Counted from the stretch's first letter, positions 1 to 64,000 are shown. The stretch: 64,000 nt of DNA from Balamuthia mandrillaris (GCA_031835245.2 JAVKOQ020000003.1:124001-188000), one strand, 5' to 3'. Program-made: numbers and translations. Notes: generated by a model from the sequence alone, not told the origin.

Positions 1-57
1 CTTGCCCTTCTTTTCCTTCTCCTTCTCCATCTCATTTTTTATCGTTCTCCATTCTTG

Positions 58-336
58 TCATTTTCCTGATCCTCCGGCCTCCTCGCCTAAAGCTGTTTGT
101 AGCGCAGTTGTCTTCCCTACACCTTTTGGTCCAGTCACCACCAAGCATTGCGGGGCCATCATTGCTGACAAGTCCGTTTTGATTCTATCAACAGCTTGCG
201 AACGAATCGACCAAGCTATAAGACGACAGACAAACGCGGAATGGAAGGCGGGGGAGAAGGCCTGCGAGTGGAGCAGTGGTTCATAGAGCAGCATCTCACG
301 AGACCGAAGCAAAAGGAGGCAGGGAGAGAGACGCAA
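58..336 (-). pseudogene. P-loop NTPase fragment (Walker A only); possibly disrupted, or part of a gene running off the left edge
   Basis: ORF reads RSQAVDRIK...CLVVTGPKGVGKTTALQTAL (beta-strand + GxxGxGKT + helix), followed by a stop about 14 codons later; no Walker B visible. Confidence 0.4.
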
Positions 337-1065
337 TTGGAGGCTTTTCGTTGCCAGTTGCCTAACCTGTCAAGCGGTATCGATGCCCTCGTGGAAGCAT
401 CTCAACATTGTGTTGTCGACCAGAACGTCCTTTCGGCAAAGCACGATGCGTACACGTATCTTACTTGAAGCCCGATGGAGTAGACCAAACCAAGCTCACA
501 TGTCACGCTATTCCCTTGTCTCTGTGGTACGATCAATGCTTAGATCAGGAATGATGCCAAAGTTTCAAACCACCAATTGAAAATCAAAAGAAAATGATAC
601 GATCTTTGATTTTTTTAAAGAAAGTTTCAAAGCACCAATCAAAAATCAAATGATAGAGGAGCGATCTATGTTTATTATGGCTGATGGTGAACCAGTTTGA
701 AGCCGTGAAATTCATAGAACGTAGAGAGAAAGGAAGCGGCGCGTTTTCAGACCCATGCGTCAAAACGGGGCGGGGCCTGGGCTGCTCTTTCTCCAGAGAA
801 CGTATTGGCCTGGAGGAGGCGAAGGAGGCAGCCCCCCCCCCCCAAGCATTCCGTCGCTGAATCAGACCCGGAATCCCCACCCAAGAAGACAAACAAGAGG
901 GAAACGCGCGTAGGCGTATCCTAAAAGCCTTCCACTTCGAAGTGGAAGCATAAGAAGAAAACCTCACCCGCCCACAACCACAACAAGTAAGTTGCTGAGT
1001 TTTGTTTTTCGGTTTGGAGTATTCGTTATTGTAAACAAAGAAGCTGCCTCTGAAGTCCATAGGGC

Positions 1066-4000
1066 ATGCGTTCACGACGAACTCTCAAGCAGGCCGCCTC
1101 GGCAAGCTCGCGGCAAACGCCTCGAGCCGCCGCAGAAGAAACTCCCCAAACGTGCGTTAAAGTGAAGGAAGAACATGACCGCTGCGACGACTACGTAGAA
1201 GATTCGGCAGAAGAAGAGGAAGTGTTGTCCGTGAAGCTCAAAAAAGAACAGAGAGAGGACGGTCGGCAAGAAGACGAAGAAGGAGAAGAAGAACGAAGAA
1301 GGCGAAAGAAGAAGAAGAAGAAGAAGAAGCACAAGAAGAAGAAGAACAAGAAGAAGCACAAGAAAGAAGAAGAACGTGTGTTTTCTTCTTCATCGAATGG
1401 AGGGGCTTCCTCGTCGCAAACAAGACAGCCAAACAATCGCAAAAGAAGCAGAAACGAGGAGGAAAAAAATGGAAAGAAGAAGGGGTCTCCTTCACGCGAC
1501 GTCAAAGCCTTATGCCCAGATGAGCATGAACCGCCACACAGCAGAAAACATGTGAGTGTACGTATCGTTCTTTTAATTCTTTTTGTTCTCTTATTAATGT
1601 TCATCTTCTTCTTTTTGTCCTTCATTTTTTCTTCTTCTATTCTGTTTTCGAACACACCTTCCTTTCAATGCACACCGTACTTGCACTGCAGAGGCAAGAA
1701 GATTCAAAGAAAGTTGCAACAGAAGAACTCTCGGCTCCTGTCTTTCAGTCTCCCTGCAAGACCCTCCAACTCTATCGCGCGCAACTGAACATCGGAAAGA
1801 GAATGCTTGAAACACTCCTCCAAATGAACACCATCAAACGCCACAAAACTTACAGCTCCATCAGAGTCATCTTCATCGGCCCTTCCTTCGTGGAACTCTC
1901 CAAGCAAACACAAAAAGATTGGAACCTATATTGGCAAACGATGGAGAATGTTCGAGGAAGAAGCTTGATCAATATAAAGAGCATTCCATTCGAGTACGGA
2001 GAAAGGGCATGTTGGAACTCAAACTCTTTGGGCAAAGCAAGTGCTTTTCATGGTTTGGTTTATTTTTCTTTTTCCCTTCATTTGTTTGGTTAAAACTCAT
2101 ATAACGAGTTCAAACACAAAACCTAACAAGCTGGACTAGGGAATAGCTCGTGCCTCAACGTGGTTATTCATGACGAATATCATTGGGGAGCAGCGCACCA
2201 GAGTAAAGTTTTTCGCTTTTTCCAAGACATTGCGAAGTCTTTAGACCAATATCCCGAAACGGACTGTGCCATCGTGGCTATATCAGCCACCGGAGAACTT
2301 TTGCTAGAACTGGAAGATCTGTCACCAACGGTTCTCAGGTGGAGGGAGTTACGCCTGGTTGACGAAGAGTTTGCTTGTCCTGTGCGCATTTTTTATTTTT
2401 CATTTCCACATCTCTACATTGTTTTCTTCTCTTTGCCACCTCCTCGACTTTCTCGTGTTTGTTCTCTTTCTTCTCTTCTCATCTGCTTTTTTTTTCCGGA
2501 AACTTATATATCAAAAGGGATATGTTTCTGTGGAACACCTTCCGATAAAGTCGGTCCGAATGCCAGAAGAAGCGGAACATAGACGACTGCAGCTGGCAGA
2601 AAATTATGCTGCCGCGTTTGCAGCTCTCCCAAAGTATACGGACAGCATCGAAGGTACTGTCCTAAAGGCAATGATAGAGGAACGCAAAATGGTGATCGTT
2701 CGTCTGCCACAAACGATGCCTGAGTTTGTGACAGATGTCCAAGAAGCTGCAAAGAGATTTCGTACGACGCTTCACTCCTCTCCACCTACGGCTCTTTTCT
2801 CATATCTTTAGTTTTGTGGCTCTGCGAAAAACACAGGAAACTTTTGTGTTGTAGACCTCACAAAAGATGGAACCCCTCTGCACGACCAACTGCCTCCTCA
2901 TTTGCAGAAGCGGTTCAACAGAGAAACAGTGTGCATTACACACCTTGAAAACGTAGCATGTTTCGTGGTTGTGGTTCACCGTTTGTCCGTTGGAATGCGC
3001 ATTCCTCGTTCCTGCGCTTTCTATGATCTTAGAGCTCGACATGCTGGCCAGAGAGATCAATGTCCCAATTACCAAAACATTTCTTATTCCAGCAGAACAA
3101 GCTTCTTTCAGGACATCGGACGATGTGCAGGGTACAGTCTCTCCTCAGTTTCTATGTAGTCTGGTCTTTTTTGTGCTTTCCATTATGTACTTGTTTTAAA
3201 CGCTTTGGCGCACCAGATACTATCAGAAAGGAGCAGTCTTACCAACAGTGCTTCTGAACCAAACTACTTATAAAAGCTTCACACAAAATAATTGGAAATA
3301 CGGAGACAGGCTCTTAACAGTAGATGGGAGGCCAAGTAAACGACACTCTCACAGATACGGTTATGATGAGGATGAAGAGATAAACGAGGAGGGAGTTTCC
3401 ATCTACGAAAGACTGTTGAAACACTTGCTTTTGCTGGATGCAGAGCCTCAGATAGGAAAGACGGGAGCGGCTTTGAGCTTTCTTGGAGCATTGGAGGAGT
3501 GGATCTTTAATAACCAGATAAAGAAGGGCTCCGTGACCAATGACGCTGGTAAAATGGAGCCATGTGGTGCCTCTCTCTCTCTCTCTTGTTTCATCTTCAT
3601 CCATGCTAAAGCTTGATTTCAGCACTTCTAAACAGATTAACAAAGGAAGCACACTTTCGTTGTGCTGGAGGCGCCCCTTGCTGGCCGACGCCAGACGATT
3701 ATGAACGGTATCACATATGTTTGGAAGAAGAACGAACGCAGAGCTGGAAGCTCTCGGATCCGACCACCTTCATCGCTCAGCAGCTATCGCAGCACAGGAA
3801 GGTGGCAGATTGTGGATGTGGCTCAGGCTTTCTCTTTCGCCAGCTTTCACAACGTACTCCCTCCCACCTTGACAACCTTTTCGTTGCAACATGCTCATGA
3901 ATGTTGTTTTACTTTTCGAATTCTTTGAAGTGAACAGCAGAACAACTGTTCATGGATACGATGTGGACCCTTCAATACTTCTGCTTGCTCAAGGACCTCC

Positions 4001-4349
4001 TAGCAGAACTCAATTTGTTCCTCATGTGGGAGACGTGTTGGAAGAGCTTCCCTCCGACACTCCCTTTTCCGCCGTGGTGTTCAGCCTCTCCTTCTTCCTG
4101 AACGACATCACGAATCACGTTCGAACGGCATGGAGTGCCCTGCGATCGGAGAGCGAAGACAACAACGCTGGAGAGCTGTTCATCGCAGATGTGGCAGTTC
4201 GCTTCCCCAAGGATTTTGTCGCCTGCGTGGAAAGCAATGGATTCACCAAATTACAGGAGCAACGCTTAGGTCAGTTTGCGGTGCTGCGATTCCAGAAGGA
4301 GGAGAAACGCGGAGAGAAGAAGCTCGTGCGCTTGTTTGACCCTGCCTGA
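1066..4349 (+). CDS. Circularly permuted SF2 helicase fused to C-terminal RRP8/NML-like SAM-dependent methyltransferase; K/E-rich N-terminus with NLS-like tracts
   Basis: Inferred in-frame GT-AG exons: 1066-1551, 1692-2052, 2131-2381, 2518-2761, 2855-3131, 3217-3548, 3623-3853, 3931-4349. Motifs in order: Ia IFIGPSFVELSKQT, II VVIHDEYHWG, III ISATG, V VVVHRLSVGMRIP, VI FFQDIGRCAG, then Walker A LLLDAEPQIGKTG. MTase: YH..ERTQSW...P, VADCGCGSG, AVVFSLSF, GELFIADVAVRF. Confidence 0.8.
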
Positions 4350-5110
4350 TAGGATATTTTTTTATATTCCACTCCGAACCGCCGGCGATCGTGATTGGTT
4401 CAAATAAATCCCTTTTATCCGTCGAAAAGGTATCATTTCTTTTATAGGTAAATACATACGTCATACTTACCTTTTATGAAATCAACGAAAACTGTTTGAG
4501 GGTTCGCTTGTCGACGCGTTTGATTGAATTAATTTACACGAAAAACCATTTAAGGGAAATTTCGTCTATTACAAAATGGTCCCCTTCTTGCGTCCGTTTT
4601 CTGTCCATTTTTCCTCCCGCGCTTTCCCTGCGTGCTCTGTTGGACAACGTTCCATGGCATCCGGTCCCCCATCGTTTGCCCGGTCGAAGGTAATATAGCC
4701 AGCACCCGTCGGCCGAAAACAGTGCATTCGTTCCGGGTTCTTTTGCGACGTTTTGCTCGAGTTTTCAGTGGTGAACAGGAAGAAAGAGCCAACCCGAAGG
4801 AAACAACACATAAGCTTTCTTCCTTCCTTCTTCGTTTTTTTTTTCTTTTAAACGAACCTTTTGAAACTCACCACTCCCTATACCACTATCGTCCCCTTGT
4901 TTCATCTCTCTCTCTCTCTCCTCTCTTTCTCTTTCTTTTTTTTTTTGTAGTTAGTTACACACCTTCCTTCACTGCTTTTTTTCGCTCCTTTCTTTTCATC
5001 TGTAACACCTCCTTTGAGCATAGGGCTCTTTTGTTTGTTTCTTCTTCATCTTTTCTCTCCACGTTTCTTTTTATTTATTTATTTTCCACATCACATCACA
5101 TCATATAACG

Positions 5111-6124
5111 ATGAGGCAGCAGCGTCACCACGTTCATCATCCTTCCTCATCCTCCTCCTCTTTTTGTATGGCCTCACGCCAAGGGCGAACCCCGTTTTTG
5201 CTCGCGATGGCCGCCTCCCTGCTGCTGCTCCTTGTGGCTGGCTCCGGTCTCACACGAGCGCAAACCGTCTCCGACTTTGGGGTGGTGGAGGAGAGTTGCG
5301 TTGCTGGTCGATCCCCCTCCGCGTGTAGCATTGGTTGGGAGGTCACCAACAACGGCAGCGAGCCTGCGCTGTTGATGTGCACCTTTCAGTTCGACGCTAT
5401 GGTTCTAAACTTCAATGGTAATGCTTCCTTCTTTCTCTCTTCTTTCTTTCTCTCTCTTTCTTCGCTTCTTTCCTGTGTCTCTTTCTCCGCTTCTTTCCTG
5501 TGTCTCTTTCTCTTCCCTCCCTTCCTTCACTTCTGTCTCCTTCGATCGTTCTTCTCCGTCTTCGCTTGCTCCTCTTCATGCAACAACGCTCTTATCCTTG
5601 CGCGATGAACAAACCACACCAACAGGACAAGATCCGGAAGGATGGAACTGCGCGGGAGCGTTGTGCACAACGACGGCGATGGTGGAAGCGGGAGCGGCAG
5701 CCCCTTCCTTCGTCAAAGGCCTATCCGTCCCTTCCGGCGCTGCCGAAGGCAACACCTCCTTCACTCTTGCATGTGGAGGTTGCTCCCCTTTCCTACCTAT
5801 TCTCTCTCGCTTATGTTCCGTTTTTGATAGCGCCATCATCACAGGACCGGTCGTCCCCGGAGATGCCCTCATCGTCCGAAACTCCTCCTTGTCCGTCACC
5901 TCCACTCCGCTCTCCTTTTCTGCCGGGCAAGCGGATGCCTCGGCCGCCATCACCCTTGAGAACGACGGACCCTCCGACGTGAACACTGTGAGATGCTCGT
6001 TCAGCATTCAACCGCAGAGAGCTGCTTCGTTTGATGACTCGAACAACGAAAACTGCCAAGAGGTTTCCAGGGCTAGTGCACAGGGATGTAGCATTGGCAA
6101 TATCGCCAATTCCGGTTCACAAGG

Positions 6125-6209
<85 letters not shown>

Positions 6210-7724
6210 TCTTTGGCTTTTTCCTCACTTTCTTTCTCATTTTTAATATATAACATCATTATAGCGTTGAACTTGGCCATTCGAGTGAACCCATCGCAAC
6301 GAGAAGACTTCACCATTCGAGTGGATGAATGCACAGCTGCTTCGGATGTTCACATTGCTCTTCCATCCTCCATCGACGTGAGCATCCTTCCTGACCTCGA
6401 CATCAACGTCACTCCCGAGTTTGTTGGTACGGTTTCTCTCTGCTGACTTCTCTTTAGACCTGCCTTATATTTACCGACCCTTCTTCATGCAAAAACACAG
6501 AGTTACCAACAGAGTTAATCGCTGGACAAGTGTTGGGATTCGCGTTCAACCTGACCAACGAGGGACAGGCTTCTTCTCTCGGCACTGCTTGCTCCATTCA
6601 ATGGGCAATCAACGACGCCGACGAAGACGATGCCCGCGACCTGTTCTCCGTTGTTCAAATCTCTTCTCCAGATGATTCCGTGGAGTGCTCTCCTTCCGGC
6701 AACGACGACAACTTCTCCGCCATCGAATGTACTGCCGACGTTGTTCCCGGCGCTTCAGCTCTGGCCTTTATCGAACTCTCCTCCAATCCGGCTCCTCGTT
6801 TCTTCGAGGGTGACGAGGATGAAGAACACGAGCTCACGTTCTTCCTCTCCTGCACTGACGAGTTGGAAAGGGAGCTCTCTCCCGTGGACCAATCGCTTAC
6901 CATGGAGCTCTTTGTGGAAGGCCTGACTCTCTCGTTCGTTCAGGTCGAAAACCCTAAAGACAAACGCCAGGATGGAGGCAGCGGTGGTGGTGGAGGCGGA
7001 AGCGGAGGAGAAGTCACGGAGACCTCCACGTTTGAGATCCGTTTGGACAACGACGGACCTTCCATCGCCAGAGAGGTCGTCTGCGAGATCCAACTGGAGC
7101 CTGCCTCCGGGGGTGCTTCCACTAGGAGCATCGCTTTCGTGGGCAACGTCCCTCCGTCCTCGGACGCCTGCTCTTACCTGGGAAGAGGCGCGCTGAGCTG
7201 CGACATGGGGGATGTCCTCCCCAAGGGAGGCAGCGGCGGCAACGTGGACAACAACGGCGGCCGAGCGGATGCCGTGAAGTCCTTCCAGCTGAACATGCCC
7301 TCCGCCGTGAGAGCGTTGGCCGTGGAGATCCGGTGCAGCACGGAGACGCCCAAAGGCTTCGAGGATAACGAGCGGTTGTTTAGAGACAACGTGAGGCTTG
7401 GCAATCCTGAACGTACGTTTCACTTTGTCTTTTGTTCGTTGTTCTTTTCCTCACATTGCTTGAATGAACACAACAGCACCCTCTCCGGATGACTCTTCTT
7501 CCAGCGATGACAGCGATACCGGCAGCAGCCCTCAGGACAAGGAGAAAAGCGGGGGCGACACCGACTTGGGCCCGATCATCGGCGGGGCCGTCGGCGGGGT
7601 GGTCTTCCTCATCTTGTTGGTGGCGATCATCGTCGCCGTCGTTCTGCTCTCCATCAAACTGGCTCCCAAGTATTTCAAGAAGAAGAAAGCCACGCAAAAG
7701 AATTGGTGGGATGATACATTGTAG
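5111..7724 (+). CDS. Type I membrane/surface protein with signal peptide and about four DUF11/Ig-like beta-sandwich repeats
   Basis: Signal peptide MAASLLLLLVAGSGLTRAQ; repeats VTNNGSEPA, ITLENDGPSD, LTNEGQAS, IRLDNDGPSIAREVVC; Ser/Asp linker; TM GPIIGGAVGGVVFLILLVAIIVAVVLL; basic tail; multi-exon; start codon (5111 or downstream) uncertain. Confidence 0.65.
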
Positions 7725-7746
7725 ATAATAACTCATACCTTTGTTT

Positions 7747-10016
7747 TTATTTCCTCTTGTTGGTGCGTTTGTGTTGTGCGTGCTGTTGTTGCAGCTGTTT
7801 CTTGAAGAAAACGGGGAGAGGAAGTTTGTTGGAGACGGCGGATTCGATTTGGCGGACGAGTGCCCCTTCTGTGTCTTCCACATAAAAGCTTGTTGCTAAA
7901 GAGAGAGAGAGAGAGAGAGAGAATGAGAATGAGACAAAAAAAAACAGAAAAAAGTAAGAAGAAAACGAACCTAATCCGGTTGAGCCGGCACGACCAGTTC
8001 TAAATAGCAATATGAAGAACAGTAAAGAAGGGAGAATGAGGAGTGGAGATTGACAAGCAAGATTCAGAGAATCAGAATAAGCAACGAGAGAGAGAGAGAG
8101 AGAGAGAGAGAAGAACAAACCTTCCGATACGATGAAGATAGTCAACCACATTATCAGCAAAGTGATACTGAATGACATGATCGACGTGAGGAAAGTCCAT
8201 GCCGCGAGCGGCGAGGTTGGTGCACACCATCACCGGCGCTGATCCAGCCTTGAATGCTGCCAAGTTCTTGTTTGCTTTATTAGCTGGTAGCGACCTATTT
8301 ATTTGTTTAAACCAAAAGTTAAAAAACAAGACCAATAGAAGAAGCAAAAGAGAAGTAGAAACGACGTTCGGAAAGTGGAGAACAAGAGTAAAGAATAGGA
8401 GGAGACACTAACCGATGAAAAGTAACATGGTCGATGCCAGCGCCGGAAAGAAGTATGCCCAGTTCGTCAACACTGTCCGCATCGTTTGCAAAGATCAGAG
8501 TGCGTTGGAACGGAGGTCGCAATAGTGGTCTCTCTTCATCTTCTGCTCCTTCTTCAAGTTCATCTTCAAACGTTTCATGTTCATCATAACCTTCTTCTTC
8601 CTCACTTTCATCTTCTTCACTGTATTCAGCTTTCTTATCGTCTCGTTCTGAGTTTGCTTCTGCTTCTTCTCCTTCGTCAGTTTGTTCTTCTTTATCTTTT
8701 TCCTCTTCTTCTGTTGCTGTTGCTTCTGTTTGTTGCATAAGTTCTGCTAAAGCTTTTTTACGTTCGTCGATAGGAATGTACGGCGGAAAGACGCACTGTG
8801 GCGCCATCAAAAAGTGAAGCAACAGCTTCGATGGCAACTCTTCTGCATTCTCATCGTCCAATGTGATCCTCACGAAACGTTGCGTTACCCTCGTTATCGT
8901 TCTGTGCATCCATGAACTCTGTACTCTTGTAATATTTGGGAAATGACGCTCCAAAAACGCGCTCAAAGATTTGGTCGTAGGCTTCGTCTCCTTCTTCTCC
9001 TTTTTGTACTTCCCTTCATCTGTTTTTGCTCCATCTTTGATCGATGGCATCGTAGCTGCCACAAATACAAAACTTCGTTCTTGAATACTTTCTTCATTTC
9101 CTTCTTCTTTTCTTTCTTTCTTTTGCAGTTGTTTTTGCTGTCGTTGAATCCGTCTTTCTTGACGACTTCCAGAGCGCAGCTCTAAAAGTAAGTCTTGAAG
9201 CTCCGCGGAGCTCTCTCCCGCAAAACTAGAGGAGAGCATCAAGTCGGCCTCATCCACGACCACTGTCCTAATGTGTCTCTTCCATTTGGGAGCAGTTTGC
9301 AATGCGTGACGAAGAGCAAACGGAGTCATTAATACTACTATCTCTCTTTCTTCATCTTTGCCTTGTTTCTTCCTTTCGTTCTCTTCGTTTTCTTCTTTTT
9401 CTGTTGCTTTCTCTTTTTCTGTTTCGTTACCTCTTCGTTGTTGAGCAGAAGAAGAGGATGACATAAGAAGAAGGTGTTGAATTTGTTGTTCCATGAGTTC
9501 TTGTTGAGATAGTTCTTGAGGTTGTTGTTGCTGTTGTAGCTGTCGCTGTTTTTGTTTCTGTTGAGCAAAGAACGAATTGACGGACGACACATTCGCCAAA
9601 ACTCTGCTGCTAAGCCGAACATTGGAAGAGAGAGATGAAGAAGAAGGTGAATGAGGAGGAATGACGCTGTTAAGCATTGTTTGAACTTGTTTGCAAAGCT
9701 CTGGATTCGGGAGAAGAATCACTGTTGTTGGATAGATGGAAGCAGAATGACGATGAAGAAGCCGTTGAATGAGAGGTAAGAGATAGGCTAGGGTTTTGCC
9801 GGATCCGGTTTCCGCGCCAACCACCACATCGCCTCCTTTTAGTATGGTCGGAATAGCCTTTTTTGTGCGATGAGTGGATTGGAAAGAGAGAAGTTATAGC
9901 GGACAGAGAAGGGAGGACGAGAGAACGAGAGAAGCAGAGAATGAGAGAAGCAGAGAATGAGAGAAGAGGCGCAGAGAAGACAGAGAAGACAGAGAAGAGA
10001 CGCAGAGATAAGAGAG

Positions 10017-10053
<37 letters not shown>

Positions 10054-10529
10054 GAGAGGGCTACCAAAGCTTGAATGAGGGAAGGGACAGTAAAGCCACA
10101 GCGTTGCTTCAACGTGCTAGCGAGCTCTTCCGAAAGGCCGACGTCCCCAAACTTCTTGTCATGCGCGTAGAAAGAGTGTTCTTGTTCTTCTTGTTGTCGC
10201 TGGCTTGGTCGTAGCTGCCTCTCGATGAACGCCGACGACGCCGCGTGCTGATCTCGTTTGAAAGGAGAATGAGAAGAAGAAGAAGAAGAAGAAGAAGAAG
10301 AAGAAGAAGAAGAAGAACAAGAAGAAAACGAAGGAGAACAAGAAGAAGAGTGTTTCGATTTGTTGTTGTGGAAGAAATGCGGTGAAAATGCAAAATTTGA
10401 TGTTTGCTGTTTGTTGGAAAGAAAAGAAGGAGGAGGTCTTGAGGTGGCAAGCAAAAAGCGGGTCCGTGGGCACAGGACACATGAGCTCGCCCGGCGATGG
10501 CAACCGCTCGCTAAGCAGGAAGAGCGCAT
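7747..10529 (-). CDS. DEAD-box RNA helicase, probably mitochondrial (DDX28/RH22-like)
   Basis: Q motif FGDVGLS..GFTVPSLIQ, AETGSGKTLAYLLP, VVVDEADLM, AATMP, TNLAARGMDFP, YLHRIGR-TGRAG; Arg/Ser-rich N-terminal transit-like peptide; several introns. Confidence 0.85.
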
Positions 10530-11287
10530 CTCTTTTCTTTTTTCCTTTCTTTGAGTGTAACATTCCGCTCATATTTCACATTGTACTCATTGTTTGCTTC
10601 ACAAAAGGAAAAATCATACGCCTTCCAAAAATTCCTCACATTCCTTCCTGATTAGGATAATTAATTAATTTCGCGGAAATTTTATTGATTGAGAACTTTT
10701 GAGGTTTCCCAATATTTCCTTTTATCAAGTTTGAGTTCCCAAATTTCCTATTTTCCTGTTCTTGCTTTTCCCATTTTTTCCTTATTTCAATATTCACGAG
10801 TTAACAAAAAAAAATAAAATAAAAAGAAGAAGTAACGAAGACACATTTTTTTTTATTTCTTTCTTTCGAAAGTGGTTCCCTCCCTTCCTCCCCTTCCTCC
10901 CCTCCAACTCTTCATTCACCGGAGAGAAGCTTTGCAAGTACGTACGCACAACACACTTCTTTCTTTCTTTGTTGTGTGGTTTATTTATTTTTTTTTTCGA
11001 TTTCATCTTATTTTATTTTTTTGTGGTTCGATTGATTTCATTTTTTTAAATCCTCCCACCGTCCACCCACCCACCCACCCACCGTGGCGCTCTTGACTTT
11101 TGTTCTTTCTGACATTTAAATAATCAAAATCCAATCAAAGCCACCACCCACCACGCTCACATACAGTCCCTTAGACAGGTTTTCCTGAACCGAAAGAGAA
11201 AGAAAGAAAGCAAACGAAACTGGCCCACCACACCTCGAAGAGAATAATCAACAAACGACTGCTCCATCCCCTTTTCCTAAGAAAGAG

Positions 11288-14200
11288 ATGATGGAGGTCC
11301 CATCGAACACCAGCTCTTCCCTTTCCCCCTCTGCCTCTTCCTCAGCCGCCGCCGCTTCTCCTTCTTCTCCTGCCTCCTCCTCCACCCCCGACGACCAAGC
11401 GGCTGGCCCCATTGAAGGCTCACCTCAACGACCACCAATGAACAACAACGACTCTGCTGCCTCCTCCTCTCCTGCTCCTTCTCCTTCCTCTTCCGCTCCG
11501 TTCTTTTCTGCGAGCGCTCGGCACAACCGCTTTCCCCTCTCTCCCTTCACCGCGCTCCCTCCGTCCGTTCTTCTTCAACAGCAGCAACAGCAGCAACCAC
11601 AACAGCAACGTTTCTATCACCCTCATGGCCACGGCCACAACAGAACGCCTTCGGCTGCGGCCCACTATTCGGCGGCAGCGGCGGCGCAGGCGCTCGCGGC
11701 CGTCGCCACGCCCTTCCTTCCTGCAGCTGCCTTGCTGAACGCTGCTGCCGCGGCGGCGGCTGCCGGTGGAAGTGCTGCTGGAGGCTCCAACAACGCACTG
11801 GTTGGTTGCCCCTGTTCTCTTTTCTGTCTTCTCTTCTTCTCCTCTCATTCTCTGCTTCGTTCTCTCCTCTTCTCGCTTCTCACGTTACTCTCAATAGCAA
11901 AACACTGCAGGCGCGAGCACCGAGGCCCAGCCAACACCCGAGGTAGCCCTTACAGATATGGGCACACGTCTTAAACTCGCTGGTCGCGTTGAAGAAGGTT
12001 CTACCCTCCTCATTCTCATTTTCTCTCTTCTTTCTCTTCTCTCTCTCTCTCTCTCTCTTGCTGATGTACCTTTCTTCTCTACCAGCAATGGCCAAATACA
12101 TGGAGGCCATTGCCATAAAGTCAGACTATGCCCCTGCTTACTATAACATGGCTGTTATCTACTCCGAGTTGGGTCGCTATGAGGAGGCGCTGCAACACTA
12201 CAACGCCGCCATTCAACACAACAAGTTCTACGTCGAGGCCTACTGCAACATCGGCGTCATCTACAAGAACGTGGGTCAACTGGAGGCAGCCATCAACTAC
12301 TATGACAAGTGCCTGAGCCTTAATCCCAATTTCACTATAGCGCGCAACAACATGGCTATAGCGCTGACGGACTATGGCACCAAGTTGAAGAGCGAGGGCA
12401 AGGGCAAAGATGCTGTTGCCTACTATCAAAAAGCCCTGCTCTATAACACGCGCTATGCCGATGCCTACTATAATCTCGGAGTGGCCTATGGCGAAATGGC
12501 GCAGTACGACAAGGCCATAGTTTGTTATGAGCTGGCGACAAATTTCAATCCGTTGTGCTGCGAGGCCTATAACAACTTGGGAGTGTTGTTCAAGGACAAG
12601 GACAACTTGGATAGGGCTATATCGTGCTATCAGACCGCTATAAACATTAACCCGAGATTTGCTCAAACGTTGAACAATCTTGGAGTTATTTATACTGTTC
12701 AAGGAAGGGTATGTTCCTTTTTCTCCTCTTCATCCTTTCTTGCTATTGTTTCTGAACGGTGTGTCTTTATGCAGTTGGATGAAGCGTACGAGCACGTAAA
12801 GAAAGCTATTGACGTAGATCCAACTTATGCTGAGGCCTACAACAACTTGGGAGTGCTGTACAGAGATGAAGGCGAGATAGAGAAAGCGGTTGCTTGTTAC
12901 GAGAAATGTCTTTCGTTGGATCCTTATTCTCGCAACGCTGGACAAAATCGCCTTCTCGCCATGAATTGTACATTCTCGTTTCTCTGTCTCTCTTTGTCTC
13001 TCTGTCTCTCTCTCTCTCTCTCTGTCTGTCTCTCTCTATTCTTCCTGTTCTGTTCTCTTCTAATTCTTTCTCTTTACAACAGATCTGCCAATGGCTGCGG
13101 ACCAAACGGAGGAGGCCTATCTGGAAAAACTGTATAGAGTGCACCGTGAATGGGGAGAGATGCACGAGCGTCTGCACAAGGACGCCTTCACGCGCTACTT
13201 GAATCCAGCAAATACCGAAGTCCAAAAGAAGAAGAAACTTCGCGTTGGTTACATCTCTCCAGACTATTTCACTCATTCCGTATCCTACTTTATCGAAGCT
13301 GTGTTACGACATCATAGTAGAAAGTTTATCTCTGTTTACTGGTACGATTGACTTGCTTTTTCCAATCTTTGTGGAACATTCTAAAGTAACGGAATCGTTT
13401 CTATCAGTTATTCAAACGTTGTAAAAGAGGATGCAAAGACCAAAAAGTTGAAGGCTTTGGCTGACCACTGGCGCCACACTTACCACAAGTCCGCCACCGA
13501 AGTTGCTCATATGGTTCATGAGGATGGAATTGACATTTTGGTCGAACTTACTGGTCATACCGCTGGCAATCGCTTGGATGTGATGAGCTTCCGCTCTGCG
13601 CCGATTCAGGTCACTTATCTTGGTTATCCCAACACCACTGGTTAGTTCCTCTCTTATTTATTCTTTCTTCTCTGTTTCCCCCATTTTTTTCAATTATCTT
13701 TCTTCTCACCCTATCCTGTAAAATAGGTTTGAGCACAATCCAATATCGGCTGACAGATGCGATTGCTGACCCAGTGGACTCCAAGCAACAGTACAGCGAA
13801 GAGCTTATTCGTCTACCTCATTGTTTCCTCTCCTACACTCCATCCGCCGAAGCTGGACCGGTTCGTTGTTTTTCTCTGGCTCATTTTGATTGCGAACTTG
13901 CTAACCTTCTCGCTGTCGCTTAGGTTGCTGATCCTCCTTTCTTGAAGAATGGGTATATAACGTTTGGTTCCTTTAACAACTTGGCGAAAATCAACAGTAG
14001 AGTGATAAATCTTTGGAGCACAATCCTCAATCTTGTTCCTCATTCGGTGCGGTTTCTCTTCTTCTGTTGTTTCTCCTTTAATACTCACTTTTTCCATGTC
14101 TCTATTTGTTAACAGAGGTTTGTGATGAAGTGCAAGCCCTTTGCTACTCCATCTGTAAAAGCCAAGGTTCTTGGCATCATGGAACGTGCTGGCATAGATC

Positions 14201-14344
14201 CTTCAAGGTATTGCATACTCTTACTGTCTTTTTCTCTTGTTGTTCTTGTTCTTGTCCTTGTCTGGGGGCACCGGATGAAAATCTAAGTCTGCATAACTTT
14301 ATATGTGACTTTTCCATGATCCATTTATATAAGTCTCTGAATGC

Positions 14345-14392
<48 letters not shown>

Positions 14393-14798
14393 TGTGACGT
14401 CTTATTCATTCTTTCTTTCAGGGTGTCTCTATTTCCTCTTGTCCCAATGAACGGAGACCATTTAGCAACCTATGGATTGATGGACATCAGCTTGGATACC
14501 TTTCCTTATGCTGGAACCACCACCACTTGCGAGTCTTTGTGGATGGGTTCGTCTTCTTGTTCTTCCCCTTCAGTTCACTTACTGATACAGAAACAAAACA
14601 ACAATAGGCGTCCCTGTTATCACATTGACAGGACCATGTCACGCTCATAACGTCGGAGCAAGTTTGTTGTCCCAGATAGATGGAATGGAACCATTCATTA
14701 CACACACGGAAGAAGATTACGTGAAACAAGCCGTACGCTTGGCCACCGACCATGACTTGTTGCGTGAAATTCGAAGGTACATTTTATTACTTTGCTTG

Positions 14799-14852
<54 letters not shown>

Positions 14853-16123
14853 ATTACCACATCATTTACATTTCGTTGAACATACGCATACTTTAATTTC
14901 CGTATCAACAAAAGTACATTGAGAGAAAGAATGAAAAATTCGTATTTGTGCAATGGAGCAGAGTTCACAAAGAACTTGGAGCAAGCCTACGCGGTAAGAG
15001 AAAGGCAGTAAGGAGTCACAAAGCAATCCTAACTCTCTCTCTCTCTCTCTCTCTTCAATTGCAGCAAATGTGGGAAAGATATTGTGAATCCGCGGAAGCA
15101 ACAGAGATGATGACTGTCGCCGAAAGCAATAACAAGAACAAACAAGTCATGAAGAACCAAAACGAGGATGAAGACGACGACGATGACTTGGGCCGCCCCT
15201 CTCAAAAACGGGCCAAAGAAGGAAAAGACGTTCGTGTTCCTTCTCCTGTTTCTTTCTCTCCTTCTCCTGCTTCTCCTTCTCTCTCTATTGTTTCTCCTCC
15301 TCGTTTTCCTTCTTCTTCCTCTCGAAATAGTGGTATTGGTGGTGGCGGAAATGGTAATTGCAGTGATCAAGAAGAGAGCAGCAGTGATGCAGATGTGCTC
15401 TCCCCCATTCCTCCTGTTCGAAGAAGGAGGAAGCGAGATGGCGATGCCCCTATTCTATCTCGCTCTTCTGCCACCACCGGTACCACTATGATTCATGAAG
15501 CCTCTTCTCGTTCATCCAACAAAAATGCTAATCATGCTACTCTTCTTCCTTCGCTGGATGTTCCATCATCATCCTCCGACTCTTCTCCCGCTCATTCTCG
15601 CTTTGCTTTTCAACAACACCAACGCCAACAACAGCATCACAAATCTGCGCAACAACAGCAACAACGACCGTTACAACAAGATACCTCCATCATCAAACGT
15701 TCCCGGTCAAGCTCAAACAACGCCAGCTCATCTTCTTCATCTGCTTCCCCATCCTCATCGCCGTCATCAAACCCATCTTCATTGCTTCGTCATGGCAATT
15801 GCAACCGATCTTCTTCCTCAACAACCACAAAGTCCTCTTCAGCTCCTGGAGAGACGGCCTTCTCTTCTAAAGAGAAACGAGCCTCTTTAGGGCCAGCAAA
15901 ACAAGAAGAAGAGGAAGAAGAGGAGGAGGAGGAAGAAAAGGAGAAGGAGACAGCGCGTCACCTTTTCGTTTCTTCTTCTGCCAACAACAGCTCTCCTTCC
16001 TCTTCGTCTTCCTCCATGAAACGAGTGGAAAGAGGAAGTGGAGCAAACGCGAAGAGAGGAGGACGTCGTCCGCCCCAAACTCGCACCGAGGAAGAACGCT
16101 TTGCTCATGACCAACGCCTCTGA
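11288..16123 (+). CDS. SPY: SPINDLY-family O-fucosyltransferase (GT41) with TPR repeats and long Ser-rich C-terminal tail
   Basis: TPRs (AYYNLGVAYGE, EAYNNLGV), SRNAGQNRLLAMN, LRVGYISPDYFTHSVSYFIEA, IDILVELTGHTAGNRL, APIQVTYLGYPNTTG, TFGSFNNLAKI, DISLDTFPYAGTTTTCESLWMG, HAHNVGASLL. Confidence 0.92.
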
Positions 16124-16269
16124 ACCGTAAACGCAACCACCCATTCCTTCCAGCACCAAAGTCATTCCATCCTATTTTTGTTTTTGTTGTTTAGTTTTGT
16201 AAAGAGGATGAGAATGACCTCCCTTTTTGTTTGTTTGTTCGAACAAAAAATGCATCTCCATCGCTTTCT

Positions 16270-16306
<37 letters not shown>

Positions 16307-16502
16307 CTCGCTCTCGCTCTCTCTCGCTCTCCTGCGCAGTTGAAAGATAGAGAGGAAATAAAAATGTTTACAACGGAAAGATATAAACTCGAGAAAACAA
16401 GCTGGGGTGAAGAGAGGTGTGAATGCCCAAGCCAACGTTTCAAATAAAAACAAGCCAAGGAAAAATAAAATTAAAAAACAGAGGAAAGCTTATTTGTGTT
16501 TT

Positions 16503-16838
16503 TTAGCTGTAGGCCATGCTTTCTTTCAACGCGTTCAACTCCAGTTCCTCTGGAGACAACTCCACAGCCACGGGTGTTCGCGTCGGTACGTTGGGCACTG
16601 CAGAGAAGGAAGAAAGACGAGATGAGCACTGGAATCGGAGGGAAGAGGAAGAGAGGATGGAAGGCGTACTCTCGGGTGTATGAGTGGGCTCTGTCGTCGC
16701 TGTGTCGATGCCGAGAAGCTGAGCATCCAAATCCTCCGCTTGGAGCTCTGCAAGCTCTCTCTCCAGTTCGTCCTGCGAAAGTAGGGAACATCAGCAAAAG
16801 AGAAAATAAAGGAATACGCCGTAAGCAAAAGTAGAGCA

Positions 16839-16889
<51 letters not shown>

Positions 16890-17638
16890 ACACAAACCTC
16901 ATCGATAGGATCGCCCAAAGGCTGGGAAATGGCATCATTGATCTCAGCTGCGATGTCCATCTGTTCCTTAATTTCATCCATTGTATCGTCAACCTTATCT
17001 ATGCTTCTATAGTATTCCAAACGCAAACAAAAACGTGTAAGTAAAGCGTTTTCGTCACTTGGTTTCATGAGAGAAGCAAAGAATGCAGAAGAGAACGAAA
17101 TAGAGGAGAGAGGAGGGAAGAAAGAGAGAGAAACAAACATTTCTCCGTGAATGCCTCTCATGGCTTGAGCTCCGATCCTCATGGCCTTCATGGCCTCCAA
17201 ACTGACAGCAGCGCCCTCAATGGCCATCAACTGCTGTTCAATGGTGCTCATGGCACCGGAGATCTTGTCCCGTTGTTGCTCATATGTCTTCTTTCGTTTG
17301 AGCGCCATCAACGCAGCTTTGTATTGTCAACCAGAAAAAAAAAAGAACAAGAAGAGAGAGAAAAGAAAAGAAGAACGAGACAACGTCAGGAAAAGAAAAC
17401 CAAAGGCAGAGAGCAGGAGAGAGTGTAAAATAACAACAACAAACGAGAAGGAGAGAGAGAAAGAGAGAGGGGAGAGAGAGAAAGAGAGAGGGGAGAGAGA
17501 GAAACAGAGAGGGGGGAGAGAGAAAGAGAGAGGAGAGAGAGAAAGAGAGAGGAGAGAGGAGAGAGAGAGAGGAGAGAGAGGAGAGAGAGAGAGAGAGAGA
17601 GAGAAGAAAAATAAAACACATAGGGAAAAAACGGGGAA

Positions 17639-17680
<42 letters not shown>

Positions 17681-17904
17681 CAAATAAAAGGCCCAAAAAA
17701 CAAAAAGGGGGAAGAGAGAGAGAGAGAAGGGAAAGTTGAACCTCGTTTGTTCTTAGAGGCGTGAAGTTTGGCAAACTGTATTTCTTTGTCTATTTTCTTT
17801 TGGAGGTAGTCCTCCCGCTTCTCCAACATGTCCAACGTCTCCCTGAGCTTGGCTATGCTCTCCTTGGGGGAGGCCGTCTTCTTGGCTCGTCCAAACAGCT
17901 TCAT
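16503..17904 (-). CDS. VPS32: ESCRT-III subunit Snf7/Vps32/CHMP4
   Basis: MKLFGRAKK...SIAKLRETLDMLEKREDYLQKKI...KNKR-AALMALKRKKTYEQQ...IDKVDDTMDEIKEQMDIAAEINDAISQPLG; C-terminal EELELNALKESMA. Confidence 0.93.
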
Positions 17905-19105
17905 CTGTATTTCGTTCTGCAAACGTTTTTGGGACGGAAAGAATTGAATATTTTTTTTCAAGTGAGCTCATTTTATAAATTTTTTTTTTACTGTAGAAAA
18001 GAGTTTTTTGGAAGAAGAAAACAAAAAAGAAACAAGGAAGAGATCAAAGAAGAGAGGGAAGGAGAGGGGAGGGGGGAGGGAGCTCTCACCTATGTAATCG
18101 AAAGAGAGAGAGACTGCGTTTCTTTTTCCGCCTTTTTTTTTTCTTTGGCAGTTTTATTTTTTTCATTGGTCGACAAAAAAGGCGGGAAAACGATTTTTCT
18201 TTTTTTTCGTTGAGCGAAATTTCTGTGGGAACCCTCAGGCAAATGATGAAGATTATCGATATTTCCCTTCCGATATTGATGATAATTGTCGACAATAAAT
18301 TGAAAATATCGAAGGAGTGTCCCTTCTTTCAACAAACAGAGAGGGTCCTCTGCAGGTATGAGTGACGAAACTAAGGTAAACGTACGAGAGCATAGGAACG
18401 ATGCATGTAGTTGGTAAGCAGTGCACCTCTAGCACCAGTAGTTGACCAAAAGGGCACCAAAAAAAAAATCAACTAAAAAACAAAAAGCCTGGAGTGGGGT
18501 TTCACCACTATCAAACCTGAATTTTCAAGTATTTAGAACCATGAGCGGACTGGCCATAGGCCTCCGGTCCGTTAGAAAAGACAGGTAGATGCTAATGCTG
18601 CAAGCACCAGGCTGTTCCAACCTGACGCTCAACTTACCTTAGCTAAGGACTTGTTTGTTTTCCAACCTTTTCCATTGTGGGTCGATGCCTGAAACCCTGT
18701 GGTCGACCAATAACAACAACCGTACTGGCTTGCTCGTCACCCGACAAAAATAAAGGAGAACAAGCAACGCACCGGTTGATATCCACTACTAGAGAAAAAG
18801 AAATAAAACAGAAATAAGCAATGGTCTCCTCAGAATTTCTTAAGGATGGACACAGCTCGAGCGGGAGAGCTCTTCCCTCTCCCACAACGTTGGGAACCCC
18901 AAGGGCCATGCCCCTCCCAAGGGAGTGTTGTTCGTCATGAGGACCCCATCGAACTTCTTGGCCGTGTCGTCCCGAGAATAGATTATCGATTATCGATGAT
19001 AGAATTTGAATAAATCGTCGACACGAAATCAACGCGAGAGAAGAAAGTAAAGCGAGAGAGAAGAGATTCACTATTGTTGCTCTTCCTTCCTTCCTTCCCC
19101 CTTTT

Positions 19106-19140
<35 letters not shown>

Positions 19141-19226
19141 TCCTGTCGAACTTGCATGCCGTGAGGAGCGTAGTAACTCAAAAAAAAATTCGAGCAAAAC
19201 AAAGCCAAAAAAAAGAAAAAGAAAAA

Positions 19227-21954
<2,728 letters not shown>

Positions 21955-22116
21955 AACCCTTTTTTTTTTGTTTCTCTATGCTTCTTTCCTTCTTTTTATT
22001 GCTTTCTTTCTTCGCCATGAACTCTGCTCGCTCTCTCTTCTCTCTTCTCTCTCGCTCTTCATCGTTCTCTCTCCTCTTTGTTATTGTTTTACACCAAAAA
22101 ACAATTTATACTTTTT

Positions 22117-23928
22117 TTACTGCACGATACATTTAGGCTTGAGGCCATGCTTGCCTTGCTTCTGCTGCGCCAGCTTCTCGCGCTGCTTGTACTCCTGCAC
22201 CTTGAGCTTGTATCCCTCCGGGTCCGTTCGCTTGTAGAGAATTTCCTCCAAAATGAAAATGGTCTCTGGGGACTTTACAAAGATCTTGGTCTTGCCCTCC
22301 TCGAACTCTTCCTGTACGTTTATCTCGGGTATGTGACCTCCCACCCATTCTATTTGTTGGTTTGAACGTACATTAGTTTCACAAACTAAGAAGAGGAAGA
22401 GCGAGAGAGAGAGCGACAGAGAGAGAGAGAGAGAAAGAAGCAGAGGAATAAGAAGAACAAGAATGAAGAATAATGAAAAAAAAAGAAGAAGATGATGATG
22501 AAGAAGGAAATACGTACGAACAAACTCGGGAATGGAAGAAGGTTGTGGCTCCTGATCGTTCTTCGTGCAAATAACGCCATACCTCCTCAGGAACACGTCC
22601 TTAAAGTGCCTGTAAGCATAGCCGCTCCGCTTGACCTTCACGTTCTCCAAGAGGCCCAAGTACTTGACCTGATGCTCCACTCGGCTGGAGTTGAAGCTCA
22701 TCGCCACCTTCTTGTCATTCGGCTTGATGCAGCGAATGTAATGCGGGCAGCACTGCGAGAGGCGCTCCATGAGGTAGTTGGCGCTGTTGCGGATCTGCAG
22801 GCCGGCAGTGGGAGGGGCTCGCTTGTCGTCGGAGACGTCCTCCGGGAAGAGCATGTGGATGAAGGGGTTCTGTGACTCCTGCATGCAGAGCACGAGGCCT
22901 TGGAAGAGTGTGTCCTTGTTCTTGAAAGGGAAGCCGGCCACGTCGTAGTCCACATCGCCGGCGTAATGCTTGACGGTGAATTGGGTGGCGGTCGGGCCGG
23001 CGGCGACCAGGTGCTCGTGATGGAGCTTGCTCACGCCGTCCATGAACTTGGCATCGATCGTGGCTTGGTCGGCAGCGTGCACGCTGCGACACACATCATC
23101 AAGAATACGGAAAATGCCTCTGTTTATAGCAGAGAAGTAATGAGAAACAGAAAGGGTAAAAAAAGAGAAGAGAGAGAGAGAGTCAGAAGGCAACACATAC
23201 GGAGGACGGCTTCCCTCAATGAGCTCGCACACGACCTTGTTGTCAAAGAACTTGATGTCCTTCCATTTCATGCCCTCTTCGTGGTACTCCTCCTGCTCGC
23301 CACGAACCGTCAGCTCGATAAAGATTTGTTGCAGCCTCTCATTCACATAATTAATACAGAACTATAACATATTATAGGAAGAGAAAGTTTGTTAGTTTGA
23401 CAATGAGAGAGAGAGAGAGAGCGAGAGAGAAAGGAACCTGTTCAAAGGAATTGTACTCAAAGATCTCAAAACCATAAATGTCCAACACGCCAATGACTTT
23501 GGTGTCGCCAGAGTAGCTCATCGACCGGTTGATCTTCTCCACCAAAAAGTCAAACACTCGGGAGTAGATGGTCTTTGCCAAGGCATCCCTTATGGCATAA
23601 CACTGGTCGGGGTTTTGAGGCACTTGGTATTGGGTTGCCCTTGCGCTTCCGCTTTGAATCTGTGCAAGGTTGTTAGGAGAAGCAGGAAAGAAGGAACAAG
23701 AGGAGAAAGGAAGAGAAGGAGAGAAGAGCGAAGAAAAGGAAGAAAAAGAACAAGAATGAAGCCGTACATATTTGTGGGTAAGAGATTGAGTGAGAATGTC
23801 AGGAGGAACTTGCAAAAGATAGGCAGCATAGTCCAAAGGACCACTGTCGGTGACTTGAGCAGGGGCGTTGCCCTTAAAGTTGATGTTGCCCAACCACAAA
23901 ATGGCTGCCAACAACTATAGAGAACAAG

Positions 23929-23981
<53 letters not shown>

Positions 23982-24005
23982 AATGTTAAACGAGCAACCA
24001 AAGAC

Positions 24006-24036
<31 letters not shown>

Positions 24037-24952
24037 AGAATAGACATCATAGGGAGAGAAACAAGAAAAACAAACCCTAAAGATCTCGTTCTGTTCTTGC
24101 GGGGTGATGCCTACGGTGGACATGGCCGCTTTGACCTCCTGGAAATCCTTAGCGTCATCCACATCCTCCACCGTGTTGCATCCGCTCTGGCTCAAAAAGT
24201 GAAAGTAGCTCAGGTCCGTGCCGAGGCCCAGTTCCTCCCTCATCTGGGAGTCCGCTCCGGCGCAGAGCTGATAGAAGATGTGAAAGTTGCGCTCTCCTTT
24301 GCCTTGGAAGGCCACTCGCGTCTTCTCCAACAGGAAAGTGGAGATCTGTCCGCCGACGGGAGCGGCGCTGCTGTCAAACTGGATCTCGAGGTACTTGCCG
24401 AACCGAGAGGAGTTGTCGTTACGGACGGTCTTGGCATTACCGAAAGCCTCCAACAGGGGGTTGCTGTCGATGATGACCTTCTTCACCATTTGGATGTCGA
24501 CGGGGCCGGAGCGCATCGGTGCACCTCCGCCGAAACCACCACCTCTAGCTCCTCCTCGTCCACCTCTTCCTCCGGCGGGAGGTGGTCCTCCGCCTCGACC
24601 GCCCCTTCCTCCAGCGGGAGGTGGTCCTCCGCCTCGTCCGCCTCTTCCTCCCGGACCGCCTCCTCGTCCGGGTCCTCCTGCTCCGGGCGGGCCGCCCATT
24701 CCTCCTCGTCCTCCTCTGCCCCCTCGTCCAGGGATTGGGGGTCCTCCCGCTCCTCCCATGGGAGGAGGCGGTCCCCCTGCAGACATACCGCCATCAAACG
24801 ATGATTCGCCACCACCACCACCTGCATCACCACCGAAACCACCACCGCCTCCTCCAAAACCACCCCCGCCTCCGCCGCCTCCTCCATATCCACCTCCACC
24901 TCCACCGCTGCTGCTAGCTCCTGAACCACTGTTTGGAGAGAGAAGGAGAGAG

Positions 24953-25011
<59 letters not shown>

Positions 25012-25426
25012 GTTTCTTGCAAGCAGCATTCGAGAGAACAACATACTTGGGACTGACAGCGGTAATGTAGTTCAAGATCAACTTGGCGCCAACCGTCTTG
25101 CCGGCGCCGGACTCTCCAGAAATGATGACGCACTGACTCTCATTGTCCTCCACCAACCGCCGGTACATGCGCTCCGCCAGGCCGTAGATGTGAGGCGGCG
25201 GGGCGGCCTTGCCGGAACCCGCCGCGAATTGGTACATCTTGATGAACTCCTCTCCGGTGATGGGGAGGTACTTGTAGGGGTTCACCGAGACGAGCACCTC
25301 GCCGAGGTTGGTGTAGATGAGCTCCCGGTCGAAGCGGTTCTGGAGCTGGGCCGTGAGGTTGCTGTTGGAGGGGCTGGAGCACATGACCAGGTCGTCCACT
25401 CCTTCTCCTTTGAATAGACGAAACAT
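22117..25426 (-). CDS. myoK: Tail-less class I myosin, MyoK-like, with Gly/Pro/Arg-rich insert in the motor and C-terminal CaaX
   Basis: [69 protein letters not shown] insert about 24505-24925; ends KCIVQ with no IQ/TH1/SH3 tail. Confidence 0.9.
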
Positions 25427-25939
25427 TTTTTTCCTATTTGTTGAAAACGATCCGGGTGTGTTCCTTCTTCTTCTTCTTCTTCTGTTATCCAAAAAAAAAT
25501 TATAATCTATAAAACCCTATAACGTTCTCTCTCTTCTTGAGAAAGAAACGACAAGAAAGAAAGGCGACAAAGAATGAAACACACACAGCAGAGCACTCTC
25601 TTCGTTTTACTCTATCGGGCTGTATTTCGCTCCGTTTCTTCTTCTTTGCTGCAATAAAACGAAAGAAAAAAATTACATCATTTACTGCAAGGGTGTGATT
25701 GGTTCGGAGTTTAACGGAGTAATCTAATAATGCGATCTCAAAATTAAAATTCTTTTCATGTTTCAAATTCTGGTGGAGTGTAATGTCGACACGAAAATAA
25801 GCATTGTTTAAATATTTAGCGTGTCTCTCGTGCTTTAAATTCTTCCATAATGTCGACATGAAGACTTCTTAATGTCGACACGACAAAGGAAGTGAAGAAG
25901 GATTAGATTAACTTCTTCCAAGGGAGACGTTCTGCCGTG

Positions 25940-26393
25940 ATGGACTGGGGAGAGACCACCTATCCGCGGCTCTACACCGGGTTTCATTCCTCGGAGGAAT
26001 TTGATGCCGTTGCGCATGAGGAAGCAGAGGAGGAGTACGAGGAGGACGAGGAGGAGGCCTCCTTCAAAGTGCCAAGAGGCATCGACAAGATAGAGTGGTG
26101 GATCCAAAACTGTTTGTTTTTCTTTTTCCCCTCTTCTCTCCTTTTCTTCCTCTCTTCTGTCATTGTGTTTTGGTCAAATTTGCTCATCTCACCTTTTAAA
26201 CAACAACAAAACAGTGGAGATCTGTTATCGAAATACAAAGAAGCTTTACGAGGACCTGTCCGAGCTGTGCACCGCAAAGACATGTCCTTACATGTCTGCC
26301 GGACCGTACTGTCTTTGTTCTCTTCTCTTCTTGTTCTTCTTGTTCTTGTTGTTGTTCTTGTTCTTGTTCTTCTTCTTGTTGTTGTTGTTGTTC

Positions 26394-26425
<32 letters not shown>

Positions 26426-27224
26426 CTTGTTCTTCTTCTTGTTCTTGTTCTTCTTCTTCTTCTTCTTGTTCTTCTTCTTCTTCTTCTTCTTGTTCTTCTT
26501 CTTCTTCTTCTTCTTCTTCTTCTTCTTCTTCTTCTTCTTCTTCTTCTTCTTCTTCTTCTTCTTCTTCTTCTTCTTCTTCTTCTTCTTCTTCTTCTTCTTG
26601 TTCTTCTTCTTCTTCTTCTTCTTCTTCTTCTTCTTCTTCTTCTTCTTCTTCTTCTTCTTCTTCTTCTTCTTCTTCTTCTTCTTCTTCTTCTTCTTCTTCT
26701 TCTTCTTCTTCTTCTTCTTCTCCACTTCTTCCTACGTAACCAGTCCCTCATGTTTGTTTTAATAGGAGGTACGAGTACCTCTGGTCGGACGACTTTCGGT
26801 TTCCTCGACCGGTGCGGGTCTCTGCTCCCTTGTACGCGCAATACCTCTTTGAGTGGTGCGACTTGATGTTTCTGGATTATACTTTCGGCCCTCCTGAAGG
26901 TATTTTCCCTGTCACTCAGGAAACGGAAGAAGAGCGAAAAGCTGCTCTGAGTGAGAGAGGGCAAAGAAGAGAACGAACCTTACTGAAAAACATATATCAA
27001 ACCAAAGGTACAGAGGGAGTTATCATGACCGTCTTTCGGCGATTGTTTAGGCTGCTTGCCCACATGTACTATGCTCACTGGAAGAACGGCATTCTCGACC
27101 AAGACAACGAGAAGGAGTTTGACAGATGCGCTAAGAGGTTGCTCCTCTTCATTCATGAATTTGAAATAATGACTGCTGCCGACATGGAACCCCTTCGTCC
27201 TCTCATCGCAGCTTTGTGTACCTA

Positions 27225-27275
<51 letters not shown>

Positions 27276-30200
27276 CCCTTCTCCTCTTGTCTTGCTCATT
27301 CTGTTCCCTTTTATTACTTTCTCATATTTCTTTATAACGCAAAAGTTTGCGAAAAGCCACATTGTTACTCTGCAAGTGGAACAGGATTAATAGTTGCTCA
27401 AGCATGTCAGCGAGCAGAGTTCAATTTGATAGCAATGGACAAGACCTACAATCCTCTTGCTTGCAACGGCGGTGATAGAATTACTTGTCGCTTAGAATGT
27501 ACTACCACTTCATCTGCTGATTCCCAACAACTTTCAACTCAACAACAAATGAGCCCTTCTTCTTTCATTCGAGCTCATGTGCAAGACAATGACGATGGAA
27601 CCTATACGGTCAGCTTCAAACCTTCAACACCTGGACAATATGTCTTTCATTTCGAGACGTTGAGCGGGGCCAGAGTGTTGATGCAGTCACAGTTCAAACT
27701 TCGCGTGCTTCCAAGTGAGTGTTACTTTTCATGAAAGAAGAAAGAGAGAAGGTTATACGTTGTTTACATTTATTGAACTGCAGGCATCGCAAGTGACATG
27801 GCTAAGGCGCTCACAAACCCTTTATTCCATGATATCACCTTTCATGCTGAGGCTACAATGCTTCATGCCCATAAAATCGTGGTCTGCAACCGGTTGCCCG
27901 GCCACGACTTGCTGCATGCCATGAAAGAGGTACGTTTTCTCAATACTTCTTTTCATTTTACTTTTCTTTGTCTTCTCTTTTTTCGTTACTTTTTTTCGTT
28001 ATTTTTATTTGTCTTGTTCCTGTATTTATCGAACAACCAAAAGATACGGTTAGCACCAACAGCACGACCGGAGACATGGAATGAGTTTCTTAGATTCCTG
28101 TACACAGACAATGTGGATACTGAAAATATGAAGAACTATGTGCTTTCAGAACTTCTTCAAATGGCGCATGACTATAAGATCTGTCGTCTTGTCAACATTT
28201 GCGAAGGCAATCCTCCTTCTGGCGAAGGTATCTACTTCTATCCTAAATCTCTTTCTATCGTTCTCTTCGTTTTCTCTTCTCTCGTTCTCTTCTAATATAT
28301 TTTACACTTGGTCTTAAACTCTGGTAGAGGGTTTAGCCAGCAGCTTCGTTGATCAAAACCTCTTTTCCAACCAACTGCACTCCTACTTTTTCAACCCAAA
28401 GATCTCCTTAGACACAAGCACTCATCTTGGCTTCGTCTTTGGACAAAACTGCTTCAACAACCCTCGCTTCAGCGACTTCACCTTTCTCGTCGGCGACTTT
28501 AAGGTCTTTGCACATAAGATTTTTCTGGCGATGCGTAGCGACTATTTCTTGCAGCTCTTCACTGCAAACCCATCTCTCAAACGGCAAGTCATCCAAACTT
28601 GTGCAGAAGAACAAGAGATAGAGAAAGAGAAAGAGAAAGACAAAGAGAAAGAAAAAGCGACTTTGCATGATGAAAAGAAAACAACAGAATTAGACGAACA
28701 AAATGGACACAAATCGCTATCCCCAAGAAAGAACAACCACAATGAAGAGAAAACCGCAACGCCTTTACAGAAGAAAGAAAGACGCAATAGCGGACCATCC
28801 ATCATAGAAGTGGAGACACCTTCTTCTCGCAAACAGAGCCGTCTAAGGATGGAAGATAAAACATTTTCTACTTCTTATCCGTTGTTCATGAGCTTCCTCA
28901 AATGGGTCTATACGGATGTTATAGAAATAGCAAGTGAGTTTCTTCTTCTTTCTTTTTTTCTTTGCTTCGTTAATTATTGATAAACATTCAGATGAGGACA
29001 TTGAGAAAATGTTAAAGTTGAGTCAGCACTTCAGAGCAACTGGTTTAACGGCGTTACTTAACCTTCGCATCACTCAACTTCGTCAACAGAAACTACAACC
29101 CAAAGAACAACAACCACAACCACAAAAACATATTCCACGAAAGAATGTACCTTTGTCAACAACCACCCAAAACACAACAACGAAACCGTCTTCTCGAATG
29201 CATCGAACCAGCAACGGTGGTTACTTTTATGACAGTCAGGTGGTGGTTTCCTCTTTGCAAAGCGGTCGTCATCGTCGTGCTCTACATCAACCTCCTCCTA
29301 CTTCTTCTGCCTCTCCTCCGTTTTCCCTCTCTTCTCCTTCCGTTCCCTCATCATTTTCTTCTCCTTCTTCGCTTTCCAGTAATAACAAAACCGAGCGCAC
29401 CAACACTGCTGAAACAAACTCACCTCCTTTGAAGGAATCGTTATTCGACTTTGGCAGCAACAACGGCTCTCCCTCTAATGTGTTGCACATTAGCACTGAT
29501 AACCTTTTGGAAAACAATTCTCTCTTCCAAAGCAGTTCCAGCATTTTCGACGTTCCACCAACATCTACTCCAGCAATCTTTGGAACCTCTGCTTCTTCCC
29601 CTTCCCCTTCTCTTAACATCAACACATTTCCTTCATTCGTTCATCCATCCCCTTCTTCCTCCAACGCAACAAACACTAATTCTTCGTTGGCTCTTTCCCC
29701 TTCTCCTTTGTCCTCCTCCTCTCCTGCGTCTACCATACGCTTCGAATGGGGAGCAGATGAAGAGGATTCTCTTTTTGGAAGCAGCTCTGTGACTGGTGCT
29801 TCTACCTTCTCCTCTACTTTTTTCCCAACCAATTCTCCTTCTGTTGTCTCATCTGCTTCTGCTTCATCATTGTTTGCTCCTTTTTCTCCTTCTCCGTCTT
29901 CTCCCGCTAGCTCTTCGTTTCTTCGTTCTCCTTCTCCATCTTTTGGGTCCTCTCCTTCTTCGTCTTCAAGAAAATCTCCTAGGTCAGCTTCTTCCATCGA
30001 CAAAACGGTTTACTTTCAAAGTTTGGAGTTCACCTCATCTTCTCCTCCTGCTTCTTCTTCATCTTCTAGAGCTCATTCGTTGCCTTCTTCTTCTCCTTCA
30101 TCTCCTTCCATCGACAAAACAGTTTACTTTCAAAGTTTAGAGTTCAACCCATCTTCTTCGACTGCACCTTCCCGTCCTTCTTCTGCATTAGCTTTTGCCA

Positions 30201-30466
30201 GATCAAAAAACTCTAAAGCAGCTTCTTCTTCCCCCTCTTTCGTTCGTCCTTCGCTCTCCTTTCCTGATTTTCCAATACTTCCTCCTTTATCCTCCTCTAC
30301 CGCATCTTTTTCTTCCTCGTCTTCTTCTTTGTTCAGCCAACAAACAAAAGGCAAAGAGAAAGACGACGTGGACGTTCCTTTTCTCTCAACAGAACTCCCT
30401 TCTTCATCTTCTTTTGAGTCGTTCTCACTTACAGCATCGGATGACTCTGCCTTTTCCTTCTCTTGA
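25940..30466 (+). CDS. Multidomain protein: MOB1-like domain, filamin repeat, two BTB/POZ domains, Ser-rich tail
   Basis: MOB: KVPRGIDKIEW, CTAKTCPYMSAGP-YEYLW, VSAPLY, VFRRLFRLLAHMYYAHW. Filamin: ASGTGL..A..F...D...GGD...VQDNDDGTYTVSFKP. BTB: NPLFHDITF..LHAHKIVV and FNNPRFSDFTFLVGDFKVFAHKIFLAMRSDYF...FLKWVYTD. Confidence 0.8.
26331..26720. repeat. Intronic (CTT)n/(GTT)n trinucleotide microsatellite, about 390 bp
   Basis: Directly visible; lies in the intron splitting the MOB domain. Confidence 0.95.
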
Positions 30467-30591
30467 TAAACGCATCTTCTTCCCTTCTTCTTCCTCTTTT
30501 TCTTTGTCTTTGTTAAACCTTTCCGCTCATAGTTCTTTCCTGTCGTTTCTTTCTTTCTTGCTTTTTCATAAGTACTAGCAAATTATTCTTC

Positions 30592-31558
30592 TCATTTGGA
30601 GTCAACAGAAGAAGAAGACGGAGAAGAAGAAGAAGAAGAATAGTCCGCGACAGAAGCTGCTCCCAACTGGATCTCAGCTGCCGCCACAACATGAAGCTCC
30701 GTCGGATCGATGAGCGGGACCACCATCTTCTCTTGCACGCTCTTCAGGAGGAGCGGAAGCTCGGTGCAGCCGGCCACAACCGCCTCGATGTTGTGTTGTT
30801 GGTGCAGCTGTTGGATGAAATGGAGGACTCGTTCTTGTGAGGCCGCCAAGAACTCGTTTCGACTCGTCTCCTGTTTTGTTAAAACAAAATTGTGAGAAGA
30901 GAGAAAGAGAGGAGAAGGAGCAGAGAGGCGGTGATGACCTCGATGATGCCTTGAAGAGCAGCGATGACCTCGGGATCAGAAGGCACAACGACCTCCACTC
31001 CATACGCTCGTATTCTATCCGTCAAAAAGTTTTTTGTCATTGTATATCTGCTCACACAACAACAAACAGCAAAATCAGCTTCACCGCAAAAAAAAAAGAA
31101 AAGAAAAAGAAAAAAAGCGAAGAAGAAAAGAAAACAACAAAAAACAAAGTGAACCTTGTTCCGATGAATCCCACTTTGGCCCATCCTCTCTTCCGAATCT
31201 CCCTTCCAGCACAATCCGCGATGTGCAAGACAGGCACCTTGGCTCCGACGCGCTCCGCGATCGAGGGAACGGCCTTGTGCGCCGTGTTGGAGCAGAGCAC
31301 CAAAAAGTCGGCCCCCGCTCGCACCGCGTCCTCCGCGCGACTCGCCACGAGGTCGATGAGACCGTCAAAGTCGTCACGCTCGGCAAAGCCCGCATAGTCC
31401 GAGAGGTCCAAAGAGACGAGGACGCACTCGGAGCTGTGGAGGCCGCCGAGGCGGGCGTTGACCAGCTCGTTGAGGCGTTGGTAGTAGTAGGCGGAGGAGG
31501 TGTAGGACACACCGCCGATGAGACCCACGCGAAGCATCTTCTTCGCTTCGTTGTTCAT
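30592..31558 (-). CDS. Aspartate/glutamate (amino-acid) racemase, YgeA/RacX family
   Basis: VGLIGGVSYTSSAYYYQRLNELVNARLGGLHS, GADFLVLCSNTAH, VLHIAD, KVGFIGTR, VVAGCTELPLL, IDPTELHV; two introns. Confidence 0.9.
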
Positions 31559-31848
31559 TTTTTTTTGTTTTGGATTTTTGTTAGAGCTATATCATATTCA
31601 AACAACCAATAGAAAATCAGATAATTTAATTATTAATATCCATTTAAGGATAAACGGAGTTTAGAATATTCCTTATTTGGGTTATTGATGACGTCGGTTC
31701 AGGCAACCTGGGAGAAAACCAGCAAGAAAGTGAACGGCAAAGAAAGAGAAAGTAACGTTGGAGGGCAACCACAAGGGGTCGCTTTTGTTTTTTTGAAAGA
31801 AAAATAGGGTTTCATGAATCGGGGACAAACACGGACAGGACAAAAGGG

Positions 31849-32931
31849 ATGGTGCGTTTTGCCACGACTCGGGAACGCGCAAAGTTCCCGTTGCGTTTGC
31901 CGGGAGAGTACCTTGAGGCGGCTGCGAGCGTGTTTGCCAGCGGCATCCTGGTGGTGGCCTCTTTGCTCTTCTTCTCCTTTGCTGCGGAGGTGGTCGATGT
32001 GGGCAATGCCCTCTTCCTGTTTGCCAAGCTGTTCTTTGCGCTGGTGAACATGTTTGACTTGTATGAGGCCATTCACCACCACATGGAAGAGTCTTTTGGG
32101 CAGCTCACCATCACCACTATATCTAGCGTTTCGTACTTGCGTACGCCGTTCTCTTTTTTTATGTATTGTAAGCCTTGTTTCTTGTTTTCTAAAGGTTTCC
32201 TTTCTGTGCGAAAGTTGGCGTGCTGCTGTTCTTTTTGGGAAATATCTTCTTCTTTACATACATGCCTTCATGGGCGGAACGGACTGCTTGGTGGTTTTTT
32301 CTTTCAGGTTTATTCTCCTTTCTTTCTCTTCACTTCCATGATGTTTTGTTCTGGTTCTTTTCTTCTCTTCTCTTCTCTTCATCATTCTCTCCAACTCATT
32401 CAAAAAACAAAAACAAAAGGGAGCTTGTGTTATGTGTTTGGGTCGTTCTTGGCGGCTGCTGATGCCATCCACCAGGATACAAAGATAGACGTCTTTCTCT
32501 CCACGTTGAACAACATGTTTCAACTCTTGGGCGCTGTTCTCTTCGTATTGGGCTCGGCAACTGGCGTTCTCCTCAACTACTATTCTTCCACAGTGTTGCT
32601 CAACTTATCAGCAGCCGACTTTCTCTTTGGAAGTATCGGATTCTTGGCTGGTGCTTTAGCGGACTTGCTGCGAGTTCATTTTGTGAAGAGGGACAAACGG
32701 AAGAAACGAAAGAAAGAAGACAGAAGAGGCAAGGAGGAGTCATCACCGCAGCAAGAACAGCAACCAAAACGTCTTCCTCGAGGGGAGGTGGGAGAGAACA
32801 GTTGGCGATACCGGGTGCGAGGTGGTAGGAACGATTGGAGAGGACGGAAGGAGGATCAACAATCGGAGACTGAGTGTAGCGCAACGACGAGCAGAGAAAA
32901 CGGAGCTGTCATAGAAGGGGATGGAGAATAA
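31849..32931 (+). CDS. Multi-pass membrane protein, YrhK-like
   Basis: About 5 hydrophobic helices with G-x-x-L-F-x-x-G-S pattern (LLGAVLFVLGS, FLFGSIGFLAG); probable intron about 32132-32419; charged tail. Confidence 0.55.
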   Translation: MVRFATTRERAKFPLRLPGEYLEAAASVFASGILVVASLLFFSFAAEVVDVGNALFLFAKLFFALVNMFDLYEAIHHHMEESFGQLTITTISSVSYLRTPFSFFMYCKPCFLFSKGFLSVRKLACCCSFWEISSSLHTCLHGRNGLLGGFFFQVYSPFFLFTSMMFCSGSFLLFSSLHHSLQLIQKTKTKGSLCYVFGSFLAAADAIHQDTKIDVFLSTLNNMFQLLGAVLFVLGSATGVLLNYYSSTVLLNLSAADFLFGSIGFLAGALADLLRVHFVKRDKRKKRKKEDRRGKEESSPQQEQQPKRLPRGEVGENSWRYRVRGGRNDWRGRKEDQQSETECSATTSRENGAVIEGDGE

Positions 32932-33039
32932 ACAAGAAGGAAAGAAAGAAAAAAGAGCGAGATAAGGTGATAACAAACAAATGGCTGGCCTAGGAACCAT
33001 TTTTCGTTGTGGTTGCTGCTCTTCCGGTTGTTCCTTCCT

Positions 33040-33510
33040 CGCAGTTCTGCAGGACACTCTCCCATGGCCACACAGACGATGAAAATATGAACATCGGATG
33101 CTCTACAGCCCACTTGGCCATCTCCCAATCCCCTCTTTGTACCGCTTCATGACTTGTCCAACCACTCCAAGGACAGCCATTCTCCCGCAACCACAACACC
33201 TTTAGGTCACCATGCTTTGCTGCAGCCTGCACGTCCTTTCGTTTCAAGGGCATCCCTCCAGCAAATTGCAACATGGCCATTCTCCGCTGCATTGTCTCCT
33301 CGTCCCAAGGGCACCCCATCTTGCGAGCCCATTGCAACAAAGCCAAGTGACCGGTTTGTGCAGCAAGACAGCATGTCCTTTCATCCCAAGGACATCCCCT
33401 CTCGCGAAGCCATCCAAACCCTGTGCATCGGCATTGAATGAGCTCCTCTCACCCACGTGTGACACTTGCGGTTGATGTCCAGGTCCTCTTGTTCCACTTT
33501 ATCACTTCCA
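33040..33510 (-). pseudogene. Decayed giant-virus-type ankyrin-repeat gene
   Basis: Fragments WLRERGCPWDERTCCLAAQTGHLALLQWARKMGCPW and WLRENGCPW joined through frameshifts and deletions; ends approximate. Confidence 0.75.
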
Positions 33511-33675
33511 AGTGCCCAGGCTCATATCCTCGGAGAACACAAACCCCAACCAAGAGCTCTTCCGGAAGGAGCGGCCAAGAGAAGGCCTCCCGGCTCGTGG
33601 GTGGTCAAGACTCACAAACCCTACTCCAGAACCCTAACCTCGGGGCAGTTCGGAAGGAAGAAAGAACAGAAGGAA

Positions 33676-34950
33676 ATGCAAGACTTGCCTGTTGAACTGG
33701 TGTCGCACATGCTGGGCATGCTCCCCCAAGACATGGTGGCCGTGGCAGCCCGCACCTGCCGAGCGTGGTACAACGGCGCTCCCTGCGGTCTACGCAACCG
33801 CCTTTCCATACGGCGCGTGTGCAGCAGCGTGGACTTGTTGCAGTGGGCCATGCGGAACGGCTACCTTGTGCACCGCGAGACCTGCGGTACGGCGGCCGAG
33901 CTGGGCAGCTTGCCGGTGCTCAAGTGGTTGCGCGAGAAGAGGTTTCCTTGGAGCCGCCTTGCTTGCCGGAGAGCTGCCAGGAACGGCCACTTGGAGGTGT
34001 TGGAGTGGCTGCAGCCCATCCATGCCACTGCTTTCGGGGCAAGTGATTGGGAGGATGGCATCTGCGAGGAGGCAGCCTCTGGTGGCCACTTGGACGTGCT
34101 GCAGTGGGCGAGAACAAAGGGATGCCCTTGGGACCTGAATACCTGCAACGGTGCTGCTCGCAATGGCCATTTGACCGTGTTGCAGTGGGCGCTGGATCAG
34201 GGCTGTCCCTGGGATGAAGAGAGCCTCTGCCTTGAAGCTGTAGCTCACGGCCATCTGGCAGTGCTGCAATGGGTCTTTGCCTTGGATGCACACCAGCCGT
34301 GGACGACGGAGACTGCTCGGACCGCCTGCAGTTTTGCGGCTGAAAGGGGGGACCTAGCCATGTTGCAATGGCTGCGGGATACTGCAGGCTGCTACTGGGA
34401 TGAATCCACTTGCATGTGTGCTACCAAGCAAGGAAACGTCAAGGTAATTCAATGGGCAAGAGAGCATGGCTGCCCGTGGGACGGGAGAACGACCATGATG
34501 GCAGCCACCTATGGCCAGTTGGAGACGCTGCAATGGCTCTACGAGAACGGCTGCCCCTGGGACTGGCGCACTTGCAGCTGTGCCGCTGGCAATGGACATC
34601 TGGAAGTGCTGAAGTGGGCCAGGGAGAACGGATGCCCCTGGAACGAGGAAACCTGCACAGAGGCCGCCAATCACGGCCATCTGGAGGTATTGAAGTGGGC
34701 CAGAGAGAATGGCTGTCCTTGGACGGATTATGTTTGCTCTCATGCGGCCTACTACGGACATTTGGAGGTGCTGAAGTGGGCCAGAGAGAACGGATGCCCG
34801 TGGACCGAGTTCACGTGCACAGCGGCAATGCAGATGGGCCATTGGGACATTCTCAAGTGGGCTTGCGAGAACGGATGCCCTTGGGATGAGCAACAGAAGA
34901 ACGAGGCAGTGGCACGCCATCCCGAAATCTTGCAGTGGAAGCTGCCCTAA
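33676..34950 (+). CDS. F-box + ankyrin-repeat protein (Pandoravirus/Mollivirus-like ENGCPW repeats), intronless
   Basis: MQDLPVELVSHMLGML...AARTCRAW F-box; more than 10 repeats of AA..GHLEVLKWARENGCPW. Confidence 0.88.
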   Translation: MQDLPVELVSHMLGMLPQDMVAVAARTCRAWYNGAPCGLRNRLSIRRVCSSVDLLQWAMRNGYLVHRETCGTAAELGSLPVLKWLREKRFPWSRLACRRAARNGHLEVLEWLQPIHATAFGASDWEDGICEEAASGGHLDVLQWARTKGCPWDLNTCNGAARNGHLTVLQWALDQGCPWDEESLCLEAVAHGHLAVLQWVFALDAHQPWTTETARTACSFAAERGDLAMLQWLRDTAGCYWDESTCMCATKQGNVKVIQWAREHGCPWDGRTTMMAATYGQLETLQWLYENGCPWDWRTCSCAAGNGHLEVLKWARENGCPWNEETCTEAANHGHLEVLKWARENGCPWTDYVCSHAAYYGHLEVLKWARENGCPWTEFTCTAAMQMGHWDILKWACENGCPWDEQQKNEAVARHPEILQWKLP

Positions 34951-35443
34951 CTCCAACGAACCAGAACGGAGACCTGGCTCTTCCTCCCCTTCCCTCTAAA
35001 AACCACCCGAGTGTCCCCTCCCACGCTCCTCTTCTTCCCTTCCCGATTATTAGATCAAGCCATTGAATTTTCATTGGTAGGTTGGATTGATTTTATTTGT
35101 TGTCGACGATCGACTTATTGCCGTCCTTTAAATAATGTCGACAATCCCGAAAAATTGCAACGAAAAGAAAAAAAGAAGAGTTTGACAGTAAAGCAAAGCA
35201 TACACGCAGGCACGCGAGGCGCACCATTACTCTGTGGGCCAAGGACAAACAAAAAAAAAAGCCACAAAGCAGGATTTAAACTTGGCATACTAACTACTAC
35301 CAGGTAATTCATTCACTGCTCTGTCGCTTTTTTTTTTCTCGCATCGTAAAAAAAAATTCGTAAAGGGTTTTTGATTGCTCACGCAGAGGTGAAAATCTCT
35401 CTCTCTCTCTCTTTCTCTCTCTAAAGAAAAAAAGCAAAGCACC

Positions 35444-36975
35444 ATGAGTGAACCTAGTGGAGGTGGAAGAGGAAGAGGAGGGGGCCCAGGAGGTAGTTCC
35501 ATTGCCGAACTGCAAAAAAGGCTGCAGGCGCAAGGTGGAGGGCGTGGCATCGTGGCAGGCCTTCAACCGCCAGGCATGGGAGGGCGAGGAGGAGGAGGAG
35601 GAGGGGGAGGAGGCAGCTCGGTCTCTGACCTAAGGAACAAGCTTGGAGGAGCCATTCCCATGGGAGCCATGCGTGGAGGTCCCATGATGGGAGGACCCAG
35701 AGGAGGCATGATGGGAGGACGAGGAGGAGCCTCCAGGCCTGCTTCTTCCTACGAAGAAGAAAGAGGCAGCGAGTCAGACGACGGCGGCATGAACTCTCGT
35801 AACAAAGGAGCAGACGGAGGAAGCAGAGCAAGGGCCTCTCCCTCTCCCTCTCGCTCTGTCTCTGCCAGGCCGCTCTATCACCCTCAGAGGGAGAAGCCGC
35901 AGGGACCCAAGGGCAGCAGAATTCCCTCCCAGTACCCTGTTGCCATGCCGGCCTCCTCCTTCTCTACTGCCTATGAGCAGCCGTCTCCCTCTCGCATCAC
36001 CAAGCGGAAGCTGCGTAGCAGCTCAGAAACAGGAGGATCAAGTGGAGCAGGTGAGAAGGAGAGAAAGCAGGTAAAGACGCAGGCTACTGTGAAGGACCTG
36101 TTGGAGGAGAGAAGGCAGGCCAAGTTGCAACAACAGATGGAACTGGAGAAGCAACAACAAGAAGAGCGAGAACAAGAAAAAGAAAAACAGACTGCGATGG
36201 TTGTCGAAGAAGCAAAAGACAAAGAGGTGGCGGAAGAAGAAGAAGAAGAGGAGGAGCAGCAGTCCGCGCCAATTGCCGCAACGAACAACGAGGAAACAAA
36301 GGAAGAAGCCCGAAGCACGGAGGAAGAGCAGCCTGCGCCAGCTGCAGCGGCGAACAAAAATGAAAATCGATTAACATTCAAGATTAAAAGACCCGAAGAA
36401 CAAACGGAGAGCAGCGCAGATACCATCCAGGTTGTCGCCAAGTGCAGAGCCACCCGTGACTTTGAGAAGAAGGAGGAAGGCGATCTGAGCATCCAGGCTG
36501 GCGATGTTCTCTTTGTCATTAAGAAGCACGAAGGCTGGTGGGAAGGATTCCATCCCTCTCCTGCCGCGCTCTTTGCCACGCCGCCCGTTGGAGGACCTTA
36601 CTTTGTTAAACGTCCTGGTGAGATCCCTCTCCTTTGCTCTCTTCTGCAGAAGAGATGAACAACGACCTTTGTTCTCCTTCTCATCTCTTTGTTCTCTTGT
36701 TTCTCTTTGACTAATGCTTTTGTTTAGAAATAACGGGCATCTTCCCTGTAAGCTACGTGGAAGAACTGGAGAACTATTCTGGAGGCTCCTCGCCAAAAAC
36801 GCCACCACAACCTTCTTCTTCTCCACAACCAACAGCCAAAACGATGAACACAACATCCACGCCAACTGCTGCCGCCACCTCCCCATCACCTCGTTCTGCT
36901 TCGGAGGAGGAGGAGGACGCACCTCCTCCCGTCAGCGAGGGCGGTGGTGTTTGTCCGGCTTGCGTTCTCTTCTAA
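35444..36975 (+). CDS. Gly-rich adaptor with CPI-like motif, SH3 domain, Pro-rich tail and C-terminal CaaX
   Basis: LYHPQREKPQGPKGSRIPS; SH3 CRATRDFEKKEEGDLSIQAGDVLFVIKKHEGWWEG...(intron)...ITGIFPVSYVEEL; ends CPACVLF-stop. Confidence 0.75.
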
Positions 36976-37185
36976 AGTTATCTTTCTTTCTTCGTTCATT
37001 TCTCACACTTTTTTTTTATTGTTTGAGAGAAAAGGTTTTACCGTGTAACTTTGTTTGTTTAAAATACTTATATCAACTCTTTATCGCTCCCTTTCTTTAA
37101 GGAGTTCAGAGAGGACGAGAGAAAGAGAGAGGCAGAGAGAGAAGAGCAGAAAATAGATTGCAGGAAACCAACGTTGCTCTGCTTA

Positions 37186-37740
37186 TGATGGAAGAAGAGA
37201 CCAACATCATGATAAGCTTTCTTCCTAAAGAGGATTCATGCCCGCCTTGCGTTGAAGAGCGAGAGCTCCTACCCGACGACGAACGACAAGCCACAATCCT
37301 ATCGAGGCAACTGGGAAGACTTGCCAGAGTGCCATGTTTGGGCAGTCGTTCTCCTCCACAGACGCTGAAGTGACTGAAAGAGCAAGGCTGCCCTTGGAGT
37401 GAAGACGTTTGCCTTTCTGCTGCAAGAAGCGGGCATCACCATACCCTCCAATGGCTTCACGAACATGGTTGTCCTTGGGATAAACGTTCCACTGATATCA
37501 GCTGGCACATTGACGGTGCTTAAGTGGTTGCACGAGAATGGTTGTCCTTGGGGCAGCAGAAGCTGAGCAGCTATTACAGGGGAGCTGGAAATGCTGAAGT
37601 ACGCCAGGCAGCATGGATGTCCTTAGGACGATAACACAACTTCTAAGGCTGCATTTTATGGACACCTGGACGTCTTGGAGTGGCCATCTGGCGGTAGTTC
37701 ACTATCTGCACGCCAATGACTGCCCTTGGGACAAACGGTT
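37186..37740 (+). pseudogene. Second decayed ENGCPW-type ankyrin gene
   Basis: LK*LKEQGCPWSE, WLHEHGCPW, LKWLHENGCPW, LKYARQHGCP*, YLHANDCPW; Trp-to-stop changes and frameshifts. Confidence 0.78.
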
Positions 37741-37873
37741 TACACGTATGTATAAATTGGGAGCTGCCATGTATGCCTTCCTTGTTTCTCGACAAATGCT
37801 TTAACTCCCGTTTCAACTTGCAAAAGAGTACGTTTTTTCTTCGTTCCAGTTTTATATGTACAGCAGACTCTCT

Positions 37874-38523
37874 TCAAGTGAATCGTCTCCAAAGCACTTT
37901 ATCTTTGTGCGTGGACAAGCCCAACAACATGGCAGCAGCTGCCGCCATCATGAACGCCGCCAGCGAGAGACCAAAGGCGATGTGGGGGTCGATCTCACCG
38001 CCGGGGGCGTCCTTGCGGGCATCCCATGTTATGCCTAACCACGCCATCGACCCCACCAAAGGGCCTCCTCTGAAGAAGAGAAGTAAGAAAAAACAGAAAA
38101 AGGAGAAGAAGAACAAGAAGAAGAACAACAAAAAAAGAGAGTAAAGTTAGAGAGGAAAACTTACGCAGCAACCATGGAGAAAAAAACACCCCACATGACC
38201 ATCTTGGTCAAAATGATGAGGTCTCCTCCTCCTAGTCCCGTCAAGACGCACAAAGGGAATGCAAAGATAAGGGAGGCAACATTTCCAATGGCACAACCCG
38301 CTATGGCGGCATAGCCTCCTTTTTCGAGGTCGCCGCTCAGATCGGCTTCGAAGTCGTTGTAGGCGTTGCTCTCCGAGTATTCCCTCCACCCGATCTCGTA
38401 TTCCGGGCCTTTGCCCCAGCCATCCTCCATGGAGAACGTGCCCACGGCTCCAAAGATGAAGGCAAGTATGTGGAAGGTGGCCGCGAGGAGAGGCAACAGC
38501 TTAATCTTGATCCGTAACGCCAT
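37874..38523 (-). CDS. Four-TM claudin/PMP22-like membrane protein
   Basis: TM1 followed by W...GW loop (DGWGKGPEYEIGWREY), three more hydrophobic helices; one intron about 38071-38164. Confidence 0.55.
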
Positions 38524-38909
38524 CTTCTCTTTTTTTCTAGTTTTAATTTTTTGATATATTTGTTTCGGGGAATGTAACGCTCTCATGTCTGATCTCTTGT
38601 CCATGCTCGTAACTGTCTACAACAGAGATCATGTCCTGGCTCGCGTCCTCGCTCGTTATCTGTCTACATGATTGGTGATGTCATGTTTCCCCTTAAAAAG
38701 TCAATCATGACGTCATATCTGAAAAACAGGAGAAAGAAGGCAGAAGAAAGAACGCAAGGCCAGAGAAAGGTGATGGAAAACATTAAAGAGTCAGTTGTTA
38801 GGCCTGCGGCCAGTGTACAGGCCTGTCCGGATGGTTCGTTTATTTCGTTTTGTTTTTAAAAAAGTGTTACACAACTGAACTGAACTCACTATAGTGTCGG
38901 TAAAGAAGA

Positions 38910-40426
38910 ATGTTACGAGAACGAAAGATCAAGGCAGCCAATGCGCCGCCAGCCTATGACCGTCAGGGTCAACCCATCCCAGTGACCACGGAGGAGCACA
39001 TCGATGAGAGGGGACACGTCTACCTGGCCGTGGTGCCGTTGGCTCTGTTCATAGGCGTGCTAACGGGTCTCACCATCGAGAAGTCCCGTTTGGTCGAACC
39101 TCTCCTCATTCTTGACCAATTCTTGTTGCAACGATTTCAGGTTTGAACTTATTGTTCTTCTGCTTCTTGTTCTTCTTGTTCAATCCTTCTTTTTCTCTTC
39201 TTTTCTCTTTCTCTTCAACCACAATACGGTTCTCTGTCGTCTTTTGTGCACTTCTAACTCTTTGTACAGTTGATGAAGATATTCTTCGCCAGCGTTGCCA
39301 CAGGCATAGCCGTCATATTGACGCTGCAGCAGTTCCCAAGGACGGCGGCCTACGTTCGTTTCATGCGTCAGCAGTACTTGGCCGAGGACAGAGGTTTTCT
39401 TGCTGCCATCCTTGGCGGCGCCCTGCTCGGCGTTGGCGCTGTTCTCAGCGGTTCTCTTCCTGAACATGTAACTCTTCTCTCTCTTTTGCTCTTGCCTCTC
39501 CTCGACTCTCTTTCTCTTCTCTCTTTCGCTCTTCGTTTTCTCCTTGCTTTCCTTCTCGGCTTGTTTTTTTCTTGACATTAATGCATTGTGTCCTAGGCTG
39601 CGGTTCAGCTCGGAGCAGGCATATCCAATGGGCTCTGGACAGTGATGGGCTGGTGAGTGTTTTGTTTTCCCAGACCTTCGATGCGTTTTTAACACTATCC
39701 TTCTTTCTCGAAACAAATTCTTTCTGATATCAGCATTCTTGGCACGGTGGTCTTTCTTCTGTACGAGCAGAGAATGCGACTGTGGTTGAACCGCTCTCCA
39801 GTCTTCCGCGAACAAAAGTTGTTGGACAGCTTCTTCAGAACGGCCTACCATAACATTGCCATTCCTCTCTTGCTTGCCACGGTGACCATCGTGACCCTCC
39901 TCGAGATAAACTATCCATGGAGGACAAACCTCCCTGGCCTCGAGGCATACTCTAGTTATGCTCAAGATTCGAGCCTTTATTCCTACTTGGCGATGCGAGC
40001 TTGGTCTCCCATTGCTTGTGGCATTATCATTGGTCTTTTGCAACTTCCTGCTATCGCCATTTTGGGCGATATGTTGAGTATGTTCTTCGTCTCTCTCTTT
40101 TGTCGTTTCTCTTTCTCTTTACTAACCAACCTTACCTTGCTATTCAGGCACCATCGATGGGTACATTTCGCTTGCATTGAACTTGATTGGTATGATAGAC
40201 ACTACACAGGTACCCATGTCTAAGGAAACCATTCACCTCAGAACGGGCGTCTCTTTGTGGAAGGTACGTTTTTCGTTTACACGATGAAACATCCCTCACT
40301 CACTCTTCTCTCAGCCTATTTTTGTGTTGGGCGCTCTTGTTGGAGGTTATACCTCTGCCACAATTGCTGAATCTGGTCAGAACGTGGGAACCTTCAATGC
40401 TTTCCGTTGTTTGCTTGGAGGGTACT

Positions 40427-40466
<40 letters not shown>

Positions 40467-40666
40467 GTTTGAACCCCTCATTGTTCGCTTTTCGCTGAAT
40501 CTCACTCCGCCTTGTCACCAGATTCTTGATGTTGTTGGGAGCTCGTATTGCCGGAAACAAGACCAACAGCAGTGCCGTCGCCGCTCTCTCCACTCTCTCC
40601 TTGGTCTCTCTTCCCGTCATGTTTGCCTCCGGCACTCTCACCGCTTACCTGCTCTATCACCCTTAA
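38910..40666 (+). CDS. YeeE/YedE (thiosulfate/sulfur compound) transporter family, divergent
   Basis: GLTIEKSRLVEPLLILDQFLLQRFQLMKIFFAS, ILGGALLGVGAVLSG, WSPIACGIIIGLLQLP, GFLMLLGARIAG, VMFASG; multi-exon. Confidence 0.78.
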
Positions 40667-40752
40667 AGCAAAAAACCCGGGCCACTCGTTAAACTTACTT
40701 TTTTGCATCATGTAAAGAGAAACAAGAAACAGATTGAAACAACAGTTTTTTT

Positions 40753-41121
40753 TTACACAAACTGAACGGAGCGTTTTTGAGCAGCCTCCAACATAGCGAG
40801 CATGTTTGGACCCAGTTGGCACTGCTCCAGCTCGTCCGTGTTCTTGCACAGCTCAATGGCACGAGCGAGCAGGGTGCTCTTGGGCTCTTCCTCCAGGTCC
40901 ACCAGGTCGTGCAGGAAGGTGATCTCGGCGGCACAAAGGCTGATGCCATCGATCGCCTTGTGTTGCTCTTGTTTGGTGCGAAGAGGGAAGGGGTCGCCCA
41001 GGAAGGTCAGGAGGTAGAGCTGCAAGAAGGAGCGCCAGCTCATCCGGTCCTCGAGCTGGCTGGCAAAGGCCTCCCGCTGTTGGGCCTCCACCTGTTTCAT
41101 TAAATCCCTTAACGAAAACAT
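40753..41121 (-). CDS. Hypothetical helical protein, 122 aa
   Basis: Single ATG-initiated ORF with GC-rich third positions between AT-rich flanks; no recognised motif. Confidence 0.55.
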   Translation of the reverse strand: MFSLRDLMKQVEAQQREAFASQLEDRMSWRSFLQLYLLTFLGDPFPLRTKQEQHKAIDGISLCAAEITFLHDLVDLEEEPKSTLLARAIELCKNTDELEQCQLGPNMLAMLEAAQKRSVQFV

Positions 41122-41521
41122 GACCTGAGTTTGGAGGGGTTCTGTAACAAGTGTTGTGCCGTGAGGAAAACGGTGTCAGCTGGACTTTGGGTCCTTTTAT
41201 AATGCTATGGTAAAAGAATTGAAAAATATATTGAGACTTTTTGATGCGTAATGAGAATTATTCCAGGAAAATTTTCAGCCAAAAATTTTCCCGCGTTCGA
41301 CTCTCACCAGCAACATTTTCCTTTTAAGAAAACATTCTGCATTTTTTAAGTTCCTGAAATTCCTAAAATTCTTCACATTATCTAAATTCATCCATCAAAG
41401 TGAAGAGAGAAAGAAAGAAAAAGGGGGGAGCTCTTTGAGTGTGATCCCCTTCCCCTTCCCCTTCCCCTTCCCCTCCCAACCTCCAACCTTCCCCTTGGTA
41501 CTTCTCAACCTCCAACCTCCA

Positions 41522-44500
41522 ATGATGTCTGATTCGCAGGAAAATGAGGAGCACCAGGAAAACACCCCATTCCATGAGCTTGTGGAGAACACGGAGGAGA
41601 AGGAGGAGGAAGCAGCAGAAGAACTAGGAGAACATGAGGCTTTCATCTTGGCCCGAACCATCTCTGTTGTCTTTCCTCAGTTGTCCATCGAGGTAAGGAT
41701 TCTTTCTCTTTTCTCTCTCTCTCTCTCTCTCTTGTTTGTTTCTAACAAACATATGGCTGCTTCTTCTTCTGCATCTCGTTTTAGACCATTCAAGACGTAC
41801 TCCAAATGACCAATGGAAACATCGAAGAGACGACCAACATCCTTCTCACGTTGTCCAGCGCGTCCCCCTCCTACGCGGAGGAGAGCCAAGGCAGAGAGGA
41901 CCTCAACGCCTTTGCCTCTCCTTTCTACTACTACACCCAACAATCTCTTTCTTCTCCTTCTCTGCCCCCGCCCAGTGCGTTTCTCCTCCTCTTCTTGTTC
42001 TTCTTCTTCTTCTTCTTGTTCTTCTTGTTCTTCTTGTTCTTGTTCTTCTTGTTCTTGTTCTTCTTGTTCTTCTTCTTCTTGTTCTTCTTCTTCTTCTTCT
42101 TCTTCTTCTTCTTCTTCTTCTTCTTCTTCTTCTTCTTCTTCTTGTTCTTCTTTTTGTTCTTCTTCTTTCTTCTTTCTTCTTTCTTCTTCTTATTCCCAAA
42201 GCTGAAAGTGGTGCTGTTTGTTAACATGCCCTTCTTGTTCTGTTTTGTGTTGTGCAGCGTTTGACCATCTGCCAGACAGCCCATCTATTATAGTGCCATA
42301 TGGAGCGTCAATGGGTAGATGTGGCTATTGTCACAGCCAAGCCAGAACCAGTGCTTCTTGGGGTATCTCCTAGCTTCTCGCTTCCCGTTCTATTGTTACT
42401 CTTCTTTCTCTTGTGCTCTCTCTCTCTCTCTCTCTCGCTTGTAGAGGATTAGGAACCTTATCATGAAGTCACAAATAACAACACAGGAATGACAGCAACA
42501 AAGTTACGCGTAGAAGACTACGAAGCTCTGATGGACAGAGGATGGAGTCGCAGTGGCACGTGGGCCTATAGGCCAACGAATAGCACCACCTGCTGCGTGC
42601 AGTACCAAATACGTTTGGATGTCACTCAGTTTCGGCCATCCAAAACGCAACGAGCTGTCTTTAGGAAGATGGACAAGTTTTTGGCCGGAGAGATGGAGTT
42701 GGAACCAGAGGAAAAACGAGAAGAGGGGACTGATAACAGAAAGATGGAACAAGAAGGAGGACAAGAGGATAAAAACGAAGAGCAAGACAGCAACAAAACG
42801 ACGAAAAATGACAAGGAAGAAGAAAACAAAATGGCAACAGAAACAGAAGAGAAAGAAACACAAGAGAGAGAAAGAGTTCGACGGTGGGTAGATGAAGCAG
42901 TGCAAACAGTCATCAAGAGCAAAGACCTATCGATGCACGATTCATCTTCTGTAGTCGCCTCCAATCTCTCCTACGACGTGAAGGGAAACAAGAGTCTCAA
43001 AGAGATACGGACTAGAGGTCATTACTCCACCAATGTTGCCATTCGTCTTTGGGCTACGCTTCTTCGGGAACAAAAATGCACTTCTTCACCGTCCTCTTCT
43101 GCTCCTTCAGCAATGACAACCAACACAACTTCTACACCAGATGATATTGCAGCATGTTTGGTTGAACATATGCAACACCAACAAAACGTTGGAGATGAAC
43201 AACCGCAGTGGGAAAAGTTGGGAGTGAGAAGAGGCTTCATCAACATATGGATGAAGGAGCCGTCAGAACCGAAGCAAAATGAAGAACGACAAAAGAAAGC
43301 CTTGCAACGGAGCAATCAAGATAAGAAAGAAAAGCAGATAGATGATTCTACTGACAACACCACAACACCTATTCCCAAACACCATTTACAGGTAGTTTTG
43401 TGTGTTTCTTTTGTTTTCTTTGGTAATGACATTCTTTTTTCAAACAGATAAGCACGCATCCTCCTGACTTTATGTTTGAAGCATTTGACCTGTACAAACG
43501 ATATCAAATGCTGGTACATAAGGAAGAACCATCTGCCATCACTCCTGAAGCCTATAGAAGTTTTCTCTGTGACTCACCGTTGTTTGCTGATGAATTTTCT
43601 CCTCCTTGGCGAGAAACGGTAATTTGACTCCTATCTCTCTCCCTCTCTGTCTGTCTCTCTCTCTGTTCCTCTCTGCCTCTCTCTCTCTCCCTCTGTCTCT
43701 CTTTCTCTGCTTTTCTGTCGTTCATTCTTTGTTTTTGCTCTTATGAATAGAAGCATGATGAAGAAGAGGAAGAAGAATTGCCACCGGAATGTAAGTACGG
43801 AACGGTTCATCAACACTACAGGATTGATGGAAAGCTGGTGGCCGTAGGTGTATTGGACGTGCTTCCTCACTCTCTTGTCTCTGTCTATTTCTTTCACGAT
43901 CCGAGCTACGCCTCCCTTTCTTTAGGTGTCTTCTCAGCACTGAAAGAAATAGAATTGACCCAAAAGTTGTGTGCTTCTTTTCCTCAATTCAAGTATTACT
44001 ATATGGGTACCTATCTTCTGTCTCTTGTTCCATGGTTTCTTTCTCTTGGCAGTTCTTTCTTGTTCTAACTTCTTCCTTGTGCCAAGGTTATTATGTGGAC
44101 AGTTGTCCGAAGATGAGATACAAAGCAGGCTATCATCCTTCTTATCTTCTCTGCGACAAAAGCGCCAAGTACTTCCCGCTGGAGCAATGTCTTCCTCTCA
44201 TCAAAGGACATAAATACACTGCCTTTGCTCCGTTTCTTTCTTCCGATTCGAAACAAGAGGTAGAAGCACACGGAGAAGAAAGGCAGGAAGAAAATGAAGA
44301 GCACAACCAATTCCTAGCGAACCGCGTTCCTCTTTTACATCGTCACCAAGTTACAAACTTGGAGGTACTCTTTTCTCTTGTCTTGTTTTTCTATTTCTTC
44401 TTTTTTATTAACAAGCAGAAAAACAAAAACACACAGAGAATGGGAGTGGATGTTGGCCGAACTCCGCTGACAACGCTTCGCGAGTGGGTTGAGTTGGCCG

Positions 44501-44538
44501 GTAAAGAGCTTGCTCAGGTCATCCTCTATTCTGTGTAA
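41522..44538 (+). CDS. ATE1: Arginyl-tRNA--protein transferase 1 with N-terminal CUE domain
   Basis: CUE: ISVVFPQLSIE-TIQDVLQMTNGNIEETTNILL. ATE1: CGYC, DYEALMDRGWSRSG, TTCC..YQIRL, LYKRYQ, YGTVHQHYRIDGKLVAVGVLDVLP, SVYFFHDP, YYYMGYYVDSCPKMRYKA. Confidence 0.88.
41985..42190. repeat. Intronic (CTT)/(GTT) microsatellite
   Basis: Directly visible within the inferred intron 41975-42257. Confidence 0.9.
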
Positions 44539-44608
44539 TGTAAACTGTAAAAATAACTTTAAAAGCTTTGCATCAAGTAGAGAGAAAAAAAATGAACAAC
44601 TGTTGTTT

Positions 44609-44696
44609 TTATTCTTTGATGATCAGCTCTTCAATTCCTTTCTCGTATTGTTGTATTTGGGACTCTAAGTAGCCTTTCTTCTTCTGCTCGGTGAAA

Positions 44697-44736
<40 letters not shown>

Positions 44737-45389
44737 GAAAGGAGAAAGCAACAGACGAAAACAAAGAGAAAGAGATGTGAGTAACAAATGAAAAAAAGAA
44801 CACAAAAAAAGAAGAGGAGGACAGTAGAAGACAGTGAAGATTAACAGAAGTGGAAATATAAAGGATAACAAATGAACAAAGAAAGGAAAGGAGAAAGAAA
44901 GAAAGTTGGATGGATGGATGGATAGAAAACCTGCAAGTTGGCGACGTTGTCGTCACACTGTTGAATGTATGTCTCCATTTCCTTTTGAATGTCTTCGCGC
45001 GGAGCCAGCAAAAACCTTTTTTTTTGTTTTGAGCCCCACAATAAATGAGAGATGAGCAAGCAGAGGCAAAAAATAATAAAAGGGATGGATAACGAACGCC
45101 CGTCCGACGGATTTGTAAGTGCGCGTACCGCCTGGCAAGTTCACTATTTCCTCCAGCGTCAGTCGACACTTGCGTTTGTTGCGGTCATTGATCACCACCT
45201 TCTGCACCACTTCGTTCAGGTCTTTGTTGCTCTTGACCAACTTTTCTTGCAACTCCAGAAACGCCTATTTTTTTTTTCAAAAACAAAACAAACCACGCAT
45301 ATGATATGAGCTCAACAACAACGAAAAAAAAAAAAACAAAACAACAGACGACTTACTTCTTTGTTACGGGCATCGATTTGCAAAGTCAT
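44609..45389 (-). CDS. PFDN1: Prefoldin subunit 1
   Basis: AFLELQEKL...KRKCRLTLEEIVNLPGGTRTYKSVGRAFLL...KKGYLE; four exons. Confidence 0.85.
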
Positions 45390-45623
45390 TTTTTCTTCTT
45401 CTTTCTTTGAGCTCTTTTTTTCGTTCTTTCTTTTTTTTTTTTTGGAGCAATTTCTTGTCGACTTTTTTGTTCGGAAAATGAGCTCCAGTTCGACGCCCAC
45501 CCCAAACAACTTTAATTAAATCGTTTCCCTTGGGCTGGAGGTCCTTACTACCCACTCTCTGCCCTTCTGGAAAAAGGAACGATGTGAATTAACTAGGTAC
45601 CATTTCCTTCTCTTCCTATGCTT

Positions 45624-45659
<36 letters not shown>

Positions 45660-45682
45660 CCCAGCTTCTCTTTTCGTTCTGT

Positions 45683-45725
<43 letters not shown>

Positions 45726-46330
45726 GCGAGGGCATGACGTTGTTCTCTCGCCACCGTTTTGCTTTTCTCGTTTTGATTTCCCCTTCCGTCGGGTTTCTTC
45801 CATCTGCCCCCTCCTCCTCCTCCTCCTCTCTCTCTCTCTCTCTCTCTCTCTTTCGCTCTCTCTAAAAAAAAAATTTTAAGCGCTTTCACGCCACGCAGAG
45901 TGCCCATGAAGGTGAACCTCGTCTACATGCTCGTGCTGGAGAAGTTCGACCAGCCCTCCGAGACACCTAATCTCGCATGGCTCAGTCTCTTCAAACGCGA
46001 GTGGCCTAACGCCTTCAAGGAGTGCGCTCTCTCTGACTCCCATGGGGCCACCGCCAAATATTCCACCCTCCTCTCACACGTGCTGACGTCTACTCTATCG
46101 CCCCTGCCCCCGACGCGGTGGATCCGAACAGCGGCTGTGAAGACAGCAGCAGCGACGATGACACCCTCGGAGACACCGTAGTCAGCTATGCCTATAGTGA
46201 CGATGACGAAGTGTACTTGGAAGCACCGCCCCTCGTCTCTCTTGGCCGTTGACGCCAGCAACTGCACACCGACGTTGTCTTCGAAGTAGCGGTCCTGGTC
46301 AACTTGCTGATAGCTGCTCCTTTTGTCTCC

Positions 46331-46458
46331 TGTCTCTGTCTCTGTCTCTGTCTCTGTCTCTGTCTCTGTCTCTGTCTCTGTCTCTGTCTCTGTCTCTGTC
46401 TCTGTCTCTGTCTCTGTCTCTGTCTCTGTCTCTGTCTCTGTCTCTGTCTCTGTCTCTG

Positions 46459-46518
<60 letters not shown>
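46331..46518. repeat. (TGTCTC)n followed by (TC)n microsatellite
   Basis: Directly visible. Confidence 0.95.
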
Positions 46519-46521
<3 letters not shown>

Positions 46522-47544
46522 CTAGCACCAAAGGCTCCGCAACCATAAACATGGGAGAAGAGCATGGAGTACTTGGCGTCTAAGTGGTACGTCACTCCTG
46601 GTGGAGGTGGCAGCCCTCCGTTCCAACCTTTCGCTCACCCTTCCAGCACCACCTCCAATGTAGTCAAGCACCTCTCTGTTGTGCCTGTACCCAACTCACC
46701 ACTCTCCCACTCACTCATTTTTCTCTCGTCACAGTGCCGTAAGGATGAGCTCTCATGCAGAAAACCAATGAGGAACCAGCAGCTGGTTAACAAAGCATTG
46801 AGATGGGAAGCGATTAGGACAAGAAGCAAGCTATTTGCAAACTCAGTGTACGATATTTTGCTTCTCTTTCCTCTCTTTTGATGTTCTTTGTCTCTTTTGT
46901 CTTCGAATCTCTGTTTTTCTTTCTTTTTTTCTCTTTCTATGTCAGAGGACCGGTCCAGTCCTCCATGATACAACACCATTAGTATCTTGTTCTTTTTCAA
47001 CTGCTTCTCTCTTTCTCCCTCATAGTGCCAGTCGGGTCCTCCATCATGCATCTTGTTCTCTGCTCTCTGCTCTCTCCTCTCTGCCTTCTGCTCTCTCCTT
47101 TCTCTTGTTCTCCCATCTCCTCTCTCCCCTCTCCTCCCGTCTCCCGTCTCCTCCCGTCTCCTGTCTCCTCCCGTCTCCTGTATTCCGTCTCCTGTGTCCC
47201 TCTCACCTCTCGCCTCTCCCTTCTCCCCTCTCTTCTCGTCTCTCCTCTCCCATCTTCCCTCTCAGGTCGCCTGTCTCCTCCTGTCTCCCTCCAAGAGATC
47301 TCTCTGTCTCTGAGTTGCTTTTCAGTCTATTCTCCTTTGTTTACTGTCTCACACCACTGCTAACAACTATCACTTTTTCTTTTCTTTCTTTCTTTCTTTT
47401 ATCTGCCTCTCTGTTGTTTTTCCTTATCATCATCAACTGACTCTTTTTGCCTTTAGATTATCATCCAACGCCAGCCATTTACAGCATTGTTGCCAGGTAT
47501 TTCTTTTGCTTGTTATCTCTCAATTTCTCTTTCTCTCTGTCTCC

Positions 47545-47650
47545 CTCTTTCTCTTTCTCTTTCTCTTTCTCTTTCTCTTTCTCTTTCTCTTTCTCTTTCT
47601 CTTTCTCTTTCTCTTTCTCTTTCTCTTTCTCTTTCTCTTTCTCTTTCTCT
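47545..47650. repeat. (CTCTTT)n hexamer microsatellite
   Basis: Directly visible. Confidence 0.95.
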
Positions 47651-47760
47651 TTCTTCCTTTCTCCCTTTCTCTTGCTCCATGCTTTCTCTTTTCATGTTGT
47701 TTAAATACTAAACGCTTCATCTTTTTTTCCTGCCGCTATAGGTAAGCCAGTGGCATAGCT

Positions 47761-48000
47761 GAGAATGAGAATGAGAATGAGAACAAGAACAAGCACAAGA
47801 ATGAGAACGAGAACAAGGACGAGAATGAGAATGAGAATGAGAATGAGAATGAGAATGAGAATGAGAATGAGAACGAGAACGAGAACGAGAACAAGAATGA
47901 GACCAAGAACAAGAACGAGAACGAGAACGAGAACGAGAATGAGAACGAGAACAAGAACGAGAACGAGAACGAGAACGAGAACAAGAACAAGAACGAGAAC
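47761..48000. repeat. (GAGAAT/GAGAAC/AAGAAC)n hexamer array
   Basis: Directly visible. Confidence 0.95.
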
Positions 48001-48501
48001 GCGGAGCCAGGACGAGACTGGGAACGAGGACAAGAAAAAGAACAGCAGAACAACAGCAGATGTGGATGGGTCTTTTGATTTGGGATTGGTTCGGAAAATA
48101 AACAATTTGAACACTATTATGGTTCTTTGGTGTTTATGTTTAGACAGGTGTTTAAACAGGTGTTGTTCAGGTCCGATCATCCAACGGAGGAATCGCCCTG
48201 TGAGGCTCCAGTTTGATCAAAAACAAAAAGAAAGAAAAGATCGCTGGGGCCAAGGACCAAGCCCGTCGCATCAAAGTTTTCGTGGAGAAGTACTGCGACT
48301 GACTCGCTGGTAACCCCATTCCCTCACCATGAATATCAGGAAGAACTCAACGACGAGGTTTCAGCCACACAAAGCAAAGCTTCCAAAATAAAGAACCCTT
48401 TGTCCAACTATAAAAACCAACTGCATCAAGTTGTTTCATTCATTATAAAACAACTGCAATAACAATAACCACCCTAAAAAAAACAACACCTTCTGGCAAG
48501 A

Positions 48502-48795
48502 ATGACGACGTCTTCGGTTCTTGGCATGTTATTGGCCTCCTTCACAGCGACCTCTTTGGCCGGGGGACGAGGAGATGTGAGATACAGCGGAGGCGATGCT
48601 CGCTATGACGGTGATGCGTGACTTACGATGGCGGGGACATTCGCTACGACGGAGGCAATGTGGGTAGCTATATGGTGGTGACATCCGTTCTGACGATTAC
48701 GATGGAGGAAACGTGAGGTACGATGGTGGTGACGTTCGTTATGACGGAGGCAACATCCGTGGGCTATGACGGTTACTACAATGACGACAGCAACG
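48502..48795 (+). pseudogene. Frameshifted secreted heptapeptide-repeat (YDGG[DN][VI]R) gene
   Basis: MTTSSVLGMLLASFTATSLAGG then about 8 degenerate 21-bp units (tacgatggtggtgacgttcgt), interrupted by a stop and frameshifts. Confidence 0.5.
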
Positions 48796-49101
48796 TGGTC
48801 CTACAAACCAGCAGGAGCGCAGAGAGAACTGGAGGAGAGGAACAGGAGTTAGTAGAGACTCGAAGAGAACAAACGGAAGGCAAAAAAAAAAAGAGGGCAA
48901 GGAGAAGAGAGAAGAGAGAGAAAGAAAGGAGAGAGGTGGCCAAAGAGGAGTCGCGCGGAGCTGTAGTTTCCTATCAAAAGTGTCTGAAATTCCATTGGTC
49001 AAAATAATGAAATTCGTTATGCGAAAAAAACAACAAAAAACGCTGAAAGAAAAAAAGAGAGAAAGAGGAAGAACGACAAAGCAAAAGGAGAAGCCAACAC
49101 A

Positions 49102-49988
49102 ATGAAGAGGAGTGGGGCAAGTGGTGGCAGCAGAAGCAACGGTCGGCCCGTGATAGACTTGAACCAGCTGCGCGACAAGGAGCTGGGCGAGGAAGAGATT
49201 GTAACGCTGCTGACCAAAGGGACGGAGGTGGACCCCACCTGGGAGGGCGGCATAGGGCCTGGCTTGTATCGATTCCGTGGCACGGAGACGTGTGATGACG
49301 GCTTTGTCTACCAGTCTGAGAACGAGTTGACGTTGCTGGAGGATGGCACTTTGGAGGGAGGCTTTGTGTTCAAGAGCAGCGATGGAACCTTTTTCTCTCC
49401 ACTGAAGGTTTGCTTTGTCCCTTTCTTTCTTTCTTGTCATTTCGTCTTTCTTTCTTTCTTGTCGTTTCTTTCTTTCTTTCGTTCTTTCTTTCTTTCGTTG
49501 TTTTAACATCACAAAACAAAAGGGAACATGGAACGAAGAGGGAGAACTGTATTGGTTGTTGCCGTATGTTGATGTGATATATGAGTATTCTGGCAAGTGG
49601 GAGGGCAAACGCAGTAAGGGACGATATCACGTCCACAACGAACCAAATTGTTTTCCTGGTATGCCTTCATCCGCTGCTTATTCTTGTTGTTGTTGCTTCT
49701 TGCTCCTTTCCTCTTCCTCTTGCTTCTTCCCTCTTCCTCTTGCTTCTTCCTCCATCTCACACCCGCAACCAAGGGCGAAGAGGAAACTTCTTGCATGATC
49801 TCCAACGGCTGCGGTACCAGCCCAAGGACTTGACGGTCATCGGCAGGGACTACCTGGCGAGGCAATGGGCGACCATGCCCCCCTCCCAACGGGAGGAGCA
49901 CCTCCGCCTTCTCCCCATGGAGCTGCAGGAGGTGCTGCTGGAAGCGGTGGCGCAAGCCGCGGCTGTCAAGGAAGCCCTTTTACGGTGA
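49102..49988 (+). CDS. Hypothetical protein: beta-rich domain plus possible SOCS/BC-box-like C-terminus
   Basis: Three exons joined in frame; GTWNEEG..YEYSGKW beta pattern; C-terminal LTVIGRDYL...LRLLPMELQEVL. Confidence 0.55.
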
Positions 49989-50245
49989 CCCATGACGTCA
50001 GCTCTGAGTTTTGGCGGCATACATCGGCCAGTGTAGATATGTCCAGCGGCCCTCCCCGTTACTGGACGGACAAAAGAAATTTCATTTCGAAATTTCCGTA
50101 AATCCAAAAGGGAAACAAAAAAAAGTAGAAGTCAGCAGAAGCAAAAAAATAAAGAACTAGCCACTACTTCTTTTCCTTAAAGCCCTCTCTCGTTGTTTTT
50201 GTGCTGTTTATCCTCCATTGAAAGAAGGTTTATACCCACTCAACG

Positions 50246-51094
50246 ATGAGACGTCAGACCAACAACAACCAGGGCTCTTTGTTCAGCCCTTCCCCTTCTC
50301 TCTCTTCTGCCTCGGTTTGGGATGACCGTCCAAAGCCAACCTTTCGAAAAAAAACCCAAAGACACCAACAACAGCATGACTCTTCTTGGAGCTCTTTTCT
50401 GCCTTCTTCTTCTTCTCCAACAGGACAACCCTTTGAGGACACCTTGGACACCAAACAAGAGTTGGAGCAAAGGAGGATAGCCAAACAGGACGCCTGCTTG
50501 GCAAGCTCCAAACGGAGCCTCAGGATGTTGGAGGAGAGCTTGGCAGTGGGAGCAGAGACCTTGGTGGAGCTGGACCGCCAAGGAGAGCAGATCAGGAGGT
50601 GCAACGACAGGATGGAGGAGATACATGACAACCTCAACACGAGCGACCGGCTGATAAGGGGAATAGGAAGTTGGTTTGGGGCATTTGTCAACTCGGTCAC
50701 CTCTCCCCCAGCCAAGAGCTCCTCTGGGGCTCGTTCTTCCCAAAAGTCCCGTCATCCGTCCACTACTCCATCTTCCTCCAAGCACCAGAAACAACAACAG
50801 CTGAAGGAACCAACGACAACAAAACAAAGTGGAAGACGAAGATCGACATCACGAGGAGGACGAGAAGAAGTTCAAGAGGACTCCGACCAACACTCGTTTG
50901 ATAGGTTTATGGAAGAGACGGACAGAGATTTGGATGAGATGGAGGAGAAGCTGCAAGGGCTGCAACGGCTGGCCATGACCATGTCGGACGAGCTGCAGGA
51001 CCAGGACGGGCAGTTGGACAAACTCTCTGGCAACGTGGAGCGGGCCAACGAACGGATACGGAAGAACACCCTCAAGGTGTGGAAGCTGACGTAG
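50246..51094 (+). CDS. SNAP-25-family Qbc SNARE (SNAP29/SNAP33-like), intronless
   Basis: Two SNARE motifs: SSKRSLRMLEESLAVGAETLVELDRQGEQI and DRDLDEMEEKLQGLQRLAMTMSDELQDQDGQLDKL; no TM. Confidence 0.9.
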   Translation: MRRQTNNNQGSLFSPSPSLSSASVWDDRPKPTFRKKTQRHQQQHDSSWSSFLPSSSSPTGQPFEDTLDTKQELEQRRIAKQDACLASSKRSLRMLEESLAVGAETLVELDRQGEQIRRCNDRMEEIHDNLNTSDRLIRGIGSWFGAFVNSVTSPPAKSSSGARSSQKSRHPSTTPSSSKHQKQQQLKEPTTTKQSGRRRSTSRGGREEVQEDSDQHSFDRFMEETDRDLDEMEEKLQGLQRLAMTMSDELQDQDGQLDKLSGNVERANERIRKNTLKVWKLT

Positions 51095-51210
51095 GCCGAA
51101 ACATTTTTAAAATTTTTCCTAGAAAAAATGTACATAAAATAATTTTAGGCCGATAAAAAAAATAAGAAAGAAAATTACGTTAGCGAGGAGACACACACGG
51201 GGCACATTGA

Positions 51211-53943
51211 ATGGAAGGAGCAAGAGGGAACCCGGTGGTGCTTGTGATGGAGGTGGAGGAGCGGACCGATGGTTCTGGTTACATCAAGTGCGTAACTTGC
51301 TATGGTTTTTTAAACAAAAAGAAAATTACTGCCGAGGAGAAGGTGTTTTTTTTTTGGGCTGATGTAAAAAACTTCAAAAAAAAAATAGGGTTTCTTTGTG
51401 GGATGGTAAAGGTATGATCAACGGCATGGTGCCGCGCAAGTTGAGCGAAAAGATTGGCGGCGTTCAGGCCTTGCCTAAAGGAACCAAAGTGGAGTTGCTG
51501 AAACACGGGATGACGCATAAAGAGTACCGTTTCTACTTCTGTTCTCCACCTCCTTCCGTTACTCTCTTTCTCTCTCTCTGTGTTGTCATTTCGAAGGTAT
51601 AAAACCAAACTCACCAAAATGTGTTCTAGTATTTGTATTATCGTTGATCTTAAGATCGTCCCTGCCACTACTCCTTTGGCACCTTTGCCTGCAACCTCTT
51701 CCGCTACTTCTTCGCCGCCAGTTACTTCTTCTGCTGTTGCGTCATCCAGCTCCACTGCGTCTGAAGCCCTCAGGGTTCAACCAACCGCCTCTTCTAGTTC
51801 TCTATCAGGAAGACCTGTGCCTCAACTCATCCCTCAGCAACAGCAACAGCAACAGCAACACCAACTGCCTCTTCTTTCTCAACGACAACCTTCCTCTCCC
51901 CTTTCTTCTCACACGGAGAAGCCCATTCAGTTGACCACGGGCATTATTCAAGCGTTTCACAGCTCTGATTCCTGGCGACAACCTACACTCCAAGTTGTGA
52001 GTGTGTCGAAGCCTAGTCCTGGTCAATGCCGGTTCGTTTTGCATGTTTCAATTGTTGTGGCGTTTTTGTGTGTTTTGTAATTCATGTCTCACACCCATAT
52101 CGGCAGCTTGCTGGTGACGGATGGAGTTCATCAAACTTGGGCGCTTCTGGCTGCCTCAGTGATACATATGGCGGATGCGCTGGTCCCCACTTCTGTCATT
52201 CAAGTCCAAGACGTCACATCAGTAGCCAACGGTAGCGACAAGTACGTCTTTGTTTCATCATCCACCTTGTCTCCTTGGTCTTATTCCTATTAAGCTTCTT
52301 TCTATTGTATACTGTGCATTTCTCTTCAAACAGGTTAATGATCATTTTGGCGATGCAAATCCTCGCTAAACAAGGCACCCTCGCTGTGGCATCTCCCGTC
52401 AGGTCACCAACACAGTCTGCTTCCAGCATGAACGCTGCACTGCCTCGTTCCTTTGAGGCTTTATCTTTACACTCTAAACCATCTGCTCCACTCTCCACTC
52501 CTGTCGGCAATAACCTCTATCCTGTCCTCACCGGTGAAGAACTTAAATCGAATGGCCCTTCTTTCAAGAATCCTGCCACAACATCACCATCACTTGCGTC
52601 AAGCAGTGGCGTGCTTCTTGTCAAAGATCTCAACCCTTTGTTAACCAAGTGGACATTTCGAGGCGAAGTGCTCAGCAAATCGCCGGTAAGAACCTACGCC
52701 AATGCACAACGGAGCGGCAAGCTGTTCTCCATGATTCTTGCGGACAGTCAACAGGAAAAGATAGAGACTGTTTGCTTCAACGACGAAGTAGACAAGTGGT
52801 TCTCTGTCATTGACGTTGGGAAGGTACACAATAACTCAAAATGTCTAACGTTGCTATCCTGCACTAACTTTTTCTCTTCTCCGTTCTCTTCTTTTTACTT
52901 TGCTCCCTGCTCTCCTATCTTTGCTCAATTCTATTGTTGAATAGACATATACCATTTCTGGAGGAGTGATAAAGCCAGCCAATCCAAAGTTTTGCAAAAC
53001 TAAGCTACAAATCGTGCTGGACGCTAGATCTACAGTTCAAGGAGAACAGGATGCAAGAGAACACTTTGCAACGAATAGCAGCAGCAATTCATCTACCACT
53101 TCTTCTCCGTTTAATCCGGTTCCTCTTATCGACATTCTTTCTAAAATTGTACGTTTTCTCGCTTTATTGCTTCTCTTTTTGTCTTTTGTAAAGTTTTTCT
53201 GATATATTTAACATGCAAAAAAAAATGACTCTAAAAGGATGCGGATGAGTATGTGAATTGCGCAGGTGTCATCGTTCACGCGAGCGATTTGCAATCGTTG
53301 AAAACCAAGGCGGGCAAAGCGCTGAAGCGAGAGGTGGTATTGACGGATCAATCCAACTCGTTTATCACCGTTACTCTTTGGGGTAAACTTCATTTTGTTT
53401 TTGTTACATTTGTTTGCGCCATTTCGCTGAGATGTCTGTTGGCAAAAAAGGTGAGAAGGCAAAATCGTCTGCGTTACAAGTGGGAGATATATTTTACGCA
53501 CAGGCAGTGCGTGTTACCTCTTTTCAAGGTATTTTGCTTTCTGCTTTCGTTTTGTCGATCTCGTACCTGTTTTGTTATTATTTTTTCATTCCCTCTTGTC
53601 CTCTTCTCTTCTTTCCGTTTTCTTTTTTTTTTCCAATGAATGTCCATTTTGCTAACAAATTCAAAACAGGAAAAGGTCTTTCTTCTGCTGCTTGTACTGT
53701 ACTCCTCCCCGAAACGATGTCATCCTGTCCTTACGTACTTAGCCTCAAGCAATGGTATCTTCTCTTCTCTCTTTCTTCTCTCTTTATTTCTTTATTTATT
53801 TTATTTATTTTTTATTTATTTTTTATTTTTTTAAATCTAAAGTTTTTTACGTCAACTTGTGCACAGGGCGGAGCAGCAAGTACGAGGGGTCAGCTCATAA
53901 AGAAAATCAGCAGAAGGGCCAACGAAATTCGACTTGGAAGTAG
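51211..53943 (+). CDS. RPA1/RPA70-like OB-fold protein with two N-terminal RPA70N-like folds, DBD-A and DBD-B, lacking DBD-C
   Basis: QLTTGII...PTLQVV...LLVTDG; VKDLNPLLTKWTFRGEVLSKSPVRTY..GKLFSMILAD..IETVCFN; VIKPANPKF; KREVVLTDQS...VTLWG; no zinc-finger domain before the stop. Confidence 0.8.
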
Positions 53944-54115
53944 GCGAAAATACACTGGAACGACTATGGTCGCACACGAAGGAGGAACAGACAGCCAACT
54001 TTTGTTGAACAATCTCTCCCTCCTCTCCTCTCCTTTCGTTGTTGTTTTTTTTTATTCTTTTTAACTTTGTAAAGAACAGAGACAGAGATTTTTCTGAAAC
54101 ATAACGCCCCCCCCT

Positions 54116-55556
54116 ATGATGGAAACTGTGGGTCAAAACACTCCTTCTTCTAGGCAAGCCATTGAGAAGGCTTTGAGCTCCTTCAGAGCCAATAGCCCCA
54201 TCTTTCCGGACAGCTTCCACCATGTTGTCTACGTCAAGTGGAACGCCACCATTCCAGAGGTCATGAAGGTGCTCAAGAACAACGGCCTCACCAGCGTGCC
54301 CATCGTCCATGACGACTTCACCCTTGTGGGAGTGGTCAGCGTGCTGGACCTGTTGATGCATTTTTATTCGGTCTTCACCGTGGAAGAGTTGGAGAGGGAG
54401 GACTTTGTGTCCATTTGGTCAAAGAAGAAGGCGCTTGAGTCAAGAAACATAAGCGACATCGCAGGTATACTTATTTCCTTTCCTCGTTTTTCTTCTTATT
54501 TTCTTCCTCTGTGTTTTTGTCCTTCATATGTCTCTCAAAAAACAAAAAACAGGACTCGGTACAAAAGATCCGTTAGTTACGACAACCACCGACTCGACGA
54601 TATGGGACGTGCTGTTGAAGATGGTCTCCGAGAGAGCGCATCGAGTGGTGGTCTACGACCCTGCCAACGATAATAGGCTCTGCAACGTGATCACGCAGTC
54701 TCGCGTGCTCAAACTCATCTCTTGCATGATGGACGCGATTCCCAAAGCCAAGCAAACCCTTCGCCAGCTGAACCTTGGCTTCAAGAAGGTCTATACCATC
54801 TCTGAGGATGAGAAGACCTATAAAGCCTTTCAACAAATGCATGAGAAGGTAAGTAAAGGGAAGGACCTGGTGATCGTGAAGGGAAAAAAAAAGAGAAGGC
54901 AAATGCCAACTAACCTTGAAAAACACAGAAAATCAGTGGGCTGGCTGTTGTGGATAATGAAGGTTTCCTTGTAGGCAACGTCAGCGCGAGCGACATCAAT
55001 GTACGCTTCACTACCCTCTTTTTTTTTTGATGTATTATATGAATTCATCATGGTGGTGTGAATTGCAGAAGCTCGATTGGAGCAAAGACGACTTTGGCAA
55101 GGAAATGGGAAAGCCTCTGTCCAAGTTTATCAAACAGATGCCACTCATCGATGCTAGCGAATCGGTAAGTAGAGAGCCTTTCTTCTTGATTGTCCTTCAA
55201 ATGGTTTAAATAATTACTAAACCATTTGAAATACTTCTTCATCACCATGAACAGTCCTTGATAGGCGCAACAACCGATGTAAGTGATTCTATGTGGTTCC
55301 ATTCTTCTATCTTTCTCCATGAATAGTAACTTTCTCCTTTTCTCGTTTCTTATTTCTTTTCTTCTTTCATTCATAGGCCCACTCGAGAGGGTTTGCTATA
55401 ACGTGCAACCCTGACCACACCCTCCACCACGTCATCAACATGTTGGTCTTCTATCGCATCCACCACATCTTCATCACCCAAAACCAAAACAGGCGCATCC
55501 AGTTGCTTGGTCATCTCTCCCTCGTGGACGTGCTCGACGCTCTTATCCAGGAGTAA
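54116..55556 (+). CDS. CBS-domain protein (AMPK-gamma/Sds23-like, four CBS)
   Basis: LTSVPIV...VGVVSVLDL, AHRVVV..NVITQSRVL, ISGLAVVD..LVGNVSASD, RIHHIFI..LGHLSLVDVL. Confidence 0.85.
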
Positions 55557-55819
55557 GCACATTTACTCTTTTACAGAAAGATTAAAACAAAGTTATGTAA
55601 AGAAATATGGACAACGGCTGCCCTCCCCCAAAGAACAATTCATGGGATGACATCAGCACAAAGGGTGAGGTTTGCCAGCAAAAATCTGACGTCATTACGG
55701 TAGGGAGGCAAATGGGCAGGGTAGTCGACACAAATAGGTCGAGAGACTTCAAAGAAAGAAACTCATCACATCTTTTGGGGTTGAGATTGAACTCGCCCAA
55801 CCAACGATTTAAACGAAAG

Positions 55820-57432
55820 ATGGGCCTAACGGGCTGTTCCGACGAGCTCTCACCGGGCGAGTACTCTGCTCTGTGGGGCTCCGTCCTCGTCTCCGCCAGC
55901 CTCTCGCTCTGGGGGGCCTCCTTCATGCTGCTGAGCTACCTCCAGATCAGCTCCGGGCGCAGCGTCCTCTCCAAGCTGGTGGCCCTCCTCGCCCTGACCG
56001 ACCTCCTCTGGAGCTTCACCACCATGGCCACCAGCCTCAGCAAGCTCCTCACCCACCACCACGCCGACGACCTCCCCTGGAGCCTCTGCGTCATCTTTCG
56101 CTTCTTCTTCCAGTTCTTTGCTGGGGCCTCCATCCTGTGGACCTCCTCCATCGCCGTCTTCATCTACCTGGTGATCTGCAGGGATCGGTTCTTTGCCAGA
56201 GGGGGCGGCAGCCACACGCGCATGTGGCTGCTCTTCCATGGGCTCTGCTGGGGCCTGCCCTTCGTGAGCCTGCTACCCATGATCGTGGACGGGGAGCACG
56301 TCCTGGTGAGGAGGGAGTACGTGGGGCTCTGCTTCCCGGCCAAGGTCTACCACAGGGCCTTTTGGCTGTACCCCATTTTCTTTATCTTCCTTGGCAATGC
56401 CGTGCTCTACTTTCTCATCTTGTGGCGGTACGTACTGTGGTTACTTCTCGTTCTCTTTCTTTTCTTTCCTCATCTCTCGTCTCGTCTCTATCTTCTCTTC
56501 TTTCTTTTTTCTTCTCTTTCTCTCTCTTTGCATCCTATCGTAGCTTCTCATCTTCCTCTCTTATCGCTTTTTGTTTGTTGCAACATTACCTGTACCCCAT
56601 CCTTAGGATTCGAAAGGAACGTAAGAACGCCATGCTGCCAAGCACGCCAGCCAAGGAGGCTGCCTTCACTTTCACTCTCTACTTGCTGGTGTTCTTCTTC
56701 TCTTGGGCCTTTGATGTGTTTGAGACTTCCTTTCGATGGGCGCTCCCTGATTGTAATCTATTTTTCTTGGTCCTTACCTATCGCGCCTTCAACAACCTTC
56801 AAGGCTTTTTCGACTGTCTAGTTTATGGTAGGCTCAAAGCGTTTTCTTGTTCTTCTTCTTGCTTCTTCTTCTTCTTCGTCTTCATCTTTGTCTTCTTCTT
56901 CTTCTTTTTCTTCTTCATTCTTCTTCATTCTTCTTCTTCTTGTTCTTCTTCTTCTTCTTCTTCTTCTTCTTCTTCTTCTTCTTCTTCTTCTTCTTCTTCT
57001 TCTTCTTCTTCTTCTTCAATAAATTAACTTCTCTCTCCCTCTTTCCCTCTTTCAATAACAGGGCTCTCTAACAAGAAAGTCAGAAGCCAGTTTTTCGGTG
57101 GCGGCTACAAACGAGGCATCCAAACTGCCACCATCTTCTTTTTCGCCCCTCTCCTCCTCCTCCCCGTTCTGCTCTCCAGCTTTTTCTCTTTGCTTCTCTC
57201 CGCCTGCCGCAAGCAACGACGAAGCAGAGATCCTCTATTGCGGATAAGTCACCCTCCAAGTATTGTTCACGATTACTATTCCGACGGCGAGGACGCAGGG
57301 ACCAGAGAGGTCGTGGTGGCGCAGCACAGCAGCTATAACAGCCTCACAACACTGTACCAGAGCGCAACCCATCTTATAACGCCACCATCTCTGCCTGCGG
57401 CGTCTTCTGACGAAACGACATCCTTTGACTGA
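55820..57432 (+). CDS. 7-TM GPCR, Dictyostelium cAMP-receptor-like (Crl/GCR1/GPR157 clade)
   Basis: SASLSLWGASFMLLSY, LALTDLL, CVIFRFFFQFFAGASILWTSSIA, FHGLCWGLP, LYLLVFFFSW, NLQGFFDCLVYG. Confidence 0.85.
56858..57017. repeat. Intronic (CTT)n microsatellite
   Basis: Directly visible in a GPCR intron. Confidence 0.9.
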
Positions 57433-57674
57433 AATTAGTCGGTTCGTTTTCTTTTCTCTTTCTTTCCATCTGCTTTATCTTTGTTTTGTTTGTCGACCTT
57501 TTGGTGTAAAAAATGCTTTGGTGTTTCTTAGCAACTATAGTTTAATATATCTTGGATTAATTAATGGATCATTTTACGATAACTGAGCGCTGTTATCTCC
57601 ACTATTGCATCTCTCTGGGCAACACGTAAAAGAAAGAACCTTCTTTTTTTGTTGCAGAAGAACGAAAAGCAGAA

Positions 57675-59095
57675 ATGGGGAACAATACCTCTGGCGTGCT
57701 GAAGAGAAAGAAAGATGTTCAGGACGACGCCAAACAGGACGGAATATGGGAGGACCACTCTTGCGTTGAGGCTTTGCTTCATTACATGGAGCTGAACAGC
57801 GGGCCGGTTAATAGCAATAACGGACCGGAGAAAGGTAACACCGCACACAACGCGAAATCTGTTTTTCCTAAACGCTTTCGCTAACAACCGGGTATTGTTT
57901 TTTCGTTTCACATACAGAGGAAAAGAAAGGAAGGAAGACGAGAGCATACACACACACAGGCAGCACACCTCATTTTTATTCCGTCAAACTTTCAAACGAA
58001 CTCAAACCTTACCTCGGTTTGTTTTTTTTTTTCTTTCCTGTGAACTCTTTGGAGCTTATTTTTTATTTTACAGAGGCGTTAAGTACTCTGTTGCTGAAGT
58101 TTGCAAACGAAGAGAACGAAACAAAACTCAATGAAAGAGAGTTGCTGTATAAGTGCGTTTGCGTACTCGCTTGTATTTCTTCCGAAGGTAAAAAAAAAGT
58201 TCTTTCCTGTTATTCCTTTAGTAGTGTCTTCTCCACATTCTGGCTCTCTTCTTTCTGTCTTTCCTTCTCTTCGCCGCTTCGTTCGTAGTTACAATTCAAA
58301 GCCTTTTTTTTCTTCAAGACAAAGCGGTGGACATGATGCTCGAACAGAACACCAACAAACCTATTTTCAAGTTGCTTAAAGGAGAGCTTGTCAATTCTCA
58401 CGCCCTCCTCAAGCTCTTTTTCACATTGGGCAATATTTTTCAAAGAGGTATTGTTACTGCTCGCTTTATTTTTCTTCTCTTTCCTTCTCCTCCTCCTCTT
58501 TTTGGTTTTCTTCCATTCGCTTCTTTTATTCTTACAGCAGCATACAAAGTATTGGATACCACACCTCCTCGTCGTCGCTCTGGTCCTGAATTCAAACGTC
58601 ACCTTCAACGCATCATTCCACCAGAACATCTCGACCTTCTTTTAGAACATTTGGAAGAACACGTTCGAGTCTATTCAACTACTCTCAAGAAGATGAAACT
58701 ATTTCGCCATGGCTCAAGTAAAAACCACTCCTCCTCTACCAGCAGCCTCGAAGTACGTTCTGAACTTAGACAGAGAAGATTGTTTGAGTTAACGGGAGCT
58801 TCCATCGAAGATCTTCCACAAAACTATTTTCTTTCCAAAAGCGCTCAACATAGCACACATGCAAATGGCAAAGAAGTAGAAGAAGGAGAAGAAGAGAATG
58901 AAGAGAATTTGAAGAAAAAGACAAAGAGGAAAAAGAAGAAAGTTTTGAAAGCAACATCTTCTACCAAAATCTCTATCGGCAAAAAGAAGAAAGAGAAAAG
59001 TAAAGAGAAAGAAAGTGGTGAGCTTGATGAGACAGAGGATTTGCTGGATTCGACTAATTCTCCTGTCATTTGCATTGAAAAGTCGTATAATGTAC

Positions 59096-59141
<46 letters not shown>

Positions 59142-61266
59142 ATTCTTCCTTTAACATTTCTTAAACGAACTAATAGGAAGGAGCCGAAACAGTGATAAGA
59201 TGGCTTATAACTGAAGGTCTTCGAGTTCTAGCTTTGGTCAGCGAGTTACATGGTGGCGTCCTCACGAAGACTGCGAAAACGGAACAACGGATTCTCGCTT
59301 TGTGCATAAGACTAATCAACATTCGATCTTTGCAACCTATCATCTTTCGATGTTTGGCCTCTTTCCGATACAATGGTTCTCTTTCCTTATTACTTTTTTG
59401 AATTCTCTCTTCTCTGCCTTCCCTCTTCTCCAATTTCGCTTCCTCTGAATGTCATTGTTCTTGTGACATATTTCAGACCCGCTTTGTGCAGTGTTGATAA
59501 AGGAGGAAAGTTTAATGTTTGGAACAATGGAACTCATCAAGCAAAACGAGCCCGAAGTGGAAATGCAATACCCTCTTACATGCATCATCTATTTTCTAAA
59601 GTCAGAAAATGGTATGTTTATGCTCTCTCTCTTTGTGTGGAAGCAGGTGGATGACGTTCCAACACTTGTAGGAAAATATATGGAAGATGCTCTCCAAAGT
59701 AACATCTTGGAGATTCTGTTCAACATTGTAGAACAAGATTGCGCACCTCCTGTACGGCTGCGTGCATTGGAAGCCATCGGTCACATACTTCAAAGATGTA
59801 AGTTTGGGATTATTTTCTTCTCTTTCTCTATTATCCTTTTCCTTTCATTCTTTTTTTACCTTTCCTTTATTTAAAAAAACTATCTCCATGTTGTTTCTCG
59901 CCGCCATATGTTGCATTACATAGCACCGGAACACAAAGAACTCATTCTAAAACGTCCAAACATGTTTCAGCTTCTCATCAAAGCTGCTGGAGAGGGAGAA
60001 GTCATCCTTCATCATGTCACTGACATTCAAAGTCTTTCTTTGGTATTTCTTTCTTTCTGTTCGTTTGTTTCTTTCGTATTCTTTAAAAAACGTATTTACT
60101 CATCATTCAAAAACTTCAAAAAAAAAAACAGCAACCAGAGCACATTTTCGCAAACGGAGCAGACGGAGATGTCTATCGATCAACATGGAACGAGATGGAA
60201 GTGGCCGTCAAGTTGTTCAAGCATCAGGACCAAACCCCAGAAGAATTGCTCTACTTCCGGAGAGAAATATCAATCATGAGGTTTCTTCTTTTCCTTCGTT
60301 TTCCTTCTCGTTTTGTTCTCCTTTCTTCTGTCTTCTGTATTCTTTCTGGTTTCTTCCTTGGATATAAAATGCTCATAATCCTACCAGTGTTTTGCAGCAT
60401 CCAAACCTAGTCACGGTGATCGGAGCAAGTACAGAGAGTCCCTATTTCGGGTTCATCACCCCTTATTATCACGACGGCAATCTTCACGCTCTTATTCATG
60501 GTGATAAAGAGCATAAACCGGTCTCGCTCGACTTCAAACAGAAAGTTAAGTTGGCGATTGGATTCGCTGAAGGGATGGAGTATCTTCATTCCTTCAACGT
60601 TATCCATAGAGACCTGAAACCAGCCAACGTTTTGGTATTTGCTTTTCTTTCTTTTTTTTTTATTCCGCCTTTGCTTTCTTGTTTATCTGAAATATTACGA
60701 ACTTGTGCATCAGGTCTCCAAAACATCAGATGGTGAGAAGTCCCTTTCTGTGTGCGATTTCGGATTGGCTCGCGTTGTTGAACAGAGCATGACAAAAGCC
60801 ACTATTGGCACACCTGGTACCATCTTTCTTCCATTTTTTCGCTCTGCTTCTCTCGTTTTTCTTCTCTATTCTTTTCTTCTCGTTTTCTCGTCGTTCTCGT
60901 TCTCTGCTTCTCTGCTCTCTCTTCTTCTCTTTTCTGCACCTCCTATTCTGAACAACAACAAAACGACGAACAGCCTACATAGCACCTGAGATCTACACAG
61001 ACCGAAAGTACGGCTTTGCGTCAGATGTCTTTGCCTTTGCCATTATCTTGTGGGAAATGCTCTACGAGCAAACCCCTTTCGACGGCTGCACGTCGTGGCA
61101 CCTGAGCAGCGCCGTTTTGAGGGGAGAACGGCCACAAACCACCTCCGATGTGACCCCCGAAGCCATCAACGATCTCCTCTCTGAGTGTTGGGCTCCCGAT
61201 CCTTCTCTTCGACTCAGCTTCACTCAGATCGTTCAACGTTTGAGACAGATTGTTGAATTGCAGTGA
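57675..61266 (+). CDS. TKL-group protein kinase with N-myristoylation signal and ARM/HEAT-like helical region
   Basis: MGNNTS; kinase ANGADGDVY, VAVKLF, FRREISIM, HPNLV, IHRDLKPANVLV, CDFGLAR, IGTPAYIAPE, SDVFAFAIILWEM, CWAPDPSLRLSF; linkage of upstream exons inferred. Confidence 0.8.
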
Positions 61267-61504
61267 CACTCACCCAGTGTTATTTTTTTTATTATTTAAA
61301 ACGCATGTAATTAACAAAGAAGAAAGAAAAGAAAGGAACAAAATAGATTTAAAGTTAAAAATAAAAAAAATATAAAAATAAAAATAAAAAAGCGTTACAT
61401 ATGTGCACAAAAACTGGACATTTGGTGCACAAAAATTTCCATTGAGCACAAAACCTGCAATAATCGTGCAGCATTGGTGTTCCATGCATGAAAATTAAAA
61501 AAAG

Positions 61505-63113
61505 ATGAATGAAGAACGAAGAGGCGGAGAAGGCCACTCGGCGTTGTGGTGGGAGGCAGGGTGGCTGGGCCGGTTGTACATGCGCTTCGTGTCGTTCCTA
61601 CGGGCTTGGTTTTGGCCGTTGTGGAAATGGATTTTGCGGCTGCTCACCCGTCGCTGCGAGGTCGTTCGCATTTTGTCTTCTCGGAACGGATGGACCACAA
61701 AACAGAAAACGATTGCTTTTGGTTTGCTTTATCCTTTCTATTTTTTTTTTGTTCACTAACGGAATGGTGATGAAAAATAGACCTGTCGCTTCAACGTTCA
61801 AAACAACTTCGGGTAACCTTTATTTTTTTTTTTGTTATTTTTGTTATTTTTATACTTTTTTTATACTTTTTTTATTTTTAGAGTATTTTTTTTATTTTTT
61901 TTAACATATTTTAAAAGGAAGTTTATAATTCTCTTTGGGGCAATGAAGAGATGGACACCTCTCGCGTGTATGCTGCCCTTTGTCAATGCAAACGCATCGA
62001 CGCCGATACTGCTGCTCGTTTCAGGTTTTTCTTTCACCTTTTTTCTTTCTTCATTTATTTTCTTTTTTCTTTTTTCTTTTTTTTTATTCTTTTTCCTTTT
62101 TTCTTTTTTTTTCTTTTTTTTACTTTTTTTTTCATTTTCATTTTTTTTCTTTTTCCTTTTTTTTTCTTTTTCTTTTTTTTTTCATTTTCATTTTCTTTAT
62201 TCTTTTTCTTTTTTCTTTTTTGTTTTCTTTTTTTTTTCATTTTCTTTTTCTTTTTCATTATTTTTTCTTTTTTTCGTTTTTCGTTTTTCGTTTTCATTTT
62301 CTTCTTTTCTTTTTTCTTCTTTTTTCTGTTTTTTTTTTTTTCGTGTTATATTGACATAAGAACAAAACGCAAAAAAAAAGTCTTTTACCAGAGTTGGACA
62401 ACTCTCTCGCCTTGTTGGAGCAATTGAGAGCATTGATAGAGGAACTGCTGGGACTGAGCAACCAAAGCTACGACTCCTCCAACGAGGAGCATGAAGCGCT
62501 TCTCGAACGGCTGTGGCAAGGTCTCAAGCCCGGGGTCCATCGCAAGCATGGTAGGAAGAGCCCGGAATGGGGAGAGCTGGGCTTTCAAGGAACGGACCCT
62601 GCCACTGACTTTAGAGGCATGGGCATCCTTGGCCTCACAAACCTTGTGTAAGTATCTCTCTTCTCGCTTTCTTTCTTGTCTTGCCGTTCTCTCTAGCGTT
62701 CTCTCTATTTCTCATTCTTTCTTTTTGATAGATACTTTGCCGAAAACTATCCAGAAAAAGCAAGACTCACGTTAGCAGACTCAGTGAATCCAAACCACGA
62801 GTATCCTCTGGCTATTACCGGCATCAACCTCACCAAAATGCTTTTATCCTTCCTTCACAAAGACCTTACGCGTTCCGTTAGATCTTCCTCTTCCTCCGCG
62901 AAACTTTGCAACACTCTGTTGCATCAACACTTTCTGAGCAAAGGCTGCAGCTTGACAACCTTCAACGAGCTCTACAGCCACGTCCTCTTTACCTTTGGCC
63001 GCGTTTATGTCAGCAAGCGACCGGAGAACATTCTGCAGTTCCCTCGTATCCACGATGAATTCAAAGCAAACCTCGTTTTGAAGCTGGAAAGCGATGGCGT
63101 TCTGCATTTCTGA
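61505..63113 (+). CDS. ELMO-domain protein (ELMOD, Arf/Arl GAP)
   Basis: LLTRRCEVVRI, YDSSNEEHEALLERLW, WGELGFQGTDPATDFRGMGILGLTNL, YPLAITGINLT. Confidence 0.88.
62025..62345. repeat. T-rich low-complexity intron sequence
   Basis: About 320 bp of near-pure T with scattered C/A inside ELMOD. Confidence 0.9.
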
Positions 63114-63193
63114 GATATTGTATGTTTATTTACAATCTTTTTTTCCTTCTTTTCTTGCTTCTTCCTTCTTTCTTGTTCTTGTGCTGCTCTCTA

Positions 63194-64000
63194 TCATCGC
63201 ATGTTGAGCAACAAACAAAGCTCAACTAGTTTTGTACTTTCGAAAAAGTCCAGCATGACAACGTTCATTCGAAACTGATCCGCCCATTCCTCTTCGACCC
63301 ACTGCAGAACCAACGGGCTCACGTTGCTCGCCATCCTCTTCAAACTAGTATTCTTTCCCAGCACGTTGAAGATGCCTTTACATATGAATGAGACATCCGG
63401 GGTTAACACTCCCTGCAACACAAAGAAAGGCAACTCTCCTCCTTCTGCGTTGCTCCTTCTCTTCTCCTCACGCATAACCAGCTGTTGGTGTAGCTTTTGT
63501 TTGAGCTCTGGGAGATGCGTTGTGTTGGGCCAGGGAGAGGAGATGCCACTCCGTGGCCACAACCACCGATGCCGTTGCACAGAGGTTCGGTGATGATAAA
63601 ACACCAACACACGTTTCTCACTCTTCCACAACTCGTTCAACTTTAGTGCTTCTTCTTCTGCTCTATCCCTCTTCCTTCTGGCTGTGGTTGTGTGGCTGAG
63701 CCGAGGAATGAGCAGAGAGCCAAAGGTTTGTTGGATGAGGTCTTCGAGGAGCCGATGGGAGCTCTCGCTCATCGCGTAAAAGTGGTTCAGGTCCAGAAGG
63801 ACGACCTCCTTCTTGTTCTCTCGCAGGAAGCGAAGCACGGAGGAGAGCTCGTCTTGAATGTGGGCGCCGAACAACGCGTGACAGGTGAAGAGCTCTTTGG
63901 GGACAAATGTTCGTGAAGATGGTTTTTCCGTTTCTCCTTCGTCGCCCTCTTCGTCTTCCTCCTCCGCCTCTTTCTCGTCTTCTTCTTTCTTCCGCAAAGT
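63194..64000 (-). CDS. PI-PLC X-domain-containing protein (PLCXD-like), 3' part; continues beyond the window
   Basis: FTCHALFG, FLRENKKEVVLLDLNHFY, SPWPNTT, FFVLQGVLTP, NVVMLDFF. Confidence 0.85.
   Translation of the reverse strand, partial: TLRKKEEDEKEAEEEDEEGDEGETEKPSSRTFVPKELFTCHALFGAHIQDELSSVLRFLRENKKEVVLLDLNHFYAMSESSHRLLEDLIQQTFGSLLIPRLSHTTTARRKRDRAEEEALKLNELWKSEKRVLVFYHHRTSVQRHRWLWPRSGISSPWPNTTHLPELKQKLHQQLVMREEKRRSNAEGGELPFFVLQGVLTPDVSFICKGIFNVLGKNTSLKRMASNVSPLVLQWVEEEWADQFRMNVVMLDFFESTKLVELCLLLNMR

What the first reader, a model, noticed from the sequence alone, without database searches (positions are those of the whole stretch)
1066..4349. Circularly permuted SF2 helicase fused to an RRP8-like methyltransferase: candidate new nucleic-acid modification enzyme
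Seen: eight exons can be joined in frame with canonical GT-AG sites. Helicase motifs run Ia, II (DEYH, 2172-2183), III (SAT), V, VI (QDIGR, about 3109-3123), and only then Walker A (AEPQIGKTG, about 3440-3466); no Walker A precedes motif Ia. A Rossmann SAM MTase follows, with RRP8/nucleomethylin hallmarks (YH...W...P, VADCGCG, AVVFSLS, IADVAVRF). Known: this permutation characterises GREB1-type cpSF2 domains, which are usually coupled to a TET/JBP-associated glycosyltransferase implicated in DNA base modification; RRP8/NML forms m1A in rRNA. Inference: a cpSF2 motor with the glycosyltransferase replaced by an adenine-N1-type MTase and a basic NLS-rich N-terminus could be an ATP-driven nuclear DNA/RNA methylation system (epigenetic or anti-viral). 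I do not know of a description of this architecture.
Basis: partly seen in the sequence, partly recalled or inferred. Interest (0 to 1): 0.88.

Follow-up and report, generated by a model that had tools for sequence, protein, structure and literature searches.

The report
Permuted GREB1 motor with RRP8 methyltransferase
An amoeba gene encodes a rearranged helicase-type motor of the GREB1 kind joined to a methyltransferase most like the ribosome-modifying enzyme RRP8; the same fusion recurs in scattered eukaryotes and likely uses ATP to open nucleic acid, probably DNA, and methylate adenines, which is untested.

Summary
Observation confirmed. The eight GT-AG exons (1066-4349) give exactly the 880-aa NCBI protein KAL6079605.1. 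Motifs run Ia-II-III-V-VI, then the only Walker A, then a methyltransferase whose best structural match is human RRP8/nucleomethylin (Z 20.2). It is a family, not a one-off: 33 of the 151 proteins examined carry II-III-VI-Walker A-methyltransferase in one chain. Named relatives with the fusion include Pelomyxa, a bdelloid rotifer and a complete Lithocolla ORF. Other relatives carry the GREB1 glycosyltransferase instead, and one carries both. The motor resembles Z1-type restriction-associated and giant-virus SF2 ATPases, and bacteria and giant viruses fuse the same methyltransferase to normal-order SF2 motors, so the pairing probably arose twice. Best reading: an ATP-driven base methylase, likelier on DNA than rRNA. 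Unproven: substrate, splicing (RNA coverage near zero, no junction reads), Walker A packing, and which partner came first. My searches found no description, but the key 2013 paper was unavailable. This scan has noted the bacterial normal-order fusion and phage permuted-motor/glycosyltransferase pairs before, but not this combination.

The parts
1066..4349 (+). Whole gene, 8 exons, 880 aa (NCBI KAL6079605.1, misleadingly named as an SMM methyltransferase)
1066..1557 (+). Exon 1: charged, predicted disordered N-terminus (28% K+R and 20% D+E over aa 1-185) with a poly-K/R tract at about 1294-1374; nuclear-signal role inferred
1692..2052 (+). Exon 2: N-terminal helix with conserved Q195 (1782-1784; Q in 53 of 56 aligned rows; Q-motif-like, inferred) and motif Ia (P228, L233, Q236, T237; about 1875-1910)
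2131..2381 (+). Exon 3: motif II DEYH (2172-2183) and motif III SAT (2283-2291)
2518..2761 (+). Exon 4: linker and first strand of the second RecA-like domain (R430 in 76 of 76 rows)
2837..3131 (+). Exon 5: motif V (about 2989-3006) and motif VI QDIGR (3109-3123)
3217..3566 (+). Exon 6: displaced strand-P-loop-helix (aa 618-650, 3425-3523) with Walker A AEPQIGKTG at 3440-3466; matches profile positions 659-702 of Pfam cpSF2-GREB1
3623..3853 (+). Exon 7: RRP8-type pre-motif YH (3709-3714), W706, P711 and SAM-binding motif I DCGCG (3808-3822)
3931..4349 (+). Exon 8: rest of the class I MTase (D752, VVFSLS 4074-4091, IADVAVRF 4182-4205), stop at 4347-4349

Best explanation
This is one eukaryotic gene that joins a GREB1-type permuted SF2 ATPase, with its Walker A after motif VI, to an RRP8-like SAM methyltransferase, and it likely works as an ATP-driven nucleic-acid base methylase, probably on DNA. 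Shown: the gene model, motif order, intact Walker A (GKT), DExH, SAT and QxxGR residues, the RRP8-like fold and SAM motif, and the spread of the fusion. Inferred step 1: the C-terminal strand-loop-helix folds back to complete the first RecA domain, so the motor binds and hydrolyses ATP. Inferred step 2: the motor tracks along or locally opens a duplex. N1 of adenine is hidden by base pairing (established chemistry), so an RRP8-type enzyme needs the base exposed, which would explain why this methyltransferase is repeatedly fused to SF2 motors. Inferred step 3: the methyltransferase marks the exposed adenine (N1-methyl by analogy with RRP8), either as a chromatin mark or as a pairing-blocking lesion on viral or mobile DNA. 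The permuted motor would then be a general delivery module whose C-terminal enzyme can be a methyltransferase, a glycosyltransferase (GREB1 type) or both.
For: Catalytic residues are conserved and present in P0001: K629 79/81, T630 80/81, D299 70/71, E300 70/71, H302 66/72, S-A-T 73-74/74, Q541 79/82, R545 80/81, D727 58/64, G729 58/64, D752 59/65. AlphaFold with 93 sequences gives pLDDT above 90 for aa 611-640, with a strand at 618-622 and a helix at 629-650. Best PDB match of the MTase is nucleomethylin 2zfu by family profile (E 1e-24, next 2e-8), Foldseek (rank 1) and VIA (Z 20.2, rmsd 3.3 A, 194 of 211 residues, next 17.5). Yeast Rrp8 is a SAM-binding m1A enzyme whose motif I glycine is needed for SAM binding (PMC3553958 passages). 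Pointers to DNA: the motor matches Z1-type SF2 proteins (HH probability 91%, E 9e-7 for motifs V-VI; QxGKT loop in 11 of 12 Z1 proteins), a helicase type described in restriction-modification operons with DNA methylases (PMC2292703 passages; equating that type with Z1 rests on its motif and my recall). The alternative partner TAGT is related to DNA-base glycosyltransferases (PMC7968844 passages). Relatives carry OTU, C2H2 finger, WD40/UCH or bromodomain modules. Normal-order SF2 + Methyltransf_8 fusions sit on plasmids and giant-virus contigs.
Against: No activity data exist for this family. The RRP8 substrate I read about is rRNA, and GREB1's 'DNA-type' glycosyltransferase was shown to modify a protein, so fold ancestry can mislead on substrate. 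P0001's MTase is only about 21% identical to a fungal Rrp8 and has LSFFL where Rrp8 and the bacterial forms have LSLMG. Motif VI lacks the usual second arginine (QDIGRCAGY; R follows in 10 of about 100 matches), so it may be a switch rather than a processive motor. The gene is barely covered in the RNA runs laid (8 and 2 reads, no junctions) while its neighbours are spliced and expressed. Strain differences give pN/pS 0.48, not significantly below 1 (12 non-synonymous, 7 synonymous, p 0.10).
Confidence: 0.45

Rival explanations
1. An RNA m1A writer with its own remodelling motor: it opens a structured RNA or ribonucleoprotein (rRNA, viral or transposon RNA) and methylates adenine N1, as RRP8 does with the help of ribosome-assembly factors.
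For: Closest solved fold is nucleomethylin; yeast Rrp8 makes m1A645 in 25S rRNA; the charged N-terminus resembles that of fungal Rrp8 P0152 in make-up.
Against: The motor's nearest kin are Z1-type and giant-virus SF2 proteins, not DEAD/DEAH RNA helicases; the patchy, fast-diverging family (about 20% mean identity) does not look like core ribosome biogenesis; expression is near zero while housekeeping neighbours are expressed.
Confidence: 0.2
2. A protein methyltransferase or SAM-sensing module on a nucleic-acid-binding scaffold, parallel to GREB1, whose glycosyltransferase modifies a protein.
For: GREB1 O-GlcNAcylates ER-alpha (PMC7968844); relatives carry protein-modifying or chromatin-reading modules such as OTU, UCH, kinase and bromodomain; the post-strand-4 motif departs from Rrp8.
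Against: The YH, W, P elements before motif I that Rrp8 and the bacterial forms share are kept in P0001 (Y694, H695, W706, P711); unlike GREB1, described as inactive, the ATPase motifs are intact.
Confidence: 0.2
3. A horizontally acquired, decaying copy: a real member of the family that no longer does much in this amoeba.
For: Near-zero RNA coverage; pN/pS not significantly below 1; scores under the Pfam cut-offs; weak splice donors at introns 2, 3 and 6.
Against: No stop or frameshift; both indels seen inside the gene in another data set are intronic; listed changes at E300, I297 and L794 are silent; seven introns imply long residence; all catalytic residues are kept.
Confidence: 0.12
4. Two adjacent genes (ATPase and methyltransferase) fused only by gene prediction.
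For: No RNA read spans intron 6; the NCBI model is itself a prediction.
Against: Only 56 bases separate exons 6 and 7 and exon 7 has no start codon ahead of the YH helix; the same order stands in unspliced single ORFs (L003, L004, L005, L012) and in a complete EukProt ORF.
Confidence: 0.03

Closest known systems
GREB1/GREB1L and GREB1-like proteins (Pfam PF20692 cpSF2-GREB1 + PF20691 TAGT)
   Same: Same permuted SF2 module with the Walker A at the end, followed by a group-transfer enzyme; 22 of 30 long-tailed relatives in my hit list have TAGT there.
   Different: C-terminal enzyme is an RRP8-like MTase, no TAGT hit; ATPase motifs intact, whereas GREB1's helicase is described as catalytically inactive; no trace of an MTase in the TAGT proteins' linker.
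RRP8 / nucleomethylin (Pfam PF05148, PDB 2zfu), 25S/28S rRNA m1A methyltransferase
   Same: Top match by profile, Foldseek and VIA; YH-W-P pre-motif, DxGCG, acidic motif II, LS, G, [DE]xxxR kept; 24 of 36 relatives scanned pass the Pfam cut-off.
   Different: About 21% identity; LSLMG changed to LSFFL; fused behind an ATPase; falls among the permuted-motor MTases, not with Rrp8, in the domain tree (one Rrp8 only).
Normal-order SF2/SNF2 + Methyltransf_8 proteins of bacteria, plasmids and giant viruses (uncharacterised)
   Same: SF2 motor with a C-terminal RRP8-like MTase; MTase profiles match at 98.7%.
   Different: Walker A in the normal N-terminal place, DUF4379 zinc-finger arrays in the three plasmid proteins; their motors match the permuted one only weakly (HH 20% and 2%), so the fusions are probably independent.
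Z1-domain SF2 ATPases (Pfam PF10593) of restriction-like operons
   Same: QxGKT P-loop and a similar motif V-VI region (HH 91%); in Z1 protein L071 the permuted profile's Walker A part aligns at aa 45-122, ahead of its Ia-III part at aa 79-216.
   Different: Normal motif order, Z1 domain, no fused MTase; P0001 has no PF10593 hit.

Membership tests
cpSF2-GREB1 domain (PF20692) | Walker A placed after motif VI, none before motif Ia | tested here: met
   (82 of 151 proteins show the order, 0 of 82 have an upstream P-loop; the rest are mostly fragments)
cpSF2-GREB1 domain (PF20692) | Profile match at the curated cut-off | tested here: inconclusive
   P0001 24.9 bits vs 26.2, E 1e-5; 36 of 36 relatives scanned pass, and P0001 nests among them
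cpSF2-GREB1 domain (PF20692) | C-terminal strand and P-loop complete the first RecA domain in 3D | tested here: inconclusive
   Confident strand 618-622 and helix 629-650, but coordinates could not be inspected
GREB1-like proteins | C-terminal TAGT glycosyltransferase | tested here: not met
   no PF20691 hit at E<=1; the chain ends with the MTase
GREB1-like proteins | N-terminal Zn-binding domain (as described for human GREB1) | tested here: not met
   aa 1-186 low-complexity, low pLDDT apart from one long helix, no such Pfam hit
RRP8/nucleomethylin | Class I SAM fold closest to 2zfu with YH-W-P pre-motif and DxGCG | tested here: met
RRP8/nucleomethylin | LSLMG motif after strand 4 | tested here: not met
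   P0001 has LSFFL; M kept in 13% and G in 52% of 46 permuted-type MTases, against 100% of 29 bacterial and 4 viral ones
RRP8/nucleomethylin | PF05148 at the curated cut-off | tested here: inconclusive
   last-exon ORF 22.6 bits vs 27, not listed for the whole protein; 24 of 36 relatives pass
RRP8/nucleomethylin | Forms m1A in large-subunit rRNA | not testable with these tools
   needs an assay; whether this organism has a separate ordinary RRP8 could not be checked, as no genome is held
Z1-domain SF2 ATPases | QxGKT Walker A | tested here: met
   (Q626 in 77 of 79 rows)
Z1-domain SF2 ATPases | Z1 domain (PF10593) and normal motif order | tested here: not met
Bacterial/viral SF2-Methyltransf_8 fusions | Normal-order SF2 with N-terminal Walker A | tested here: not met

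The most novel reading that the evidence does not exclude
Scattered eukaryotes (amoebozoans, a nucleariid relative, a bdelloid rotifer and many unassigned lineages) have an undescribed ATP-driven writer of N1-methyladenine in DNA, a base so far treated as damage, built on the permuted motor of GREB1; it serves against viruses or mobile DNA, and the methyltransferase and glycosyltransferase forms are interchangeable payloads of one ancient DNA-modification machine, with the three-domain protein P0102 as a link.
Probability: 0.25. Interest if true: 0.9.

Novelty: new variant of a known kind. Interest (0 to 1): 0.64.

Why it matters
It widens the GREB1 family from one glycosyltransferase layout to a modular motor-plus-enzyme system with catalytically intact members, which gives a way to ask what the permuted ATPase of GREB1 originally did. 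It shows RRP8-type methyltransferases paired with SF2 motors in two different motif orders, which points to a substrate other than rRNA. If the product is m1A in DNA, that would be an enzyme-written form of a base known as a lesion. Compact intronless relatives make the test easy.

Tried and rejected
Single-sequence AlphaFold failed (pLDDT 36). No RNA holder was listed in the run index. No permuted relative was found in viral contigs (the one pattern hit lies in an unrelated phage region), in prokaryote genome contigs, in phage records or in 301 genomes of one phylum (where the control rang nowhere either); these searches reach only close relatives and do not show absence. Word-index protein searches returned only 1-2 proteins and would have wrongly suggested an orphan. 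PADLOC gave only generic MTase (mad2) hits in 2 of 8 and a weak Brx hit in 1 of 8; PHROGs one weak hit in 8; NCBIfam nothing above cut-off. A degenerate MTase hidden before TAGT: no match in 22 linkers (best E 0.14). Direction of the partner swap: a FastTree tree nested TAGT forms inside MTase forms, but constrained trees rejected neither MTase, TAGT nor joint monophyly, and the unconstrained fast search scored worse than all three, so I draw no order of events. Homology of Q195 to the SF2 Q motif was not recovered by profile alignment; it rests on conservation and position only. DUF4357 in P0066 is weak (E 0.019). No helicase entered the VIA top 50, which the MTase filled.

Full report
Setting. 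The window is intron-rich eukaryotic DNA with ordinary neighbours (a DEAD-box helicase, a TPR protein, a kinase, a myosin; read by eye from the ORF list). No genome is held. A search with exon 6 returned one protein, P0001, 880 aa, NCBI KAL6079605.1, whose organism name is cut to '[Ba'. That fits Balamuthia mandrillaris, which is my recall and comes from no call.

The observation. Eight exons with seven GT..AG introns translate exactly to P0001. Pfam finds the end of cpSF2-GREB1 at aa 592-641 (E 1e-5, 24.9 bits, cut-off 26.2) and class I MTase models at aa 721-813; the last-exon ORF hits Methyltransf_8 (E 1e-4, 22.6 bits, cut-off 27). RNA does not confirm the splicing: 8 and 2 reads in two runs of which 3-5% was read, and no junction, while genes at 4670-8000 and beyond show spliced reads at depths up to about 25. 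Contigs of another data set differ at 24 listed places in the gene (40 of 61 differences were shown): 19 exonic, 12 non-synonymous and 7 silent, none a stop; both indels inside the gene are intronic. pN/pS is 0.48 with p 0.10, so selection is suggested, not shown.

It is a family. A two-sequence profile (P0001 and an unspliced 870-aa metagenomic protein with the same layout) found 313 proteins at E<=0.001 among 1.84 billion representatives; the best 150 were returned. Of these 150 plus P0002, 117 have the xxPQxGKT loop, 54 of them followed by a related MTase, 33 by a tail too short to tell and 30 by another tail. 82 of 151 show II-III-VI-Walker A in order, none of the 82 has a P-loop in the 250 residues before motif II, and 33 of them go on into the MTase. 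Of 36 MTase-type proteins scanned, 36 pass the cpSF2-GREB1 cut-off and 24 pass Methyltransf_8. Of 30 long-tailed others, 22 hit TAGT, 21 above cut-off. P0102 has all three domains: cpSF2, Methyltransf_8, TAGT. The query carried the MTase, so these proportions are biased towards it. I looked up 20 relatives by name: four representatives had a species, Lithocolla globosa (a complete EukProt ORF), Rotaria magnacalcarata and two Pelomyxa schiedti proteins; the other 16 are unassigned (lineages). Four metagenomic loci hold Walker A and MTase in one uninterrupted ORF behind motif VI (L003, L004, L005, L012).

The methyltransferase. The family profile's best solved match is human nucleomethylin 2zfu (E 1e-24; next 2e-8). 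The AlphaFold model from 93 sequences (mean pLDDT 76.5, 407 residues above 90) also ranks 2zfu first by Foldseek and by VIA over 48,161 chains (Z 20.2, rmsd 3.3, 194 of 211 residues; next 17.5). Against a fungal Rrp8 (P0152), P0001 keeps Y694, H695, W706, P711, D727-x-G-C-G, D752, D776, L794-S795, G822, D828, R832 and G845-F846, but has LSFFL for LSLMG and 21% identity. So it works like RRP8 in fold and SAM binding, but is not an RRP8 orthologue on this evidence. In the domain tree (80 sequences, one Rrp8) it pairs with the Lithocolla protein inside a 33-member permuted-type clade (support 97); deep nodes are weak.

The motor. All catalytic SF2 residues are near-invariant and present. Motif VI keeps its first arginine but usually lacks the second. 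The Walker A strand and helix are modelled with confidence; their docking into the first RecA domain is inferred, as I could not read coordinates. A glutamine at the start of the N-terminal helix (Q195; 53 of 56 rows) looks like a Q motif left behind. If so, only the strand-loop-helix was moved and 'circular permutation' is a simplification; profile alignment did not prove this, though 7 of 10 Atlas structural alignments with other SF2-type models begin at aa 186-188 and all 10 end before aa 617. The permuted profile matches Z1-type SF2 proteins (HH 91% at motifs V-VI; QxGKT in 11 of 12) better than the motors of normal-order SF2-MTase fusions (20% bacterial, 2% viral). In the Atlas its nearest clusters are unnamed giant-virus SF2 proteins (cosine 0.96), a lead without alignment.

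A second pairing. Normal-order SF2 motors with a C-terminal Methyltransf_8 turned up in the Atlas, on 3 plasmids, in 26 bacterial genome loci and 5 viral contigs. Earlier notes of this scan describe that bacterial family and phage permuted motors beside TAGT genes; none held the present combination by sequence or by all words. I treat them as leads. The repeated pairing suggests that this MTase needs a motor, which suits N1 of adenine, hidden in a duplex.

Mechanism. Most likely an ATP-driven base methylase on DNA (0.45); rivals are RNA m1A (0.2), protein methylation or SAM sensing (0.2), a decaying copy (0.12) and a prediction artefact (0.03). The defence role is circumstantial: patchy spread, about 20% mean identity within the family, low expression, plasmid and viral counterparts. 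Whether MTase replaced TAGT or the reverse is unresolved.

Literature. Nine full-text searches (listings only) showed no description of cpSF2 with an RRP8-like MTase; one search was swamped by the unrelated gene CPSF2, and only 20 of its 433 and 15's 81 papers were listed. I read passages of PMC6163654, PMC7968844, PMC3553958, PMC2292703 and PMC4738411 (no occurrence of RRP8, GREB1 or TAGT in the main text). Iyer et al. 2013, which defined the permuted helicase, is not held; I know it only through the citing papers, and it or its supplement may list this layout. No supplements were read.

Verdict. A real gene and a real, apparently undescribed branch of a known module: new variant of a known kind, interest 0.64.

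Noticed in passing
L002:263-2008 (+), with L072:7977-8318: A permuted GREB1-type ATPase without MTase is fused in frame to a TFIIS zinc ribbon on a 27% GC contig. Its C-terminal part is 80% identical to a stand-alone TFIIS-like gene on a viral contig whose neighbours look, by eye, like DNA polymerase B and uracil-DNA glycosylase. A giant virus may carry the permuted motor.
   Followed up: partly
protein P0102 (1436 aa, ENA contig): Carries cpSF2, Methyltransf_8 and TAGT in one chain, all above Pfam cut-offs; a possible two-step modifier or a link between the two branches. Its DNA was not seen, so a gene-call fusion is not excluded.
   Followed up: partly
L001:174-2441 and 2724-3446 (+): A cpSF2-MTase gene interrupted by one in-frame stop, followed by a weak DDE_3 transposase-like ORF (E 6e-4, under cut-off).
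   Followed up: no
protein P0065 (2887 aa): Two permuted SF2 modules in tandem ahead of one TAGT.
   Followed up: no
proteins P0027, P0049, P0138, P0074, P0079, P0091: Extra N- or C-terminal modules on family members: OTU-like (three proteins, two under cut-off), bromodomain, WD40 plus UCH, protein kinase.
   Followed up: no
window 987-1040 (+): GTAAGT ... AG 54-base segment upstream of the ATG, probably a 5' untranslated intron (read; no RNA support).
   Followed up: no
window 5111-7730 (+): The downstream neighbour is a well-expressed, spliced gene for a predicted single-pass surface protein with a signal peptide; no NCBIfam hit for two of its ORFs.
   Followed up: partly
window 33463-34950 (+): Intronless 495-aa ORF with an F-box-like start and 'GCPW' ankyrin-like repeats, a type I recall from amoebae and their giant viruses (not tested).
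   Followed up: no
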